A program made the position numbers and the translations under genes. Shown piece by piece: positions 1-64,000 of a stretch of DNA of 64,000 bases. The stretch covers positions 306,475 through 370,474 of the forward strand of contig CBDCCZ010000018.1 of assembly GCA_965215005.1 (NCBI GenBank). The letters are read 5' to 3'. Source of the stretch: Kofleriaceae bacterium. GTDB taxonomy: Bacteria > Myxococcota_A > Polyangia > Haliangiales > Haliangiaceae. How positions within the stretch are numbered: the stretch's first letter is position 1; each line of letters opens with the position of its first letter. The notes below the pieces were generated by a model. It ran no database searches, was not told the origin of the DNA, and worked only from the letters and a program-made list of their open reading frames with translations.

Positions 1-790
1 CCGCCAGCAGCTCGCGCATGCGTTCGAAGTGCTCGCGTTCGCCCGCCCGGCTCGAATCGAGGAGGTTTGCCCCGCCGGTGACGATGATTTCGGCATCGCG
101 CGTGGTCGCGTCGAGCGCCAGCTTACTGAGCCGAAGCGCCTCGGAAACCAGCGAGTCGTAGCGATTCTTCTGCTCGCCGAGCTCACGCAGCACCCGCTCA
201 CGCACCTCGCTCAGAGTCAGACCGCCGAGCAGCTCATTGAGATAGTTGTGGATGCGCTCGAGGCGACTGTCATCGATGCCGAGCTCCGCAGCAACCAGCT
301 TGTTCTCAATGGTTCCCTCGCTGGTGACCAGGATGGCCAGCAGCTTGCCGCCGTGCAGCGGCACGAACTCGATGTGTTGAAAGCGCTGCAGCTCCGGGCG
401 AGGCGCCAGGACCACCCCGGCGTGCGAGGTAACGTGCGACAGCATGCGCGAGGTGCGCGGGATGATGGCGTCGAGGTCGAGCGACTCGATGCCGCAGCGG
501 GATCGAATCTCCTCTTTCTCGCGCGGCGTCAGGCTGCGAATTTTGAGCAGCGAGTCGATGAAGAAGCGCAGCCCGCTATCGGTTGGCACTCGCCCGGCGG
601 AGGTGTGCGGCTGCTCGAGAAGACCGAGGTCTTCGAGGTCCGCCATCACGTTGCGAACGGTCGCCGGAGATAGGTCGATCTGGTGCTTACGAGTCACGGT
701 GCGCGAGCCAACCGCCTGGCCGCTCTGCAGATACTCGGAGACCACCGCGGCGAGAATCTTGCGTGCACGACGGTTGAGCGCACCACTCAT
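1..790 (-). CDS. hrcA: Heat-inducible transcription repressor HrcA (3' end outside window)
   Basis: Not in the ORF track. Manual translation from ATG at 790 gives [32 protein letters not shown]...[33 protein letters not shown], the HrcA winged-helix signature. Lies downstream of hemW. Confidence 0.95.
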
Positions 791-832
791 GGCTTGGCTG
801 GAGTCAGACGGCATACGGCGTAACTTCAGAGT

Positions 833-1954
833 TTAGCGTGCCGCGCTCGCAACGCGCGTGGCGATTGCATCGGCGCACAAAAAGCCGCGCAAGGTCGGGC
901 GCAAACGGCCGGATCGAGGCTCGGCGAGGCCCGCTGCGAGCAACGCATCGGCCAACCCTGGAAAGGTGCGCAAACGCTGCAGGGCGACGCCATCGCTGGT
1001 GCGCATCCCGAGCCACACCCGATCTTCGGCGTATTCTCGAGGAGTTACGATGATTTCCTCGGCGACTGCATGATCTGGGTCTCGCAGATAGGAAGCCGTC
1101 GACCGCGCGTTGGTCCAGCGCCGACCGCCACCGTCGGTGGTGCGAACGAATGATGCAGCGCCGCACCCGAGGCCGAGATATTCGGCGCCGGTCCAATACA
1201 GCGAGTTGTGCACCGCGCGATGACCTGGGCGTGCGTAGGACGAGATCTCATAGTGCTCATAGCCGCGCGCGCTCAGGAGATGATGGGTGCGCTCGTAGAG
1301 GTCGGCGAGCTCGTCGGGATCGCGCACCGCGAGCTCGCCGCGCGCCGCGCGCTTGCCGAATACGGTGCGCTCTTCGATGGTTAGCTCGTAGACCGATAGG
1401 TGCGGAGCGTCGCTGTCGGCGGCGCGCTCGACGCTCTCGACCGTGGAACCCGAGCCGGGCGCGCCGAGGATCAAGTCGGCCGACAGAGACTGAAAACCGG
1501 CCGCAAGCGCCGCGGTGAGCGCGCGGGCGCCATCACCCATGCGATGATCGCGGCCCAGTGCCACGAGCTCGCCGGCATCATAGGACTGCACGCCGATCGA
1601 AAGGCGATTGACCCCCGCCTGCAACCACGCCTGCATATTTGCCGGAGTGCAGTCGGTTGGGTTGGCCTCGAGCGTGACCTCACGCGGCACACCGGCAAAT
1701 CGGGCTCGGACTGCCGCGATGACCTCGGCGATGCACTCGGGCGCCCACAGCGAGGGCGTGCCGCCGCCGAAATAGATCGAGACCAGCTGCCGGCCCTCGA
1801 GCAGCGGCGCCCGCGTCTCGAGCTCTCGCAGCACCGCATCGCGATAGCGGGTATGCGCGATCGCGCCTTCCGGGGCGACGGTCACCGCAAAGTCGCAGTA
1901 AGGACACAGGTTGCGACAATATGGAAAATGGATATAAACGCCGAATTGCCGCAC
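833..1954 (-). CDS. hemW: Radical SAM heme chaperone HemW (HemN-like)
   Basis: GVYIHFPYCRNLCPYCDF (CxxxCxxC), YFGGGTPS, HNSLYW. Start re-called to GTG at 1954; the ORF-track extension to 2677 is antisense to the next gene. Confidence 0.92.
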   Translation of the reverse strand: MRQFGVYIHFPYCRNLCPYCDFAVTVAPEGAIAHTRYRDAVLRELETRAPLLEGRQLVSIYFGGGTPSLWAPECIAEVIAAVRARFAGVPREVTLEANPTDCTPANMQAWLQAGVNRLSIGVQSYDAGELVALGRDHRMGDGARALTAALAAGFQSLSADLILGAPGSGSTVESVERAADSDAPHLSVYELTIEERTVFGKRAARGELAVRDPDELADLYERTHHLLSARGYEHYEISSYARPGHRAVHNSLYWTGAEYLGLGCGAASFVRTTDGGGRRWTNARSTASYLRDPDHAVAEEIIVTPREYAEDRVWLGMRTSDGVALQRLRTFPGLADALLAAGLAEPRSGRLRPTLRGFLCADAIATRVASAAR

Positions 1955-1966
1955 GTCTGAGCACCG

Positions 1967-3121
1967 TTGACCGAGAACCGCTACATATACCTCGATAACG
2001 CCGCCACCACCCGGCTCGCGGCCCCCGTCGCCGAGTGCATGCACCGCTGCGCCATGCACGAATTCGCCAATCCTGCCTCGCTGCATCACGCGGGTATCGC
2101 GGCGGAGCGACGCGTGAAGGGCGCGCGCGAGCAACTGCTGGCGGCGATTGGCGACGCTGGCGGAACACGTGGCGAGCTGATTTGGACCTCGGGCGGCACG
2201 GAAGCCGACGCGCTGGGCATCCTCGGTGGCGGCCGCGCCAACGCGGCGCGCGGTCGCCACGCGCTGGTTGCCGTAAGTGCGCATCCTGCGGTGCGTGAAA
2301 ACGCCAAGCTGCTTGCGCGCGAAGGCTGGGAGGTGGAGACGCTGCCGGTGGATGACATGGGCCGCCTGGACCCGCAGCAAGTGGCCGCGGCGGTGCGAGC
2401 TGACACCACGCTGCTCGCGCTGATGCTCGTCAACAATGAGCTCGGCACGATTGATGATGTCGCCGCCATCGCGCACGCGGCTCGGCAGCGAGCCAAGGCG
2501 CTTCACGTGCACTGCGATGCGGTGCAGGCACTCGGCAAGGTCGAGCTTGACGTGGCGAGCTTGGGCGTCGACTCGCTGGCGCTTGCTGCGCACAAGCTGC
2601 ACGGGCCGAAAGGCGTAGGCGCGCTGTGGAAGGCGGCTAGCGCGCGGCTCGTGCCGCTGTGGGGCGGCGGCGGGCAACAGCGGCAGGGGCGCGCGGGCAC
2701 CCTCAATGTGCCCGGCATCGCCGGCTTTGGCGTCGCTGCCGAGCTCGCGGTGAGCGAGCGCTCAGAGTTGCAAGAACGGTGGCGGGGCTTCGCTGCAGTA
2801 TTGGCGGCGGCGGCGGCCGAGTCAGCAGTCGAGCACCGCGAAAATGCCGCGCATGGGCCGCGTGCAGCGCATATCGTGAGCCTGTCGTTTCGTGGCGTTC
2901 CTGCCGAGCCGCTGCTGCATGTCCTGGAAAGCCGCGGCGTGCTCGTGTCTGCTGGCTCAGCGTGCGCCTCGCGCTCGCGCTCCCCTTCGCCAGTGCTCCA
3001 GGCGATCGGCGTCGGGCCCGAATGGGGCACCTTGCGCTTCTCCTTTGGCCGCGAGACCACCTCTTCAGACGTTTCACGCGCCGCTCGGATCTTGATTGAT
3101 GCCATTGCAGACTTCCGCTGA
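1967..3121 (+). CDS. Cysteine desulfurase (NifS/IscS class; NifZ-like partner of ThiI)
   Basis: YLDNAATT, TSGGTEA, HCDAVQ, AHKLHGPKG (PLP lysine), SAGSAC (catalytic Cys). Directly upstream of thiI. Confidence 0.92.
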   Translation: MTENRYIYLDNAATTRLAAPVAECMHRCAMHEFANPASLHHAGIAAERRVKGAREQLLAAIGDAGGTRGELIWTSGGTEADALGILGGGRANAARGRHALVAVSAHPAVRENAKLLAREGWEVETLPVDDMGRLDPQQVAAAVRADTTLLALMLVNNELGTIDDVAAIAHAARQRAKALHVHCDAVQALGKVELDVASLGVDSLALAAHKLHGPKGVGALWKAASARLVPLWGGGGQQRQGRAGTLNVPGIAGFGVAAELAVSERSELQERWRGFAAVLAAAAAESAVEHRENAAHGPRAAHIVSLSFRGVPAEPLLHVLESRGVLVSAGSACASRSRSPSPVLQAIGVGPEWGTLRFSFGRETTSSDVSRAARILIDAIADFR

Positions 3122-3280
3122 CCAACCGACCTCATCCTGTTGCGCGTGTCCGAGATCTTCCTCACGCGAGACCACCTCTTCAAACATTTCACGCGCCGCC
3201 CGGACCTCGATTGATGCCATTGCAGACTTCCGCTGAACCAACCGACCTCATCCTGTTGCGCGTATCCGAGATCTTTCTCA
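3050..3280 (+). repeat. Diverged tandem duplication (115 bp + 116 bp) spanning the desulfurase stop and thiI start
   Basis: 3050-3164 and 3165-3280 both run CGCGAGACCACCTCTTCA...ATGCCATTGCAGACTTCCGCTGA...CCGAGATCTTyCTCA, with several substitutions and a 1-nt indel. Confidence 0.95.
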
Positions 3281-4398
3281 AAGGAAGAAATCGCCGCAGC
3301 TTCTTTCAAGCACTCGTGCGAAACGCGCGGCGGCTGGTGAGCGACCTCGACGGCGTGAGCGTGCACGCGCGCTACATGCGCGTGGCCGTCGAGCATCCCC
3401 CTGCGTTGCGCCAGGCGTGCCTCGACCGCCTCGCGCGAGTGTTTGGCATGGCGTCCATGTCTCCCGCCGTGCGCGTCGAGCCCAGCGTCGAAGCCATCGC
3501 AAGCGCGGCCGTCGAGCAAGCGCACGCCCTTACAGAGGGCAGTTTCAAAGTTGAGTCCAAACGACGCGACAAGCGGTTTCCGCTTACCTCGCAAGAGCTT
3601 TCACGGCAAGTCGGAACCGCAGTCGCTTTGGCCACTGAGCGCCCCGTCGACGTGCACCACCCTAACCACGTTCTGCGCATCGAGGTCGGCGATGAAGACG
3701 CCTACGTCTTCTCCCGCGTCATCGAAGGTCCGAGCGGCTTGCCCGTAGGCACCGCTGGCAATGTCACTTTGCTACTCTCCGGCGGCATCGACTCGCCCGT
3801 TGCGGGCTGGTCTGCTATGCGCCGCGGTTGTCGATTGAACGCTGTCTACTTTCACTCGTTTCCGTACACCGGCGATAAGACTAAAGAGAAAGTCCTCGAT
3901 CTAGCCAGAATCCTGGCCCCATGGCAGGGCCGCCTCGCCGTGCATATCGTTCATTTCACCGACGTGCAAAAGCAGCTCCGCGCTGCCGCCCGCCCCGACC
4001 TCGCCGTGCTCATGTATCGCCGCATGATGATGCGCGTCGCCAGCCGCATCGCCGCCCGCGAGCACTGCCTCGCCCTCATCACCGGCGACAACCTCGGCCA
4101 AGTCGCCTCCCAAACCCTCGAAAACCTCCGCGTCGTCGAAGACGCCGCCACCCTGCCCGTCCTCCGCCCCCTCCTCACCTTCGACAAGCTCGACATCATC
4201 GCCCGCGCCCGCGCCATCGGCACCTTCGACACCTCCACCCTCCCCTACGAAGACTGCTGCTCCCTCTTCGTCCCCAAACACCCTGCCACCCGTGCCCGCA
4301 TCCGCGACCTCACCCGCGCCGAAGCCGGCCTCGACCTCGAAACCCTCACCACCACCCTCACCGACTCCACCGAGCGCATCATCCTCGGCGACAGCTAA
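3214..4398 (+). CDS. thiI: tRNA 4-thiouridine synthase ThiI (THUMP + PP-loop, no rhodanese domain)
   Basis: SEIFLKGRNR, THUMP region, SGGIDS PP-loop, GDNLGQVASQTL, YEDCC. Confidence 0.95.
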   Translation: MPLQTSAEPTDLILLRVSEIFLKGRNRRSFFQALVRNARRLVSDLDGVSVHARYMRVAVEHPPALRQACLDRLARVFGMASMSPAVRVEPSVEAIASAAVEQAHALTEGSFKVESKRRDKRFPLTSQELSRQVGTAVALATERPVDVHHPNHVLRIEVGDEDAYVFSRVIEGPSGLPVGTAGNVTLLLSGGIDSPVAGWSAMRRGCRLNAVYFHSFPYTGDKTKEKVLDLARILAPWQGRLAVHIVHFTDVQKQLRAAARPDLAVLMYRRMMMRVASRIAAREHCLALITGDNLGQVASQTLENLRVVEDAATLPVLRPLLTFDKLDIIARARAIGTFDTSTLPYEDCCSLFVPKHPATRARIRDLTRAEAGLDLETLTTTLTDSTERIILGDS

Positions 4399-4726
4399 CG
4401 CGGCGCAGGAACCCTTCCCGCAGCCTCCCTCGAGCATCGCCGTTGCGCTCGGTCGCGCAATCCCGCTCCCAGCCCCCGCCTACGAGCTTCACCAGCGCCC
4501 CCGTCCCCTCACTCGCCGCGAATCAACAAGCGCCCACTGTTCGTCACCAGCGCACAATCCTCATCTCCACTACAAACCTGCACTCGCTGCAACCCCTCGG
4601 CCCCATCCTTTCCAACCGCCCCCGTAACTAAGCCCTGCCCCCACCGTCGCGCCCATCACGGGCGCTAATCGCCTCGCCGCAGTGCCGTCGATCCCCACGG
4701 CGGGGGACGCGTACGCACAGGGATCC

Positions 4727-4930
4727 TCACGGGCGGAGCGCGGCGTAATGGGCCGCCACCTCGGCGGGGGACCATTCGTGGTTGTAGACGTTGACCTCGT
4801 CGATGTCGCCCAGGAAGTAACCCGAGCTCGAGTAGCGGCCCACCGTGACCTCGTGCTCCCCGCGGGCGATCGGCAGGGACGGTGTTTCCTGTTCGCCGAC
4901 CAACGTCCCGTCGATGTAGAGACGAATCAC
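4727..4930 (-). pseudogene. C-terminal fragment of a LamG/concanavalin A-like domain
   Basis: RLYIDG...VGRYSSSGYFLGDIDEVNVYNHEWSPAEVAAHY matches the LamG tail pattern (LYvDG..F.G.IDEV.IY). Only 67 aa, no N-terminal half. Confidence 0.55.
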
Positions 4931-6690
4931 GCCGTGCCCGTCTCCGCCAAACCGGTTGTGGGTGCCGCTCGATCCAGAGGTGCGTGGCGGGATTCGAGGG
5001 AGTGGCTGTCGCGATTCGCGATCCGCTTGGCGGTCAATCTGCGCAGGCGGCGGTGGCTGATCGTGAATCCGTTGATGGCACCGGCGCTGTTGCGGGTGAA
5101 GGTAACGGTGCCCAGTGGGCCGCCGACGAAGCGGTCTCCTCCGACGGGCTCGAGGGGGAGTTGCATCTGCCGTGGCCAGTGTAGGCTGAGCGTGTCGCCG
5201 TTGAGACGCACGGTAAAGGTGGCGTCGATCTCATCGATTCGATACTCGCCGACGAATGCCGACAGGTCCGATGTGGCGGGTCGAGGCAGAGTCACTTGTT
5301 GGAAGACGCGCGGCTGGGGCCAGTAGTCGAAGATGCGGACCTCGCGCGGAGCTTCATCCGCAGGGGTGGTGAAGCTCCAATGTTCCACGTCATCGCCAGC
5401 GCGGAACTCGCCCTCTCCCAAGGGCACGAGCACCTCGAGCGCCGGGGGAGCACCGCGCCGACGGAGCGCTCCGTCGCGCCATTCCACCTGGACGACCTCA
5501 TCGGAATGCGAGCTCCAATAGGTTCCGGAAAATTGCCTCTGCTCTGCCTCCGGCACCGCCGTGGCGGGAACGGTTGTCTTGGCTAGGCGGTCGCCGAGAT
5601 ACAGCGCTGCAATCTTGCGAGTGAGCTCATGCGGTGATGCAGTGGCGGCATTGCAGAGCGCGACGACCGTGAGTTGCTGGTCTGGAAAGGTGACTAGATC
5701 CGCGCGGTATCCGGCGTCGATTCCCTGATGGCCCTCGCTGCGGAGCCCCCGGTGCGTCTCCACTCGGCGGCCCTTGGCGTAGCCGGTGGACGTTCCGTCG
5801 TTCAACGTGCCGGGGGTTCGCATCCAGTCCACCAGTGCTTTGCCGCCGACGCGGGGGTGGTCGAAGTTCTGCTCCCACTTCAGCAGATCGCCCACGGTGG
5901 TGAAAAGGCTGGTCGAGCCGTAATGATCAAAGACTGGAATACTGATCCGCCACTGGCCATCTGGACCCAGGCGATAGGCAGACGTCCTTCCCGGTACGAG
6001 CTCCGTATGATCGACATGGAAGTGTGTGTCGTTCATAGCGAGTGGCTTGAAGATGCGCTCGGCGGCGAGCTGCCTCAGCGTTTGGCCGGACGCGCGCTTC
6101 ACAATCTCGGCGAGCAGCGTGTAGCCCATGTTGTTGTAGAGCGCCTCAGTGCCGGGCTGAAAATTCAGCCCCCGCTGCTTCGCGGCAACCCACAACACAT
6201 CGTCTGTGGCCATCACATCATCGTCTCTCCACCCCGCGAGAGCGAGCAGCACTCCCTGCTCCCGTAAGCCGCTGGTGTGGTGAAGCAAGTGTGAGACTGT
6301 GATGGGCTTGCCGTAGTCGGGTAGCTCAGGCAAGTAGGTTCGAATGTCGTCTGTGAGCGATAGCGTTCCGTCTTGCGCCAACAGGCCTATTGCAAGGGCG
6401 GTGAACTGCTTGGCGATAGAGGCAGCGTGGAAGATTGAAGTGGGTGTGATCGGAACGGCGTGTTCTAGGTCGGCCATGCCGTAGCCGCGCACGTAGTCCA
6501 CGACGCCGTGCTGGGCGATTCCCACCGCACAACCAGGGGTAGTCGGTCGATTCCAGGGCTCGAAGAGCGCGTCCACCTGGGCATGGCGGTCAGCGGGAGC
6601 ACGAGGCGCAAGAGAGACTGGCGCTGCGGGGCGCGCGGCGCAGGCCGCCGCAGTGAGCACCGCCAGGAGGAGAAGTTGGCTTGGTTGCAT
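4927..6690 (-). CDS. Serine hydrolase, beta-lactamase/AmpC-like family, probable lipoprotein
   Basis: ASIAK (SxxK), LLHHTSGL, YNN (YxN), HQG; signal peptide with LTAAAC lipobox-like motif. Confidence 0.88.
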   Translation of the reverse strand: MQPSQLLLLAVLTAAACAARPAAPVSLAPRAPADRHAQVDALFEPWNRPTTPGCAVGIAQHGVVDYVRGYGMADLEHAVPITPTSIFHAASIAKQFTALAIGLLAQDGTLSLTDDIRTYLPELPDYGKPITVSHLLHHTSGLREQGVLLALAGWRDDDVMATDDVLWVAAKQRGLNFQPGTEALYNNMGYTLLAEIVKRASGQTLRQLAAERIFKPLAMNDTHFHVDHTELVPGRTSAYRLGPDGQWRISIPVFDHYGSTSLFTTVGDLLKWEQNFDHPRVGGKALVDWMRTPGTLNDGTSTGYAKGRRVETHRGLRSEGHQGIDAGYRADLVTFPDQQLTVVALCNAATASPHELTRKIAALYLGDRLAKTTVPATAVPEAEQRQFSGTYWSSHSDEVVQVEWRDGALRRRGAPPALEVLVPLGEGEFRAGDDVEHWSFTTPADEAPREVRIFDYWPQPRVFQQVTLPRPATSDLSAFVGEYRIDEIDATFTVRLNGDTLSLHWPRQMQLPLEPVGGDRFVGGPLGTVTFTRNSAGAINGFTISHRRLRRLTAKRIANRDSHSLESRHAPLDRAAPTTGLAETGTA

Positions 6691-6713
6691 GCGAGCTCGT
6701 AGCGGCTACATCG

Positions 6714-8259
6714 CTACTTCTGCTCGAAGACGATGGGAAACTGCGTAGAGATGCCCTCGGTGGAGCGGCGAAACTGCCATTTGCGCATGCGCGCTAGCAG
6801 GCACTTGCCAAGCTCGTCGTTGGCGTGGTCGGAGAGGTCGACGTTGGTGACGGTTCCGGCGGCGTTGACGATCATGCGGACGTCGATGCGGCGCACGCGC
6901 AAGAACGGATCGGCTTTGAGGGCGCGCTCGTAGCAGCGTCGTGTGCCGGTAGCGTACTTGCGTGAGACGGAAACGATGTCGAGCGGCGACAGGGGCTGGA
7001 TGGCATCGTCGCCAAGGGTGATTTCGCTGAGGCCGCCGCCGCCGGAGGGTTTGGTGGGCGTGGTGACGCGGCCGGTGTTGACGCGATCGCGGCTGGTGGT
7101 GCGCGCTCCGCCTGCTCTAGTGGGTTGGCTATCGTCGGCTTTGGAGCCGACGCGCGGCAGAACGCGCTCGGGGTCGCCCAATCGATAGCCGAGCTCTTCG
7201 AGGCTGCCGGCGATGCCGCCGCCCGAGCCGGCGCGCAGCTCACTGTCGTTGGACTGGCCACGCAGCAGCAAGAACAACAGCAACGCGGCGATCGCGGTGA
7301 TGCCGACGCCACCGATCAACAGCAGCGGCATTCGCGAGTGCCGGGGCGAGCTCGTGAGGATGCTCGGGGAGGCATCGGCGATGGCCGCGTCGGAGAGCGC
7401 CCGCTCATCGAGAGCACCGGCGATCATCGGCGCAGCACCAGCAACGGGCAGCGACGCCGCGGGACCGGTGCCGCGACCAACACGATCGTTGCCCTTACTC
7501 TCACCACTGGCGCGCGGAGTCGTCGGCGCCATCAAGTCGCGCAGGTTGACGACCCGCGACACCTCACCGATGTCGAGATCGAGGCCGTCCTCGCCATCGC
7601 CGGCGGAGCTCTCGGTTCTGGGCCGCGCCTCGGGAAATAGCGCCCCTCCGGAGGAGCCGTTGCGGGTGGTCGAGCGCGCGGGCGAAGAGCTAGCGCCAAA
7701 CAACGAGCCGTCGCCGCTGGTGGACCCGCGCGCTGGTGCGGCGGTGTGCGCCGCTGTTTGCGCGGTGTCGGCGCGGTCGCGCAAGCCGCGAAAGTGGCTG
7801 ATCTTGTCGACCGGTAGCCAATCGTCCGAAGCCTTCGCTCCAACAAAACAGCTCCGCCCCGACCGGTTTGCCGGCAACCCATTCGCACGCGTCGGTCACC
7901 GAGTACGGCCCCGCCTGCACGCCGTCGATCGAGACGTACCAGTCGGCAGCCAAGCTCTTGGGTGCCACCAAGCTATCGGACGCGCTCGGGTCGCTCGACT
8001 TCTTCAGAACGTCCTCGAACGCGCCGCGCAGCGGCGAGGGGACGCCTGGATCGGTGTCGGGTGAGGCGCCGCGACGAATGCGGGCGCCGACCTCACTGGC
8101 ACCGCGCGCGCGGTCATCGGCGGCGGCGCTGGTGTCGCTGGCTTCACGTACGGTGACGACCGCCGAGCAATTCTTGCAGCGAATCTTGAGGATCTTGCCG
8201 CGCACGCGATCGTCGCCGATCGAGTAACGCGTCTTGCAACGATCACATTGAAACTTCAT
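6714..8259 (-). CDS. Zinc-ribbon + GYF_2 + TM + TonB_C-like protein (GltJ/AgmX-like); one +1 frameshift at ~7826
   Basis: MKFQCDRCKTRY...IRCKNC zinc ribbon; WYVSIDGVQAGP...CWSEGF|DDWLPV GYF_2 is continuous if one G is removed; TM helix; C-terminal RRCYERALKADP...CLLARMRKWQF...FPIVF. Confidence 0.8.
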
Positions 8260-8637
8260 TCGTCGACGTGCAGTGGAGGGAGCGTCGGCCGTCGCTGGAG
8301 CGGACGGCGCTGGCTGCGTCGTTCTTGGTTTTAGCAAACGCCCGTAGATAAATGAAGAAGCGCGCTCCCAGAACCAGCGCGATAGACGCGAGTCGTGCGG
8401 CGAATGTGGGAGTTCGCATGACGCTGTTGCAGCGCTCTTACCCGCCGCATACGGCAAGCGGCCGGCGCAACCGGGGCTTATGGTGGCACGACAGGTTCGA
8501 CGGCCGGTGTTTCCCCGCAACCTGCCGGAGCGGCGCACAAATCTCGTCCTGCGCGAGCTAGCGTGATAGGCGTTCCGACTCGCAGCCGCGGAGCCGGTCG
8601 ATGCTGGCCCGTCGCCACTTCGCAGGCACCGCCGAGG

Positions 8638-9993
8638 TTACCCCTGCAGCCACTCCAGGGGGCCGCGCCCGGCATTGCCGAATCGGTCGACGTCGGCCAA
8701 GCCCATGTGCCTTGCGATGGAGACGAAGAGCTGATGCAACACCAGCGCTCGATCCTCGCTCGAGCCCGCCGCTTCGAAGTGACGCCCGGTGCGGTAGGCG
8801 CCCATGGAGTTGCCGAACAACACCACCGGCACGTTGTCGTTGGAGTGCGGTCCCCCGGCACCGAACTCCGAGGTCCAGAGAACGAGCGTGCTCTCTAACA
8901 GCGGGCGGCCATCGGCGTCCATGGTGGTGGCGAGCTTGTCGACGATGTCCATGACCTTGGACGAAAACCAGTTGTAGAAGAGCTCCAGCGCGGGAGCGGC
9001 GCTGGCGCTCGGCTGATGCGTCCAAGCGTGCATCTGAGGGCCGGAATCGCCGGAATCGACGACATCTGACGCGGGCACTGCGTAAGACTCGGGGATCGCA
9101 AACCGCGCCGCCTCGTTGCCGAGAGAGACGCCAATGACGCGGGTGACGTCGCAGGTAAAGGCGAGCGCCATGAGGTCGGTGAAGGCGGTCATCGCCTCGT
9201 CGCGTGCTTCGCGACCGGTCCACGCGGCCGATTCGCCGAGGGAGGTGCGCGGTGCATCGGGCACCGTGCAGGCCCTCTGCGCGGCGTCCATCGAGCGGGC
9301 TACGCTCTTCTCCAGCGACTCGATGTTGCCGCAGTGAAAGTCGAGCATCTCGCGGCCTTCGCTGGTGAGCTGGCCGCGGAGGCGCGCACAGTCGCCGGCG
9401 AGTCGATCGAGGACGAAGTGCTTGCGAACCAAGCGCGGCGAGGGCCCACTGCCGTCGCCGATGGTTCGCGTGATATCCGCGAGCGCCTCAAACGGATTGC
9501 TGATGGGCACCAAGCGTTTGCCGGCGGCTTCATAGAAGGAGCCGTTGGCGTTATCGTGCAGGCCCCACAAGAGTGAGCGCTTGGGCGTGACCACACCGCG
9601 CTTTTCGAGCTCCTTGGCGATGAACTGATCGAGCGACGGACCGGTCGCTGAGTTGGTTCCCTGGGTGGTGGTGGCCGTAAGCGCTCCCACCGAACCGGAT
9701 TGGTGGCCGTACTCATTGTGAGTGCCGAAGGGAACGCCGGGCTGGTGGCAGCGGTGAAAGAATAGGCCGCTGGATTTGTGACGCTCGAGGGGCCGCCACC
9801 ACGGCAGGATGTTGAAGTCGAGCTCGGTTCCTTCTGTTGGCCCCACCACGTGCTGCGGACCGTTGGGGCTGCACAGGATCACCACTCGACGAGGCGGCTG
9901 CGCGGCCTGCGCAAAGGATAGAATAGGCCGCAACACGGGCACTGCCGCAGCACCCAGCGCGAGCTGGCCGAGAAATCGTCGTCTGTTGATCAT
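8638..9993 (-). CDS. DUF1552-family protein with Tat signal
   Basis: MINRRRFLG twin-arginine signal; ALAFTCDVTRV, LLESTLVLWTSEFG, HSNDNVPVVLFG. Overlaps the stop of the DUF1592 gene. Confidence 0.82.
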   Translation of the reverse strand: MINRRRFLGQLALGAAAVPVLRPILSFAQAAQPPRRVVILCSPNGPQHVVGPTEGTELDFNILPWWRPLERHKSSGLFFHRCHQPGVPFGTHNEYGHQSGSVGALTATTTQGTNSATGPSLDQFIAKELEKRGVVTPKRSLLWGLHDNANGSFYEAAGKRLVPISNPFEALADITRTIGDGSGPSPRLVRKHFVLDRLAGDCARLRGQLTSEGREMLDFHCGNIESLEKSVARSMDAAQRACTVPDAPRTSLGESAAWTGREARDEAMTAFTDLMALAFTCDVTRVIGVSLGNEAARFAIPESYAVPASDVVDSGDSGPQMHAWTHQPSASAAPALELFYNWFSSKVMDIVDKLATTMDADGRPLLESTLVLWTSEFGAGGPHSNDNVPVVLFGNSMGAYRTGRHFEAAGSSEDRALVLHQLFVSIARHMGLADVDRFGNAGRGPLEWLQG

Positions 9994-11684
9994 TGGCTTA
10001 CCCTCACGCGCACGAAGTCCTCGGAACGCACCACGGCATCGAGAAGCTCGCGGATTTGCCCGCGGCTGCCGACTGCTGCGCCCTCCAATGCGTCCACCAA
10101 TGCGCGGTCGTCCTCGCCTTCGAAGTAACCAAAGGCCCAGCGAAACATGCGCCGTGCCACGCATTGCATCGGCTTGGGATGCTCGGCGAGCAGCCCGGCC
10201 ATGTCGCTGGCGTTGTCGAACGCGGTGAGCTCTGCGTCGATGAGTAGCGAGCCTGCGGTGTCAAAGGCGCGCTCCTGTGAGTCGGTGGCGCGATACCGGC
10301 CGATCGGATCGAAGTTGAGAAACGCGAATCCCGGCGGTCCGATGAGCGCATGACAGCTTTGACAGGCGGCGCCCGAGGTACGGAACTCCAGGCGCTCGCG
10401 GAACGTCTCGCCTTCGATCTCCGATTCGTCGACCTCGGGGATCGTCGGAGGCGAGGTGATAACGGTGCACAGAAGGTGCTCATTGATGAACTTGCCGAGC
10501 GAGAACGGCGACGCGCCGCTCTCTTTGGTGTGTGCCGACAGCACCGTGGGATGCATCAGGATGCCGCGTCGCTGCGTCGAGTCGAGGGCACGCTCTTCGA
10601 GCTCCTCGCCCAGCTCCGAGGCCTCGACGCCGACGATCGCCGCGACCTCGCGCTCAACCACATACCTTTCGGTACCCAGCAGCGCGGCGAGCCCTGCTTC
10701 CTGCGTGAACAGCACCTCGTCCACCGTTGCCCGCAGGCTCTCTTCCGCCAACGCCGCGAGCGTGGCCGGCGTGCCTTCGAGAATCTCGGGGTCTTTGCTC
10801 GCGATGCCTCCTTGCGTGAGGCCCATCCAGTCGAAGACGAAGCCTTGCAAGCCACGCCGCGCGCGTGGATCGGCGAGCATGCGCTCGAGCTGCATGACCC
10901 GCTGCTCGGGATCGGCGAGCGCGCCGGATTCGGCCGCATCCAAGAGCATCGCATCGGGACCGGATTGCCAGATGAGAAAGCTCAGGCGCGAAGCGACCTC
11001 GGCGGGCGTCAAACGCCGGCTCGAGCCCTGCACCTGCCCTTCGCCAATCTCGCGGCGATAGAGAAACTCTGGCGATGACAGCACCGTCGAGATCAACGTC
11101 ATGAGCCTCTCGCGCGGCGTCGCACCAGCGCTGGCATCATCCAATAGCGCCAGGTACGGCGCGGCGAGCTCGGCGTCGGCGCCGCGCAGCGCGAGGCGCA
11201 AGAAGTCTGCTGCCCAATCTCTGGCGCAGCTGCCGTCTTGGGGGTCGCAAGCGAGCGTCGCGACGGCTTCGCCGGCGAGCTCGGCGCCGAGCTCATAGAA
11301 GCGCTCGACTTCGTCGTAGCCGATGGCCTGCGCCATCGCGATTTGACCGTGGCCGGCGACGATGCGCTCCTTTGGTATGCGATCGAGCGGTACGGCGACC
11401 CCGAGAAGGTCTTCGGCAAGATTCTTGTACTCGTTTTGCGTGAGTCGCCGGATTCCCGGCGAGTGGCGATAGTTGGGCAGCCCATCGGCACCGATGCCAG
11501 GCCCGTCGCTGGGATCGTCTGGGGTCGCGCCGGAGGGCTCCTCGATAGATCCGGCGCACGAGGCCAGCGCCGCAGCGACTGCAAGTCCGATGATCCGCGG
11601 CGACCGTCGCCGATGTGAGGGAAGAGAAGCAGCGCCGCTCTGCTGCCCTTCCCGCGCCTTAGAACTGCTTGGCTGATCGCGCAC
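9990..11684 (-). CDS. DUF1587/1595/1592/1588/1585 multidomain lipoprotein with CxxCH
   Basis: LASC lipobox, RRLTQNEY, LSSPEFLYR, ASRLSFLIWQSGPD, RRGILMHP, CQSCH, FDPIGRYR. Confidence 0.82.
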   Translation of the reverse strand: MRDQPSSSKAREGQQSGAASLPSHRRRSPRIIGLAVAAALASCAGSIEEPSGATPDDPSDGPGIGADGLPNYRHSPGIRRLTQNEYKNLAEDLLGVAVPLDRIPKERIVAGHGQIAMAQAIGYDEVERFYELGAELAGEAVATLACDPQDGSCARDWAADFLRLALRGADAELAAPYLALLDDASAGATPRERLMTLISTVLSSPEFLYRREIGEGQVQGSSRRLTPAEVASRLSFLIWQSGPDAMLLDAAESGALADPEQRVMQLERMLADPRARRGLQGFVFDWMGLTQGGIASKDPEILEGTPATLAALAEESLRATVDEVLFTQEAGLAALLGTERYVVEREVAAIVGVEASELGEELEERALDSTQRRGILMHPTVLSAHTKESGASPFSLGKFINEHLLCTVITSPPTIPEVDESEIEGETFRERLEFRTSGAACQSCHALIGPPGFAFLNFDPIGRYRATDSQERAFDTAGSLLIDAELTAFDNASDMAGLLAEHPKPMQCVARRMFRWAFGYFEGEDDRALVDALEGAAVGSRGQIRELLDAVVRSEDFVRVRVSQ

Positions 11685-11864
11685 CGCCCGAGCCGTTGCA
11701 CCGCGTGGACCAAGCTCCTGGCGTGCCTACAACGGGCAGAAGAACGGCGATGTAGGCGCAGAAGGAAGGACGTAAAATCTCGAAATCTTTAGCGATTCAT
11801 TCACGCCCTGCCGCCGCTGCGAGCCTCTCGCCGCGACCACGCGCATGCGGCTTCGTAGCGTTGG

Positions 11865-11897
11865 GGTCTCCTCTCCCCCCTACGGGGGAGAGAGACC
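11865..11897. terminator. GC-rich hairpin downstream of threonine dehydratase
   Basis: GGTCTCCTCTCCCCCC-TACG-GGGGAGAGAGACC inverted repeat about 25 bp past the stop. Confidence 0.55.
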
Positions 11898-11921
11898 ATG
11901 GCGAGAGCGGCCGAGCTGCGG

Positions 11922-13136
11922 TCAACCCAGACAGCGACGATGCTGATAGCCATGCTTGCGAAGCGCGGTGAGGAGCTCGGCGACATGCGCGGTGCCCCGG
12001 GTTTCCAGCGTAGCCGTCGCCACGGTCTCGCTGAGCTCGACGCCGGCGAACGCGCGAGCGTGGGCAATATCGAGCACGTTGGCGCCGAGGTTGGCGAACA
12101 CGCCGATGAGCTCGTGCAACGCGCCGGGGCTGTCGCTGAGGCGAACCTCTAGCTTGACCAAGCGGCCGTCTTTGGCCAAGCCGCGATCGATGATGCGCGA
12201 GAGCAGATTGACGTCGATGTTGCCGCCGCACACCAAAAGCGCAACGCGCTTGCCGAGCGCGATGCCGGCCTTTTGATTGATCGCGGCCGCCAACGGCACT
12301 GCGCCCGCGCCTTCGGCAACAGTTTTCTCGCGCTCTAGCAACAGCAAGATCGCATTGGCGATCTCTTCTTCGCTCACGCAGGCAATGTCGTCAACGTACC
12401 GTTCGATCATCGGCAGCGTGCGCTCGCCGATGCGACGGACCGCGATGCCGTCGGCGAGAGTGGCTGCCGCTGGCACCGTTACGGGCGCGCCGTTCTCGAG
12501 CGCTCGCCGCGCCGACTGGACCCGCTCCGTCTGCACTCCGATGATGCGCACCGACGGCTTGCTCTCCTTAAGCGCGCAGGCGATTCCGCTGATGAGACCG
12601 CCGCCGCCGATCGGCGCGATGACCGCCTCGAGATCCGGCTGCTGCTCGAGTAGCTCGAGACCGATGGTCCCCTGCCCTGCGATCACCAGATCATCGTCGA
12701 ACGCGTGCACGAAGACGTGATTGCGTTCTTCGGCGAGCCGCGTCGCTTCGGCGCAGGCATCGTCATAACCCGCGCCGTGGAGGATCACCTGGGCGCCGAA
12801 CTCGCGGGTGGCGACCACTTTGATGAGTGGCGTGCGCTCGGGCATGACGATGGTCGCGGCGATACCCAATCGACTCGCGTGATAGGCAACGCCCTGGGCG
12901 TGGTTCCCGGCGGATGCGGCGATGACGCCACGCTGCCGCTCGTCCTCGGGCATTAGTAGCAAGCGGTTGAGCGCGCCGCGTTCTTTGAACGAACCGGTCA
13001 TCTGCAGGTTTTCGAGCTTGAAGTAGACCTGCATGCCGGTGAGCTTGGAAAACGTCTCCGAGAACGCGCACGGCGACAAGAACACCGAGTCGCCGAGCCT
13101 CTCGCGCGCGTCTTTGATATCGCGATAGCCAATCAT
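11922..13136 (-). CDS. ilvA: Threonine ammonia-lyase with single C-terminal ACT domain
   Basis: KLENLQMTGSFKERG, SAGNHAQG, GGGGLISG, CGGNID, DSPGAL. Start re-called at ATG 13136. Confidence 0.92.
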   Translation of the reverse strand: MIGYRDIKDARERLGDSVFLSPCAFSETFSKLTGMQVYFKLENLQMTGSFKERGALNRLLLMPEDERQRGVIAASAGNHAQGVAYHASRLGIAATIVMPERTPLIKVVATREFGAQVILHGAGYDDACAEATRLAEERNHVFVHAFDDDLVIAGQGTIGLELLEQQPDLEAVIAPIGGGGLISGIACALKESKPSVRIIGVQTERVQSARRALENGAPVTVPAAATLADGIAVRRIGERTLPMIERYVDDIACVSEEEIANAILLLLEREKTVAEGAGAVPLAAAINQKAGIALGKRVALLVCGGNIDVNLLSRIIDRGLAKDGRLVKLEVRLSDSPGALHELIGVFANLGANVLDIAHARAFAGVELSETVATATLETRGTAHVAELLTALRKHGYQHRRCLG

Positions 13137-14485
13137 GGCTCGTCTCCCTGCTCCGGGTCTGCGGGTGCCTCGGTGCTCTGAGGTGTTGGGCGCCCCGCCG
13201 GGGACGATCCGCTGGCGCCGCGTCCGGGGACGCGAGATTTCGCCGGCAGGCTCGGCGCCGGCGCCGCTTCGGTATCGGGCAGGAGCGGTGGCGCGGTTTG
13301 CGCATCCCGCTCGACCGCGGGCGGCGGAGCGGGTCGCACCTCCGTCGCTCGCGGCTTGCGGCGTACGCTCATCTCGGTGGGCACGAGCGGCACGACGACC
13401 GGTGGCTTTCCGGCCGCCCGATGCCTCCACAGGCCACCCACTTGCAGATCGCCGTCGCGAGACTCGAGCTCGATGAGAAAGTCGATGCCGTCGAGCTTGG
13501 CGCCGCTCCAAGCGGCATTGGCTGCGGAAACCCGATAGGCGTCCGCGCTTGCAAGCGACATGGCGCGGCCGGCGTCGATGCGAAATACGGCAACGCGGAC
13601 GATACGCTCGTCGCGCTGGGTCACGGCGCTCACCACCGCCAGCTCATCGCGGTTGTCGCCGTCGACATCGATGGCCGCGGCATAGGCGACGTCGCTTACG
13701 GCCACCGCGGCGACCTCGCGCAACCGACCCGGCGCTTCGCCACCGACGATCGCGATGCGATCACCGCTCCATACTGCCGCCTCGGGGCCTAGCCCGGTGA
13801 AGCAGCCAAACGCGAGCTGCGCATCTTGCGCGGCAAGCTCGGCGCTCGCGCGAATCGGCCCAGCCCATGCGCCGAGAGCCTCGCTGGCGCCACACTCGGC
13901 CTCGCCTGGCGTGGCCTCTTCGTCGACCTCACGAAGCACAACCGCGCTCACGTGGTCGTCTTGAACCACGAAGCGAGCATTGGGCAGCCTCGCAAAACGC
14001 CATAGCCGCGGGTCGGCCGCGCGCCCTCGCGTGCGCAGCCGCGGCCCCATCTCCGCCGCCAACGTGGTGACGTCGGTGCCAACGCCGACGCCGCTCTCGG
14101 TCTTGGCCGTGGCCTCGTCGAGCACGGAGAGAAACGACACCCCCGCAGGCCGCTCCACACCGATGATGAGCGCGTCTTGCTCGGCCATGACCAAGCTGTA
14201 GTCGGCGATGCCTGCGAGCTCCATCAAGATGACTCGCGGACCGTGAGGCAGAAGACCGAGGGTTTCCTTGAGGCTTGCACCGAGCTGATAAGGGCCAATG
14301 CCTCTGGCTTCGATGGCATGGGGCGCGACCGGCCGCAGCTCCCCGGGCGGCGGGTCGATGACGCGTCGCTGACGGCCGCCATCATACTGCGAGACCTTTG
14401 GCGCGGGACGAGGCTCGCGGGCTTTGCAACCGACACCGAGCGCGGCGAGCATCAACACGGTCAGCGGTAAGTGCCGAGACAACAT
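13133..14485 (-). CDS. Hypothetical lipoprotein with DxDGD Ca-binding-like motif and Pro-rich tail
   Basis: LAALGVGC lipobox; IDVDGDNRDEL. TGATG overlap with the kinase stop, ATGA overlap with ilvA. Confidence 0.65.
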   Translation of the reverse strand: MLSRHLPLTVLMLAALGVGCKAREPRPAPKVSQYDGGRQRRVIDPPPGELRPVAPHAIEARGIGPYQLGASLKETLGLLPHGPRVILMELAGIADYSLVMAEQDALIIGVERPAGVSFLSVLDEATAKTESGVGVGTDVTTLAAEMGPRLRTRGRAADPRLWRFARLPNARFVVQDDHVSAVVLREVDEEATPGEAECGASEALGAWAGPIRASAELAAQDAQLAFGCFTGLGPEAAVWSGDRIAIVGGEAPGRLREVAAVAVSDVAYAAAIDVDGDNRDELAVVSAVTQRDERIVRVAVFRIDAGRAMSLASADAYRVSAANAAWSGAKLDGIDFLIELESRDGDLQVGGLWRHRAAGKPPVVVPLVPTEMSVRRKPRATEVRPAPPPAVERDAQTAPPLLPDTEAAPAPSLPAKSRVPGRGASGSSPAGRPTPQSTEAPADPEQGDEP

Positions 14486-15903
14486 CAACTCAACAAAAGG
14501 TACAACACGGTGCCTAAGGTAGCGATTCCCAGGCCGCTGCCGACGAGCATCCATGGGGCAACGCTCACGGAAGACGCCGCTGGGCGCTGCGCCGGCGACT
14601 CGGCAGCGCGATTGGGCGACTCGGCAATGCGGTCCGGCGACTCAGCGGTGCGGTCCGGCGCCTCGGCAGACGAGCTGACCGTCGGCTCTTTGGGCGGCTC
14701 GTCGCTGTCTGAAGGCGGGCTGCCGGTCTCTTCGAGCGGCACCGGCGTACGCAGATGCTGGAGCTCCTCGAGCTCGAGACCGAGCGCCGCAGCGACCTCC
14801 TCGGCGTCTTCCTCGTCATCGTCCCACTCGCCCACACGCACCGCTCCGCCACCAGATTGCGCCGACCGATAGCCATCGAACATGCCGCGCTCGAAATCCA
14901 GCTCTTCGTCAGCCGGCACTCGCTCCGCCTCGGCGATCAGCTCGGGCCGCCGAGCCCCGCCCGCGGCCTGCGCAAGCTCGTCGAGATACCGAGCGATGCG
15001 CACCTCACCCGAGCGCAGCCCGGCGTCGCGGAGGAACGCTGCCAGCTCATCTGCCAAATCATACGCAGACTGATAGCGGTCCGCCGGATGGCGCTCGAGA
15101 CAGCGCATTACCACCGTTTCGAGCCCCCCGGGAAAGCGCCGGCGCACGAAGGTGGGCGGCGCGATCTCACCCTCTGTGAGGCGACGTACGACCTCTTGCG
15201 GAGTACCTTTGAATAGGCGCTTACCAACCGTGATCTCGTAGAGGACGATGCCGAGGGCGTAGATATCAGTGCGGTGGTCGACCTCGTGCCGCAGCGCTTG
15301 CTCGGGCGCCATGTAGCTGAGCTTACCGGGCAAGGTGCCCTCATCGCGCCGCTGAGTTTTGGACCTGGCAATGCCAAAGTCGATGACCTTCATGAAGCCG
15401 TCTTCGGTGACCAAGAGGTTGGTCGGGGAGACGTCACAATGAACGATGTCGTACCGGCTGCTGTCGTCGCCGCGCTTGGCGTGAAAGTAGCCCATGCCGC
15501 TGGCCGCTTGCCGGATCAACTCGACGGCGTGCTCGAGCGGTAAGAAGTTGCCCAGCGATAGCCCACGACGGCACAGCGTGTTGAGCTGCTCGCCAACGAT
15601 GTATTCCATCGCGATGTAGGGGATGCCGGCCTGCTCGTCGACGTCATAGACGTGCACGATGTTGGGGTGGTTTAGCAGCGCCCCGATGCGCGCCTCATCG
15701 AGGAACATCTCCACGAGCCGCGGATTGGCCGCCAGCTCCGGCTTGAGCCGCTTGATCACCACTTCCTTCTCAAAGCCGGCCATCGCGTTTTGCCGCGCCA
15801 GATAGATCTCGGCCATTCCGCCGACGGCGAGGAGGCGGGTAAGCCAATAGCGCTCGCCAAACCGAGCGGGTTCCGTGAGCGGCCGCGACCGGGCCATGTT
15901 CAT
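14485..15903 (-). CDS. Hanks-type Ser/Thr protein kinase, C-terminal membrane anchor
   Basis: LAVGGMAEIY, VIKRL, HCDVSPTN, DFG, YMAPEQ, TDIYALG; hydrophobic C-terminus. Confidence 0.93.
   Translation of the reverse strand: MNMARSRPLTEPARFGERYWLTRLLAVGGMAEIYLARQNAMAGFEKEVVIKRLKPELAANPRLVEMFLDEARIGALLNHPNIVHVYDVDEQAGIPYIAMEYIVGEQLNTLCRRGLSLGNFLPLEHAVELIRQAASGMGYFHAKRGDDSSRYDIVHCDVSPTNLLVTEDGFMKVIDFGIARSKTQRRDEGTLPGKLSYMAPEQALRHEVDHRTDIYALGIVLYEITVGKRLFKGTPQEVVRRLTEGEIAPPTFVRRRFPGGLETVVMRCLERHPADRYQSAYDLADELAAFLRDAGLRSGEVRIARYLDELAQAAGGARRPELIAEAERVPADEELDFERGMFDGYRSAQSGGGAVRVGEWDDDEEDAEEVAAALGLELEELQHLRTPVPLEETGSPPSDSDEPPKEPTVSSSAEAPDRTAESPDRIAESPNRAAESPAQRPAASSVSVAPWMLVGSGLGIATLGTVLYLLLS
14594..14667 (-). 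repeat. 21-bp in-frame tandem repeat (AESPDRx, ~3.5 copies) in kinase linker
   Basis: GGCGACTCrGC units at 14594, 14615, 14636 plus a variant (GGCGCCTCGGC) at 14657; protein reads AEAPDRT-AESPDRI-AESPNRA-AESP. Confidence 0.85.
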
Positions 15904-16943
15904 GAGCAAGGCTCCTCGAGGTGCGGTGCGAGCGCCTTCAGCGTCGCGGAGATCGCCTGCTCAGCCATCCCGCTCACAGCGCCGCTCGCCGGTGCGATGG
16001 CAGCGGGTGCCGAAGGAATGAGCGCTTCGAGCACCGCGACCGCCCCGCCGGCCAATCCGTGGAGATCATAGCCACCCTCGAGCGCGAACACGATGCGGCC
16101 CTCGGCCACGCGATCGGCGACTGCAACCAGCCGCCGCGCCATCGCCAGATAGCCAGCATGGCTCACCTTCATCTGCGCCAGCGGATCGCCATCGAACGCA
16201 TCGAATCCCGCCGACACCAACACGAGGTCGGGCGCAAACCGCTCGAGGGCGGGCACGAAAACGCGATCGAGCGCGGCCATATATTCGGCATCGCCTGAGC
16301 CCGCCGGCAGTGGAACATTGATGGTGGTGCCGCGGCCGGCGCCGGTTCCGATCTCTTCCGAGCTGCCGGTGCCGGGATAGAAGGGCCACTGGTGCGCCGA
16401 CAAAAACAGCACCGACGGATCGGCTTCAAAGATGTGCTGAGTGCCATTGCCGTGGTGAACGTCCCAGTCGAGCACTGCGACGCGCGCCGCACCAGCTTGC
16501 CGCGCGGCGGCGGCAGCGATGGCGACGTTGTTGAAGAGGCAAAAGCCCATCGCGCGGTCGGCTTCGGCGTGATGCCCCGGTGGACGCGCCATCACCAGTC
16601 CACGCTGGTGCTGACCATCGAGCACCGCGCGGGTTACATCCACGGCAGCGCCAGCAGCTGACAGCGCCGCCGTCCAGGTGCCCGGCGAGAAGAACGTATC
16701 CTCATCGAGCCAGCCACTGTTTCCTGGCACCGCGCGAGCCAGTGCATCGAAGTAGGCGGCGGTGTGAACCAGACCGATTTCGGTATCGGCCGCCTGCCGC
16801 ACCTCGAGAGCCGTGCCGCGTTGCGCTAGGTTGGCGTTCATGAGCGCATCCCGCACCGCGAGCAGGCGCTCGGGCCGCTCCGGATGAGCTCGCGGCGCCC
16901 GGTGCTCGGCGAAGATGTCATCTAGTACATAGGCGAGCGACAT
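15900..16943 (-). CDS. Histone deacetylase family (Zn-dependent acyl-lysine/acetylpolyamine deacylase)
   Basis: HPERPERL, RPPGHHA, GFCLFNN, DWDVHHGNGTQ, SAGFD, LEGGY. Confidence 0.94.
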   Translation of the reverse strand: MSLAYVLDDIFAEHRAPRAHPERPERLLAVRDALMNANLAQRGTALEVRQAADTEIGLVHTAAYFDALARAVPGNSGWLDEDTFFSPGTWTAALSAAGAAVDVTRAVLDGQHQRGLVMARPPGHHAEADRAMGFCLFNNVAIAAAAARQAGAARVAVLDWDVHHGNGTQHIFEADPSVLFLSAHQWPFYPGTGSSEEIGTGAGRGTTINVPLPAGSGDAEYMAALDRVFVPALERFAPDLVLVSAGFDAFDGDPLAQMKVSHAGYLAMARRLVAVADRVAEGRIVFALEGGYDLHGLAGGAVAVLEALIPSAPAAIAPASGAVSGMAEQAISATLKALAPHLEEPCS

Positions 16944-17028
16944 TCGGCTGCCGAACTGTACCGCACTTTTGCCTTGACCAGTCCGCGCGGCTTGGCGCCG
17001 AGCCGCGTTCAGGGAACCCGCGTTGCGG

Positions 17029-18033
17029 TCACGCGCGCTCGTCCTTGAGGGGCCGTCGCATCAGCCGAGCGATGCCTTCGCGCGCTTCTCGACCTTCATA
17101 CAACACCGCGTGCATGAAGCTGGTGAGCGGCGCCGGCACGCCTTGCGCCCGCGCCAACGCGTGCGCAACTTTGGTGGTCTTTACGCCTTCGGCGACCATG
17201 CGCATCTCCGATACGATTTCGTCGAGCCGCTTGCCCTGGCCCAACGCCAGGCCGACCCGGCGATTGCGCGATAGATCGCCAGAACACGTAAGCACCAGAT
17301 CTCCCATGCCTGAAAGCCCGGCAAAGGTAAGCGGATTGGCCCCCATCGCCGCACCAATGCGAGTGATCTCGGCGAGCCCACGCGTGATGAGCGCGGCCCG
17401 CGCGTTGAGCCCAAAGCCGAGGCCATCCGAGAGTCCCGCGGCGATCGCGACGACGTTCTTGAGCGCGCCGCCGATCAAGACGCCGGTGACATCGTCGGAC
17501 GTATAGACGCGCAGCCAATCACACGATAGCTCCTCTTGAACGCGCCGCACCGCGTCGAGCTCGCGTCCCGCAAGAACGATAGCCGCCGGCAGCCCCGCGG
17601 CAATCTCCTTGGCGAAGGTGGGCCCAGAGAGATACTGGGCGCGTGCCGCGATCGCCGGGGGAAAGATGTCGGCATAAATGCGGTCAATGGTGTCTAACGT
17701 GCCTTCTTCGAGCCCTTTGGAGGCATTGACAACGACCACGTCTGGATCGAGATGCGCGGCCACTGCGCCGAGGACCTGGCGAATCGCATGCGAGGGAGTT
17801 ACGCCGAGCACGAGCTGCTTGTGCGCCACCGCCGCGGTCAAATCCGTGGTCACCTCAATTGCCGCGGGAAGCGCGTAGCCGGGCAGATAGACGGCGTTTT
17901 CTCCACTGCCGCGCATCTGCTCGGCGAGCTCCTCGCCGCGACACCAAAGCGTGACCTCGTGACCGCTGGAGGCGAGCAGAATCGCCAAACAGGTCCCGTA
18001 GCTGCCCGCCCCCACCACTGCAACGCGCATCAT
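17029..18033 (-). CDS. gpsA: NAD(P)H-dependent glycerol-3-phosphate dehydrogenase
   Basis: VVGAGSYGT, SKGLE, LSGPTFA, GGALKNV, GDLVLTC, SRNRRVG, AEGV. Confidence 0.95.
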   Translation of the reverse strand: MMRVAVVGAGSYGTCLAILLASSGHEVTLWCRGEELAEQMRGSGENAVYLPGYALPAAIEVTTDLTAAVAHKQLVLGVTPSHAIRQVLGAVAAHLDPDVVVVNASKGLEEGTLDTIDRIYADIFPPAIAARAQYLSGPTFAKEIAAGLPAAIVLAGRELDAVRRVQEELSCDWLRVYTSDDVTGVLIGGALKNVVAIAAGLSDGLGFGLNARAALITRGLAEITRIGAAMGANPLTFAGLSGMGDLVLTCSGDLSRNRRVGLALGQGKRLDEIVSEMRMVAEGVKTTKVAHALARAQGVPAPLTSFMHAVLYEGREAREGIARLMRRPLKDERA

Positions 18034-18040
18034 GGTGTCT

Positions 18041-19102
18041 CTATCGCCCGTCGTCGGGGCATTCTGCAAGCACCACGCAGTTGCGGCCCCCGCGTTTGGC
18101 CCGATATAGCGCCCGATCCGCGGCTCGGACCAGACCTTCGGCGTCGCTGGTGTCATCGGGATAAGTGGCCACCCCGATCGAGACTGAGACGCCGCCGCTC
18201 GGCTGCGCTGCGCTGTGGGGGAACGAATGCCGGTGAACTCGCTCGCGCAGCCGCTCGCCGAGCTTAGCGGCAATGAGCTTTGGCGTGTCGATGAGCACCA
18301 CGCAAAACTCCTCGCCGCCGTAGCGCGCGCAAAAGTCATTGGCCCGGCGACCGTCGCCGAGCAGGCGCGCCACCTGGCGCAGCACCTCATCGCCCGCCGG
18401 GTGACCATGATGGTCGTTGTAGTGTTTGAAGTTGTCGACGTCGATCATCAACAGCGATAACGGCAACCCGCTCCGCTGCGATCGCTCGACCTCGAGCGCG
18501 AGGCGCTCATGAAAGTGGCGATGGTTGTACAGCCCCGTGAGGCCATCGGTGACCGCCAGCTGCGCTAATCTAGAGTTGGCCTCGGCGAGCTCGTGGGTGC
18601 GCTCGCTCACCTTGCTCTCGAGCTCGCGATTCATCTCGAGCAACGCTTGATTCTTGGCCGATAGGTCATCGACGAGCTGCTTGTTCTCCTCGAGTAACCG
18701 GTACTGACGGAGCAGGTTCTCGACCGCCAGATGCAGCGACGCTTCATCCCATGGTTTAGCGATGTAGTGGTTGAGCGCGGCGCGATTGATGGCAGCAACC
18801 ACCGCATCGAGACCCGCCTGGCCGGTGAGCAGAATCTTGGTAGTGAGCGGCGAGCGCTGGTGCACCTGCTCGAGGAGCTCCACGCCCTTCATTCCCGGCA
18901 TGATCTGATCGGCGATGACCACCGCCACCTGTTCGCCGTCGCGCTCGAGCTCTTCCAGCAGCTCGAGTGCATCGCCGGCCGAGGTCGCGGTAGCGATGTC
19001 GCACTCGTGGCCAAAGCGGGCGTCGAGCTGTTGCCGCAGCGCCATCAAGACGCCTTCTTCATCGTCGACGCAGAGGATGGTTTGGCGGTCCGTCATCATC
19101 AT
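18041..19102 (-). CDS. Response regulator diguanylate cyclase (REC-coiled coil-GGDEF)
   Basis: CVDDE, ADQIMPGM (phospho-Asp), AKPW; TDGLTGLYN, RAND I-site, ARYGGEEF. Confidence 0.93.
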   Translation of the reverse strand: MMMTDRQTILCVDDEEGVLMALRQQLDARFGHECDIATATSAGDALELLEELERDGEQVAVVIADQIMPGMKGVELLEQVHQRSPLTTKILLTGQAGLDAVVAAINRAALNHYIAKPWDEASLHLAVENLLRQYRLLEENKQLVDDLSAKNQALLEMNRELESKVSERTHELAEANSRLAQLAVTDGLTGLYNHRHFHERLALEVERSQRSGLPLSLLMIDVDNFKHYNDHHGHPAGDEVLRQVARLLGDGRRANDFCARYGGEEFCVVLIDTPKLIAAKLGERLRERVHRHSFPHSAAQPSGGVSVSIGVATYPDDTSDAEGLVRAADRALYRAKRGGRNCVVLAECPDDGR

Positions 19103-21930
19103 GACGCCACCTGATCGTCACCCGCTGGACGAGCACGCAGCGGCAACCACACTTCGAAGACAGTCTCGCCGGGAACCGACTGACAATCGACCTCGCCACC
19201 GTGCTTGTCGATGATCTGGCGAACGATGCCGAGGCCGAGCCCCGTTCCCTCGCCTTTGGGCTTGGTGGTGTAGAACGGCTCGAACACGTGCGGCCGCACC
19301 TCGTCGGGAATGCCAGGACCATCATCGATGACGCGCACCACCACTCCTGCCTCCCCCGCTCCGTTGACCCTTTGGCGCGTCTCGATTGTGATGTGCCCTG
19401 ATCCCTTCTGGCCCTGCAGCGCTTGAACGGCGTTGAGGAGCAGATTCGTCCAGACCTGATTGAGCTCGTCCACATACACGGGAACGGCCGGCAATGTGCC
19501 GTATTTGCGACTGACGATGCTATCACGTAAGACGTAGTCCAGGAGCACGAGAGTATCCTCGAGCCCTTCATGGAGATCTGCATGAGTCAAGCTTGCGGAC
19601 TGATCGAGGTGTGAGTAGCTCTTGAGCGCACCGACAATGTGTTGAATGCGGCGAATGCCATTGCGAATGGTCGCCGCTGTGCGATGCAAGTACACGTGCT
19701 CGACGAAGTAGGTCGATAGCACCACCGCGCGCTCACTTGCTGCACCCGCAACCAACGCCACGAAACGTGTCACGAGTGCGTCGCTGGCGCCAACTTCGGC
19801 GAGAGCTTTGGCGACGACCTTCGAAGCGTCAGCGCCAAGATCACTCTGCTTCCATCGCGAACTCAAAGACCGGCTGCGCCGGCGAGCCTCTGCTGCCGCT
19901 GGCAGTCGCTCGCTGGCCAGCGCAGGCGCCGCGACCTCGATGAGCTCATCGACCAACGCGCGCTCCTGCCTCGTCAGGCCGAGCTCGGCGACTTGCGCAG
20001 CGAGCTTCGAGAGCCGCACCATCCCGTCGGCCAACGCGTCGACCGAACCGCGAATTGCTGCCGACGGCGAGTTGACCTCGTGCGCCACGCCTGCGACTAG
20101 CAGCCCGAGTCCGGCGAGGCGCTCCGATAGAATCAGCTGCGACTGGGTCTCGCGCAGCTCACTGAGGGCGCGGCCAAGCTCGGTGTTCATGTGCGTGAGC
20201 TCGGCGGTTCGCAGCCAAACCTTGCCCTCGAGCTCCTCGCTCGCCGCAACCACCTCCTCATAGAGTCGCGCGTTCTCCACCGCCGCCGCGGCTTGGTCGG
20301 CGAAGGTGGCGAGTAGGCTCGAGTCGGCCTCGGAAAACGGCTGGGAATCGCGCCCGCGGCCAACGATCAACACCCCGATGACGCCGCCCTTGCGCTCCAG
20401 AGGAGTTGCTAACAATGAGCCGGTGATTCCAGCAGCAAGAGCAAAATCGCGGCGCGCGGGATCGTCATTGACGCGATCGATGCGAAGGGTTGCGCGAGCG
20501 CGCGCAACCTCATCGGCGATGGCCGCCAGCGGCATCGCCAGCGCCGCGCCTTCCTCCCCGCGCACGGTGCTGCGCATCGCCAACGGTTTGGCGCGAGCGG
20601 CTCCCAAACGCATACGCGCCGGTCGCCGTAAGGGCGGGCTTGTGGGCGCACGTCCGGGCTCCGGTTGCGCCACCCAAAGGGCGCACAGACGAACCTCGAA
20701 CACCCGCGCCACCGAGTCGACGATCTTGCCGAGCACCGCGTCGAGACCGATCACTGAGCCAACCGCGCGGCCGGCATCGTGAAGCGCGACGATCTCGCGC
20801 ATGCGCGCCGCGAGACGCTCCTGATTGTCCTTGAGCGCTCGCGTCATGTGACCGAACGCAGTGGCCAGATCGCCAATCTCATCGCCTTCGGCGACCTGAA
20901 TGCGATGATCGAGATCGCCACGCGCGATGGCAATGGCGCCGCGATGAAGATCGTGAAGCGGGCGCGTGAGCCGTCGTGACAACAGTGCCGCGAGCACCAA
21001 TGCGAATGCCACGGCACCGGCGGCGCCGATCACCAGCGACCGCATCGCCGAGGTTTTCGCCACAGCCAGCGGTTGGCGGTCGACGGCCACCGCGAACACT
21101 CCCACCGGTGCCCCTTGCAGATTCATCAGCGGGGTGTAGCCGAGCTGAAACTCGCGCCCGCCGATGATCTCACGGGTGAACATGGTCCTGCCCGGCTCGA
21201 GATTTGCCATAACGACTGCTGGAACGCGGATGCCGCGGGTCCGACTCGAGGGGTCGAGAAAGGTCGACATCGCCGGCGTGATCGACGCACCGGTCCCCGC
21301 GTAAATCAGGACATCGGTGCCGAGCGCAGCTTTGACACCATCGGCAAAGTCGCCGTCGAGCGGGACCGACATGACCACCACGCCCTGCAGCCGATAGCTG
21401 GCATCGACGATCGGAGCGACCGCTCGCACCACCAACACGTCCGCTACCGGGACGAGCGTGACCCGGCGCTCGTAGGTTTGACCGGCGCGGATTATCGGCG
21501 AGGACCGCGCCACCGCCAGCCCGCGAAAGCGCGCCTCTACGCCGCCGATTACCCGCTCGGCAACCAGCTCGCCACTCGCGTCGGCGATCTGCACCAGCGC
21601 CGACGGCAGATGCGGACTCTCGCGAGCGAGCAGCTCGAAGACGCTGTCAGCGGGCTCGTTCATCGCCCGCTGCAAATCGCCTGAGCTCGCGAGCCGCACC
21701 GCGTCGACACCGAGCCGCTCGACCTGCCGTAGGAGTAGATTGAGGCCGACGTGCAGCTGGCGGCCGGCGTCCTCGCGCATATCGTTATCGAGCCCCTTTA
21801 GCACCAAGCTCACCGCCACTTGCGCCGCGACCGCCACGGGCAACAGTGCCGCCACCGAGAGCGACAGCGACAGCTTGTGCCGCAGACGCAGACGCAAAGA
21901 GAAGCGGAATAGGTCTCTGCGCCGAGCCAT
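19099..21930 (-). CDS. Membrane sensor histidine kinase (periplasmic Cache-like, HAMP, GAF, HisKA, HATPase)
   Basis: Two TMs, DEIGDLA HAMP, GAF, AHEVNSP H-box, NLLLNA, DDGPGI, GTGLGL. Confidence 0.93.
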   Translation of the reverse strand: MARRRDLFRFSLRLRLRHKLSLSLSVAALLPVAVAAQVAVSLVLKGLDNDMREDAGRQLHVGLNLLLRQVERLGVDAVRLASSGDLQRAMNEPADSVFELLARESPHLPSALVQIADASGELVAERVIGGVEARFRGLAVARSSPIIRAGQTYERRVTLVPVADVLVVRAVAPIVDASYRLQGVVVMSVPLDGDFADGVKAALGTDVLIYAGTGASITPAMSTFLDPSSRTRGIRVPAVVMANLEPGRTMFTREIIGGREFQLGYTPLMNLQGAPVGVFAVAVDRQPLAVAKTSAMRSLVIGAAGAVAFALVLAALLSRRLTRPLHDLHRGAIAIARGDLDHRIQVAEGDEIGDLATAFGHMTRALKDNQERLAARMREIVALHDAGRAVGSVIGLDAVLGKIVDSVARVFEVRLCALWVAQPEPGRAPTSPPLRRPARMRLGAARAKPLAMRSTVRGEEGAALAMPLAAIADEVARARATLRIDRVNDDPARRDFALAAGITGSLLATPLERKGGVIGVLIVGRGRDSQPFSEADSSLLATFADQAAAAVENARLYEEVVAASEELEGKVWLRTAELTHMNTELGRALSELRETQSQLILSERLAGLGLLVAGVAHEVNSPSAAIRGSVDALADGMVRLSKLAAQVAELGLTRQERALVDELIEVAAPALASERLPAAAEARRRSRSLSSRWKQSDLGADASKVVAKALAEVGASDALVTRFVALVAGAASERAVVLSTYFVEHVYLHRTAATIRNGIRRIQHIVGALKSYSHLDQSASLTHADLHEGLEDTLVLLDYVLRDSIVSRKYGTLPAVPVYVDELNQVWTNLLLNAVQALQGQKGSGHITIETRQRVNGAGEAGVVVRVIDDGPGIPDEVRPHVFEPFYTTKPKGEGTGLGLGIVRQIIDKHGGEVDCQSVPGETVFEVWLPLRARPAGDDQVAS

Positions 21931-21935
21931 CTGCG

Positions 21936-23561
21936 CTAGCGCCGAACCCGGCGTACGTTCTGATAGTGGACGTGGGCGGAGGGGTTGAGAAGGACACCAG
22001 CGAGATCATCGCGGGCCGCAATCGCGACCTGCGAGTGGGCAATGGGCACCCACGGTGCTTCCCGGCGCAATCGCTCCTGCACCTGCGCATACAGCCGCTC
22101 GCGCTCTCGCCTGGAGCTCGAGGCCCGCGCCGCCACCAGCAGCTCGTGAACGTCGTCATCGCGAAAGAAGGCAACGTTGCGCGCCCGGCCGACCACCGCG
22201 TTGTCGCGATCGAAGAGCACGTAGAGAAAGTTGTCAGGATCGCCGTTGTCGCCAACCCAGCCGAGCAACACCAGGTCGTGCTTGCCCGCTTGCGTGGCCT
22301 GCACGTGGTCGCGGAACCGCTGGAGCACCAGCTTGGTGCGGATGCCGACAGCGGCGAGATTGGCGGCTAACACCCGCGCGGTCTGCTCCGGCGCCGGCAG
22401 GTAGGGCCGCGGCTCGGTCGGCGCATATAGCGTGTACGTCGCTTCTGGGTCGAATGCGCCGTCGGCGGCCGCTTCCGCCAGCAGCGCTCGAGCTCGGGCG
22501 GGGTCATAGTGGTATCGCTGCCGAGCCGGCGAATGCCCCCACTGGGTCGGCGGCACTGGGCCGTCGGCGGGGGTCGCGAGTCCTTGATAGAGCAGCTTGA
22601 CGATCGGCTCCTTGTTCACCGCGTAGTTCACCGCCTGCCGCACCCGCCGATCGTCAAATGGCGACTGCTGCGTGTTCATCGCCAGGTACGTGACGTTGTT
22701 GGCAGGATGGGTGTGGAGCACCAGCTCAGGGTGCAGCGCGACGAACTGCAGCTCTTCTGGCAAGATTGCCTGAGCAAGGTCGATGGAGCCGCTCTCCAGA
22801 GCCACCAGACGCTGTCGCGGATCGGCGATAACCTCGAACACCAGCCGCTCCATCGCCGCTGAGGTTCCCCAATAGTGTTCGCTGCGGCGCAACGCGATGC
22901 GCTGCCCGGGCTCCCAGGCGACGAACTCGAATGGCCCGGTCCCAATGGGATGATGCTCGAAGTCATCGCCGTAGCGCCGCACCGCCGCCGGCGAAACGAT
23001 CGACACCGGATACATCGCCAGATCGGCGAGAAATGGCGCGTACGAGCGTTCGATGAGGATCCGCACCGTGTACGTGTCGACCTTCTCGACCCGCTGAATG
23101 TTTTGATAGACGTTGTGCCAGTACTCGAAGTCGCGGCGAAAGTACGGATGATGGGGGTCGCGCTGGCGCTCGAAGCTGAAGACCACGGCGTCGGCATCGA
23201 GCGGGGTGCCGTCGTGAAAGCGGACTCCTCGGCGCAGGTGAAACAGCCACCGGCGGCCGCTGTCGTCGACCTCCCACGAGGTCGCTAGCCCTGGTTCGAC
23301 GATGCTCGAGCCGGGGCGATACCGCAGCAGCGGATCGTAGAGCTGCTCGATGACCTCGACCGATTCGTTATCGGTAACGCGCGCCGGATCGAGCGAGATG
23401 GCATCCGCTGGGCGGCCGACTACCAACGTCTGCGCGTCGCGGTGCCCTCCAAGGCTGCCTAGGGATCCGCGCCGGGCGACGCCGGTGCTGCGTTCCTCGC
23501 AGCCACCGGCGAAGACGAGGATGCTCGCAATGGCGACAACGCCAAGCCCTGCCAACCGCAC
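21936..23561 (-). CDS. ABC-type solute-binding protein family 5 (DppA-like), lipoprotein
   Basis: FAGGC lipobox, SLDPA, LRRGVRFHDG, PIGTGPF, GWVGDNGDPDNF. Start inferred at GTG 23561. Confidence 0.88.
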   Translation of the reverse strand: MRLAGLGVVAIASILVFAGGCEERSTGVARRGSLGSLGGHRDAQTLVVGRPADAISLDPARVTDNESVEVIEQLYDPLLRYRPGSSIVEPGLATSWEVDDSGRRWLFHLRRGVRFHDGTPLDADAVVFSFERQRDPHHPYFRRDFEYWHNVYQNIQRVEKVDTYTVRILIERSYAPFLADLAMYPVSIVSPAAVRRYGDDFEHHPIGTGPFEFVAWEPGQRIALRRSEHYWGTSAAMERLVFEVIADPRQRLVALESGSIDLAQAILPEELQFVALHPELVLHTHPANNVTYLAMNTQQSPFDDRRVRQAVNYAVNKEPIVKLLYQGLATPADGPVPPTQWGHSPARQRYHYDPARARALLAEAAADGAFDPEATYTLYAPTEPRPYLPAPEQTARVLAANLAAVGIRTKLVLQRFRDHVQATQAGKHDLVLLGWVGDNGDPDNFLYVLFDRDNAVVGRARNVAFFRDDDVHELLVAARASSSRRERERLYAQVQERLRREAPWVPIAHSQVAIAARDDLAGVLLNPSAHVHYQNVRRVRR

Positions 23562-23710
23562 CGCGAGAGAGTAGCTCGCGACTGCCTCGCGCCCTAGTGG
23601 TTCACGAGCTAGCAAGAACCGCTTAGGTAAGCATTGGCTGCGCGGACACGCGATCAGCCATCCGCAATGGTCGCCGGCGGGGCGCGAGCCAAGAGCGCTA
23701 CCCCCGCGGA

Positions 23711-23740
23711 TTGACAGCACAACCTGCGCGTGCGTAGCCT
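23711..23740 (+). promoter_or_regulatory. Sigma70-like promoter for the TRAP/TPAT operon
   Basis: TTGACA-N18-TAGCCT upstream of the tatT-like gene. Confidence 0.45.
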
Positions 23741-23773
23741 CGTGCCAATCAAACCCCCTCAAAGCGTGAATGA

Positions 23774-24742
23774 TTGCCGATGACGAACGTCCACGAAACT
23801 CGCGGGTCGGTTGTGTATTGCCGCCTCTCCCACGCCATGTTGGCCCTCACCGTCAGTCTGTCGCTCGGCGCGTGCGACCTTGGCAAGGTCACCGTCAACA
23901 CCACCTCCAAAGTGCTCCAGCGAGCGCAGCCGTCTCTCAAACAGGAGTCGGATTGGGACTTGGCAGCCATTGCCATTCCCGGTGCGTTGAAAACCGTCGA
24001 GGGCTTCGCCGTGGTCGATCCGGGCAACGAGCGGCTTCGCGCCATTCTCATGGAGGGCTACTGCCAATATGGCAGCGGCTTCGTTGAAGATTATTACGAG
24101 CAAGCCTACTTCGCAAAGAACTACGAAGAGGCGGAGTACATCGCGCAACGCGCGACGAAGATGTTCATTCGCTGCCAAAACTACGCGCTGCGGGCGCTGG
24201 GGAAGAAGTGGCGCGAGAACATCTTTGGCGAGACGACGCAGATCAACGCGCTCATCAGCGGCGCGAGTTGGTCGCAACGCGATGCGCTGATGTGGTTTGC
24301 CATCGGACTGGCGTCTACGATCAACTACAACAAAGACTCGGCGGCGATGATCGCCCAGCTACCCACGGCCAAGTCGGCGCTGATGCGCGTGGTCGAGCTC
24401 GACGATAAGCACAAGCAGAGCGATGCGATGAAGCGGGCGCTGCCGCACGTGGCTCTCGGCATGATGTACACCGCGCAAGCGCCGTCGATGGGTGGCGAGC
24501 CCGAGCGTGCGGAGAAACACTTCCAGCGCGCGATCGAGCTCACCGAGGGCAAGATGCTACTTGCCAAGACCTACATGGCCCGTCGGTTGGGTGTCATGCG
24601 ACAAGATAGAGAATTCTTTTTGAACAACCTCGTCGAAGTCCTGCAGACTTCCCCCGCGGTGTGGCCAGAGCAGCGGCTGGCCAACGAGATCGCGCATCGA
24701 CGCGCACGCCGCTACCTCAAAATGGAAAAGGAATGGTTCTAA
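23774..24742 (+). CDS. TRAP-associated TPR lipoprotein, TatT component
   Basis: SLGAC lipobox; ESDWDLAAIAIPGALKTVEG, PSMGGEPERAEKHFQRA, LANEIAHRRA resemble the TAtT family. Precedes dctPQM. Confidence 0.8.
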   Translation: MPMTNVHETRGSVVYCRLSHAMLALTVSLSLGACDLGKVTVNTTSKVLQRAQPSLKQESDWDLAAIAIPGALKTVEGFAVVDPGNERLRAILMEGYCQYGSGFVEDYYEQAYFAKNYEEAEYIAQRATKMFIRCQNYALRALGKKWRENIFGETTQINALISGASWSQRDALMWFAIGLASTINYNKDSAAMIAQLPTAKSALMRVVELDDKHKQSDAMKRALPHVALGMMYTAQAPSMGGEPERAEKHFQRAIELTEGKMLLAKTYMARRLGVMRQDREFFLNNLVEVLQTSPAVWPEQRLANEIAHRRARRYLKMEKEWF

Positions 24743-24744
24743 AC

Positions 24745-25779
24745 ATGTCTCAGCTTCGGATGGCCAAGGTAGTAGGAATCGCGGCGGTCGCCGCCATCGC
24801 TCTGGGCTCCCTCGCGGCCACGGCCGCCGCCGAGGACCGGCGAATCGCTACCCTTGCCCCTCCGGGGTCGACGTGGATGAAAATCCTCGAAAAGGGCGCG
24901 CAAGAGATCGAGCAGGCGACCGGCGGCCGCATCGCGGTGAAGTACTATCCCGGCGGCGTGCAAGGCGATGAGCGCGACGTCGTCCGCAAGATTCGCCTCA
25001 AGCAGCTCGATGGCGCTGCGGTCACCTCGATTGGCTTAGCCATGGTGGATCCGAGCATTCGAGTGCTCGAGCTGCCCATGCTGTTCGGCAGCGTCGAGGA
25101 GATGGAGTACGTCCGCGATCGCATGTGGCCATACTTTCAAAAGAAGTTCGAGAAGAAGGGTTTCGTGCTCGGCGACCCGGGCGAGGTCGGCTGGGTGTAC
25201 TTCATGTCGCAGACGCCGATCCGCTCCCTCGCAGACCTGCGCAAGACCAAGACCTGGATGTGGTCCGATGACGTGGTCGTCCGCGAGGTGTTCAAGAAGC
25301 TCAACATCCCAGGCGTGCCACTCGGCGTTCCCGAGGTCCTCGCCGGTCTCACCAGCGGACGCATCAACGCCGCCTATGGCTCGCCCCTGGCAGCCGTCGC
25401 GCTGCAGTGGAACACCAAGGTCAAATACATGACCTCGATGCCGATGTCTTTTTCCCTGGGCGCGACCATCACTCGCAAAGACGTGTGGGATAGCGCGACC
25501 GCCGAAGATCAGGCCGTTCAGAAGAAGCTCGCTCGCCTCATTGGCAAGAAGCTGCGCCGCAACGTCCGCCGCGACAATGACAACGCGAAGAAGCAGATGA
25601 CGCGCAAAGGCGTTGAGATCATCGAGACGCCCAAAGAAATGGTCACCGAGTTCGAGAAGAGCGCCCAAGAAGTATGGGCAGACCTAACTGGCAAGGTGTT
25701 CTCGGCCGGCGAGCTCAAGATGGTCCTCAAGTTCCGCGACGAGTACCGCAAGAAGAACGGCAAGACTGCCGCCAATTAA
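24745..25779 (+). CDS. dctP: TRAP transporter substrate-binding protein DctP (TatP type)
   Basis: IATLAPPGSTW, YPGGVQGDE, VLELPMLF, PIRSLADL, VPEVLAGL. Confidence 0.9.
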   Translation: MSQLRMAKVVGIAAVAAIALGSLAATAAAEDRRIATLAPPGSTWMKILEKGAQEIEQATGGRIAVKYYPGGVQGDERDVVRKIRLKQLDGAAVTSIGLAMVDPSIRVLELPMLFGSVEEMEYVRDRMWPYFQKKFEKKGFVLGDPGEVGWVYFMSQTPIRSLADLRKTKTWMWSDDVVVREVFKKLNIPGVPLGVPEVLAGLTSGRINAAYGSPLAAVALQWNTKVKYMTSMPMSFSLGATITRKDVWDSATAEDQAVQKKLARLIGKKLRRNVRRDNDNAKKQMTRKGVEIIETPKEMVTEFEKSAQEVWADLTGKVFSAGELKMVLKFRDEYRKKNGKTAAN

Positions 25780-25914
25780 CACGCCGCCGCGGACGTCTTG
25801 ACGCGAGCGGCCGTGAGATCGCAAGCGAGCCCGTCGTTTTCAGCGCCGGGCTCGCGCGCGTTTCGGCGGCCGGCGATTGTGTTTCCTTCGCGCGTTACCT
25901 ACGATTGACGCGCC

Positions 25915-26733
25915 TTGAGCGGTGACAGGGATCAGGTTTTAGCGGCATCGGGGGGCAAGCACGCAGCGCCCGCTCTCGAGGCCACCTCCGGCGAGCTCGC
26001 TCGCAGCGATGAATCGACCCTCGCCTACTTCGGCATCGGGGTCGCCATGGTGGTATTCACGGTGGCCACCGGTTACGTGCTGCAACGCAGCGCCGCCGAC
26101 GCCGCCGTGCTCACGTGGGCCCTCACGATGCTGCCGGGGCTCGGCGGAATTGCCATGGTAGGCCTCGGCGCCGCGCGCACCGCCAAACACGGCCTCGGCG
26201 TCGCACTGCCGCAGCACGAAGGTGCCCGGCGGCTGCTCCTGGTGATCGATCGCTGCTTGGGCTTCTGTGAACAGTTGCTGCTCGCCATCTGGCTTGCTGC
26301 CTTAATGGGCGCTTCGATCGGCCGCAAGCTCGCCGACCTCTCCGACGCCGGCTGGCCGGGCGCCGACGAGATGATTCGCTATTTCGTATTTTTCTCGGCA
26401 CTCACCGGCGCCGCGCTCGCTGCGCAGCAGGAGCGACAAATCTCCATGGACTTCGTGACTCGCATGCTCGCGCGCCGGCCGCGAGCCATTCTCCGCCAGC
26501 TACTCCGCGTCTTCGTCATCGGGATGTGCTTGCTCCTGGCCTATGGCGGCAACGCGCTGCGGGTCTCTTCGGCCGCCGATCACGGAGAGTTCCTCGATCC
26601 GCCGACCGCACTCTGGGCGCTGCCCATCGGGGCACTGCTCATCGCCGCGCACATGCTCCTGCACACGCTCATCGACCTCACCTACTTCGCGACCGGCACG
26701 CTTCCTCCCGAACCCGAGCAGGTGGCCCACTGA
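25915..26733 (+). CDS. dctQ: TRAP small permease DctQ with extra N-terminal TM segments
   Basis: WPGADEMIRYFVFFSALTGAALAAQQERQISMD; multiple TMs; TGATG overlap with dctM. Confidence 0.8.
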   Translation: MSGDRDQVLAASGGKHAAPALEATSGELARSDESTLAYFGIGVAMVVFTVATGYVLQRSAADAAVLTWALTMLPGLGGIAMVGLGAARTAKHGLGVALPQHEGARRLLLVIDRCLGFCEQLLLAIWLAALMGASIGRKLADLSDAGWPGADEMIRYFVFFSALTGAALAAQQERQISMDFVTRMLARRPRAILRQLLRVFVIGMCLLLAYGGNALRVSSAADHGEFLDPPTALWALPIGALLIAAHMLLHTLIDLTYFATGTLPPEPEQVAH

Positions 26734-28565
26734 TGCTCCTCCTTCTAGCCCTCTGCGTCATCGTACTGTTTCTCCTGGGCGCGCCGATTTTCGCGGTGAT
26801 GATCGGCTTGGCGGCGGTGGGTTCGCTAGCGCTGCCGCGCGAGTTCTCGGCCGAGTTCAACGGCACCATGGCGGAAATTGCCCGCATGGGCACCGGCGAG
26901 TCGGCACAAGTGCTGGCGACCATCCCGCTGTTCATCTTCGCCGGCTACATCATGGCCGAATCAAAGACCGCCGATCGCTTGGTTCGCGTCGCGCAGGCGG
27001 GTCTTGGCTGGCTTCCCGGCGGACTTGCCGTCGTCACGATCTTGGCGTGCGCCATCTTCACCACCTTCACCGGCGCCTCCGGGGTCACCATCGTCGCTCT
27101 CGGCGGCTTACTCATGCCCTCGCTCATCCAAGAGCGTTACCCCGAGCGCTTCGCCACTGGATTGGTCGCGGGCACCGGTTCGGTCGGGCTGCTGTTTCCG
27201 CCGGCGCTGCCGTTGTTCGTTTACGGCACCGTATTTGGCTTGCAGGAAAGTCTGGCCAAGAGCTCGAGCGGGTTCGAGACCGACCGCTTTCTATTCGCCG
27301 GTGTGGTTCCCGGCGCCGTGCTCATCGGCATCCTCGCCGGCGTCGCTATCGTGGTGGCCATCATCCGCCGTGTGCCGCGCCGGCCATTTTCGCCCGCCGC
27401 CTTTGCGATGGCCATGGTTGGCTCCTACGCCGAGCGCGATGGCAACGGCCGCATCGTCAAGCTCGGCACCGCGCTGCCCGAAATCATCATTCCATTCCTC
27501 GTCATCTTCTTGATCGCCAACGGCGTCGCCATCCCCGAGGTCGCCGCGATGACCGTGGTGTACGTGGCGGTCTTGGAAATCGGGATCTATCGCGACTTGC
27601 CGCTTACCCGCCTGTGGCGGCTGATCCGCGAGTCCATGGGTCTTGCCGGCGCGATCTTCATCATCATCTTTGCCGCCGCCGCGTTCACCAACTACCTGGT
27701 CACCGCCGAGGTGCCGCAGGAAATGGTCGAGTGGATCAGTGCCCACGTCGAGTCCAAGTGGGCATTCCTGTTAGCACTCAACGTCTTATTGATCGCGGTC
27801 GGGATGATCATGGACATCTTCTCAGCCATCGTGGTGGTGGTCCCGCTGATCGCGCCGATGGCTCGCCAGTTCGGCATCGATCCCTACCACCTCGGCGTGA
27901 TTTTCCTTCTCAATCTCGAGATTGGCTACCTCACGCCGCCGGTAGGCCTGAATCTGTTCATCACCGCGTACAAGTTTCAAAAGCCGGTCGCCGAGGTCAT
28001 TCGCGCGACGCTGCCGTTCTTGCTCGCAATGATCGTTGCGCTCGGCCTGGTCACCTACATTCCGGCGCTCACAGTGGTGCCTCCGGCCAAGCGCACCGGA
28101 CGGCTCGACAACTTGCTCGTCCTCGTGCAAGAAGGCCGTCGCAGCCTCGATTACGTCCAGGAAGTCACGTTGCCGGACGGCAAGGTCAAGCGCTTCGACG
28201 ACTGCCGCGCTCTCAGCGCATTCGAACGCAACAACTGCGAGACGCTGTTTGCCGACGTCACCCAGTGTCGTCGCGACGCGGGCGGGATGGCCAATAGCGA
28301 CTGCGAGCGCGACGTCATCGCCACCTTCCTTTCCGATCAGAGCATAGAGTTCGACCTCGACACCGAGCTCGAGAAGAAGCCCGAGCTCGACCCCGCGCTG
28401 CAAGAGATGCTCGACGAAGACAATCAAGGTCAAGACGGCGAGCTCGATCCCGAGCTCCGCAAGCTTCTCGACGAAACCGAAGGCGAGACCGAGCCCACGC
28501 CCGCCGCGCCCGAGGACGAGCTCGATCCCGAGCTACAAAAACTGCTCGATGAAGTCGCGGAGTAA
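26733..28565 (+). CDS. dctM: TRAP large permease DctM with C-terminal Cys/acidic extension
   Basis: IPLFIFAGYIM, FTTFTGASGVT, GSVGLLFPP, IGYLTPPVGLNLF. Confidence 0.92.
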   Translation: MLLLLALCVIVLFLLGAPIFAVMIGLAAVGSLALPREFSAEFNGTMAEIARMGTGESAQVLATIPLFIFAGYIMAESKTADRLVRVAQAGLGWLPGGLAVVTILACAIFTTFTGASGVTIVALGGLLMPSLIQERYPERFATGLVAGTGSVGLLFPPALPLFVYGTVFGLQESLAKSSSGFETDRFLFAGVVPGAVLIGILAGVAIVVAIIRRVPRRPFSPAAFAMAMVGSYAERDGNGRIVKLGTALPEIIIPFLVIFLIANGVAIPEVAAMTVVYVAVLEIGIYRDLPLTRLWRLIRESMGLAGAIFIIIFAAAAFTNYLVTAEVPQEMVEWISAHVESKWAFLLALNVLLIAVGMIMDIFSAIVVVVPLIAPMARQFGIDPYHLGVIFLLNLEIGYLTPPVGLNLFITAYKFQKPVAEVIRATLPFLLAMIVALGLVTYIPALTVVPPAKRTGRLDNLLVLVQEGRRSLDYVQEVTLPDGKVKRFDDCRALSAFERNNCETLFADVTQCRRDAGGMANSDCERDVIATFLSDQSIEFDLDTELEKKPELDPALQEMLDEDNQGQDGELDPELRKLLDETEGETEPTPAAPEDELDPELQKLLDEVAE

Positions 28566-28571
28566 GTCCTT

Positions 28572-29459
28572 GTGAGGACGGCGCGCGCGATACTCGCGAC
28601 GGCGCGTCCCCATCAATGGGTAAAGAATCTCTTCGTCGTCGCACCGCTGGTGTTTTCCAAGCACCTGTTCATGGTCGACTACGTAGCGCGGACGCTCATT
28701 GCCACGGCGGCGTTCTGCGCGGTCTCGGCCGCGGTGTACACCTTCAACGATCTGCGCGACGCTGAGGCCGATCGCGCCCATCCCATCAAGTGCCGCCGCC
28801 CGATCGCCAGTGGCGAGCTCGAAGAGAATCTCGCCATCGCCGCGACCGCGGCTTGGGCAGCGGCGGCGATCACCGTCAGCCTCGCCCTCTCTTGGGAAGT
28901 CTTGGCTGCCACCGCCGGATATTTGGCGGTCAATCTCTGCTATTCGCTCGGCCTCAAGCGAGTCGCGTTCGTCGATGTGATGGCCATCGCCGGCGGCTTC
29001 TTGCTGCGCGTCTTGGCCGGCGCCTATGCGATCGCAGTGCCGGTCTCGCCCTGGCTGTTGGCGTGCACGGGGCTACTCGCGTCGTTGCTCGGCTTTGGCA
29101 AGCGCGCCCACGAGTTGCTCCTGGCCAACCGCGCCGGCCGCCAGGCCGCTGCCACCCGCGCCGCCCTCGCTGGCTACCATCTCGGGCTATTACGCGTGCT
29201 GTTGCTGGTGTTGGCCCTCGCAACCTGCGTCGCCTACGCGCTCTACACCCGCGATGCGCGGACCGTGGCGTTCTTTGGCACCGAGTCGCTCGCGTTCACG
29301 TTGCCGTTTTGCGTCGCCGGCATCGGCCGCTTCTTGTGGTTGACGCTGATTCGCCCGCGTGACACCAGCCCCACCGAAGCGATGCTGCGCGACTGGCCGT
29401 TTCTCCTCAATCTTGCCGTCTGGGCCGCCACCGTCGTCGCTATCGTCTACGGCACCTGA
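28572..29459 (+). CDS. UbiA prenyltransferase family (decaprenyl-phosphate phosphoribosyltransferase-like)
   Basis: RPHQWVKN, NDLRDAEADRAHPIKCRRPIASG, GFLLRVLAG, GKRAHEL. Confidence 0.88.
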   Translation: MRTARAILATARPHQWVKNLFVVAPLVFSKHLFMVDYVARTLIATAAFCAVSAAVYTFNDLRDAEADRAHPIKCRRPIASGELEENLAIAATAAWAAAAITVSLALSWEVLAATAGYLAVNLCYSLGLKRVAFVDVMAIAGGFLLRVLAGAYAIAVPVSPWLLACTGLLASLLGFGKRAHELLLANRAGRQAAATRAALAGYHLGLLRVLLLVLALATCVAYALYTRDARTVAFFGTESLAFTLPFCVAGIGRFLWLTLIRPRDTSPTEAMLRDWPFLLNLAVWAATVVAIVYGT

Positions 29460-29635
29460 GTACGCCGCCGCGGGACTCATGACGCAGCAATCCGCCGCCC
29501 CGACGCGGGGCAAGGGCGGCAGATTTCCGCTACTCACGCGTCCCCTTCGGCGTCTCCCCAAGCGATTGTTGTGTTTCTAGCGGTTCACGATCTCTCCCCT
29601 CGTGAGCCCCGCGCCTGTGCTACAACGCGTGGCCC

Positions 29636-30697
29636 ATGGACGAGGCGGGCCACATCGCGCGCCGCAAGGCCGAGCACCTCCAGGTTGCAGCCAGCGGCAC
29701 TGCTGACTTTCGCCGCTCGACTCTTCTAGAAGACGTGCACCTGGTGCATCAGTCGCTGCCCGAGCGCGCTCTCGACGACATCGACACCAGCATCGAGCTC
29801 CTCGGCCATCGGTTGCGAGCGCCGCTCATCATCAGCGGCATGACCGGCGGTACCGAAGAGGCCGGGCAAATCAACCGCGACTTGGCGCGCGCCGCCGAGC
29901 GCTTTGGCGTCGGCTTTGGCGTCGGCTCGCAGCGCGCCATGGCCGAGCACCCCGAGCTCGAGCACACCTTCATGGTGCGCGATGTCGCGCCCGACGTGTT
30001 TCTCATCGGCAATATCGGTGTGGTGCAAGCGCGGACGTTCGGTTCAACGCGCGTCGTCGAGCTCGCCCGCCGCATCGGCGCCAGCGCCATGGCGGTGCAC
30101 CTCAATCCGGCGCAAGAGATGATTCAGGGCGGTGGTGATCGCGACTTCCGCGGCGGCCTGGAAACCATTGCGGCGCTCGCCGACGCGCTGCCGGTGCCGC
30201 TCATCGTCAAAGAAACTGGCTGCGGCCTCTCCGCCGAAGTCGCCGCCAAGCTCGCCGCATGCGGAGTGCGCGCGGTCGACGTCAGCGGTGCCGGCGGGAC
30301 CTCGTGGGTTGCCGTCGAAGCGCGCCGCGCCACGGAGGAGCAAGCGCGCTGCCTGGGCGAAGAGCTTTGGGACTGGGGCATCCCCACCGCCGTCACCACC
30401 GTCGCCTGCGCCCGCGCGGGTCTCGAGGTGATCGCCACCGGCGGCCTGCGCAGCGGCCACGACGTCGCGCGCGCGCTGGCACTGGGCGCCCGGGCCGGTG
30501 GTCTCGCCGCGCCGGCACTGCGGGCGCACAACGCCGGCGGCCGCGCAGCCGTCGAGCGCTTCCTCGATAGCATCCTGGGCTCGGTACGCGTCATCACGCT
30601 GCTCGCTGGCTGCAAGAGCGTCACCGAGTTGGCGACCGCCCCGCGACATCTAGGCTCCACGCTCAAGGGTTGGCTCGATGACCTCGGCCTTCGGTAA
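29636..30697 (+). CDS. fni: Isopentenyl-diphosphate isomerase type 2
   Basis: RKAEHL, SGMTGG, GSQR, HLNPAQE, VKETGCG, GAGGTSW, DWGIPT. Confidence 0.95.
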   Translation: MDEAGHIARRKAEHLQVAASGTADFRRSTLLEDVHLVHQSLPERALDDIDTSIELLGHRLRAPLIISGMTGGTEEAGQINRDLARAAERFGVGFGVGSQRAMAEHPELEHTFMVRDVAPDVFLIGNIGVVQARTFGSTRVVELARRIGASAMAVHLNPAQEMIQGGGDRDFRGGLETIAALADALPVPLIVKETGCGLSAEVAAKLAACGVRAVDVSGAGGTSWVAVEARRATEEQARCLGEELWDWGIPTAVTTVACARAGLEVIATGGLRSGHDVARALALGARAGGLAAPALRAHNAGGRAAVERFLDSILGSVRVITLLAGCKSVTELATAPRHLGSTLKGWLDDLGLR

Positions 30698-31571
30698 AGC
30701 GATCCTGTTGGGCGAGCACGCGGTGGTCCATGGCCATCCCGCCCTGGCCGCCGCCATCGACTACGGGGTCACCGTGCAGAGCGCCCCGGCGCCGGCCCTG
30801 CGACTGCGGGCGCCGCGATGGGACCTCGACGTCGCCGCCACCGATGACCATCCCGTCGCCCGCGCCATGGTTGCGTTGGCTCGCGCGCTCGCTAGCGAAC
30901 CGCTCGAGTTCACCTGCGACGCAACCGTTCCCGCGGCCGCCGGGCTCGGCTCCTCGGCGGCGCTTTCCGTGGCGATGGCGCGCGCCATCGCAGTCGCCGC
31001 AGGCCGTACGCTCTCACAGGCGGAGCTCGAGGCCGCTGCCGATGCTGCCGAACGCTGCTTTCACGACAATCCCAGCGGCGTCGACGTCGCGCTCGCCAGT
31101 CGCGGCGGCGTCGGTCTCTATCGCCGCGGCCACGGCCTGCAGGCCATTGACGCCGCTCCGTTCTGCCTCGCCGTCGGCCTCTCCGGCGAGCCACGCAGCA
31201 CCGCGGCGATGGTTGGCCGGGTTAGCCGCGCCCTCGAGGACGATCGAGCCGCCACCGCGCATCATTTAGAAGCGCTCGGTGGTGCCGCCGAGCGCGGCGC
31301 CGAGGCACTGCGCACCGGCGATGTTCAGACCCTGGGTTTGCTCATGGCCGAAGCGCATCACACCCTCGCCACCCTCGGAGTCTCCACCGCGGCGCTCGAT
31401 CGGATGGTCGAGCTGGCAACGGATGCCGGGGCGCTCGGTGCCAAGCTCACGGGAGCTGGCGGCGGCGGCGCGGTGTTGGCCTTGGCTCCGCAGCGCGAAG
31501 AGGCCATCGCTCAGGCGTGGCGACAGGCTGGATTTCAAGCCTTCGTGTGCGTCGCCGGGGTTACGCCGTGA
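30678..31571 (+). CDS. mvk: Mevalonate kinase
   Basis: GKAILLGEHAVVHG, GLGSSAA, NPSGVD, GAKLTGAGGGG. Confidence 0.93.
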   Translation: MTSAFGKAILLGEHAVVHGHPALAAAIDYGVTVQSAPAPALRLRAPRWDLDVAATDDHPVARAMVALARALASEPLEFTCDATVPAAAGLGSSAALSVAMARAIAVAAGRTLSQAELEAAADAAERCFHDNPSGVDVALASRGGVGLYRRGHGLQAIDAAPFCLAVGLSGEPRSTAAMVGRVSRALEDDRAATAHHLEALGGAAERGAEALRTGDVQTLGLLMAEAHHTLATLGVSTAALDRMVELATDAGALGAKLTGAGGGGAVLALAPQREEAIAQAWRQAGFQAFVCVAGVTP

Positions 31572-32542
31572 AGCATGCCGCCACGGCTCGTGCACACGCC
31601 AACATCGCCCTGATCAAGTATTGGGGCAAACGCGACGCCGCGCTCAACCTGCCGGCCGCCGGCAGCCTATCGCTCACTCTCGAGGCGCTCACCACCACCA
31701 CCACGGTTACCTTTGATTCCGCACTAATGAGCGATCAGCTGATCCTCGGCGGCACCGAGGTCGCCGACGCGCGAATCAGTCCGTGGCTCGATGTGGTGCG
31801 CACCCAGGCCGGCTTCGATACCCGAGCGCGAATCGAGAGCCACAACGACTTTCCCACCGCCTCCGGCCTAGCATCCTCGGCCTCGGCGTACGCGGCGTTG
31901 GCGCTGGCCGCAACGGCCGCGGCCGGGCTCACGCTGCCGGCGCGCGAGCTCAGCGTGCTCGCCCGCCGCGGCTCCGGCTCGGCAGCGCGGTCGATCTTTG
32001 GCGGTTTGGTGCGCATGCATGCCGGTCGCGCCGCCGATGGCACCGACAGCTACGCCGAGCCCCTGCCCCACGACTGGCCGCTGCGCATGATCGTCGCGGT
32101 GGTCGGCGGTGGTGCGAAAAAAGCGCACGGCTCGCGCGATGCGATGGAGCACTGCGCCCGCACCTCGCCGCTGTATCGCGGCTGGCTCGCAGCGGTGCCC
32201 GAGGATCTCGCCGCCGCCACCACCGCCATCGAGGAGCGCGATCTGGCCGCTCTCGGCGCCATCACCGAAGCCAGCGCAATGACCATGCATGCCGCCGCTA
32301 TAGCCTCTCGACCCGCGATTCTCTACTGGCAGCCGACCACCCTGGCGTGCCTCGCACAGGTTCACAGCCTGCGCGAGCGCGGCATCGCAGCGTTTGCCAC
32401 CATGGACGCCGGTCCGCACGTCAAGGTCCTCACTAGCATCGAGCACGCAGCAGCCGTTGCCGCCGCGATGCGTGACGTCGCCGGCGTCACCCACGTCTAT
32501 GAGAGCGCGCCCGGCCCCGGCGCCTCATTGGTGACGCCATGA
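31568..32542 (+). CDS. mvaD: Diphosphomevalonate decarboxylase
   Basis: NIALIKYWGK, GLASSAS, GSGSAARS, TMDAGPHVK; GTGA overlap start. Confidence 0.95.
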   Translation: MKHAATARAHANIALIKYWGKRDAALNLPAAGSLSLTLEALTTTTTVTFDSALMSDQLILGGTEVADARISPWLDVVRTQAGFDTRARIESHNDFPTASGLASSASAYAALALAATAAAGLTLPARELSVLARRGSGSAARSIFGGLVRMHAGRAADGTDSYAEPLPHDWPLRMIVAVVGGGAKKAHGSRDAMEHCARTSPLYRGWLAAVPEDLAAATTAIEERDLAALGAITEASAMTMHAAAIASRPAILYWQPTTLACLAQVHSLRERGIAAFATMDAGPHVKVLTSIEHAAAVAAAMRDVAGVTHVYESAPGPGASLVTP

Positions 32543-33504
32543 GTCGGCGCGCACGCGCCCCCGGAAAGCTGATGCTCGCCGGCGAGTATGCCGTGCTCGA
32601 TGGCGCCACCTGCGTCATGACCACGGTCGACCGCTATGCCACCGCCCGGTTGGGCCCGCCGCATCGCTACCCGCCGTCGCCGTTCTTGGCCGCCCTTGCC
32701 GAGCTTGCAGCGGCTCGGTTTGGCGCAGGAAGCCCCGCGGCCGAGGCCGCCGAACGCCTCGTCGTCGATTCCACCGAGCTAGCCTCGGACGATGGCGTCA
32801 AGCTCGGCCTTGGCTCCAGCGCGGCGGTCACCGTCGCCGGCGCGGCGCTGGTGCTGGCCCAACACGACGCTGAGCCCACCCGAGCAGCCATTCACGAGCT
32901 CGCCGACGCCGCCCATGGCCAGGCGCAACACGCCATGGGCGCCCGCGGCAGTGGCGCCGACGTCGCCGCCAGCGTTCACGGCGGCTTTTTGGCTTTCACC
33001 CGCGATACCCCGGTGCACCCGTTGCGCCTGCCTGAGGACCTCGCGCTGCTGTGCGTTTGGACCGGCCTTGCCGCCGATACCCGGGTGCTCGTGCGGACGG
33101 TGGGCGGCTACCGTGCTCGCGATCCCCGCGGCTACGAACGGGCCATCACCGCCATCGCCGCCGCCGCGGCGGACCTCGTCGGCGCCGACACCGCCGCCGC
33201 CGCCATTGCTGCCATCGACCGCGGCGGGCGCGCCTTGGCTGCCCTTGGCACCGCGTCGCGCATCGATTTGGTCCCCGAAGCAGTGCGGCGCATGCAACAG
33301 CTGCTGGCGCCGCTCGGTGGAGCCGTCAAGCCAACGGGTGCTGGCGGTGGTGACGTCGCCGTCGTCGCCGTCGCCCGCGATGCGGCTGCCAACGCCGCCG
33401 CCGTCCTCGCTCGCGCCGGCTTTGCGTACCTGCCGCTCAACCTCGGCGTCACCGGGGTGGAGCTCGTCGCTCAGCAGTCGAATCCTTCCAGCCAAACCGA
33501 CTAA
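32539..33504 (+). CDS. Phosphomevalonate kinase (GHMP family)
   Basis: APGKLMLAGEYAVL, KLGLGSSAA, GSGADVAAS, KPTGAGGGD. Confidence 0.88.
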   Translation: MSRRARAPGKLMLAGEYAVLDGATCVMTTVDRYATARLGPPHRYPPSPFLAALAELAAARFGAGSPAAEAAERLVVDSTELASDDGVKLGLGSSAAVTVAGAALVLAQHDAEPTRAAIHELADAAHGQAQHAMGARGSGADVAASVHGGFLAFTRDTPVHPLRLPEDLALLCVWTGLAADTRVLVRTVGGYRARDPRGYERAITAIAAAAADLVGADTAAAAIAAIDRGGRALAALGTASRIDLVPEAVRRMQQLLAPLGGAVKPTGAGGGDVAVVAVARDAAANAAAVLARAGFAYLPLNLGVTGVELVAQQSNPSSQTD

Positions 33505-33567
33505 ACCGACTAGCCAGCTCCAGCCACATCTATATAGTAGAACCAACTGCATAGTAGAACCAACTGC
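33494..33567 (+). repeat. Two perfect tandem direct repeats (9 bp x2; 17 bp x2) before mvaA
   Basis: AAACCGACT at 33494 and 33503; ATAGTAGAACCAACTGC at 33534 and 33551. Confidence 0.9.
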
Positions 33568-33568
33568 A

Positions 33569-34876
33569 ATGGCTCACGGTTCCTCGCGCATCCCCGGCTT
33601 CTATCGGTTCGCCATCGACCGGCGGCGCCGTCAGCTCGCCGAGCTCCGCGAGCTGGATGAACAGGAGCTGGAGCTCTTCGACCACGGCGGCATCGACCGC
33701 GAGATCGCCGACGGCATGATTGAAAACGTCGTCGGCACCTACGCGCTGCCGCTCGGCGTCGGGCTTAACTTCCAAGTCAACGGCACCGACTACCTGGTGC
33801 CGATGGCCATCGAGGAGCCGTCGGTGGTCGCGGCCGCCTCGGGGGCCGCCAAGCTCGTTCGCATGAGCGGCGGCTTCACCGCCAGCGCCTCGCTGCCGAT
33901 CATGATCGGCCAGGTGCAGCTCGTCGACCTCGCCGATCCCGCAGCGGCGGCAGCGAGCATCGAAGCCCACCGCGACCGGCTGCTAGCCCTCGCCCGCGAG
34001 CTCGCGCCCCGCCTGGTTGCTCGCGGCGGCGGCCCGGTGGATCTCGAAGTACGCGTGCTGCGCGATCCAGCCAGCGGCGCGAGCATGGTGATCGTTCACC
34101 TGCTCGTCGATTGTCGCGACGCGATGGGCGCCAACCTCGTCAACTCCCTCGCCGAAGGCATCGCCGGCGAGCTCGCCGCGCTCACCGGTGCTCGCGTCGG
34201 GCTGCGTATCCTATCGAACTTGTGCGACCGCCGCACGGTCACGGTGCGCTGCCGCGTTTCCCATGCGAGCCTCGGCGGCGCCGCGATTGCCGAGGCCATC
34301 GCCAGCGCCTCGCGGTTTGCCGAGCTCGACCCGTACCGCGCTGCGACCCATAACAAAGGCATCATGAACGGCATCGATGCGGTGCTGCTGGCTACCGGCA
34401 ACGACTGGCGCGGCGTCGAAGCGGGTGCTCACGCGTTTGCGTGCACCACCGGCCAATACCGGCCGCTGGCGACGTGGCGGTCCGAGGGCGAGGCTCTCAT
34501 CGGCACCATGACCCTGCCGCTCGCGGTCGGCACCGTCGGCGGCGCATTGCACGTGCATCCGGGCGCGCGGCTGTCGCTAGCGCTGCTCGCGGTCGGCAGC
34601 GCGGCCGAGCTAGCCACCGTCATCGCCGCGGTCGGCTTGGCCAGCAATTTGGCCGCGCTGCGCGCGCTCGCCACCGATGGCATCCAGCGCGGTCACATGT
34701 CGCTGCACGCTCGCGTGGTCGCGCGTGCTGCCGGCGCCCGCGGCGACCTCCTCGAGCAGGTTGCCGCCGAGCTCGCCCGCCTTGGCGACGTCAAGACCGA
34801 GCGCGCCCGACAGATCCTCGACTCGCTGCGTGCCAGCGAGCTGTCCTCGACCTTCACCATCAAGGAGCCGACGTGA
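33569..34876 (+). CDS. mvaA: HMG-CoA reductase, class II
   Basis: ENVVG, EEPSVVAA, DAMGAN, THNKGIMNG, GIQRGHMSLH. Confidence 0.95.
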   Translation: MAHGSSRIPGFYRFAIDRRRRQLAELRELDEQELELFDHGGIDREIADGMIENVVGTYALPLGVGLNFQVNGTDYLVPMAIEEPSVVAAASGAAKLVRMSGGFTASASLPIMIGQVQLVDLADPAAAAASIEAHRDRLLALARELAPRLVARGGGPVDLEVRVLRDPASGASMVIVHLLVDCRDAMGANLVNSLAEGIAGELAALTGARVGLRILSNLCDRRTVTVRCRVSHASLGGAAIAEAIASASRFAELDPYRAATHNKGIMNGIDAVLLATGNDWRGVEAGAHAFACTTGQYRPLATWRSEGEALIGTMTLPLAVGTVGGALHVHPGARLSLALLAVGSAAELATVIAAVGLASNLAALRALATDGIQRGHMSLHARVVARAAGARGDLLEQVAAELARLGDVKTERARQILDSLRASELSSTFTIKEPT

Positions 34877-35808
34877 TCGCCCGACTTACGGACCGACGTC
34901 CTCGCCTGGCGGTGGCGCCGCCGCAGCCACTCGAGCTCGATGCCTGCTATGGCTACTGCGAAGCCATCGCGCGCTCGCGTCATCACAACTTTCCAGTTGC
35001 CTCGCTGTTCGTGCCGACCGCCCTGCGGCGGCACATCTGGGCGGTTTACGCGTTCGCGCGCATGGCCGACAATTTCGCCGACGAGCCCGCGTACGAAGGA
35101 CGCCGCGCCGGCGAGCTCGATCGCTGGGAGGAGAAGCTCCACCGCTGCTATTTCGGCGAGCCCGCCGATCATCCGGTGTTCGTCGCCCTGAGCGACACGG
35201 TGCGCCGTTTCGAGCTGCCGATCACCGAGTTCACGGCGCTGTTGTCCGGGTTCCGCATGGACCTCGAGACCAGCCATTACGCCACCTTCAGCGACCTACG
35301 CAGCTATACCGCGCAGGCGGCCGAGCCGGTTGGACACCTGCTGCTCTACCTCGGCGGCTATCGCGATCCGCGGCTGCACGCGTTTGCCGATGATCTCGCA
35401 ACCGGTTTGGCGGTCGCCAAGCTGGTGCAGGACATTCGCGCCGATTACGAGCGCGGCCGCATCTACCTGCCGGCCGAAGACCTGCGCCACTTCGGCGTCA
35501 CCGCCAGCGACATCGAGCATCGCCGCAGCTCGCCCGAGGTCGAGGCGTTGCTCCGCTTCGAGGTCGCGCGCGCGCGCTCGCTCCTGGAGCGCGGCCGGCC
35601 GCTCGTCGAGCACGTCGGCTTCGACTACGCCATCGAGATGGCGCTCATGTGGCACGGCGGCATGCGCATCCTGAGTAAAATCGCCGCCACTGGCGCGCAG
35701 CTGCTCGAGCGACGGCCGGCGCTGTCGGCGGCAGACAAAGCCGACGTGGTCGTGCGCGCCCTGGCCTGGCGCGGCAACACGCTCGGTCGCCGGCTCACCC
35801 GCCGCTAA
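34873..35808 (+). CDS. hpnC: Squalene/phytoene synthase family, HpnC-like
   Basis: NFPVAS, YAFARMADNFADE, QDIRADYERGRIYLP; GTGA overlap with mvaA. Confidence 0.75.
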   Translation: MIARLTDRRPRLAVAPPQPLELDACYGYCEAIARSRHHNFPVASLFVPTALRRHIWAVYAFARMADNFADEPAYEGRRAGELDRWEEKLHRCYFGEPADHPVFVALSDTVRRFELPITEFTALLSGFRMDLETSHYATFSDLRSYTAQAAEPVGHLLLYLGGYRDPRLHAFADDLATGLAVAKLVQDIRADYERGRIYLPAEDLRHFGVTASDIEHRRSSPEVEALLRFEVARARSLLERGRPLVEHVGFDYAIEMALMWHGGMRILSKIAATGAQLLERRPALSAADKADVVVRALAWRGNTLGRRLTRR

Positions 35809-35899
35809 CGCGAGCCCCACCTTCACGCCGAACCTGCGGCGATGCGGCGGCTCGATACGCTCGCGCTCTCTTTCCTCCCCGCGCTCGACTGTGGTAGTC

Positions 35900-36172
35900 A
35901 TGGGGGCGATGGCGTCGCTGGATCCCGTACTCGAGAAGGCGATGGTGGGTATCGCCCACGCCTTGTTCATGAACCGCCTGCACGTCCTTCGCCTCACCGA
36001 GGTCGTGCGGCTGAATATCCGGCCCGACCCCAAAGACGGCAACATGGAGATCCCGCGCGAGCTCGATCAAGAGCTCAAGCAACAGGCGGTCAACTACGTG
36101 CTCACGTGCTTCCCCGCCGAGCTGAGCGTGCTGATCAACGAAGCGAAAGCCGATTGGCTGCGTCCCGCGTAG
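35900..36172 (+). CDS. Small hypothetical protein
   Basis: Protein-like ~90-aa ORF with GC-rich third codon positions, filling the gap before the rarA end. Confidence 0.65.
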   Translation: MGAMASLDPVLEKAMVGIAHALFMNRLHVLRLTEVVRLNIRPDPKDGNMEIPRELDQELKQQAVNYVLTCFPAELSVLINEAKADWLRPA

Positions 36173-36179
36173 CGCCCAG

Positions 36180-37511
36180 CTACGACTCGTCGTCTTCCTC
36201 GCGCCACCTCCGCAGCCGCTCTTTGAGCGTGGCCTCGTAGCCACTGTCGCTGGGCGCGTAGAAGCGCGTTCCTTCGAGTGCTTCGGGCAAGTACGCTTCG
36301 GGCACGTAGTGGCCGGCGAAGTCGTGCGGATATTTGTAGTCGGCGCCGTAGCCCAGCTGCTTTTGCAGGCCTGCCACCGCGTTGCGCAGCTTTACCGGCA
36401 CAGGCAGCGCCCCGCGCTCGCGGACCGCGCGGCGCGCGGCGGCGTAGGTGGTGAGGGCCGTGTTGGACTTGGGAGCACACGCCAAATACACCGCCGCTTG
36501 CGTCATCGGCAGAACCCCCTCGGGCAAGCCGATGAAGCGAAACGACTGCAGCGCACCGTTTGCCACCGCCAGTGCCTGCGGATCGGCGTTGCCAACGTCT
36601 TCGGAGGCGAAGATGACCATCCGCCGGAGGATGAACAGCGGATCCTCCCCCGCCTCGAGCATGCGCGTCATCCAGTACACCGCGGCGTCGGGATCCGAGC
36701 CGCGCATGCTCTTGATGAACGCGCTCACGACGCCGTAGTGCTCATCCCCGGCTTTGTCGTAGAGCAGCGTTCGCTGCTGCACCGCGTCACTGGCGAGGGC
36801 GACGGTGATCGGCTCCGGCGGCTGGCCGTCGCGCGGGCGCGCCAGCTGCGCGGCAACTTCTAAGCTGGTGAGCAAGCGGCGCGCATCGCCCTGGGCGCGC
36901 TCCACCAACACCGCGAGGGCATCGTCTTCGATGACCAGCTCGAGCGCGCCGAGGCCGCGTTCGCGATCGCCGAGGGCGCGGCCCGCCAAGTCCGCAAGCA
37001 CGGCATCCGTCAGCGGTTCGAGGCGTAGCACGCGACTGCGAGACAACAACGCCGCATTGACCTGAAAACTCGGGTTCTCAGTGGTAGCTCCGATTAGCGT
37101 GACCAGCCCCGCCTCCACATGCGGCAGCAGTGCATCCTGTTGCGCTTTGGAGAAGCGATGGATCTCATCGATGAACAGCAGCGTGCGCTCACCGAGCTCG
37201 TCGCGGCGGCGACGCGCCTCGGCAACGATGGCGCGGATGTCCTTGACCCCGGCCATCACCGCCGAAAGCTGCGCAAAGCGCGCCCGAACGCGCGTGGCCA
37301 CCAGCCGAGCCAGGGTCGTCTTGCCGGTCCCCGGTGGGCCCCACAGGATCAGCGATGGGAGTTCACCCCCGGCGAGGATGCGACCGAGCATCGCTTTGGG
37401 CCCGAGGATGTGCTCCTGACCGAGCATTTCCTCGAGCGATTTCGGGCGCATGCGTTCCGCGAGCGGCTCCCCCACGCGTCGTTGCGCGGCGCTGTGTGCG
37501 AACAAATCCAT
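36180..37511 (-). CDS. rarA: Replication-associated recombination protein A
   Basis: PLAERMRP, GPPGTGKT, DEIHRF, GATTENP, SAFIKSMRGSD, YKYPH. Confidence 0.96.
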   Translation of the reverse strand: MDLFAHSAAQRRVGEPLAERMRPKSLEEMLGQEHILGPKAMLGRILAGGELPSLILWGPPGTGKTTLARLVATRVRARFAQLSAVMAGVKDIRAIVAEARRRRDELGERTLLFIDEIHRFSKAQQDALLPHVEAGLVTLIGATTENPSFQVNAALLSRSRVLRLEPLTDAVLADLAGRALGDRERGLGALELVIEDDALAVLVERAQGDARRLLTSLEVAAQLARPRDGQPPEPITVALASDAVQQRTLLYDKAGDEHYGVVSAFIKSMRGSDPDAAVYWMTRMLEAGEDPLFILRRMVIFASEDVGNADPQALAVANGALQSFRFIGLPEGVLPMTQAAVYLACAPKSNTALTTYAAARRAVRERGALPVPVKLRNAVAGLQKQLGYGADYKYPHDFAGHYVPEAYLPEALEGTRFYAPSDSGYEATLKERLRRWREEDDES

Positions 37512-37687
37512 GAAACGTTTCCGCCTACAGTGAACTCTGCCTCACACGATCGCGCGGTGCCATTGCGTCAGTGCGGCGAGCATTCATCCGAGCATGGTGA
37601 CGACAGGCCCGCTTGCGCTGGGCGACGGGTCCCGCTCGCGACGATGATTTTTCGCCACTTAACGGGTTTCCCAGCGGCGCTTTTGGC

Positions 37688-37703
37688 TGGCACTTCGCTT
37701 GCT
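37688..37703 (+). promoter_or_regulatory. Sigma54 -24/-12 promoter of PilZ gene
   Basis: TGGCAC-TTCGC-TTGCT, consensus spacing, 12 nt before the ATG. Confidence 0.7.
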
Positions 37704-37715
37704 TTAGCTGTCGAC

Positions 37716-38213
37716 ATGTCCACGGCGCTCGAGCTCATCTACCAGTACCGTCAGCTCATCGGCAAGTGCGAAGCCGGCGTGGGGCTGAGTTTCGATGAGA
37801 TCGACGCGCTCAGCGCCATCGAGGCGCTGTTCGAGCGTCGCGACGAGGCCAATCGCTCTTCGGAGCTGTGGTCTTGTCGCCGCCGGTTTCTCCGCGAAGA
37901 TGTCTATCTCGATGGCTGGGTGCGAGCAACGCGCCTCGATGATCGCGTCACGGTTGCCAACCTCGCCCCCGGCGGCGCCGTCATCACCTCGGCTCCCACC
38001 GTGCCGCGGGGCGAGCTCGTCGAGCTCAAGATGGACGACCGAGAGCTCGAACTCTCGTATCGCTTCAAAGCCCGGGCTAGCTGGGTACGCAGTGAGGCCG
38101 ATGGCAGCTTCAGCATCGGGCTTCGTTTCGAAGGAACTCCGCTGCTCATTCACTACGGCCCCCGGCGACGCGCCGACACCGCGGTCGACGACGTGGGCAA
38201 GGTCGCCGCGTGA
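37716..38213 (+). CDS. PilZ-domain protein
   Basis: RRRFLR (RxxxR), NLAPGG (D/NxSxxG variant), SWVR...IGLRF beta-barrel end. Confidence 0.78.
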   Translation: MSTALELIYQYRQLIGKCEAGVGLSFDEIDALSAIEALFERRDEANRSSELWSCRRRFLREDVYLDGWVRATRLDDRVTVANLAPGGAVITSAPTVPRGELVELKMDDRELELSYRFKARASWVRSEADGSFSIGLRFEGTPLLIHYGPRRRADTAVDDVGKVAA

Positions 38214-38216
38214 TGC

Positions 38217-39773
38217 TCAGCGTTTGCGAGTGTCGATGATCCCTGAGAGACGCGCGTTGGGAAACAGCCGGTAACCCTGCACGTCTACATTCATGAGCGC
38301 GACGTTGTCCTCGTGCCATAGCGGAATGATCGGCACGTCGCGCGCGAGAATCTGCTGAATCTCGCTGTAGACCTGCATCCGACGCTCGCGGTCCATGGTT
38401 CGCCGCCCCTCTTCGATGAGCGCGTCGACCCGCGGATTGGCGTAGCGCCAGCGGTTGTGGACGTTGAGGTTTTGCGGCGTGGGAATCCGCGAAGAATGAA
38501 AGTACGGATAATACCAATCGGGCTCGACGATCTCGCCGCTCTGCATGGAAGCGAGCTGATAGTTGCCCCGCTTGATGTCGGCAAAGAAGGTCCCGAATTC
38601 GTAGGCGCGAACCTCGACCTCGATGCCAACCGCGGCGAGCTGCGCGGCGATGATCCGAGCGATGACCACGCGAAACGGATCGGCGCTGGTCTTATACGTG
38701 AGGCTCAAACGCGGCACCCCACCGGGACCATCGGGGTCTGAAAATCCAGCCTCATCAAGAAGCGCCCGCGCCTTCGCAGGATCGTAGCCGTAGCGAGCTA
38801 CATCAGGCTCATAAGCCCAATGACTGGGGGCGATGAGCCCGGTCGCGAGTACGGCGCGGCCGCCAAAGCGGGTGCGGATGATGGCATCGCGGTCGATGGC
38901 GTAGGCGATGGCGCGCCGCACCCGCACGTCATTCAGCAGCGGATCGTCGCCCTGCATCATCAGGTACGAGAGAATCGTGCTGGGCCCCGAAGTCGCATAG
39001 ACCCGATCGCGCGCAGCGACATCGTCCACCAGGTCCACGCGCACCTCGTTTTGCATGAGATCGGCCGAGCCGCCAATGAGCATCAAGGCGCGCGCGTTGC
39101 CGTCTTTCACCGTGCGGATGCGCAGCTTGGGGATCGCAGGCACCGGCCCCCGCCAAAACGGATTGCGCTCGAGATAGATATCGCTCGTGCCCTTGCGAGT
39201 CACGCGAAAGGCACCCGCGCCGACGACGTTGCCGCGTGGAAATCGACCGCGGCCATCGGTCGCCGCTTTGGAGACGATGCCAAAGTCGAGATCGCTCCAC
39301 AGCGTGGCCACCGGCTCCGTTAGATGAAAGCGCGCGCGCCTGTCATCGAGCACCTCCACGCGCTCGAACCGCTCGCGAAACCCCTGCTGGTGAAAGCTCT
39401 CGAACTGCGGATCGAGCACGCTCTGGTACGTGAACGCAACATCGGCGGCAGTCACCGGTAGCCCGTTGGAAAACAGCAAGCCCGGCCGCAGCGTCACATC
39501 CCACGTGCGATCATCGACGCGCTCGATCGCCTCGGCCAGCGCCAGCTCCGGCTCTAAGCGGGGGTTGTCGAGGGTGGTGAGCCCCGGCGCGATGAGCCGT
39601 GAGATCTTGTTGTCGAGACTCCTGAGCGCATAGCGCGGGTCGAGATCGGCAACGTCGTCGCTCACGACAACTACGAGGGTGTCATCAGGGGTGCGACGCG
39701 TTCGAGCACACGCGCTCGAGCAGACGATCGCTACCACGAGAGCAATGCTAGTGTGGATGGATGGCAAGCGCAT
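38217..39773 (-). CDS. ABC-type solute-binding protein family 5, lipoprotein
   Basis: SSAC lipobox, DLDPR, VRRAIAYAIDR, YANPRVDALI. Confidence 0.88.
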   Translation of the reverse strand: MRLPSIHTSIALVVAIVCSSACARTRRTPDDTLVVVVSDDVADLDPRYALRSLDNKISRLIAPGLTTLDNPRLEPELALAEAIERVDDRTWDVTLRPGLLFSNGLPVTAADVAFTYQSVLDPQFESFHQQGFRERFERVEVLDDRRARFHLTEPVATLWSDLDFGIVSKAATDGRGRFPRGNVVGAGAFRVTRKGTSDIYLERNPFWRGPVPAIPKLRIRTVKDGNARALMLIGGSADLMQNEVRVDLVDDVAARDRVYATSGPSTILSYLMMQGDDPLLNDVRVRRAIAYAIDRDAIIRTRFGGRAVLATGLIAPSHWAYEPDVARYGYDPAKARALLDEAGFSDPDGPGGVPRLSLTYKTSADPFRVVIARIIAAQLAAVGIEVEVRAYEFGTFFADIKRGNYQLASMQSGEIVEPDWYYPYFHSSRIPTPQNLNVHNRWRYANPRVDALIEEGRRTMDRERRMQVYSEIQQILARDVPIIPLWHEDNVALMNVDVQGYRLFPNARLSGIIDTRKR

Positions 39774-41401
39774 GGGGAGACGAGTTAGCGGCCAGCCGCA
39801 GCGACTCGCTTCGAAGTGCGCCAAGCCGTTGGCTTACGCGCCTCGTCGGCGTTTGCGTCGCGCTAACTACGCTCAGTATTGACACTCAGCCGGCAGCGTC
39901 GCAAGACGACGACACCGTCGATCTCACGCCGCTGCGCGATCGCGTGTTCGGCGCCGGGCCGCCCGCTGGCGACGACGAGGTGCGACGCGACTGGCTGGCG
40001 GCGCGCATCGAAGAGCTCATCGCCGAGCGCAGCGTGCTGGCCGGCGCACGCGTAGGCATTGCGGTCGCCGATCCTCTCACGGGGCAGATGCTGTACGAGC
40101 GCAACGCCGATAGCGCCTACAGCATCGCTTCCAACGCCAAGATCGTCACCGCCGCCGCCGCGTTGGCGCTGCTCGGTCCCGAGTATCGCTATTACACCGC
40201 GGTGTTCGCCGAGCGGATCGGCGGCGCCGGAGCCGTGCTCGGCGACCTCTACGTGCGCGGCCGCGGCGACCCGAGCTTTGGAACCTGGTCGCTCGCGGAG
40301 CTCGCCGACGATATCGCCCACGCCGGCATCACCCGCATCCGCGGCGGCATCGTTCTCGATGACAGCTACTTCGACGAGGTCATTCTGCCGCCGCGCTTCG
40401 CGGACGTCGAAGATGCAGGCGATGAGCATGCTTCCTATCGCGCGCCCATCGGAGCACTCTCGCTCAACTTCAATACCTTCAACATCGTGGTCACGCCTGC
40501 CATGAGCGGTCGAGGACCGGCGCGGGTGGTCATCGAGCCGCCAAACGACTACGTGAAAATCGAGCGCGCGCAGGTCTTCACCACCACTCGCGGGCGCAAT
40601 CGACTTCGCGTGCAGACCCGCGCCGAGGGCGACCAAATGGTCGTGACGGTGGTCGGCCAGATGCGGCGCGACCGCGGCGTGGTGCGCTATCGCCGGCGGG
40701 TTTTGGATCCGGCGCAGTACTTTGGCCAGTGCTTGCGCGCCGCCCTCGAGCAGCGTGGCGTGGCCGTCGCGAATCGCGATGTTCGTCGCGGCCCGGTTCC
40801 CGATTCAGCGCTGCGCATCGCCCAGCGCAGCAGCCCGCCGCTGGCCGAGCTGATCCGAGGGCTCGGCAAGTACTCGAACAACTACGTCGCCGAGATGCTC
40901 CTCAAGACCATCGGCGCCGAGAGTGGCAGCGGCGAGCTCGAGGCGCCCGCCAGCTGGGGCGATGCGGTGGCGGCGGTGAGTCAGTTTTTGATCGACGAAG
41001 TGGGGCTCGCGCCGGGCTCGTTTCGCTTCGACAACGGCTCCGGTCTCTTCGACGCCACCGCCTTTACGCCGCGGCAAATGGTTCACCTGCTGGCCACCAT
41101 CGGCCGCGACTTTCGCTACGGCAGCGACTTGCTCTCGTCGCTATCCCTGGCCGGCGCGGACGGCACGCTGGCGCGGCGGCTCGCCGGCACCGAAGCCGAG
41201 CGTCTGGTGCGCGCCAAGACCGGCACGCTAGCGACGGTATCGGCGCTCTCTGGTTACGCCGCGATCGATGCGCGGCACCCGCTGGCCTTCGCCATCTTTG
41301 TCAATGATACGCCGCGATCCCACGCGGCGCGCTATCACGCCCGTTCGCTGCAAGACGATGTCGCCGAAGCGCTCATCCTCTATCTCCGCGGCGGCCTCTA
41401 G
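39761..41401 (+). CDS. dacB: D-alanyl-D-alanine carboxypeptidase/endopeptidase (PBP4, peptidase S13); start uncertain
   Basis: ASNAK (SxxK), GRGDP, YSNN (SxN), NGSGL, KTGT. Confidence 0.9.
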   Translation: MASAWGDELAASRSDSLRSAPSRWLTRLVGVCVALTTLSIDTQPAASQDDDTVDLTPLRDRVFGAGPPAGDDEVRRDWLAARIEELIAERSVLAGARVGIAVADPLTGQMLYERNADSAYSIASNAKIVTAAAALALLGPEYRYYTAVFAERIGGAGAVLGDLYVRGRGDPSFGTWSLAELADDIAHAGITRIRGGIVLDDSYFDEVILPPRFADVEDAGDEHASYRAPIGALSLNFNTFNIVVTPAMSGRGPARVVIEPPNDYVKIERAQVFTTTRGRNRLRVQTRAEGDQMVVTVVGQMRRDRGVVRYRRRVLDPAQYFGQCLRAALEQRGVAVANRDVRRGPVPDSALRIAQRSSPPLAELIRGLGKYSNNYVAEMLLKTIGAESGSGELEAPASWGDAVAAVSQFLIDEVGLAPGSFRFDNGSGLFDATAFTPRQMVHLLATIGRDFRYGSDLLSSLSLAGADGTLARRLAGTEAERLVRAKTGTLATVSALSGYAAIDARHPLAFAIFVNDTPRSHAARYHARSLQDDVAEALILYLRGGL

Positions 41402-41531
41402 CGCATTGGCTAGCGCTGTCAACCTCGCGAAAGCAGAGCGAAAACCCGTTAGAGCCGCGCTTGCCGCCATAGCGTCGTGCGTGCTACGACTGCGCCAGCA
41501 CCACGCAACAGGGAACTCCAGGAGAAAGTCA

Positions 41532-41951
41532 ATGGCATCGCTGAAGGGCAGCAAGACGCACAGCAACCTCAAAGAGGCATTCGCCGGTGAGTCACAGGCA
41601 AACCGACGATATCTCTACTTCGCCAAGCAAGCCGATGTCGAAGGTCACCCCGACCTCGCTGGCCTGTTCCGCGACACGGCGGAAGGCGAGACCGGTCATG
41701 CCCACGGCCACCTCGACTTCCTCAAGCAGGTCGGCGATCCGGCAACCGACGAGCCCATCGGCTCCACCCAACAGAACCTCAAGGCAGCTATCGCCGGCGA
41801 GACGTACGAGTACACCGAGATGTACCCAGGCTTCGCCAAGACCGCTCGCAATGAAGGCTTTGACGAGATCGCCGAATGGTTCGAGACGCTAGCCCGTGCC
41901 GAGCGCTCTCACGCCGGTCGGTTCCAAAAGGGTCTCGACACGATGGAGTGA
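41532..41951 (+). CDS. Rubrerythrin (short, no rubredoxin domain)
   Basis: [42 protein letters not shown]. Confidence 0.93.
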
Positions 41952-41990
41952 GGGTTTGGCGCAGGCTCGCCTGCGACTCTCACCACTCAA

Positions 41991-42025
41991 AAGCGGCTCG
42001 GGCATCACGTCCGAGCCGTTTTGTT
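41991..42025 (+). terminator. Intrinsic terminator after rubrerythrin
   Basis: AAGCGGCTCGG-N9-CCGAGCCGTTT followed by TGTT. Confidence 0.7.
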
Positions 42026-42053
42026 GTTCCAGAGCCCGCGTTATAGGAGCACC

Positions 42054-42644
42054 ATGGCCGACCTAACTCGCCCCATCACCCGCGCGGACATCAAAGGTCC
42101 TGCCGTTTACGCCGGCATGCGAGACGATTTCCGCAAGCGGATCATCGAGCTCAAGAAGCCACGCCGCGTAAGCGTCGGCGACCGCGTGACGCTGGTGTTC
42201 GAGAACCGCCACACGCTGCTGTTTCAGGTCGAGGAGATGCTGCGCGCCGAAGGGCTGCACGAAGATCGGCAGATCAACGAGGAGCTCGAGGTCTACAACG
42301 CGCTAATGCCGACCGCCGATTCGCTCTCGGCAACTCTGTTCCTCGAGGTGCCGCCCGGCGCAAATGCCCGTACCGAGCTCGATCGGCTCATCGGTCTCGA
42401 CGAGCACGTCATACTCCACATCGGGCCTCATGCTATCCGCGCCGAGTTCGAAGCCGGCCGCTCCTCCGATCAGCGCATCTCAGCGGTTCAATACACCCGC
42501 TTTCGCTTGTCGCCGGACGCCAAGCAGGCGCTGCTAGCGGCGGATACGCCGATGTCCCTCGAGATCGATCATCCCGAGTATCAGCACGTCACCCAATGCG
42601 ACGAGACCACGAGGGCATCGCTGGCCGGCGACTACGCCGGCTGA
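42054..42644 (+). CDS. DUF3501-family protein
   Basis: [36 protein letters not shown]; known neighbour of aerobic rubrerythrins; AGGAG RBS. Confidence 0.85.
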
Positions 42645-42923
42645 AGGTTGCAGCCGACGCCACGTGTCTGTGGTCGCGGCAACGGAGCGAGAGTCGCAGT
42701 GCTAAGCAGACAACGCAGCGCGAATACCCTGCGTTGACGGTGCACACTGCAGCACCTTTGCTGGCCTTGGCCTCTACGAATGTATCGTTGGTATTCGCTC
42801 ACGCATAATCGACAGGTAATGCGTGGCGGCGGAGACTGTCCAATGCGATGCCGCGGCGTTGGAATGCAATTCTAGGCTTCGGTGAGGCGACACCAGCGCC
42901 GATGAAAATCCCCGTATAGATAC

Positions 42924-43074
42924 GAGAATCACCTCCTGCGTGCGGCCACGAGCTCGGCATTCCTGCTACGGGACTCGACTACTGCAGCAACGTGACCCTT
43001 ACATTCAGGACGATTCGCCCGTGGTCCCTCACCGCCCGACCTCGACGGTTGCGGCCAAGGCAGAGGAGTTCACC
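42924..43074 (+). ncRNA. Candidate structured ncRNA (6S RNA-like long bulged hairpin); strand tentative
   Basis: Nested pairing by eye: GAATCACCTCCTGC/GCAGAGGAGTTC (imperfect), GCGGCC/GGTTGC, CGAG/CTCG, TCGG/CCGA, bubble, GGGAC/GTCCC. TATAGA lies just upstream. Confidence 0.4.
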
Positions 43075-43115
43075 CCGATAGCGACCGCTGCTCACTTGCG
43101 ATAGACTGACGTGCG

Positions 43116-43787
43116 TTGGCTGATGAGGAATACATCAACGCGCGGGACCTCGTGGCACTGGCCATCTTCCCGTTGCCGAATGCGGTGCTTCTTCCAGGAT
43201 CGCTCTTGCCGTTGCACGTCTTCGAGCCGCGTTATCGCGACCTCACACGCGATGTTCTCGACGGCTCGCGGCTAATGGGAGTGCCTCTTCTTCGTCCCGG
43301 CTTCGAGTCCAACTACGATGGCCGCCCGCCGGTGTATCCGACCACCGGCATCGGTCGGATCATCGCGTGCGAAGAGCTGCCGGATGGGCGTTACCACGTG
43401 CTTCTTCGCGGGCTCGCGCGCGCGCGCATTGAGCAAGAGCTCCCCATCGAGCGGAGTTATCGGCAAGTTCGAGCCGACCTGCTCGGTGACGCTCCAGTCG
43501 ATGACCGCGAGCAGCTCGGCAGCTATCATCAGCAGCTCGTGGCACTCTGCGACCGCCTCTCGCTCGCCATGGATCACGGCGGCGCGCAGCTTCGCGAGCT
43601 GGTGCGCAGCGAACGGCAACCGGGCCTATGCGCCGACATGGTCGCCGCAGCGCTCGTGCAAGACATCGGCGAGCGCCAGCGACTCCTCGAGACGGCGGAC
43701 CCAATCGCGCGGGTCGCTCGTACTGCCGAGCACGTCGGGCGGCTGCTCATCGAGCTCGGCCCGAGCCACACCGAGCTGCCCAACTGA
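43116..43787 (+). CDS. Lon N-terminal substrate-binding domain protein (stand-alone)
   Basis: IFPLPNAVLLPG, LPLHVFEPRY, LPDGRY, LRGLARARI. Confidence 0.88.
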   Translation: MADEEYINARDLVALAIFPLPNAVLLPGSLLPLHVFEPRYRDLTRDVLDGSRLMGVPLLRPGFESNYDGRPPVYPTTGIGRIIACEELPDGRYHVLLRGLARARIEQELPIERSYRQVRADLLGDAPVDDREQLGSYHQQLVALCDRLSLAMDHGGAQLRELVRSERQPGLCADMVAAALVQDIGERQRLLETADPIARVARTAEHVGRLLIELGPSHTELPN

Positions 43788-43848
43788 AGGCACCCGCGCG
43801 TGGGACAGCGCGCGCTGGGTCGACTCGCAAGCCGCCGCGCAGCGCGCT

Positions 43849-44943
43849 TTACCGAATCACTGCCAGCCGGGGACTCTTCTTTGGCTTGGCGAGAATCGGC
43901 TTGGCGATGTTGAGCGCCACCCGCGAGGCGATATCCATGAACGTGCGGGCGTGCTCAGAATCGGGCGAGGAAAGCACGATAGGTACGCCGCTATCGCCGC
44001 CAAACCGGATCCGCGTGTCGATAGGAATCTCTCCCAAGAACTCAGCGCCGATCTCCTGAGCCAGACGCTTGCCGCCGCCGTGCGAGAAGATCTCGTCGTG
44101 GTGACCGCACGCCGGACAGCGGTAGTACGCCATGTTCTCGATGATGCCGAGCACCGGAATCTCGACCTTCTCAAACATGGAGATTCCCTTGACCACGTCG
44201 ATGATCGAAACCTCTTGCGGAGTGGTCACCATCACCGAGCCGGCAATGGGAATCAGCTGTGACAGCGACAGCTGCACGTCCCCCGTTCCAGGCGGCAAGT
44301 CGCAAACGAGATAGTCGAGCTCCCCCCACTGCACGTCGCCCAGGAACTGCTGGAGCAGCCGATGCACCATGGGCCCGCGCCAGACCACCGCCTCTTCTTT
44401 ATTGACGAAGAAGCCCACGGAGATAACCGCCAGCCCGTGATGGACCGCTGGCGTGATGTGCTTGTCGCCAACGGCACCGGCCGGTTTGCTCGGCGGGCCG
44501 AGCATGGTCGGAATCGACGGGCCGAAGACATCCGCGTCGAGGAGCCCGACTTTGGCGCCATGACGCTGGAGCGCCAACGCGAGGTTGGTAGCAACCGTTG
44601 ATTTACCTACGCCACCCTTGCCCGCCGCCACTGCGACAACGTTCTTGGGGCCGCGTAGGAGCATCTTTTCACTGGTGGGAGGGGCGTGCGCGGTCTCCAC
44701 CTGCATATGCACTGTGACGGTCGCGGCACCCGCAGCGGTCAGTGCCTTCTTGATGCGCGCTTCGAGCTCGGCCCGCGCGCTCGGCGGATACGCGTGGGTC
44801 GGCAGGGTGATGTTGACCAGCACCTCGCTGCCCGACACTTCGGCGCTCGTGAACAACCGATACGAAACGATGTCTTTGCCGAAGGCGGGGTCGTCGACCT
44901 TGGCCAGAAGCTCTTTAACCGAGCTAGTGTCGAGCTTGCTCAT
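43849..44943 (-). CDS. apbC: Mrp/NBP35 Fe-S cluster carrier ATPase ApbC
   Basis: GKGGVGKST, DADVFGPS, WRGPM, DLPPGTGD, ENMAYYRCPAC. Confidence 0.95.
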   Translation of the reverse strand: MSKLDTSSVKELLAKVDDPAFGKDIVSYRLFTSAEVSGSEVLVNITLPTHAYPPSARAELEARIKKALTAAGAATVTVHMQVETAHAPPTSEKMLLRGPKNVVAVAAGKGGVGKSTVATNLALALQRHGAKVGLLDADVFGPSIPTMLGPPSKPAGAVGDKHITPAVHHGLAVISVGFFVNKEEAVVWRGPMVHRLLQQFLGDVQWGELDYLVCDLPPGTGDVQLSLSQLIPIAGSVMVTTPQEVSIIDVVKGISMFEKVEIPVLGIIENMAYYRCPACGHHDEIFSHGGGKRLAQEIGAEFLGEIPIDTRIRFGGDSGVPIVLSSPDSEHARTFMDIASRVALNIAKPILAKPKKSPRLAVIR

Positions 44944-45151
44944 GAACGGCGCGTTCCTTCGCTAATTCGGTCAGCGGTGCGCAGGAACCGGAGCAACCCA
45001 GTTGCTTGCTCAGCTGCGCACCCAGCGGTCGTGCGACGCCATCGATGGCGTGAGGCGACTCTGGGCCGCCCCGACGCGGGGCAAGGGTCGAGCTCCGCTG
45101 CTCTAGCCCCGATTTCGGCGTCTTCCGCATCCATTGTTATCTTTCAGCGGT

Positions 45152-45778
45152 TCACGACTTGCGTCGCAAGTTAGCCGCCGCGCGCGCCGCGTCAGCGGCG
45201 ATGTGTCCCATCTTGGATCGCTTCACACTCAGATAGGCAGCGCTGTGCTCGCTGGCGTCCACCCAGTGCGACTCCTGCGCAGCGACCGCGATACCGGCCG
45301 CTTCGAGACCCTCGATCTTGGCGGGATTGTTGGTCATCAGACGAACCGACTCCACCCCGAGCTCGCGTAGCATTGCCGCCGCGATCTCGTAGCTGCGCAT
45401 GTCGGCGTCAAAGCCAAGCGCCAGGTTGGCTTCGACGGTGTCGACGCCTTCATCTTGCAAGGCATACGCGCGCACCTTGTTGCCAAGGCCAATGCCACGA
45501 CCTTCTTGATTGAGGTACACCAGCACGCCACTGCCCTCGGCCGCGATGCGCGCGAGCGCCTCGTCGAGCTGAGCCCTGCAGTCGCAGCGCAGCGAGCCAA
45601 GCACCTCACCGGTGAAACACGCTGAGTGCACCCGCGTCAGCACGTCGGCCTGCCCGCGCACCTCGCCCATGATCATGGCGCTGTGCTCGACCTCGGCGAA
45701 CCGAAACACCACCAGACAAAACCGCCCGTGCGGGGTCGGCAGGTAGGCTTCGGAATAACGCGAGCTGGTGTCGGACAT
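45152..45778 (-). CDS. ribA: GTP cyclohydrolase II
   Basis: RVHSACFTGEVLGSLRCDC, QEGRGIGL, LMTNNP. Confidence 0.95.
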   Translation of the reverse strand: MSDTSSRYSEAYLPTPHGRFCLVVFRFAEVEHSAMIMGEVRGQADVLTRVHSACFTGEVLGSLRCDCRAQLDEALARIAAEGSGVLVYLNQEGRGIGLGNKVRAYALQDEGVDTVEANLALGFDADMRSYEIAAAMLRELGVESVRLMTNNPAKIEGLEAAGIAVAAQESHWVDASEHSAAYLSVKRSKMGHIAADAARAAANLRRKS

Positions 45779-45874
45779 GTTGCAGGTACCGCGCGGCGCA
45801 ACGGCTGCTACTCTATGTCTCCAGCGGCAGCGAATGTCAATGCACGACCCAGCTAAAGGCTTGATTTCCCTTCG

Positions 45875-45903
45875 TTGACAGCGATAGGGCGGCAGATTAA
45901 GGT
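45875..45903 (+). promoter_or_regulatory. Sigma70-like promoter of def-folB
   Basis: TTGACA-N17-TAAGGT ending 9 nt before the ATG. Confidence 0.55.
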
Positions 45904-45912
45904 GAGGCTTCC

Positions 45913-46448
45913 ATGGCTGTACGACCGATCGTAGTGTGGCCCGATTCGCGACTTCGTCAGGAAACCCGCGCCGTCGGTGAGATCTCCGATGCAGTGCGGG
46001 CTCTCTACCAGGACCTGGTGGACACGATGTATGCGCTCAACGGCCTAGGCATCGCGGCCATCCAGATCGGTGACGCCACGAAGATGTTCTTGGTGGATCC
46101 CGCGCTCGCAGGCAGAAGCGAAGAGGATCTACCGGTCGCGTTCATCAATCCCGAAGTGCTGTGGGTGAGCGACGAGACCGAGAAGAACGAAGAGGGATGC
46201 CTGTCCTTTCCGGGGGTCTATGTGCCGGTCGACCGTCCCCTGCGCGCGCGCGTGCGCGCCATGGGCATCGACGGCGAGTTGTTTGAGGTCGAGGGCGAGG
46301 GACTATTTGCGCGCTGCATGCTGCACGAGAACGACCACCTCACCGGCAAGCTGCTCGTGGACTTCGTTGGGCCTCTCAAGAAGCAAATGATCAAGCGCAA
46401 GCTCAAACGAGCCGGTGGCGGCTCCGACGATGCCGACGCCGCCGCTGG

Positions 46449-46452
<4 letters not shown>
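45913..46452 (+). CDS. def: Peptide deformylase
   Basis: GLGIAAIQ, EGCLS, HENDHL. Confidence 0.96.
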
Positions 46453-46862
<410 letters not shown>

Positions 46863-46880
46863 GGCAGCCCGCGGCGGTGC

Positions 46881-47693
46881 TCAGTCGACCAGTTTGAGGT
46901 GACTTGCGCGCCGCTTAACGGGCCGCTCGCTCTCGCCGCAGCCGTTCTCTGGGTTCCCCGCCGTCGGTTTCCGCGACTTCCCTGGCCGCTGGCCCGGTCC
47001 TGCCCCTTTGCCCACGGACTTGTTCGCCATGTGATCGAGCACGATCGCCGGCACGTCGTCCGGCCAAACCATGCCACGCTGATCCGCCTCGGCCACCGCG
47101 GCGTAGAGCGCTTCCCAGGGCAGAATGCAGTAGAACGGCACCCCGCCAAACGTGAGCGTTCCAGCGATGCCATCTTCGTCAACCTCGAGATCGACGATCG
47201 CCGGCGACAACCCGTAGCCAAAGCGCAGCACCAGCTTGGGATCAGCGCCAAACTGCGGCGGCACGCACACCCCTTCCACCCGCGCATCGATATGGACCAA
47301 CACCGGCCCTTCGGTGAGAAGCTCCTCCACGAACTCCTGCTTGTCGGGCAAGACTGCGCTCTCGTCATCAAGCGGCGGCGACGCCGAAACCTCGACCGGA
47401 CGCACGCCTACCAGCTCGATGAACTCCTCTTCGGTCACTAGAGCCGCGTCGAACGCATCGCGGAGCACCGCGCCCGCGCTCGCCGGGTCGACCTGCGCAA
47501 TACGGCTGGCCATCCGCTCGGAGCGAGCCGCGTGCTTGAGCACCTCCGCGTGGGCCGCGAACGGATCGAGCTCGCCGCCGCGCCAGCTGTGGAGGGCTTC
47601 CTCCACTTGTGCGAGCGACTCACTCAGTTGGTGCTTTAAGAGCGAGGTCAACACCGCCTGCAGGCGGCTCAGCTTCTGTTCGTCGGCGGACAC
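46881..47693 (-). CDS. SspB-like ClpXP adaptor with extra N-terminal helical domain
   Basis: VHIDARVEGVCVP, TLTFGGVPFYCILPWEAL, MVWPDDVP, C-terminal HLKLVD. Start inferred at GTG 47693. Confidence 0.7.
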   Translation of the reverse strand: MSADEQKLSRLQAVLTSLLKHQLSESLAQVEEALHSWRGGELDPFAAHAEVLKHAARSERMASRIAQVDPASAGAVLRDAFDAALVTEEEFIELVGVRPVEVSASPPLDDESAVLPDKQEFVEELLTEGPVLVHIDARVEGVCVPPQFGADPKLVLRFGYGLSPAIVDLEVDEDGIAGTLTFGGVPFYCILPWEALYAAVAEADQRGMVWPDDVPAIVLDHMANKSVGKGAGPGQRPGKSRKPTAGNPENGCGESERPVKRRASHLKLVD

Positions 47694-47724
47694 TGTGAGT
47701 ACTATAGGGATAAGTAGGCGCAGA

Positions 47725-48157
47725 TCAACGGAGGCTTGCGAACAGCTCGCGCAGATCGTCGGGGATCGGGACAGCGCGGAACGCCTCGAGGTCGACCACG
47801 GCGCAGATGGTTTGCCCTTCCGCGGCCAGCACCGGCGCGGTAGAGCCCGCTTCATCTAGGCGCCAGATGCGGTAGCCAAAGGTGACCGACTTGTCGCCTA
47901 ACTCCGCGACACGCATTTCTATTTTGGCACTGTCGCCAAACGCCAGCGGCGCTTGGTAGGAACATTCCGCGCGCACCGCAGGGAAACCGATGCGACGATC
48001 ATCGAGAAGCTCTACGTAGGCTCTGGCACCCATTTTCGCGCGGAAGAATTCCTCGAAGCAGACGTGAAAATAGTGCAGGAACCGCGGGTAATAGGACGAT
48101 GCCGGCGTGGTCGACGTCGGCAAATCTCACGGCCAGCGTATGGGTAAACGGCGGCAT
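47725..48157 (-). CDS. Acyl-CoA thioesterase (4HBT/YbgC hotdog); +1 frameshift at ~48094
   Basis: [30 protein letters not shown] is continuous after removing one C. Confidence 0.85.
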
Positions 48158-48189
48158 GCGGCGTGGGTGGCGCAGGGATCCGCAGCTCT

Positions 48190-48537
48190 TTAGCCGGCCT
48201 TCTTACGCTCATCTGGATTCTCGTCGAGCCACGCTTGCAGACTCTCTGGAGTGATTTCCACCACCAGATCCTCATCGGCCACCCGCACTTGGCATCCAAG
48301 CCGCGACTCCGCACGCACGTCGAACGCTTTATCGAGAATGTCGTCCTCCATGTCACTCATGTCGTCGAGCGAATCGAAGCCGCGCTCGATCCACACGTGA
48401 CACGTCGAGCAAGCGAGATTGCCGCCGCACGCGTGCCCTACGCGAGCGCCGCATTCTTCGGCCGCCTCGAGCACTGTGACGCCTCCATCGACCTCTATCG
48501 TGCGCTCGTCGGGGTTGAGAAACGTTATCTTTGGCAT
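48190..48537 (-). CDS. fdx: ISC [2Fe-2S] ferredoxin
   Basis: HACGGNLACSTCHV, SRLGCQ. Confidence 0.94.
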   Translation of the reverse strand: MPKITFLNPDERTIEVDGGVTVLEAAEECGARVGHACGGNLACSTCHVWIERGFDSLDDMSDMEDDILDKAFDVRAESRLGCQVRVADEDLVVEITPESLQAWLDENPDERKKAG

Positions 48538-48550
48538 CGCTATCTCCGCC

Positions 48551-50453
48551 TCACTTCGCAGGCCCGCCAATTCGGCGCTCGACCTCATCGACGCTATGGC
48601 CGCCAATGGCGGCGCTGATCGCCCGATTCATGCGCTCCTGGGCAAACGGCTTTGAGGCGTGGTCGAGCGCTTCGATGCGCGAGCGGATCTGCAAGTAATC
48701 CTCTCCAGCCATCGCCGCTTCGAGCTCTGCCATTGCCGCTAGCGTAGCCTCGCGAACCGCCGGTTCGAGCAGCGCCGCATCGCGCTCCATCGCTGCGCGG
48801 GTCGCATCGAGGATGCGCTGCGCCTCGATGCGCTCGGTTTGCAGGTTGCGCCGCAACAGATCGTCTTCGGCGTGCTCGAACGACTCTAGGAGCATGCGCT
48901 CGACCTCTTCATCCGTGAGGCCGTACGACGGCTTGACCTCGATTTCGTTCTCGATGCCGGTCATCTGCTCGCGGGCCCGCACCCGCAACAATCCGTCGGC
49001 GTCGATCATGAAGGTGATCTCGAGACGCGCGGCGCCGGCGACCATCGGCGGAATGCCTTTGATCTGAAACTTCGCCAGCGACCGGCATCCGTCGACGGTC
49101 TCGCGCTCGCCCTGCAACACGTGAATGTCGAATCCGGTCTGGCGATCGGCGTAGGTCGTGAAGACCTGCTGCGCGCCGCAAGGAATGGTCGAATTGCGAT
49201 AGATGATCTTCTCGACCACGCCGCCCATGGTCTCGATGCCAAGAGACAGCGGAATGACGTCGAGGAGCACGACCTCTTGCGAGCCGCCAGCGAGCATGTC
49301 GGCCTGTGCAGCAGCGCCCAGCGCCACCACGTGCTCGGGATCGAGATCGCACAGCGGCTCGCGGCCAAACAGCTCCGCGACATACGCCTTGACCACCGGC
49401 GAGCGAGTCGAGCCACCCACCAAGATGACTCCATCGAGCTCGCTCTTGCGGAGCTCCGCATCGCGCAGCGCCCGCTTGCAGGCGGCAGCGGTGCGCGCAA
49501 GCAGCGGCTCCATGACGCGGCCCAGCTCCTGCCGACTCACCCGTCGTTCGAAGAGGCGGCCGTTGGGTAGCTCGAGCGAGAATAGCGCTTCGTCGGCCTC
49601 GCTGAGCCGCTCTTTCACCGAGCGCGCCGCGGCCAACGCACGGCGAACCAGCCGCCGGTCGCCTCCGCCTTCGGCCAATCCCGCCTCGGAAAGCAGCTGC
49701 TCGGCGAGGAGCCGGTCGAAATCGTCGCCACCAAGCGCCGAGTCGCCACCGGTCGCGCGCACCTCGAAGACGCCCTCGATCAGCTTGAGGATCGAGATGT
49801 CGAACGTGCCGCCCCCCAAGTCATAGACAGCGTAGAGCCCTTGCGAGCCGCGATCGAGGCCATAGGCGAGCGCCGCGGGCGGTTGGCTCGGCCAGAAGCC
49901 GCATGACGTCGAGTCCTGCCAAGCGGCCGGCGTCGCGAGTGGCCTGGCGCTGCGCATCGTCGAAGTAGGCAGGCACGGTGATGACCGCCGCCTCTACCTC
50001 CCCGAGCTGCGCCTGCGCGCGGCTCTTGAGGGCAGCCAGAATTTCGGCCGAGACCTCCACGGGCGTGACCGCTCGCTCGTTACCGGCAACCGCAAATCGC
50101 ACCACCCGGTCATCGGAGCTGGCGTGAAAGCGATACGGTGTCATCGCTCGCGTGGCTTCGGCATCGCGTGCCCCGCGGCCAACGAACCGCTTGGCGCTGG
50201 CGATGGTGTCGCTGGGACTCAACGCGGCACGCGCGAGCGCCTCGCGACCGACGATGACCTCGCCTCCGGGAGCGTAGTGAACCACCGAAGGCACCAGCGC
50301 TTCACCATCGGTATCGCGAATGATGGCCGGCGCACCGTCGACGACGTAAGCGATCAGGCTGTTGGTGGTGCCAAGATCGATCCCAACGGCGCGCGTTTTA
50401 CACGCCTCTTTGGGCGCAGAAGCACCGGGCTCGGAAATTTGGAAAAGACTCAT
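48551..50453 (-). CDS. hscA: Fe-S assembly chaperone HscA; +1 frameshift at ~49878
   Basis: [38 protein letters not shown] joined by removing one [15 protein letters not shown]. Confidence 0.93.
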
Positions 50454-51011
50454 AGCTCTCCCTCGATGTCGACTTCGAACTCCTCGAGGTAGCGACGGAT
50501 GTAACGCAAGAGAATCAGCTCACGCTTGAGCGAAGCCAGCACCTCCGCGCGCTCACCGCGGCCTGCTTCGAGCTCGCCAAACCCCGCGCCAAGGCGTTCG
50601 AGCGCCTCGTACTCGCGGTCTTCCATTTGCTCCTCGAGGCGGCCGAGCAAGACGCGATCGCCGCGCCGCTTGGCTTCCGCAAGCTCTTCGCGCAACTCGA
50701 GAATCTCTAGCAGAAACGTCGGATCGAGCTGCTCATTGGCGCCAATGGTGACCCCTTCACGAGCCAACAGATACTCCGCTCGAGGAGCTGGCTTGCGCAG
50801 GGTCTTGTAGGCATCGTTTAACTGCATCGACTTCTGCAGCGCCGCCACACGCTCGCCGGCGTCTGCGTTGATGAAGCGATCCGGGTGCACCTGCTTGGAG
50901 AGCTCGAGGTAGCGCTGCTCTAGCTCGCCGCGGTCGATAGCGAAGCGCGACGGTAAGCCGAGCAGCCCGAACAAATCGCCGGTGCCGCTCTTGGACTCAG
51001 ATAAAACTCAT
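50450..51011 (-). CDS. hscB: Co-chaperone HscB; +1 frameshift near start (~51004)
   Basis: HPDRF J-motif, [21 protein letters not shown] and ATG at 51011 give [17 protein letters not shown] after removing one T. Confidence 0.88.
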
Positions 51012-51108
51012 CGATTAGCTCCCGAAGACGCAGGGCCGCCAAAGACGCAGGTGGAGAGAGGATCGCGGCGCGAGCAACGCAGGCCGTGGATCTTCGCGGC
51101 AGCAGTCG

Positions 51109-51501
51109 CTAGAACTGCACCGATTCGCCGCAGCCGCAGGCGCCCTTGGCATTCGGATTGTTGAACTTGAAGCCGTGCCCCATCATCGTGCGCACGAAGT
51201 CGAGCTCGGTGCCTTTGAGATACACGAAGCTCTTGGGGTCGACTAGCAAGATCACGCCGTGCTGCGCGAACACCTTGTCGGTCGCGCGCGGCTCTCCGTC
51301 CGACCATTCGAACATGTACGAGAAGCCGGTGCAGCCGCCGCCGCGAATGCCCACGCGAATCGCTGCCGCGGGCGTGCCGCGTTTTTGCCGCTGGCGATCG
51401 ATCTCCTGCGCCGCCGATTCGGTGATGAGGATCGCCGGCGGCTTGGCCTCCACACCGGCGGCAGGAGCAGCGCCCATCGTCTCGGTCTGAACGTTCTCCA
51501 T
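51109..51501 (-). CDS. iscA: A-type Fe-S carrier IscA
   Basis: [25 protein letters not shown]. Confidence 0.93.
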
Positions 51502-51502
51502 G

Positions 51503-51884
51503 CTACCTGCTGCTCTTCTTCTTGTAGTCCTCGATAGCTGCCTTGATGGCATCCTCGGCGAGAACCGAACAGTGGATCTTGACCGGCGGCAGGTTGAGCT
51601 CCTTGGACGATCTTGGTGTTCTTGATCTCCGCCGCTTCTTCGATGGTCATTCCTTTGATCATCTCAGTAGCGAGCGAGGACGACGCGATCGCCGAGCCGC
51701 AGCCAAAGGTCTTGAAGCGCGCATCCGCGATGCGACCGTCCTTGACCCGAATCTGCAGCTTCATCACGTCGCCGCACGCAGGTGCTCCGACCAACCCGGT
51801 GCCGACATCCTCTTCGGATTTGTCGAGCGAGCCGACGTTGCGGGGATTTTCATAATGATCGATGACTTTGTTGCTGTACGCCAT
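51503..51884 (-). CDS. iscU: Fe-S scaffold IscU; +1 frameshift at ~51605
   Basis: [35 protein letters not shown], then |[20 protein letters not shown] after removing one C. Confidence 0.95.
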
Positions 51885-51901
51885 GGTGGTCCCCTCCGCT
51901 G

Positions 51902-53125
51902 CTAGTGCGGCGTCCATTCGATGGATTTTATGTCGATGCCTTCCTGGTGCATTTCCCAGAGAGGCGAGAGCTCACGGAGCCGGTTGACCGACCTCACGAC
52001 TAGGTCGACCACGTAGTCGACCTCTTCTTCGGTGTTAAAACGGCCCAGGCCGAAACGAATCGAGGTGTGCGCCAACTCATCACCCACGCCGAGCGCTCGC
52101 AGCACATACGACGGCTCGAGCGAAGCCGAGGTGCATGCCGAGCCCGACGACACGGCAACGTCTTTGAGAGCCATGAGCAGCGACTCGCCCTCGACAAAGG
52201 CGAACGAGATGTTGAGGTTGCCCGGCAAACGATGCTCCATCGAGCCGTTGACGAACACCTCATCGAGCTGCGAGCTGATGCCGCGGTGAAGACGCTCGCG
52301 CAGTGCTCTGATGCGCTTGACCTCGCTGGCCATTTCTTCCTTGGCGAGCGCAGCGGCCCTGCCGAAGCCAGCAATCATCGGAACTGGCAACGTGCCCGAG
52401 CGCATGCCGCGCTCATGACCGCCGCCATCGATGAGAGGGTCGATTCGCACCCGCGGCTTGCGTCGCACCCACAGCGCGCCGATGCCCTTGGGCCCGTACA
52501 TCTTGTGCGCCGACATCGCCACCAAGTCGACGTTCATCGTGCTCACGTCGAACGGCAACTTACCGACGCTCTGTACCGCGTCGCAGTGAAACACGACCTT
52601 GGGATTCTTTGCCTTGATGGCCGCGCCAATCTCAGCAATGGGCTGCACGACGCCAATCTCGTTGTTGGCGTGCATGATGCTGACGACCGTGGTCTTGTCA
52701 GTCATCGCCGCCACCACCTGCTCTGGCGTCACCAGCCCGTCGTCTGCGGGCCGCAGAAAGGTGACTTCGTAGCCCTCGCGCGAGAGGCGCTTGCAGGTAT
52801 CGATAACCGCCTTGTGCTCGGTTTCGACCGTGATGATGTGATTGCCGCGCCGCTTGTTGAAGGACGCCGCGCCCTTGATGGCGAGGTTGTCGGACTCGGT
52901 CGCGCCGGAGGTGAAGACGATCTCTTTGGCGGTGCCGCCAATGAGCGCCGCAATTTGCTCGCGCGCTAGATCGACCGCGGCCTCGGCGTCCCACCCGAAG
53001 GCGTGATTGCGGCTAGCGGCGTTGCCGAACTTTTCCGTGAAATACGGCAGCATCGTCTCGACGACACGCGGGTCGACCGGCGTCGTCGAGTGGTTGTCCA
53101 TGAAAATGGGGAGCTTGAGCGCCAT
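51902..53125 (-). CDS. iscS: Cysteine desulfurase IscS
   Basis: [52 protein letters not shown]-terminal tail. Confidence 0.97.
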
Positions 53126-53126
53126 G

Positions 53127-53675
53127 TCAGTGGGTTTCCTCGTGTTCCTTCTTGAGGTCGGAGGCGGGCACGTCGTACCCGCCGCTCGCAGCGGTCTGCG
53201 ACAGTCCGGCAAACAGCGGCGGCGCCGTGCCTCGCTCATGCCCCTGGTGATCGCACGAGAGGCATTCGGTGGGCGTGTAGCTCGGCGAGCACTGATGGCA
53301 CGAGTCGAGATACTCGAGCGCTTCTTCTAGATCGTTCTCGATCACCCGCAGCTGGGTGATCTGGCCGCGAATGGCGTCGAGCTTGGCGCGGAATACCGAA
53401 CGCGCGTGGTCCGTGGCTTCTTTGCCCGAGTTTGCCTGCTCGAACTCCGCAACGAATCCTTGAATTTCCGAGAGCTTGAAACCGATCGCCTGCAGCTTGA
53501 TGATCCAGTGGATGCGGTCGGCGGCATCCGGCGCGTAGAGACGAAAGCCGCCTTCGGTGCGCATGGCAGGCTGAAGCAGCCCGAGCTCCTCGTAGAGATG
53601 CACGGCGCGGACGGTCTTAGTGACTGCCTTGGCCAGCTCGCCTACTCGAAGAAGTTTGCCGTGCTTTCCCGCCAT
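53127..53675 (-). CDS. MerR-family transcription regulator with C-terminal CxxC-x8-CxxC
   Basis: [40 protein letters not shown], coiled coil, [16 protein letters not shown]. Stop lies 1 nt before the iscS ATG. Confidence 0.9.
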
Positions 53676-53694
53676 AATCGTGTTCCAAACAGCA

Positions 53695-53787
53695 AACCGA
53701 ACGTGCACGTAAGGGTTGGCTGTCGTTGGGAGACTATGGAGGTGTGGGATAGCCGTGTCAACCGCAATCTCACGTGAACGTAAGGGA
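53695..53787 (-). promoter_or_regulatory. Promoter of merR-isc operon with two palindromic operators
   Basis: Minus strand TTGACA (53761-53756)-N17-CATAGT (53738-53733). Operator cores ACGTGCACGT (53701-53710) and ACGTGAACGT (53772-53781), each followed by AAGGG on the plus strand. Confidence 0.75.
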
Positions 53788-53951
53788 TCCGGTCGCGAGC
53801 AACCGGGGAAGCCGGCGGTGTTCAAGGAGCCGGCATGATGCCGCCATTCCCATCCCGCGCGCGTGTGGCCGCGCTCGATCCCGCGCAGCGCGTGCCTCGC
53901 GAGAACGAGCGCGTGCGTCTCGAGTACGCGGACTTCTCCGTGGCGGACGGT

Positions 53952-55520
53952 TCAACTCGCCGTCGCGACGGCTTCGTACGCGCGAATTACCGTGACCTTG
54001 ATCTGCCCCGGAAAGGTCATCTGCTCGCTGATCTCTGCGGCGATGTCGCTCGACAGCTCGACGACGTCGAGGTCCGACAGCTCTTTCTCCCGCACGTAGA
54101 CCCGCAGCTCCCGCCCCCCGTGCACCGCGTGGGCGCGCTCGACACCGCGGTGGTGGGCGCCGATTCGCTCCAGATCATCGAGCTTGGCGCCAAAGCCTTC
54201 GGTCGCCTCTCGCCGGGCTCCAGGACGCGCGCCGCTCATCGCATCGGCGGCAGCCACGAGGTATGCGTATACCGAGCTCGGCGGCTCGTCGGCGTGATGC
54301 GCGCCGATCGCATTGGCAATGATTTCGTCCTCGCCGAGACGCCGCGCAATGTCGGCGCCGATCACCGCGTGGGAGCCTTCAATCTTGTGCGTGAGCGCCT
54401 TGCCGATGTCGTGCATCAGCGTCGCGCGGCGCGCCAGCTTGACGTCGAGCCCCATCTCCGCCGCGATCATGCCGCCCAAGAACGACGCCTCCACGGCGTG
54501 CAGCCACTGATTTTGTGTGTAGCTGGTGCGGTAGTTGAGAGCGCCCACCAAGTCGACGATTTCATCGTGCGCCTTGGGAATCTGCAGCACCGCGAACGCC
54601 TTCTTGCCGAGCGCGCGAATCTCCTGCTCGAGAGTGCTGCGAATGCCCCCAGCCCAGGCCTGCGGATCGGCAAGGCACGCCTGCACTTGGCTCTTGCGCT
54701 TGCCCAGCCGCGTGAGCGCCCGCCGAGCAACCTCGCGCCCCACCCCATCGAGCCCGTCGAGGCGAATGGCATCGCCGTCATCGCCGATCAGCAGCGCAAT
54801 ATTTGCCGCATGTTCCAGTGCCTGATGGACGCGGCCGCCATCGCTCTGGAGAAGCTGGCAAATCTCTTCCCCCACACGCAGCGTCGAGCGATTGCGCTCG
54901 GTCAAAAAGTGATTCTTGTAGCGACCCGAGGCGATGTCCATAAATCGCTTGGCAGCGCGATCGTAGCTCGGATCTGCCGCGCCTAGATCGACACCACGCA
55001 GCCGTGCCGCCGCCTCTGCCTGCGCCTCTTCGAGCCAGCGACTGGTGAGCAGCTCCTGCATCTCGCTGCTCGCCATCTGCGCGGCGCCCTCGAGCTGCGC
55101 TCGCGCCTGCTCGTGACGCTCGGCCGCCCGCCGCTTGCCCTCTTGCGCCGCTTGCCGCTGCGCTTTGGCCGCGTCTTGACGGGCGTCGAGCTCTGCATGC
55201 GCGCGGTCGACCTCGGCAGCGTCCTCGTCGACAGCAGCGGCACGCCGCTCGGCACGCTCTTGCCGGCGCGCTAACTCCTCGGTGCCCTTGGCGATGGCAT
55301 CCTCCGCCAGCGCGCGTTGCTCGAGCGCCTCCTCGCGAGCGGCGGTCTCGGCGGCGCGCCGCAACGCCGCGGCCTCGAGCCGCGCCCCACGCACCGCCGC
55401 CTTGGCCTCGGCGTGGGCGGTTTCGATGACCCGCCGGTGACGCTGCCGCGCGGCCGTGCGCACCACCACCATGGCGACTACCGCAGCGACGGCTCCAACG
55501 ACGACAGCAATCCAGAACAT
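53952..55520 (-). CDS. rny: Ribonuclease Y-like protein (TM, coiled coil, degenerate KH, HD, C-terminal domain)
   Basis: YRTSYTQN, MHDIGKA, GSHAVIGA, AADAMSGARPGARRE, GGRELRV, FPGQIKVTVIR. Confidence 0.85.
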   Translation of the reverse strand: MFWIAVVVGAVAAVVAMVVVRTAARQRHRRVIETAHAEAKAAVRGARLEAAALRRAAETAAREEALEQRALAEDAIAKGTEELARRQERAERRAAAVDEDAAEVDRAHAELDARQDAAKAQRQAAQEGKRRAAERHEQARAQLEGAAQMASSEMQELLTSRWLEEAQAEAAARLRGVDLGAADPSYDRAAKRFMDIASGRYKNHFLTERNRSTLRVGEEICQLLQSDGGRVHQALEHAANIALLIGDDGDAIRLDGLDGVGREVARRALTRLGKRKSQVQACLADPQAWAGGIRSTLEQEIRALGKKAFAVLQIPKAHDEIVDLVGALNYRTSYTQNQWLHAVEASFLGGMIAAEMGLDVKLARRATLMHDIGKALTHKIEGSHAVIGADIARRLGEDEIIANAIGAHHADEPPSSVYAYLVAAADAMSGARPGARREATEGFGAKLDDLERIGAHHRGVERAHAVHGGRELRVYVREKELSDLDVVELSSDIAAEISEQMTFPGQIKVTVIRAYEAVATAS

Positions 55521-55597
55521 CGCTCTAGCCTAGCCGATTTCGGCGTTTGGCCCGCGGCGCATTGCGGCGGGAACGACGCCGGTCCTTGCCGATGCGT

Positions 55598-56767
55598 TCA
55601 TCCTCCCGCGCAAAACTGCACGTAGTCGATGAGCTCGATCTCGCTGCGATCGACGCCCTCGCCGCAGGTCGGGCACGCAGGATCGCGCCGAAGCTTGAGC
55701 TCACGGAACTTGGTTCGCAGCGCATCGTAAACGAGCAAGCGCCCCGCCAGCGACGTGCCGATCCCGAGCACGAGCTTGACCGCCTCGGTCGCCTGCAGCA
55801 CGCCCATGATTCCGGGCAGCACCCCGAGCACGCCCGCCTCCTGGCACGACGGCGCCTCTTCCGGAGGCGGAGGCTCGGGATAGAGGCAGCGGTAGCAAGG
55901 CGCGCCGTCGCCTGGAAAGACAGTGATCTGACCTTCGAAGCGAAAGATCGACGAATGCACCACCGGCTTGCCCAGCTTGAGCGCTGCGTCATTCAGCAAA
56001 TAACGGGTGGCGAAGTTGTCGGCCCCATCGACGATGACATCGTACGGAGCGATCAGCTCGAGCACGTTGTCCGAGGTCATCCGCAGCGCGTGCTTGTTGA
56101 TCTTGACGTCGGGATTGAGCTTGCTGAGCGTGAGCTCGGCGCTATCGACCTTGGGCATGCCGATGCGATCGGTGGCATGAAGAATTTGTCGCTGCAGATT
56201 CGAAGCGTCGACGACATCGTCATCAACGAGGCCGACGGTGCCCACGCCCGCAGCCGCCAGATACAGCGACGACGGCGACCCGAGCCCGCCCGCGCCAATG
56301 CACAACACCTTGGAGCGCAGCAGCGCGATCTGCCCCTCTTGCCCCACTTCCGGCAGCATCGTGTGCCGCGAGTAGCGAACCTCTTGCTCCGGCGTCATCA
56401 CGATGGGCGTCTTAAACGCGTACCCGGAGCGCTTCCAGGCGCCAAACCCGCCGGCCATCGACCTCACATCGGTGTACCCGAGCTCGCGCAAGCTTCGCGC
56501 CGCCAGCGCCGAGCGGGTGCCACCAGCGCAATACAGCACCACCGGGCGGTCTCGCTCCGCGACCAGATCTTCGATGCGAAGCTCGAGAAATCCCCTCGGG
56601 ATCCACCGCGCGCCGGGAATATGCCCTTGGACATACTCATTTTGCTCCCGCACATCGATGAGGGTGACCGGGCCCAGTCCGCTCTCAACGAGCTCCTTGA
56701 CCTGTTGCGCGTCGGTCTCGGCAATCTCAGCTTTGATGGCTTCCAGATAGGTTTGAAACGTCGGCAT
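55598..56767 (-). CDS. moeB: Rhodanese-ThiF/MoeB sulfur-carrier adenylyltransferase (MoeZ-type)
   Basis: N-terminal rhodanese YCAGGTRS; RYSRH, GAGGLG, SNLQRQ, PCYRC, CPTC. Confidence 0.92.
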   Translation of the reverse strand: MPTFQTYLEAIKAEIAETDAQQVKELVESGLGPVTLIDVREQNEYVQGHIPGARWIPRGFLELRIEDLVAERDRPVVLYCAGGTRSALAARSLRELGYTDVRSMAGGFGAWKRSGYAFKTPIVMTPEQEVRYSRHTMLPEVGQEGQIALLRSKVLCIGAGGLGSPSSLYLAAAGVGTVGLVDDDVVDASNLQRQILHATDRIGMPKVDSAELTLSKLNPDVKINKHALRMTSDNVLELIAPYDVIVDGADNFATRYLLNDAALKLGKPVVHSSIFRFEGQITVFPGDGAPCYRCLYPEPPPPEEAPSCQEAGVLGVLPGIMGVLQATEAVKLVLGIGTSLAGRLLVYDALRTKFRELKLRRDPACPTCGEGVDRSEIELIDYVQFCAGG

Positions 56768-56904
56768 GAGCTCCTCGAGTTTGTTCGTAGTCGGCCATCG
56801 CGCTGCTGTCAAACGGTTTCATCACAAACCCGACCGGACATATCGGAAATTCGTGGCAAAGGATGCCACTCGCGGCCCTTGCTCGCGACCGCGCGGCCGC
56901 CCCT

Positions 56905-56966
56905 TTGACAGCGCCCGTCTCCGTCGCCATAGTGGACTTCACGCAACCCTTACCTGCACGTAAGCC
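56905..56966 (+). promoter_or_regulatory. erpA promoter with the same operator as the isc promoter
   Basis: TTGACA (56905)-N17-CATAGT (56928); CAACCCTTACCTGCACGTAAG at 56944-56964. Confidence 0.75.
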
Positions 56967-57000
56967 TGAGAGTGGTTCGTCCCCAGGCGCATCAGCGAGA

Positions 57001-57405
<405 letters not shown>

Positions 57406-57458
57406 CCACGCCATCGCTCGCCCTGCGTGTGGGCCTCCGCCCATCGAAACAGCTCGTT

Positions 57459-57489
57459 GCTAGCGGTTCACGAGGCGTGAGCCGCTAGC
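57459..57489. terminator. Hairpin between convergent genes (member of REP-like family)
   Basis: GCTAGCGGTTCACG-AGG-CGTGAGCCGCTAGC. Confidence 0.7.
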
Positions 57490-57494
57490 GGCCA

Positions 57495-57539
57495 GACGTT
57501 TGCTCACTCCACGGCGACGTTTGCTCACTCCACGGCGAC
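57495..57539. repeat. Perfect 21-bp tandem duplication over a stop codon
   Basis: GACGTTTGCTCACTCCACGGC x2. Confidence 0.9.
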
Positions 57540-58409
57540 AAACGAGGTCATCTGCCAGTCGCCAGCGGCGGCGGGAGCGAACGTCGCGCGCCAAGGATGC
57601 GAGCCGGTACCAGGACACCGAACGTAGTCGGGCCGGTCGGGCACGCAGGCTTGGTCAAGCGTTTGAATCAGCGCGGCTAGGAGCGTGTCGTCGGCTTTCC
57701 ACATGATGATGGCGGTGTCGGCACTGCCGGCAGCGCCAAGGCTCCACGTGAAGTCGGCGGCCAAACGCTGGCGAAGACGCTTGTAGTCGCGCGAGCGCGC
57801 AGCGTCGTAAACGGCGGCGACAGTCGCCGCGGCCGGGGCTGGCAGCGCACCGAACCGGGCGGGATCGACGCCGGTGCGGGGAGCTGCGGTCTCGGCGACC
57901 TTGACGACCACCGCATGCTCCTCGAGGCGCTTGTGGATGGCGAGCTGCAACGCTTCGGTGCGGCCTTTGAGCCATTCCGGTTGATCGCCGCCGCGTAGCT
58001 CCTGAGGAACCTCGCCGGTGGTGAGCTTTGAAGCGACGCCTTCGACCTTCACTCGCCACGGCTCGCCGCCAACGACGTGCACGTCGAAGCGCACGAAGTA
58101 GAAGTCTTGCAGCGAGCCAGTGAGGCTGCCGCCGGATCCCTGGGTGCGGCCGACGCGATCGCCACCGGTGCCCAGCCGCACTTGATGCCACGCGGTCTTG
58201 ATGGTGCCGGTCGATGGATCATCGTTGACGTTGGGATACAGCTGCCGCACTGCCGCGACGGCTTCGCTGAAGACCACCGCGAAATCCGCGCGATATCCCG
58301 AGCGTTGCGCGACGCGAATCTCGCTCGCGGAGGCACCGCAGCCGAGAACCAGGGCCACGAGCGCGACGAAGAAAGACGTGTTACCAATCCGCTGCTTGCA
58401 CATGTTCAT
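57525..58409 (-). CDS. Hypothetical lipoprotein
   Basis: LVLGC lipobox; intact 294-aa ORF. Confidence 0.7.
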   Translation of the reverse strand: MNMCKQRIGNTSFFVALVALVLGCGASASEIRVAQRSGYRADFAVVFSEAVAAVRQLYPNVNDDPSTGTIKTAWHQVRLGTGGDRVGRTQGSGGSLTGSLQDFYFVRFDVHVVGGEPWRVKVEGVASKLTTGEVPQELRGGDQPEWLKGRTEALQLAIHKRLEEHAVVVKVAETAAPRTGVDPARFGALPAPAAATVAAVYDAARSRDYKRLRQRLAADFTWSLGAAGSADTAIIMWKADDTLLAALIQTLDQACVPDRPDYVRCPGTGSHPWRATFAPAAAGDWQMTSFVAVE

Positions 58410-58462
58410 CGTTTCTTGCGCCGCACCCGCCTTTGCGAGCCGGCGATTGTTTGCAGAGACTC

Positions 58463-59135
58463 ATGGGCGGTAAACCGAGAATCACGCGCGCCTTTGCGCC
58501 ACCAGAGCCGCGCAGGGTGGCCGAAATCCTCGAGCTATTGCAAGCCACGTGGGGCCACGCGGTGTGCGAGCTGGATCATCAGAATGCCTATCAGCTGCTG
58601 GTCGCAACGATCCTGAGCGCTCAGTCCACGGATAAGCGCATCAACTTGGTCACGCCCGGGTTGTTTCGACGCTACCCGACTCCGGCGGCTCTGGCCGTGG
58701 CCGATCCCGCCGAGCTCGAGGTGGAAATCCACTCGACCGGGTTCTTTCGTAACAAGGCCAAAAGCCTGCTCGGCATGGCTCGGTTGGTGGTCGAGCGCCA
58801 CGGCGGCGAGATTCCACCAACGATGGCCGAGCTCGTCGCCCTGCCCGGCGTTGCGCGAAAAACCGCCAACGTGGTTCTCGGCACCGCCTACGGCATCGCC
58901 GACGGCATCGTGGTCGATACGCATGTTCAGCGGCTGAGTCAGCGGCTTCATCTAACCGCGGCCAGCGAGCCCACACAGATCGAGCGCGACCTGATGGAAC
59001 GCATCCCGCGCAACCGCTGGATCGACTTCGCGCAGCAGCTCATCTGGCATGGCCGCCGCATCTGCCACGCGCGCAAGCCCGCGTGTCAAACCTGCCCGCT
59101 GGCGGCCGGTGTGTCCGGAGGGCGCGGGTGTGTGA
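58463..59135 (+). CDS. nth: Endonuclease III; frameshift near the C-terminal Fe-S motif
   Basis: LSAQSTD, LPGVARKTAN (HhH), VDTHV, CHARKPACQTCPL..|VCP. Confidence 0.93.
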
Positions 59136-59556
59136 CCGCGCCGCGGGTCGCGCGTTGGCGGCATTGCCTTTGATGGAGCCGGTCGCGTGCTCCTGGTGCA
59201 GCGCGGCCAGCCCCCGGCGGAAGGCTTGTGGACGGTTCCCGGCGGCAAGGTCGAGCTCGGCGAGAGCCTGCCGCAGGCGGTGGCGCGTGAGCTCGTCGAG
59301 GAGACGGGTCTGGTCGTCGAGGTTGGCGAGTTGGCAGCGGTTGGTCGATCGGATCTCGCGGGATGCCTGCGGCGCCATCGGCTTCCACTACGTGATCCTC
59401 GACTACCTTGTCGCCGTCACTTGGCGGCACTCTCGTCGCCGGCAGCGACGTACGCGCCGCCCGCTGGGTGAGTCCGCACGAGCTGGCAACCCTGCCGGTT
59501 CACCGAGGGGCTCCTCGAGGTTCTCGACCGCGCTCGCCGCGCTCCCTCGCCGCTAG
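59132..59556 (+). CDS. NUDIX hydrolase (several indels)
   Basis: PGGKVELGESLPQAVARELVEETGL Nudix box; HYVILDY and AGSDVRAARW in other frames. Confidence 0.8.
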
Positions 59557-60757
59557 CGACCGTGCTAAACAGGCCGCGTGCGCCTGCCGATCGCTTCGAC
59601 CCAGCCCATCCGCCGCCACGACGTCACGGCCGCCGAGTGGAATGATTGGCGCTGGCAGCTTCGCAACATGCTCACCTCCGCGGCGGATTTCGACGCCGTC
59701 ATCGAGCTGACCGCCCAGTGAGCGCCACGGCTTGGCTGGCATCGGCCGAGATGTTCCGCATAGGCGCCACGCCCTACTACGCCAGCTTGATGGATCCCGT
59801 GCACGCGAGCTGCCCGATTCGCATGCAGTCACTTCCCTCGGTTCGCGAGATGGAGTTTCATCCCGACGAGCTGCGCGATCCGCTCGGCGAAGAGTCGCAC
59901 AACCCGGTTCCTGCCGTGGGTGCACAAGTACCCGGACCGCGTGCTGCTGCTGGCGATCGATCGGTGCGCGATTTACTGCCGACACTGCAACCGGCGCCGC
60001 TTGGTCGGCGGTGATACCCCACCCACCAAAGCGCAAATCGAAGAAGGGCTCGAGTACATCGCCCGCACCCGCCGCATCCGCGATGTGCTCATCAGCGGTG
60101 GCGATCCGCTGCTGTTGCCAACGCCGCGCCTTGATTATTTACTCGGTCGGCTGCGCGCCATCGACCACGTCGAAATCATCCGCATTGGTACCCCGCGTGC
60201 CGGTGGTCAATCCCATGCGCATCGACCTCGAGCTCACGAGCGCGCTGCGCAAGCACCACCCGCTCTTCATCAATACGCACTTCAAACCATCCCAAAGAGA
60301 TCACCGCCGAGTCTCGCATGGCGTGTGAGCGGCTTGGTCGATGCGGGCATTCCAGTGGGCAATCAAGCGGTGTTGCTCCGCGGCGTCAATTCCTCGGTTC
60401 GCACGCTGCGCTCTCTCATGCGCGCGCTGCTGCGGAATGCGCGTCAAGCCATACTACTTATTCCAAGGTGACACCGTGCTCGGCACGGATCACTTGCGAA
60501 CCCTCTGTCGATACTGCCATTGACCTCATGCGCGGCATGCGTGGCTGGATGAGCGGCATGGCAATTCCGCATATGGTGATCGATGCACCAGGCGGCGGCG
60601 GCAAGATCCCCATCGGCCCCGACTACGTCGTCGCGCGCAACGCCACCCACGCAACTCTCTCCACCTACCGCGGCGGCACCGTTGAGTATCCCGAGCCGCG
60701 CCGAGCGCGACCCCCTCGTCGCCTACGATGCAGTGTACTTTGCCGGGGAGGCCGAGG

Positions 60758-61939
<1,182 letters not shown>

Positions 61940-62289
61940 CGTGCGCGATCACCGCGTCGAGCTGCGCCGCGCTGAGCACCCCGCCGAACGCCGGCATGAC
62001 CTTGCTCTTCGATCCGTGCATCACCACGGCCCGAACTTGCGCCGCCGACAGCGTGGGTGCTCGTGAGGTCTTTGGACCCCAAGACTCGCTCGCATTGCTG
62101 GCAGCGGCGCGCCGCCCTTGCCATGACACCGAGCGCACGTTTGGGGCGTATACCGCCGCGCCGCTCACGGGGTCCGTCAGCAGCCGGCGAGCTGCAACCG
62201 AGCATGCAGAGCAGAATCACGCAACGGAAAACGCCTCATACTCGCTTCTGTACCACTGCCGCCGAGGCAAGCGCAGGTATAGTCCCGCG

Positions 62290-63230
62290 ATGCGACGACT
62301 CGGAGCCGCACCGGTCACCGCCACGCTACTCAGCGCTCTAGCTCTGGCTGCCTGCAGCAAGGCTGCCATTCATGATGGCTACGCCGCGCGCGAGAAACCT
62401 TGGAGCAAGGCGCAGGTCCTGGAGCTCGATGAATTTCGCGAAGCCGAAGCCGACGATGAGGTTTCGTTTGCACGACGCCAGCGGTCCCCGTTGGTACGCG
62501 GTGACGCTACCGAGCGACGGGGCGCTCGCGGTGCAACTCAGCTATGCGTCGCTACAACCGCGCGACGATGAATTTGATTTGGCGATGGAGGTCTTCGATC
62601 CGTCGTACAACCTGCTGGCGCGGGCGGATCAGGACGAGGCACGACGCGGGCGACCCCAAGAAGCAGCGAACCGTCGCAGGGCTCGAGCCGGGGACATATC
62701 GCATCCACGTCTATGCGCAGAGAGCGGGTAGACGCGGCCGAGTTTCAATTTGCGAGTGAGTTACCGACCACAGGCGCGGGGCGATCACGTCGAACTTCCC
62801 CGCCGAGGTGCCATTCTTGCCGCCGCTGCCGCTCGTTCCCGCATTCGACGATGCGCCGCGCGCGGCACCTCGAGGCTGCCGCGGCGCGCGCGCTGCGGCA
62901 AGCCGCGGCCCGCTCCGCCCGCCAAGCCCGCCGCGGCTCCCGCGGGTGCGCCTGAAGGCGTCGATCGGCGTCAGCGGTCGGGTGATCGATCTGGTCACCG
63001 TCGAGGGCGGACTGCGCATCACCATCAATCGCGGCGTGAGCCACGGGGGTTGGCGAAGGATGGGACGGGTGCCATCATCGACCGCGAAGGAACGGCGATT
63101 CCCCAATGGCGCCTTCACGGTCATCGAGGTTGGCGCGGAGGACGTGTGAAGCGGTCGTGACCGCCTCGAGGACGGCCATCGTCACGGCGCGGCACGCGGT
63201 TCTTCGGCGGCCCGCCTTTGAAGCCTGTCT
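62290..63230 (+). CDS. Hypothetical lipoprotein with PPC-like beta domain, multiple indels
   Basis: LALAAC lipobox; DLAMEVFDP, LEPGTYRIHVYA. End uncertain. Confidence 0.5.
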
Positions 63231-63302
63231 CTTTCGGCTTCCGGAATCTGCCACCACCGCCCCCTTGCGCCGCCCACACCCGTTAGGCAATAGATCGACC
63301 TC

Positions 63303-64000
63303 ATGTCGGGGAAATTGCCAGGGAGTCGGCCGACATTCGTGCTGCTCGCGCTCGTGCTCCTATGCGGCGGCTGCGCGCGCACCGTCGACCAAGACGCCAA
63401 GTCCGGGAAAGACTATCGACTACAAAGGCGCCAAGCCGCTCGAGCTCGAGGATGGTGAGAAGCGCGCGCCAAAGACATCGTCACCTATCCCGGCGGCGAT
63501 CGCGTCGACTGGAAGCGCATCGAGCTGCCCGAAGGCAGTCGCGGCCAGCTGCATGCTCAAGGTCAAGTGGCGACCGCCGCGGCCCGGACTGGGACCTGGC
63601 GTTCAACGTCTACGACGGCTATTGTCGAGCGCGGTTGCCGAAGCCGCGCCCGCGCCCGGCGATGGCAAGCGCTCGAAATCGGTGCGCTGTGAACGACCGC
63701 CGCCGGCACCTACTACGTACAGATCTATGCACCCGAGCGGGGCGATGCGGCGCGCTACACCATCATGGCTCGCTTCAAAGAGCGAGCGCCGGTTGCGGCG
63801 ATCGAACCCGCCGACGTTGCGACCACCATCGCCGACCCGCCAACGCTGCCGGCGGTGCCAGAGGCCAAAGCCCCCGAAGAGCCTCCAGCGGTCGCTGCGC
63901 CGGTGGCCGCCCCCGAGCCACCTGCCACCGCCGCCCCGGAGCCCGCTCCCGAACCTGCGCCCGTGGTGGTTTCCGCGCTGAAGGCGCGCAATCAGACGAC
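63303..64000 (+). CDS. Hypothetical lipoprotein with PPC-like domain (partial), similar to the previous gene
   Basis: LLCGGC lipobox; YPGGDRVDWK, DLAFNVYD, GTYYVQIYAP reconstructed across frames. Confidence 0.5.

Follow-up and report, generated by a model that had tools for sequence, protein, structure and literature searches.

Does one regulator tie the isc operon to the separate erpA gene in this Kofleriaceae bacterium, and how would it act on their promoters? The two loci lie in a 64,000-nucleotide stretch of DNA (the window), for which an original prediction had proposed a single MerR regulon linked by a shared promoter and operator. We put at about 0.68 the probability that the four-cysteine MerR protein encoded at the head of the isc operon is a dedicated regulator of Fe–S biogenesis, repressing isc and erpA with Fe–S feedback. 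The genes concerned are:

48190..51884, minus strand: iscU, iscA, hscB, hscA and fdx, in an order conserved in relatives
51902..53125, minus strand: iscS, cysteine desulfurase (PF00266), directly after the regulator gene in nearly all loci
53127..53675, minus strand: MerR-family regulator of 182 amino acids, first gene of the isc operon (Pfam MerR, MerR_1 and MerR-DNA-bind)
53952..55520, minus strand: RNase Y-like gene (rny), between moeZ and merR, used as a negative control for the operator
55598..56767, minus strand: moeZ/moeB-type rhodanese–ThiF fusion, divergent from erpA
57007..57405, plus strand: erpA, A-type Fe–S carrier (NF010147 ErpA, 118.3 bits, cut-off 117)

A single base separates the regulator stop codon from the iscS ATG, and iscU (near 51600) and hscA (near 49900) carry one frameshift each. 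One contig from a public run spans 52877–58000 with zero differences; it may come from the source sample and therefore lends no independent support to this segment.

Each transcription unit is preceded by a sigma70-type promoter reading TTGACA-N17-CATAGT:

53733..53761, minus strand: merR–isc promoter (−35 box 53761–53756, −10 box 53738–53733)
56905..56933, plus strand: erpA promoter (−35 box 56905–56910, −10 box 56928–56933)

The identity of the two promoters, noted in the original prediction, was verified: no other exact copy exists in the 6,209,310-base genome, and they rank as the top two among 6 sigma70-like sites in positions 47500–58000. Of the 97 regions upstream of merR–isc orthologs, 87 carry the pattern, 82 of these with a CATAGT −10 box and 79 with a 17-bp spacer. 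At the erpA genes of relatives, TTGAC-N16–19-YATA was found at 0 of 39, and the −10 box is not conserved. The isc and erpA spacers have just 6 of 17 bases in common; on that account the erpA promoter was not recently copied from that of isc, and duplication from isc to erpA was rejected. CATAGT, CATACT and TATAGT boxes are likewise seen at promoters of unrelated genes in the source genome; together with a modest upstream C enrichment (0.34–0.67), this led us to reject the idea that CATAGT is a box of sigma-32 type or one peculiar to the regulon. On the erpA counts and these unrelated promoters, the shared promoter is not supported as part of the proposed link.

The predicted operator is a 22-bp palindrome, ACCCT(T/C)ACGT-NN-ACGT(A/G)AGGGT, longer than the site first reported:

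53695..53716, minus strand: operator O1 (ACCCTTACGTGCACGTTCGGTT), 26.4 bits, starting 16 bp after the isc −10 box
53766..53787, minus strand: operator O2 (TCCCTTACGTTCACGTGAGATT), 27.4 bits, ending 4 bp upstream of the isc −35 box and 71 bp from O1
56946..56967, plus strand: erpA operator (ACCCTTACCTGCACGTAAGCCT), 22.2 bits, starting 12 bp after the erpA −10 box

If transcription starts 7 bp after the −10 box, O1 would cover about +10 to +31. As originally described, the two 18-mers downstream of the −10 boxes share 17 of 18 bases and a third site occupies 53769–53784, and a whole-genome scan with a matrix from relatives returned exactly the three sites first pointed out, at 22–27 bits, with a runner-up at 10.8 bits. 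Markov simulation yielded a single site at 11 bits and none at 13, and variants with a centre of 0, 1, 3 or 4 bp, which reached 20.1 bits at best in the source genome, were set aside. Within the window, TTACGTNNACGTAA with at most two mismatches has 4 matches against 0.25 expected, a number reached in 0 of 100 shuffles; the fourth (39426) falls within a coding frame and scores below 11 bits by the matrix. Relatives that have the merR–isc promoter share this layout, with an O1-equivalent in 86 of 87 (16 bp after the −10 box in 58), O2 in 79 of 87 (4–6 bp from the −35 box in 73 of the 79) and an O1–O2 distance of 71–74 bp in 68 of 78.

Across genomes, site and regulator gene occur together. A search of GTDB gave 501 stretches, or roughly 500 loci, that contain the gene. 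Ortholog upstream regions carry the operator in 96 of 97 relatives, 26 of 26 distant loci and 72 of 74 metagenome regions, with the relatives' count coming from a matrix trained on 27 relatives' sites, some within the test set, and from kin that are not independent. The exact pattern is present in 22 of the 46 genomes of the phylum that have an ortholog and in 0 of the 155 that have none; it is strict enough to miss the other 24 ortholog genomes and the source genome itself. At one mismatch, the operator is found among relatives in 46 of 52 genomes with an ortholog versus 2 of 9 without. In 96 of 100 loci the gene right after the ortholog is iscS or iscA/sufA, the remaining 4 stopping at a contig end; the same holds in 26 of 26 distant loci and in 65 of 65 metagenome loci long enough to show it. 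The regulator shares with the Fe–S biogenesis feedback regulators IscR, RisR and SufR the trait of heading isc or suf operons that have a conserved operator at the promoter. Where the regulator is suf-linked, relatives' suf operons carry the operator, and in one genome (G004, locus L138) the regulator gene lies within the suf operon while the operator remains at the operon promoter. No operator was found in 9 Fe–S stretches from 8 genomes without an ortholog, in two of which an Rrf2 gene heads suf. The sole Rrf2 protein above cut-off in the source genome lacks cysteines and is encoded ahead of a cysteine synthase-like gene, and no sufB/sufD match was found there. Matrix scan and co-occurrence together bear out the proposal that the three sites form one predicted regulon of the adjacent MerR protein, which very probably binds the 22-bp operator.

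The core regulon would be the isc or suf operon to which the regulator itself belongs, with accessory members differing by lineage. The erpA operator is present at 27 of 39 relatives' erpA loci, 24 of those 27 from one clade; of 30 genomes spread across genera, 11 have it, the source genome among them. In the basal part of the tree, the five rows nearest the source protein have no erpA site. On this distribution, erpA is a predicted lineage-specific member. The moeZ/moeB-type gene is a possible co-target in relatives whose operator lies about 20–40 bp from its start. A sigma-32-like factor gene is under the operator in 12 of 12 family genomes possessing it, and an ECF sigma or CRP/FNR gene is in other lineages. 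For the source genome we rejected a sigma-32-like target, finding just another, 38%-identical paralog that is site-less (genome 92.8% complete). Of the Fe–S genes named in the original prediction as places where further sites would support it, suf held in relatives and apbC, with the operator at 0 of 16 relatives' genes, did not; as for nfuA, the whole-genome scan gave no fourth site. apbC was rejected as a member, as was rny (0 of 54 relatives' upstream regions). Five of 20 remote sites examined (L147, L150, L153–L155) have no assignable target and are possibly due to chance.

The regulator scores above cut-off for PF13411, PF00376 and PF09278, with no other domain class and no Rrf2 domain, and comprises an N-terminal MerR winged helix–turn–helix and a long dimerisation helix (residues 84–127), with fold matches to MerR proteins. 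A prediction of the homodimer, which in the MerR family pairs through an antiparallel coiled coil, scored 0.71 against 0.00 for the best control, passing a mark that 20 of 30 homodimers of solved structure and 1 of 23 single chains attain; its runs have contact agreement of at least 94% and pLDDT of at least 86, and the pass, which does not address the cofactor, probably reflects likeness to solved MerR dimers. The cysteines are arranged as C126-x2-C129-x8-C138-x2-C141, all four invariant in 26 of 26 aligned orthologs, in a loop that is poorly modelled (pLDDT 53–60); CxxC-x8-CxxC occurs in 232 of 302 motif-bearing proteins, out of 386 proteins compared. The spacing is unlike the SoxR motif CIGCGCLSxxC, given in a passage of PMC11672702, and a Zn or mononuclear Fe site would fit it too. 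The protein falls below all NCBIfam equivalog cut-offs: its best scores, against the ZntR/CueR models, belong to a range of 50–65 bits for CueR, ZntR, CadR and MerR (cut-offs 143–168, all under half), and SoxR (TIGR01950) gives 37.7 bits against 116.9. A search of the ESM Atlas returned MerR clusters with generic names only, for the most part from Myxococcota.

The placement of the sites points to repression. Across loci the operator start slides from +23 to +50 relative to TTGAC, rather than keeping the fixed position within 19–20-bp spacers that passages of PMC5045206 and PMC11672702 give for activating MerR sites. The canonical register (centre 7–8 bp past the −35 box, 19–20-bp spacer) is not that of the regulator's sites: at the window's three sites no −35/−10 pair fits, and among 470 (redundant) site entries 3 do, each weakly. 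In six suf-linked metagenome loci the spacer is 18 bp long and the site lies at +3 relative to a weak −35 box, near the activation register. At 25 relatives' erpA genes the site overlies a 17-bp spacer together with its −10 box. The original prediction had argued from operators outside the 17-bp spacer for repression over activation, and the wider geometry favours the same; given binding, the regulator probably represses.

In the mechanism we propose, a regulator homodimer would bind the 22-bp palindrome, holding O1 over the early transcribed region of its own operon and O2 immediately ahead of the −35 box; the two are about 7 helical turns apart and could thus be bound cooperatively or joined in a loop. 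At erpA a single site over the start region would be occupied. This would block RNA polymerase at promoters that, with their 17-bp spacers, are otherwise strong. Where the dimerisation helix ends, the Cys4 loop would most likely carry an Fe–S cluster from the system under control: the cluster-loaded form would repress, and iron shortage or oxidative stress would cause cluster loss or oxidation and hence derepression, a negative feedback as in IscR and RisR. We lean, by a little, towards an Fe–S cluster as the signal. Through a site common to the isc operon and erpA, the protein probably fills the role of IscR in E. coli. Canonical MerR proteins remain DNA-bound with or without ligand, and release from a downstream operator would therefore require an atypical switch.

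The same protein, sites and repression would be retained if the four cysteines bound Zn or another thiophilic metal, for structure or sensing, or sensed thiol oxidation, so that the regulon answered metal or oxidative damage to Fe–S proteins and not cluster supply. The prevalent CxxC-x8-CxxC is spaced like a Zn knuckle, the top NCBIfam scores are to ZntR/CueR models, yet far under cut-off, and the operator covers stress-type sigma factor genes. Set against these, no metal efflux or chaperone gene is found at the source genome's three sites or at identified remote targets, linkage to both types of Fe–S assembly operon is near-invariant, and the inter-subunit cysteine of ZntR and CadR is missing, with a cysteine in residues 80–95, at the start of the dimerisation helix, in 2 of 26 orthologs; we consider this explanation unlikely. 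Somewhat less likely still is a dual regulator that represses from O1 and, upon a signal, activates from O2 or from the in-spacer site of the near-classical subgroup. The tight 4–6-bp spacing of O2 to the −35 box could reflect activation, an O2-like position recurs before several sigma-32-like genes, and the six +3 loci have their 18-bp spacer; but most distant loci have the downstream site alone, the promoters already combine a consensus TTGACA with a 17-bp spacer, and the 19–20-bp register is as rare and weak as described above.

That the sites belong to a different protein, for instance an ortholog of LiuR or a further MerR paralog, with the adjacent gene a passenger, we regard as very improbable. 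The operator core ACGT-NN-ACGT presumably resembles the LiuR box, the type to which the original prediction had assigned it; the source genome has 10 further MerR-like matches; and genome G009 (92% complete, 560 contigs) has a strong site before a sigma-32-like gene and no ortholog match. Yet the exact site is absent from all 155 ortholog-free genomes, 0 of 9 other MerR-like proteins scanned pass a curated cut-off, and among the 11 MerR-like genes of the source genome the upstream site is at the regulator gene only. Paralogous copies of the regulator bring their own upstream site (L227, L229, L231, L233, L239). The whole-genome scan gave no further sites, and none at Ile/Leu/Val catabolic genes; with all three sites at Fe–S genes, LiuR was not retained as the relevant type. 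A Cys4 loop is not known as a feature of LiuR.

Returning to the four-cysteine protein as an Fe–S feedback repressor, we tentatively suggest, at slightly under even odds, that it represents a widespread, so far undescribed class of Fe–S-binding MerR proteins that turned from DNA-twisting activator into position-independent repressor, replaced IscR/RisR in several myxobacterial families and was wired in several lineages to sigma-32-like or ECF sigma factors or CRP/FNR, with a subgroup keeping a near-classical in-spacer site. If so, that subgroup would form a natural series from MerR activator to repressor, and Fe–S status would trigger a second regulatory tier through sigma-32-like, ECF or CRP/FNR proteins, a predicted link to myxobacterial sigma factors whose role is unknown. 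Many orthologs currently bear the automatic label 'copper efflux regulator'. The exactly defined 22-bp operator, the regulon of three sites and the four candidate ligands make the regulator immediately testable in vitro and in reporters, and through it one can ask how a MerR protein turns off DNA binding instead of twisting DNA.

Among known systems, LiuR, which controls branched-chain amino acid use (PMC3223726, PMC5343134), is likewise a MerR-family repressor with a presumably similar core, and differs in its targets. The metal sensors CueR, ZntR, CadR and MerR are closest in sequence and fold, and their 21–22-bp palindromic operator (in a passage of PMC5045206) is like that of the regulator, which lacks their efflux targets, 19–20-bp spacer and cysteine at the start of the dimerisation helix, a ligand of ZntR, CadR and MerR according to part of PMC9909328. 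SoxR (structure 2zhg, Foldseek E 5.9e-6) shares the MerR fold and, in the same part of PMC9909328, four cysteines of one protomer after the dimerisation helix; it controls a downstream regulator, soxS (a passage of PMC11672702), as the regulator family has sigma factors as targets in some lineages. However, the cysteine spacing of its [2Fe-2S] site differs, and SoxR activates within a long spacer, whereas the regulator's site lies outside a 17-bp one. A search of the main texts of largely open-access literature found no published MerR regulator of isc or suf, and the paper on RisR, an Rrf2-family protein of Myxococcus xanthus, has 0 occurrences of MerR (PMC9973013). Like RisR and IscR, the regulator is Cys-rich, stands first in an Fe–S assembly operon with a palindromic promoter site and is predicted to exert negative feedback on isc/suf; unlike them, it has a MerR and not an Rrf2 fold, four cysteines in CxxC-x8-CxxC and not three, and a 22-bp ACCCTYACGT-NN palindrome in place of GAC-N7-GTC. 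The dedicated Fe–S assembly regulators described in part of PMC9973013 are of the Rrf2 family (IscR, RisR) or the ArsR-like SufR; a MerR protein in this role would, if our reading is right, be a further independent recruitment.

The isc cluster of the window opens with the gene of a MerR-family protein with four cysteines (hereafter the regulator), whose stop codon is separated from the iscS start by one base.

Genes around the isc and erpA promoters of the window
minus strand, in this order: moeZ, an RNase Y-like gene, the MerR-family gene, iscS, iscU, iscA, hscB, hscA and fdx
53675-53127, minus strand: MerR-family regulator gene
plus strand, divergent from moeZ: erpA

In the source genome (6.21 Mb, 92.8% complete), the promoter TTGACA-N17-CATAGT occurs exactly twice, before merR-isc and before erpA, as originally predicted, and the three operator-like sites claimed alongside it are all in place: O1 downstream of the merR-isc -10 box, O2 upstream of its -35 box and a third at erpA. 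Allowing up to two mismatches, the 14-mer core has four matches in the window against 0.25 expected. Relatives define the operator as a 22-bp palindrome with the consensus ACCCT(T/C)ACGT-NN-ACGT(A/G)AGGGT. A genome-wide matrix scan, proposed with the original prediction and here based on 166 unique sites, all from other genomes, returned exactly three sites of at least 11 bits (27.4, 26.4 and 22.2), all in the window; the next-best site scored 10.8 bits. In a simulated genome, a single site reached 11 bits and no site reached 13. At several operator sites, a further copy overlaps the first with a 6-bp offset. Near-perfect operators also occur with a 3-bp centre (locus L048:9333) and a 1-bp centre (L044:1722), and the regulator dimer may therefore tolerate spacing variants.

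Single frameshifts interrupt iscU (window ~51600) and hscA (~49900), and further genes at 58-64 kb also appear frameshifted; the iscU break falls at the junction of two public-run contigs and is thus a likely assembly error. Near the isc cluster lie a rubrerythrin-like gene, read from the sequence, and then DUF3501 (41268-42644).

An ortholog of the regulator is present in 52 of 61 related genomes (E < 1e-20) and in 46 of 201 genomes of the phylum. The loci nearest to the window carry the names Kofleriaceae, Haliangiales or Haliangium and more remote family members the name Polyangiaceae, which makes the source organism a myxobacterium. Of 100 loci, 96 place the gene directly ahead of iscS or iscA/sufA and the remaining four stop at a contig end; the same placement recurs in 26/26 distant loci (38-50% identity) and in all 65 metagenome loci with room for it. 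Some orthologs head suf operons (L037 and several metagenome loci). The operons of L058, L059, L069 and L120 are hybrids: hscB, hscA and fdx gave no matches after the regulator and iscS-iscA; L058 and L059 carry a distant SufS-like match ~5.8 kb further on.

The operator accompanies these genes closely. It stands upstream of orthologs in 96 of 97 regions, a set that overlaps the genomes used to train the matrix, in 26/26 distant regions and in 72/74 from metagenomes, and the single miss among the 97 has a 23-bp variant. Control genes lacked it (rny, 0/54; apbC, 0/16), and shuffled sequences gave 2/1950. An exact match to the degenerate pattern is found in 22 genomes of the phylum, all among the 46 with an ortholog, and in 0/155 without one; among relatives, with one mismatch allowed, the pattern occurs in 46/52 genomes with an ortholog versus 2/9 without. 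These counts are descriptive, because kin are not independent. Among 11 MerR-like genes in the source genome, the regulator alone has an operator site, and in the relative G004, where the regulator gene now sits inside a suf operon, the operator remains at that operon's promoter. In eight genomes without an ortholog, nine Fe-S stretches contained no operator, and two of these stretches have an Rrf2 gene ahead of suf. The source genome encodes one Rrf2 protein over the cut-off; it is free of cysteines, and its gene is followed by a cysteine synthase-like gene. From these comparisons, the operator is the predicted binding site of the adjacent four-cysteine MerR protein. The motif had been likened to that of LiuR, which controls branched-chain amino acid use (PMC3223726, PMC5343134); nothing we found pointed to LiuR.

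Membership of the regulon varies by lineage. The operator is present at 27 of 39 erpA loci, 24 of them in one clade, and is missing from the basal rows nearest the window's protein; in a genus-spread set, 11 of 30 genomes have it, and these 11, the window's genome included, represent five genera. At 25 of the 27 loci with the site, the operator overlies the spacer and -10 box of another promoter, mostly with TTGCCR and always with N17-TAAGGT, and the start codon often lies ~7-8 bases later. The TTGAC-N-YATA promoter pattern was found at 0/39 relatives' erpA loci, and similar -10 boxes in the window's genome serve unrelated genes. Of the shared promoter and operator first proposed to link isc and erpA, then, the operator stands and the promoter does not, and sequence comparison marks erpA as a real but lineage-specific member. 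The gene moeZ may be co-regulated where the moeZ-erpA gap is short, since the operator then also lies near the start of moeZ. A further box, ACAAACCCGACCGGACATATCGGAAAT (56826-56852), lies a short way upstream of the moeZ -35 box (TTGACA ~56812, minus strand) and has similar text in L056, L058, L115 and L120. This box looks like an Rrf2-type site, and its reader may be the cysteine-less Rrf2 protein before the cysteine synthase gene (L001). The predicted enrichment at apbC failed to appear: the apbC/Mrp gene (43849-44943), ~9 kb downstream of the regulator here and in at least 16 related loci, is without an operator. So is the RNase Y-like gene (53952-55520), which in most loci of the order and class sits upstream of the regulator.

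The 20 remote operator sites inspected comprise 12 before a sigma-32-like gene, two before erpA, one before a suf operon and five unexplained. A separate search found the sigma-32-like gene in 12 of 36 family genomes, and in each of the 12 a TTGAC promoter is followed by the operator (23.8-30 bits); the operator was absent at 10/10 rows of other rpoH-like clades. One of seven members outside the family has a 21-bp variant, and four of the seven sit 2-6 kb from the regulator gene, three of these four being divergent from the RNase Y-like gene. The erpA site occurs in 0/9 genomes with the sigma-32-like gene versus 11/21 without, from few genera. The sigma-32-like paralog had no match in the window's genome at 92.8% completeness. 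Some operator-controlled sigma-32-like proteins (L182, L183, L189-L191) bear a short Cys-rich C-terminal tail. In another family, the operator directly precedes an ECF sigma gene (L224) or a second regulator copy followed by one (L227, L231, L233, L239), and in one genome a CRP/FNR gene (L225).

Activating MerR sites lie inside 19-20 bp spacers, at a constant distance of 7-8 bp from the -35 box (PMC5045206, PMC11672702). Among relatives, the merR-isc promoter has a 17-bp spacer in 79/87; 86/87 have O1 downstream of the -10 box, and 79/87 have O2 ahead of the -35 box. The distance between O1 and O2 is 71-74 bp in 68/78 loci, and 71 bp in the window. The operator start of distant loci varies between +23 and +50 counted from TTGAC, as steric occlusion would predict. 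The spacers and these variable positions outside them favour repression, the mode originally proposed, over DNA twisting. A dual or ancestral activating mode may nevertheless exist, given the tight distance of O2 to the -35 box and six suf-linked metagenome loci (L294, L295, L300, L311, L326, L329; sufA/sufC follow where the contig allows) in which the site begins at +3 of a weak -35 box, near the classical MerR register, within an 18-bp spacer before a TATGAT/TACGAT box.

The regulator contains MerR domains and scores far under the CueR, ZntR, MerR, CadR and SoxR model cut-offs. It has no cysteines besides C126-x2-C129-x8-C138-x2-C141, which are invariant in 26/26 aligned orthologs and present in 80/80 metagenome relatives, whose query alignment had been selected for this motif; close relatives, and only these, also conserve two nearby histidines. 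The predicted structure combines a MerR head with a long helix (84-127), and its Cys loop is poorly resolved. A two-copy model scored 0.71 and the best control 0.00 (contact agreement at least 94%, pLDDT at least 86), a result that likeness to solved MerR dimers may explain; the score, which leaves ligand out, reaches its dimer mark in 20/30 solved homodimers and 1/23 single chains. A more distant Cys4 MerR paralog (L237:6133-6777), without operator or Fe-S neighbours, adjoins a GTP cyclohydrolase II-like gene, and elsewhere in the source genome (L339:1095-1604, contig C3) a BldC-like HTH is fused to a photoactive-yellow-protein-like domain (111.7 bits; cut-off 143).

We propose that a regulator dimer would hold an Fe-S cluster in its Cys4 loop and, in this form, occupy O1, O2 and the erpA site and block polymerase; loss or oxidation of the cluster would free the DNA. 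The largely open-access literature searched yielded no MerR regulator of isc or suf, and the predicted system is a real, conserved and apparently undescribed Fe-S regulon on a MerR scaffold. The model for its logic is RisR, which in its holo form represses isc and suf through occlusion (PMC9973013). The proposed ligation follows SoxR, which holds [2Fe-2S] via four cysteines of one protomer (PMC9909328). The cofactor is the weakest step, because the regulator's cysteine spacing differs from that of SoxR and would also suit Zn; unlike the divalent-metal MerRs, the regulator lacks the inter-subunit cysteine.
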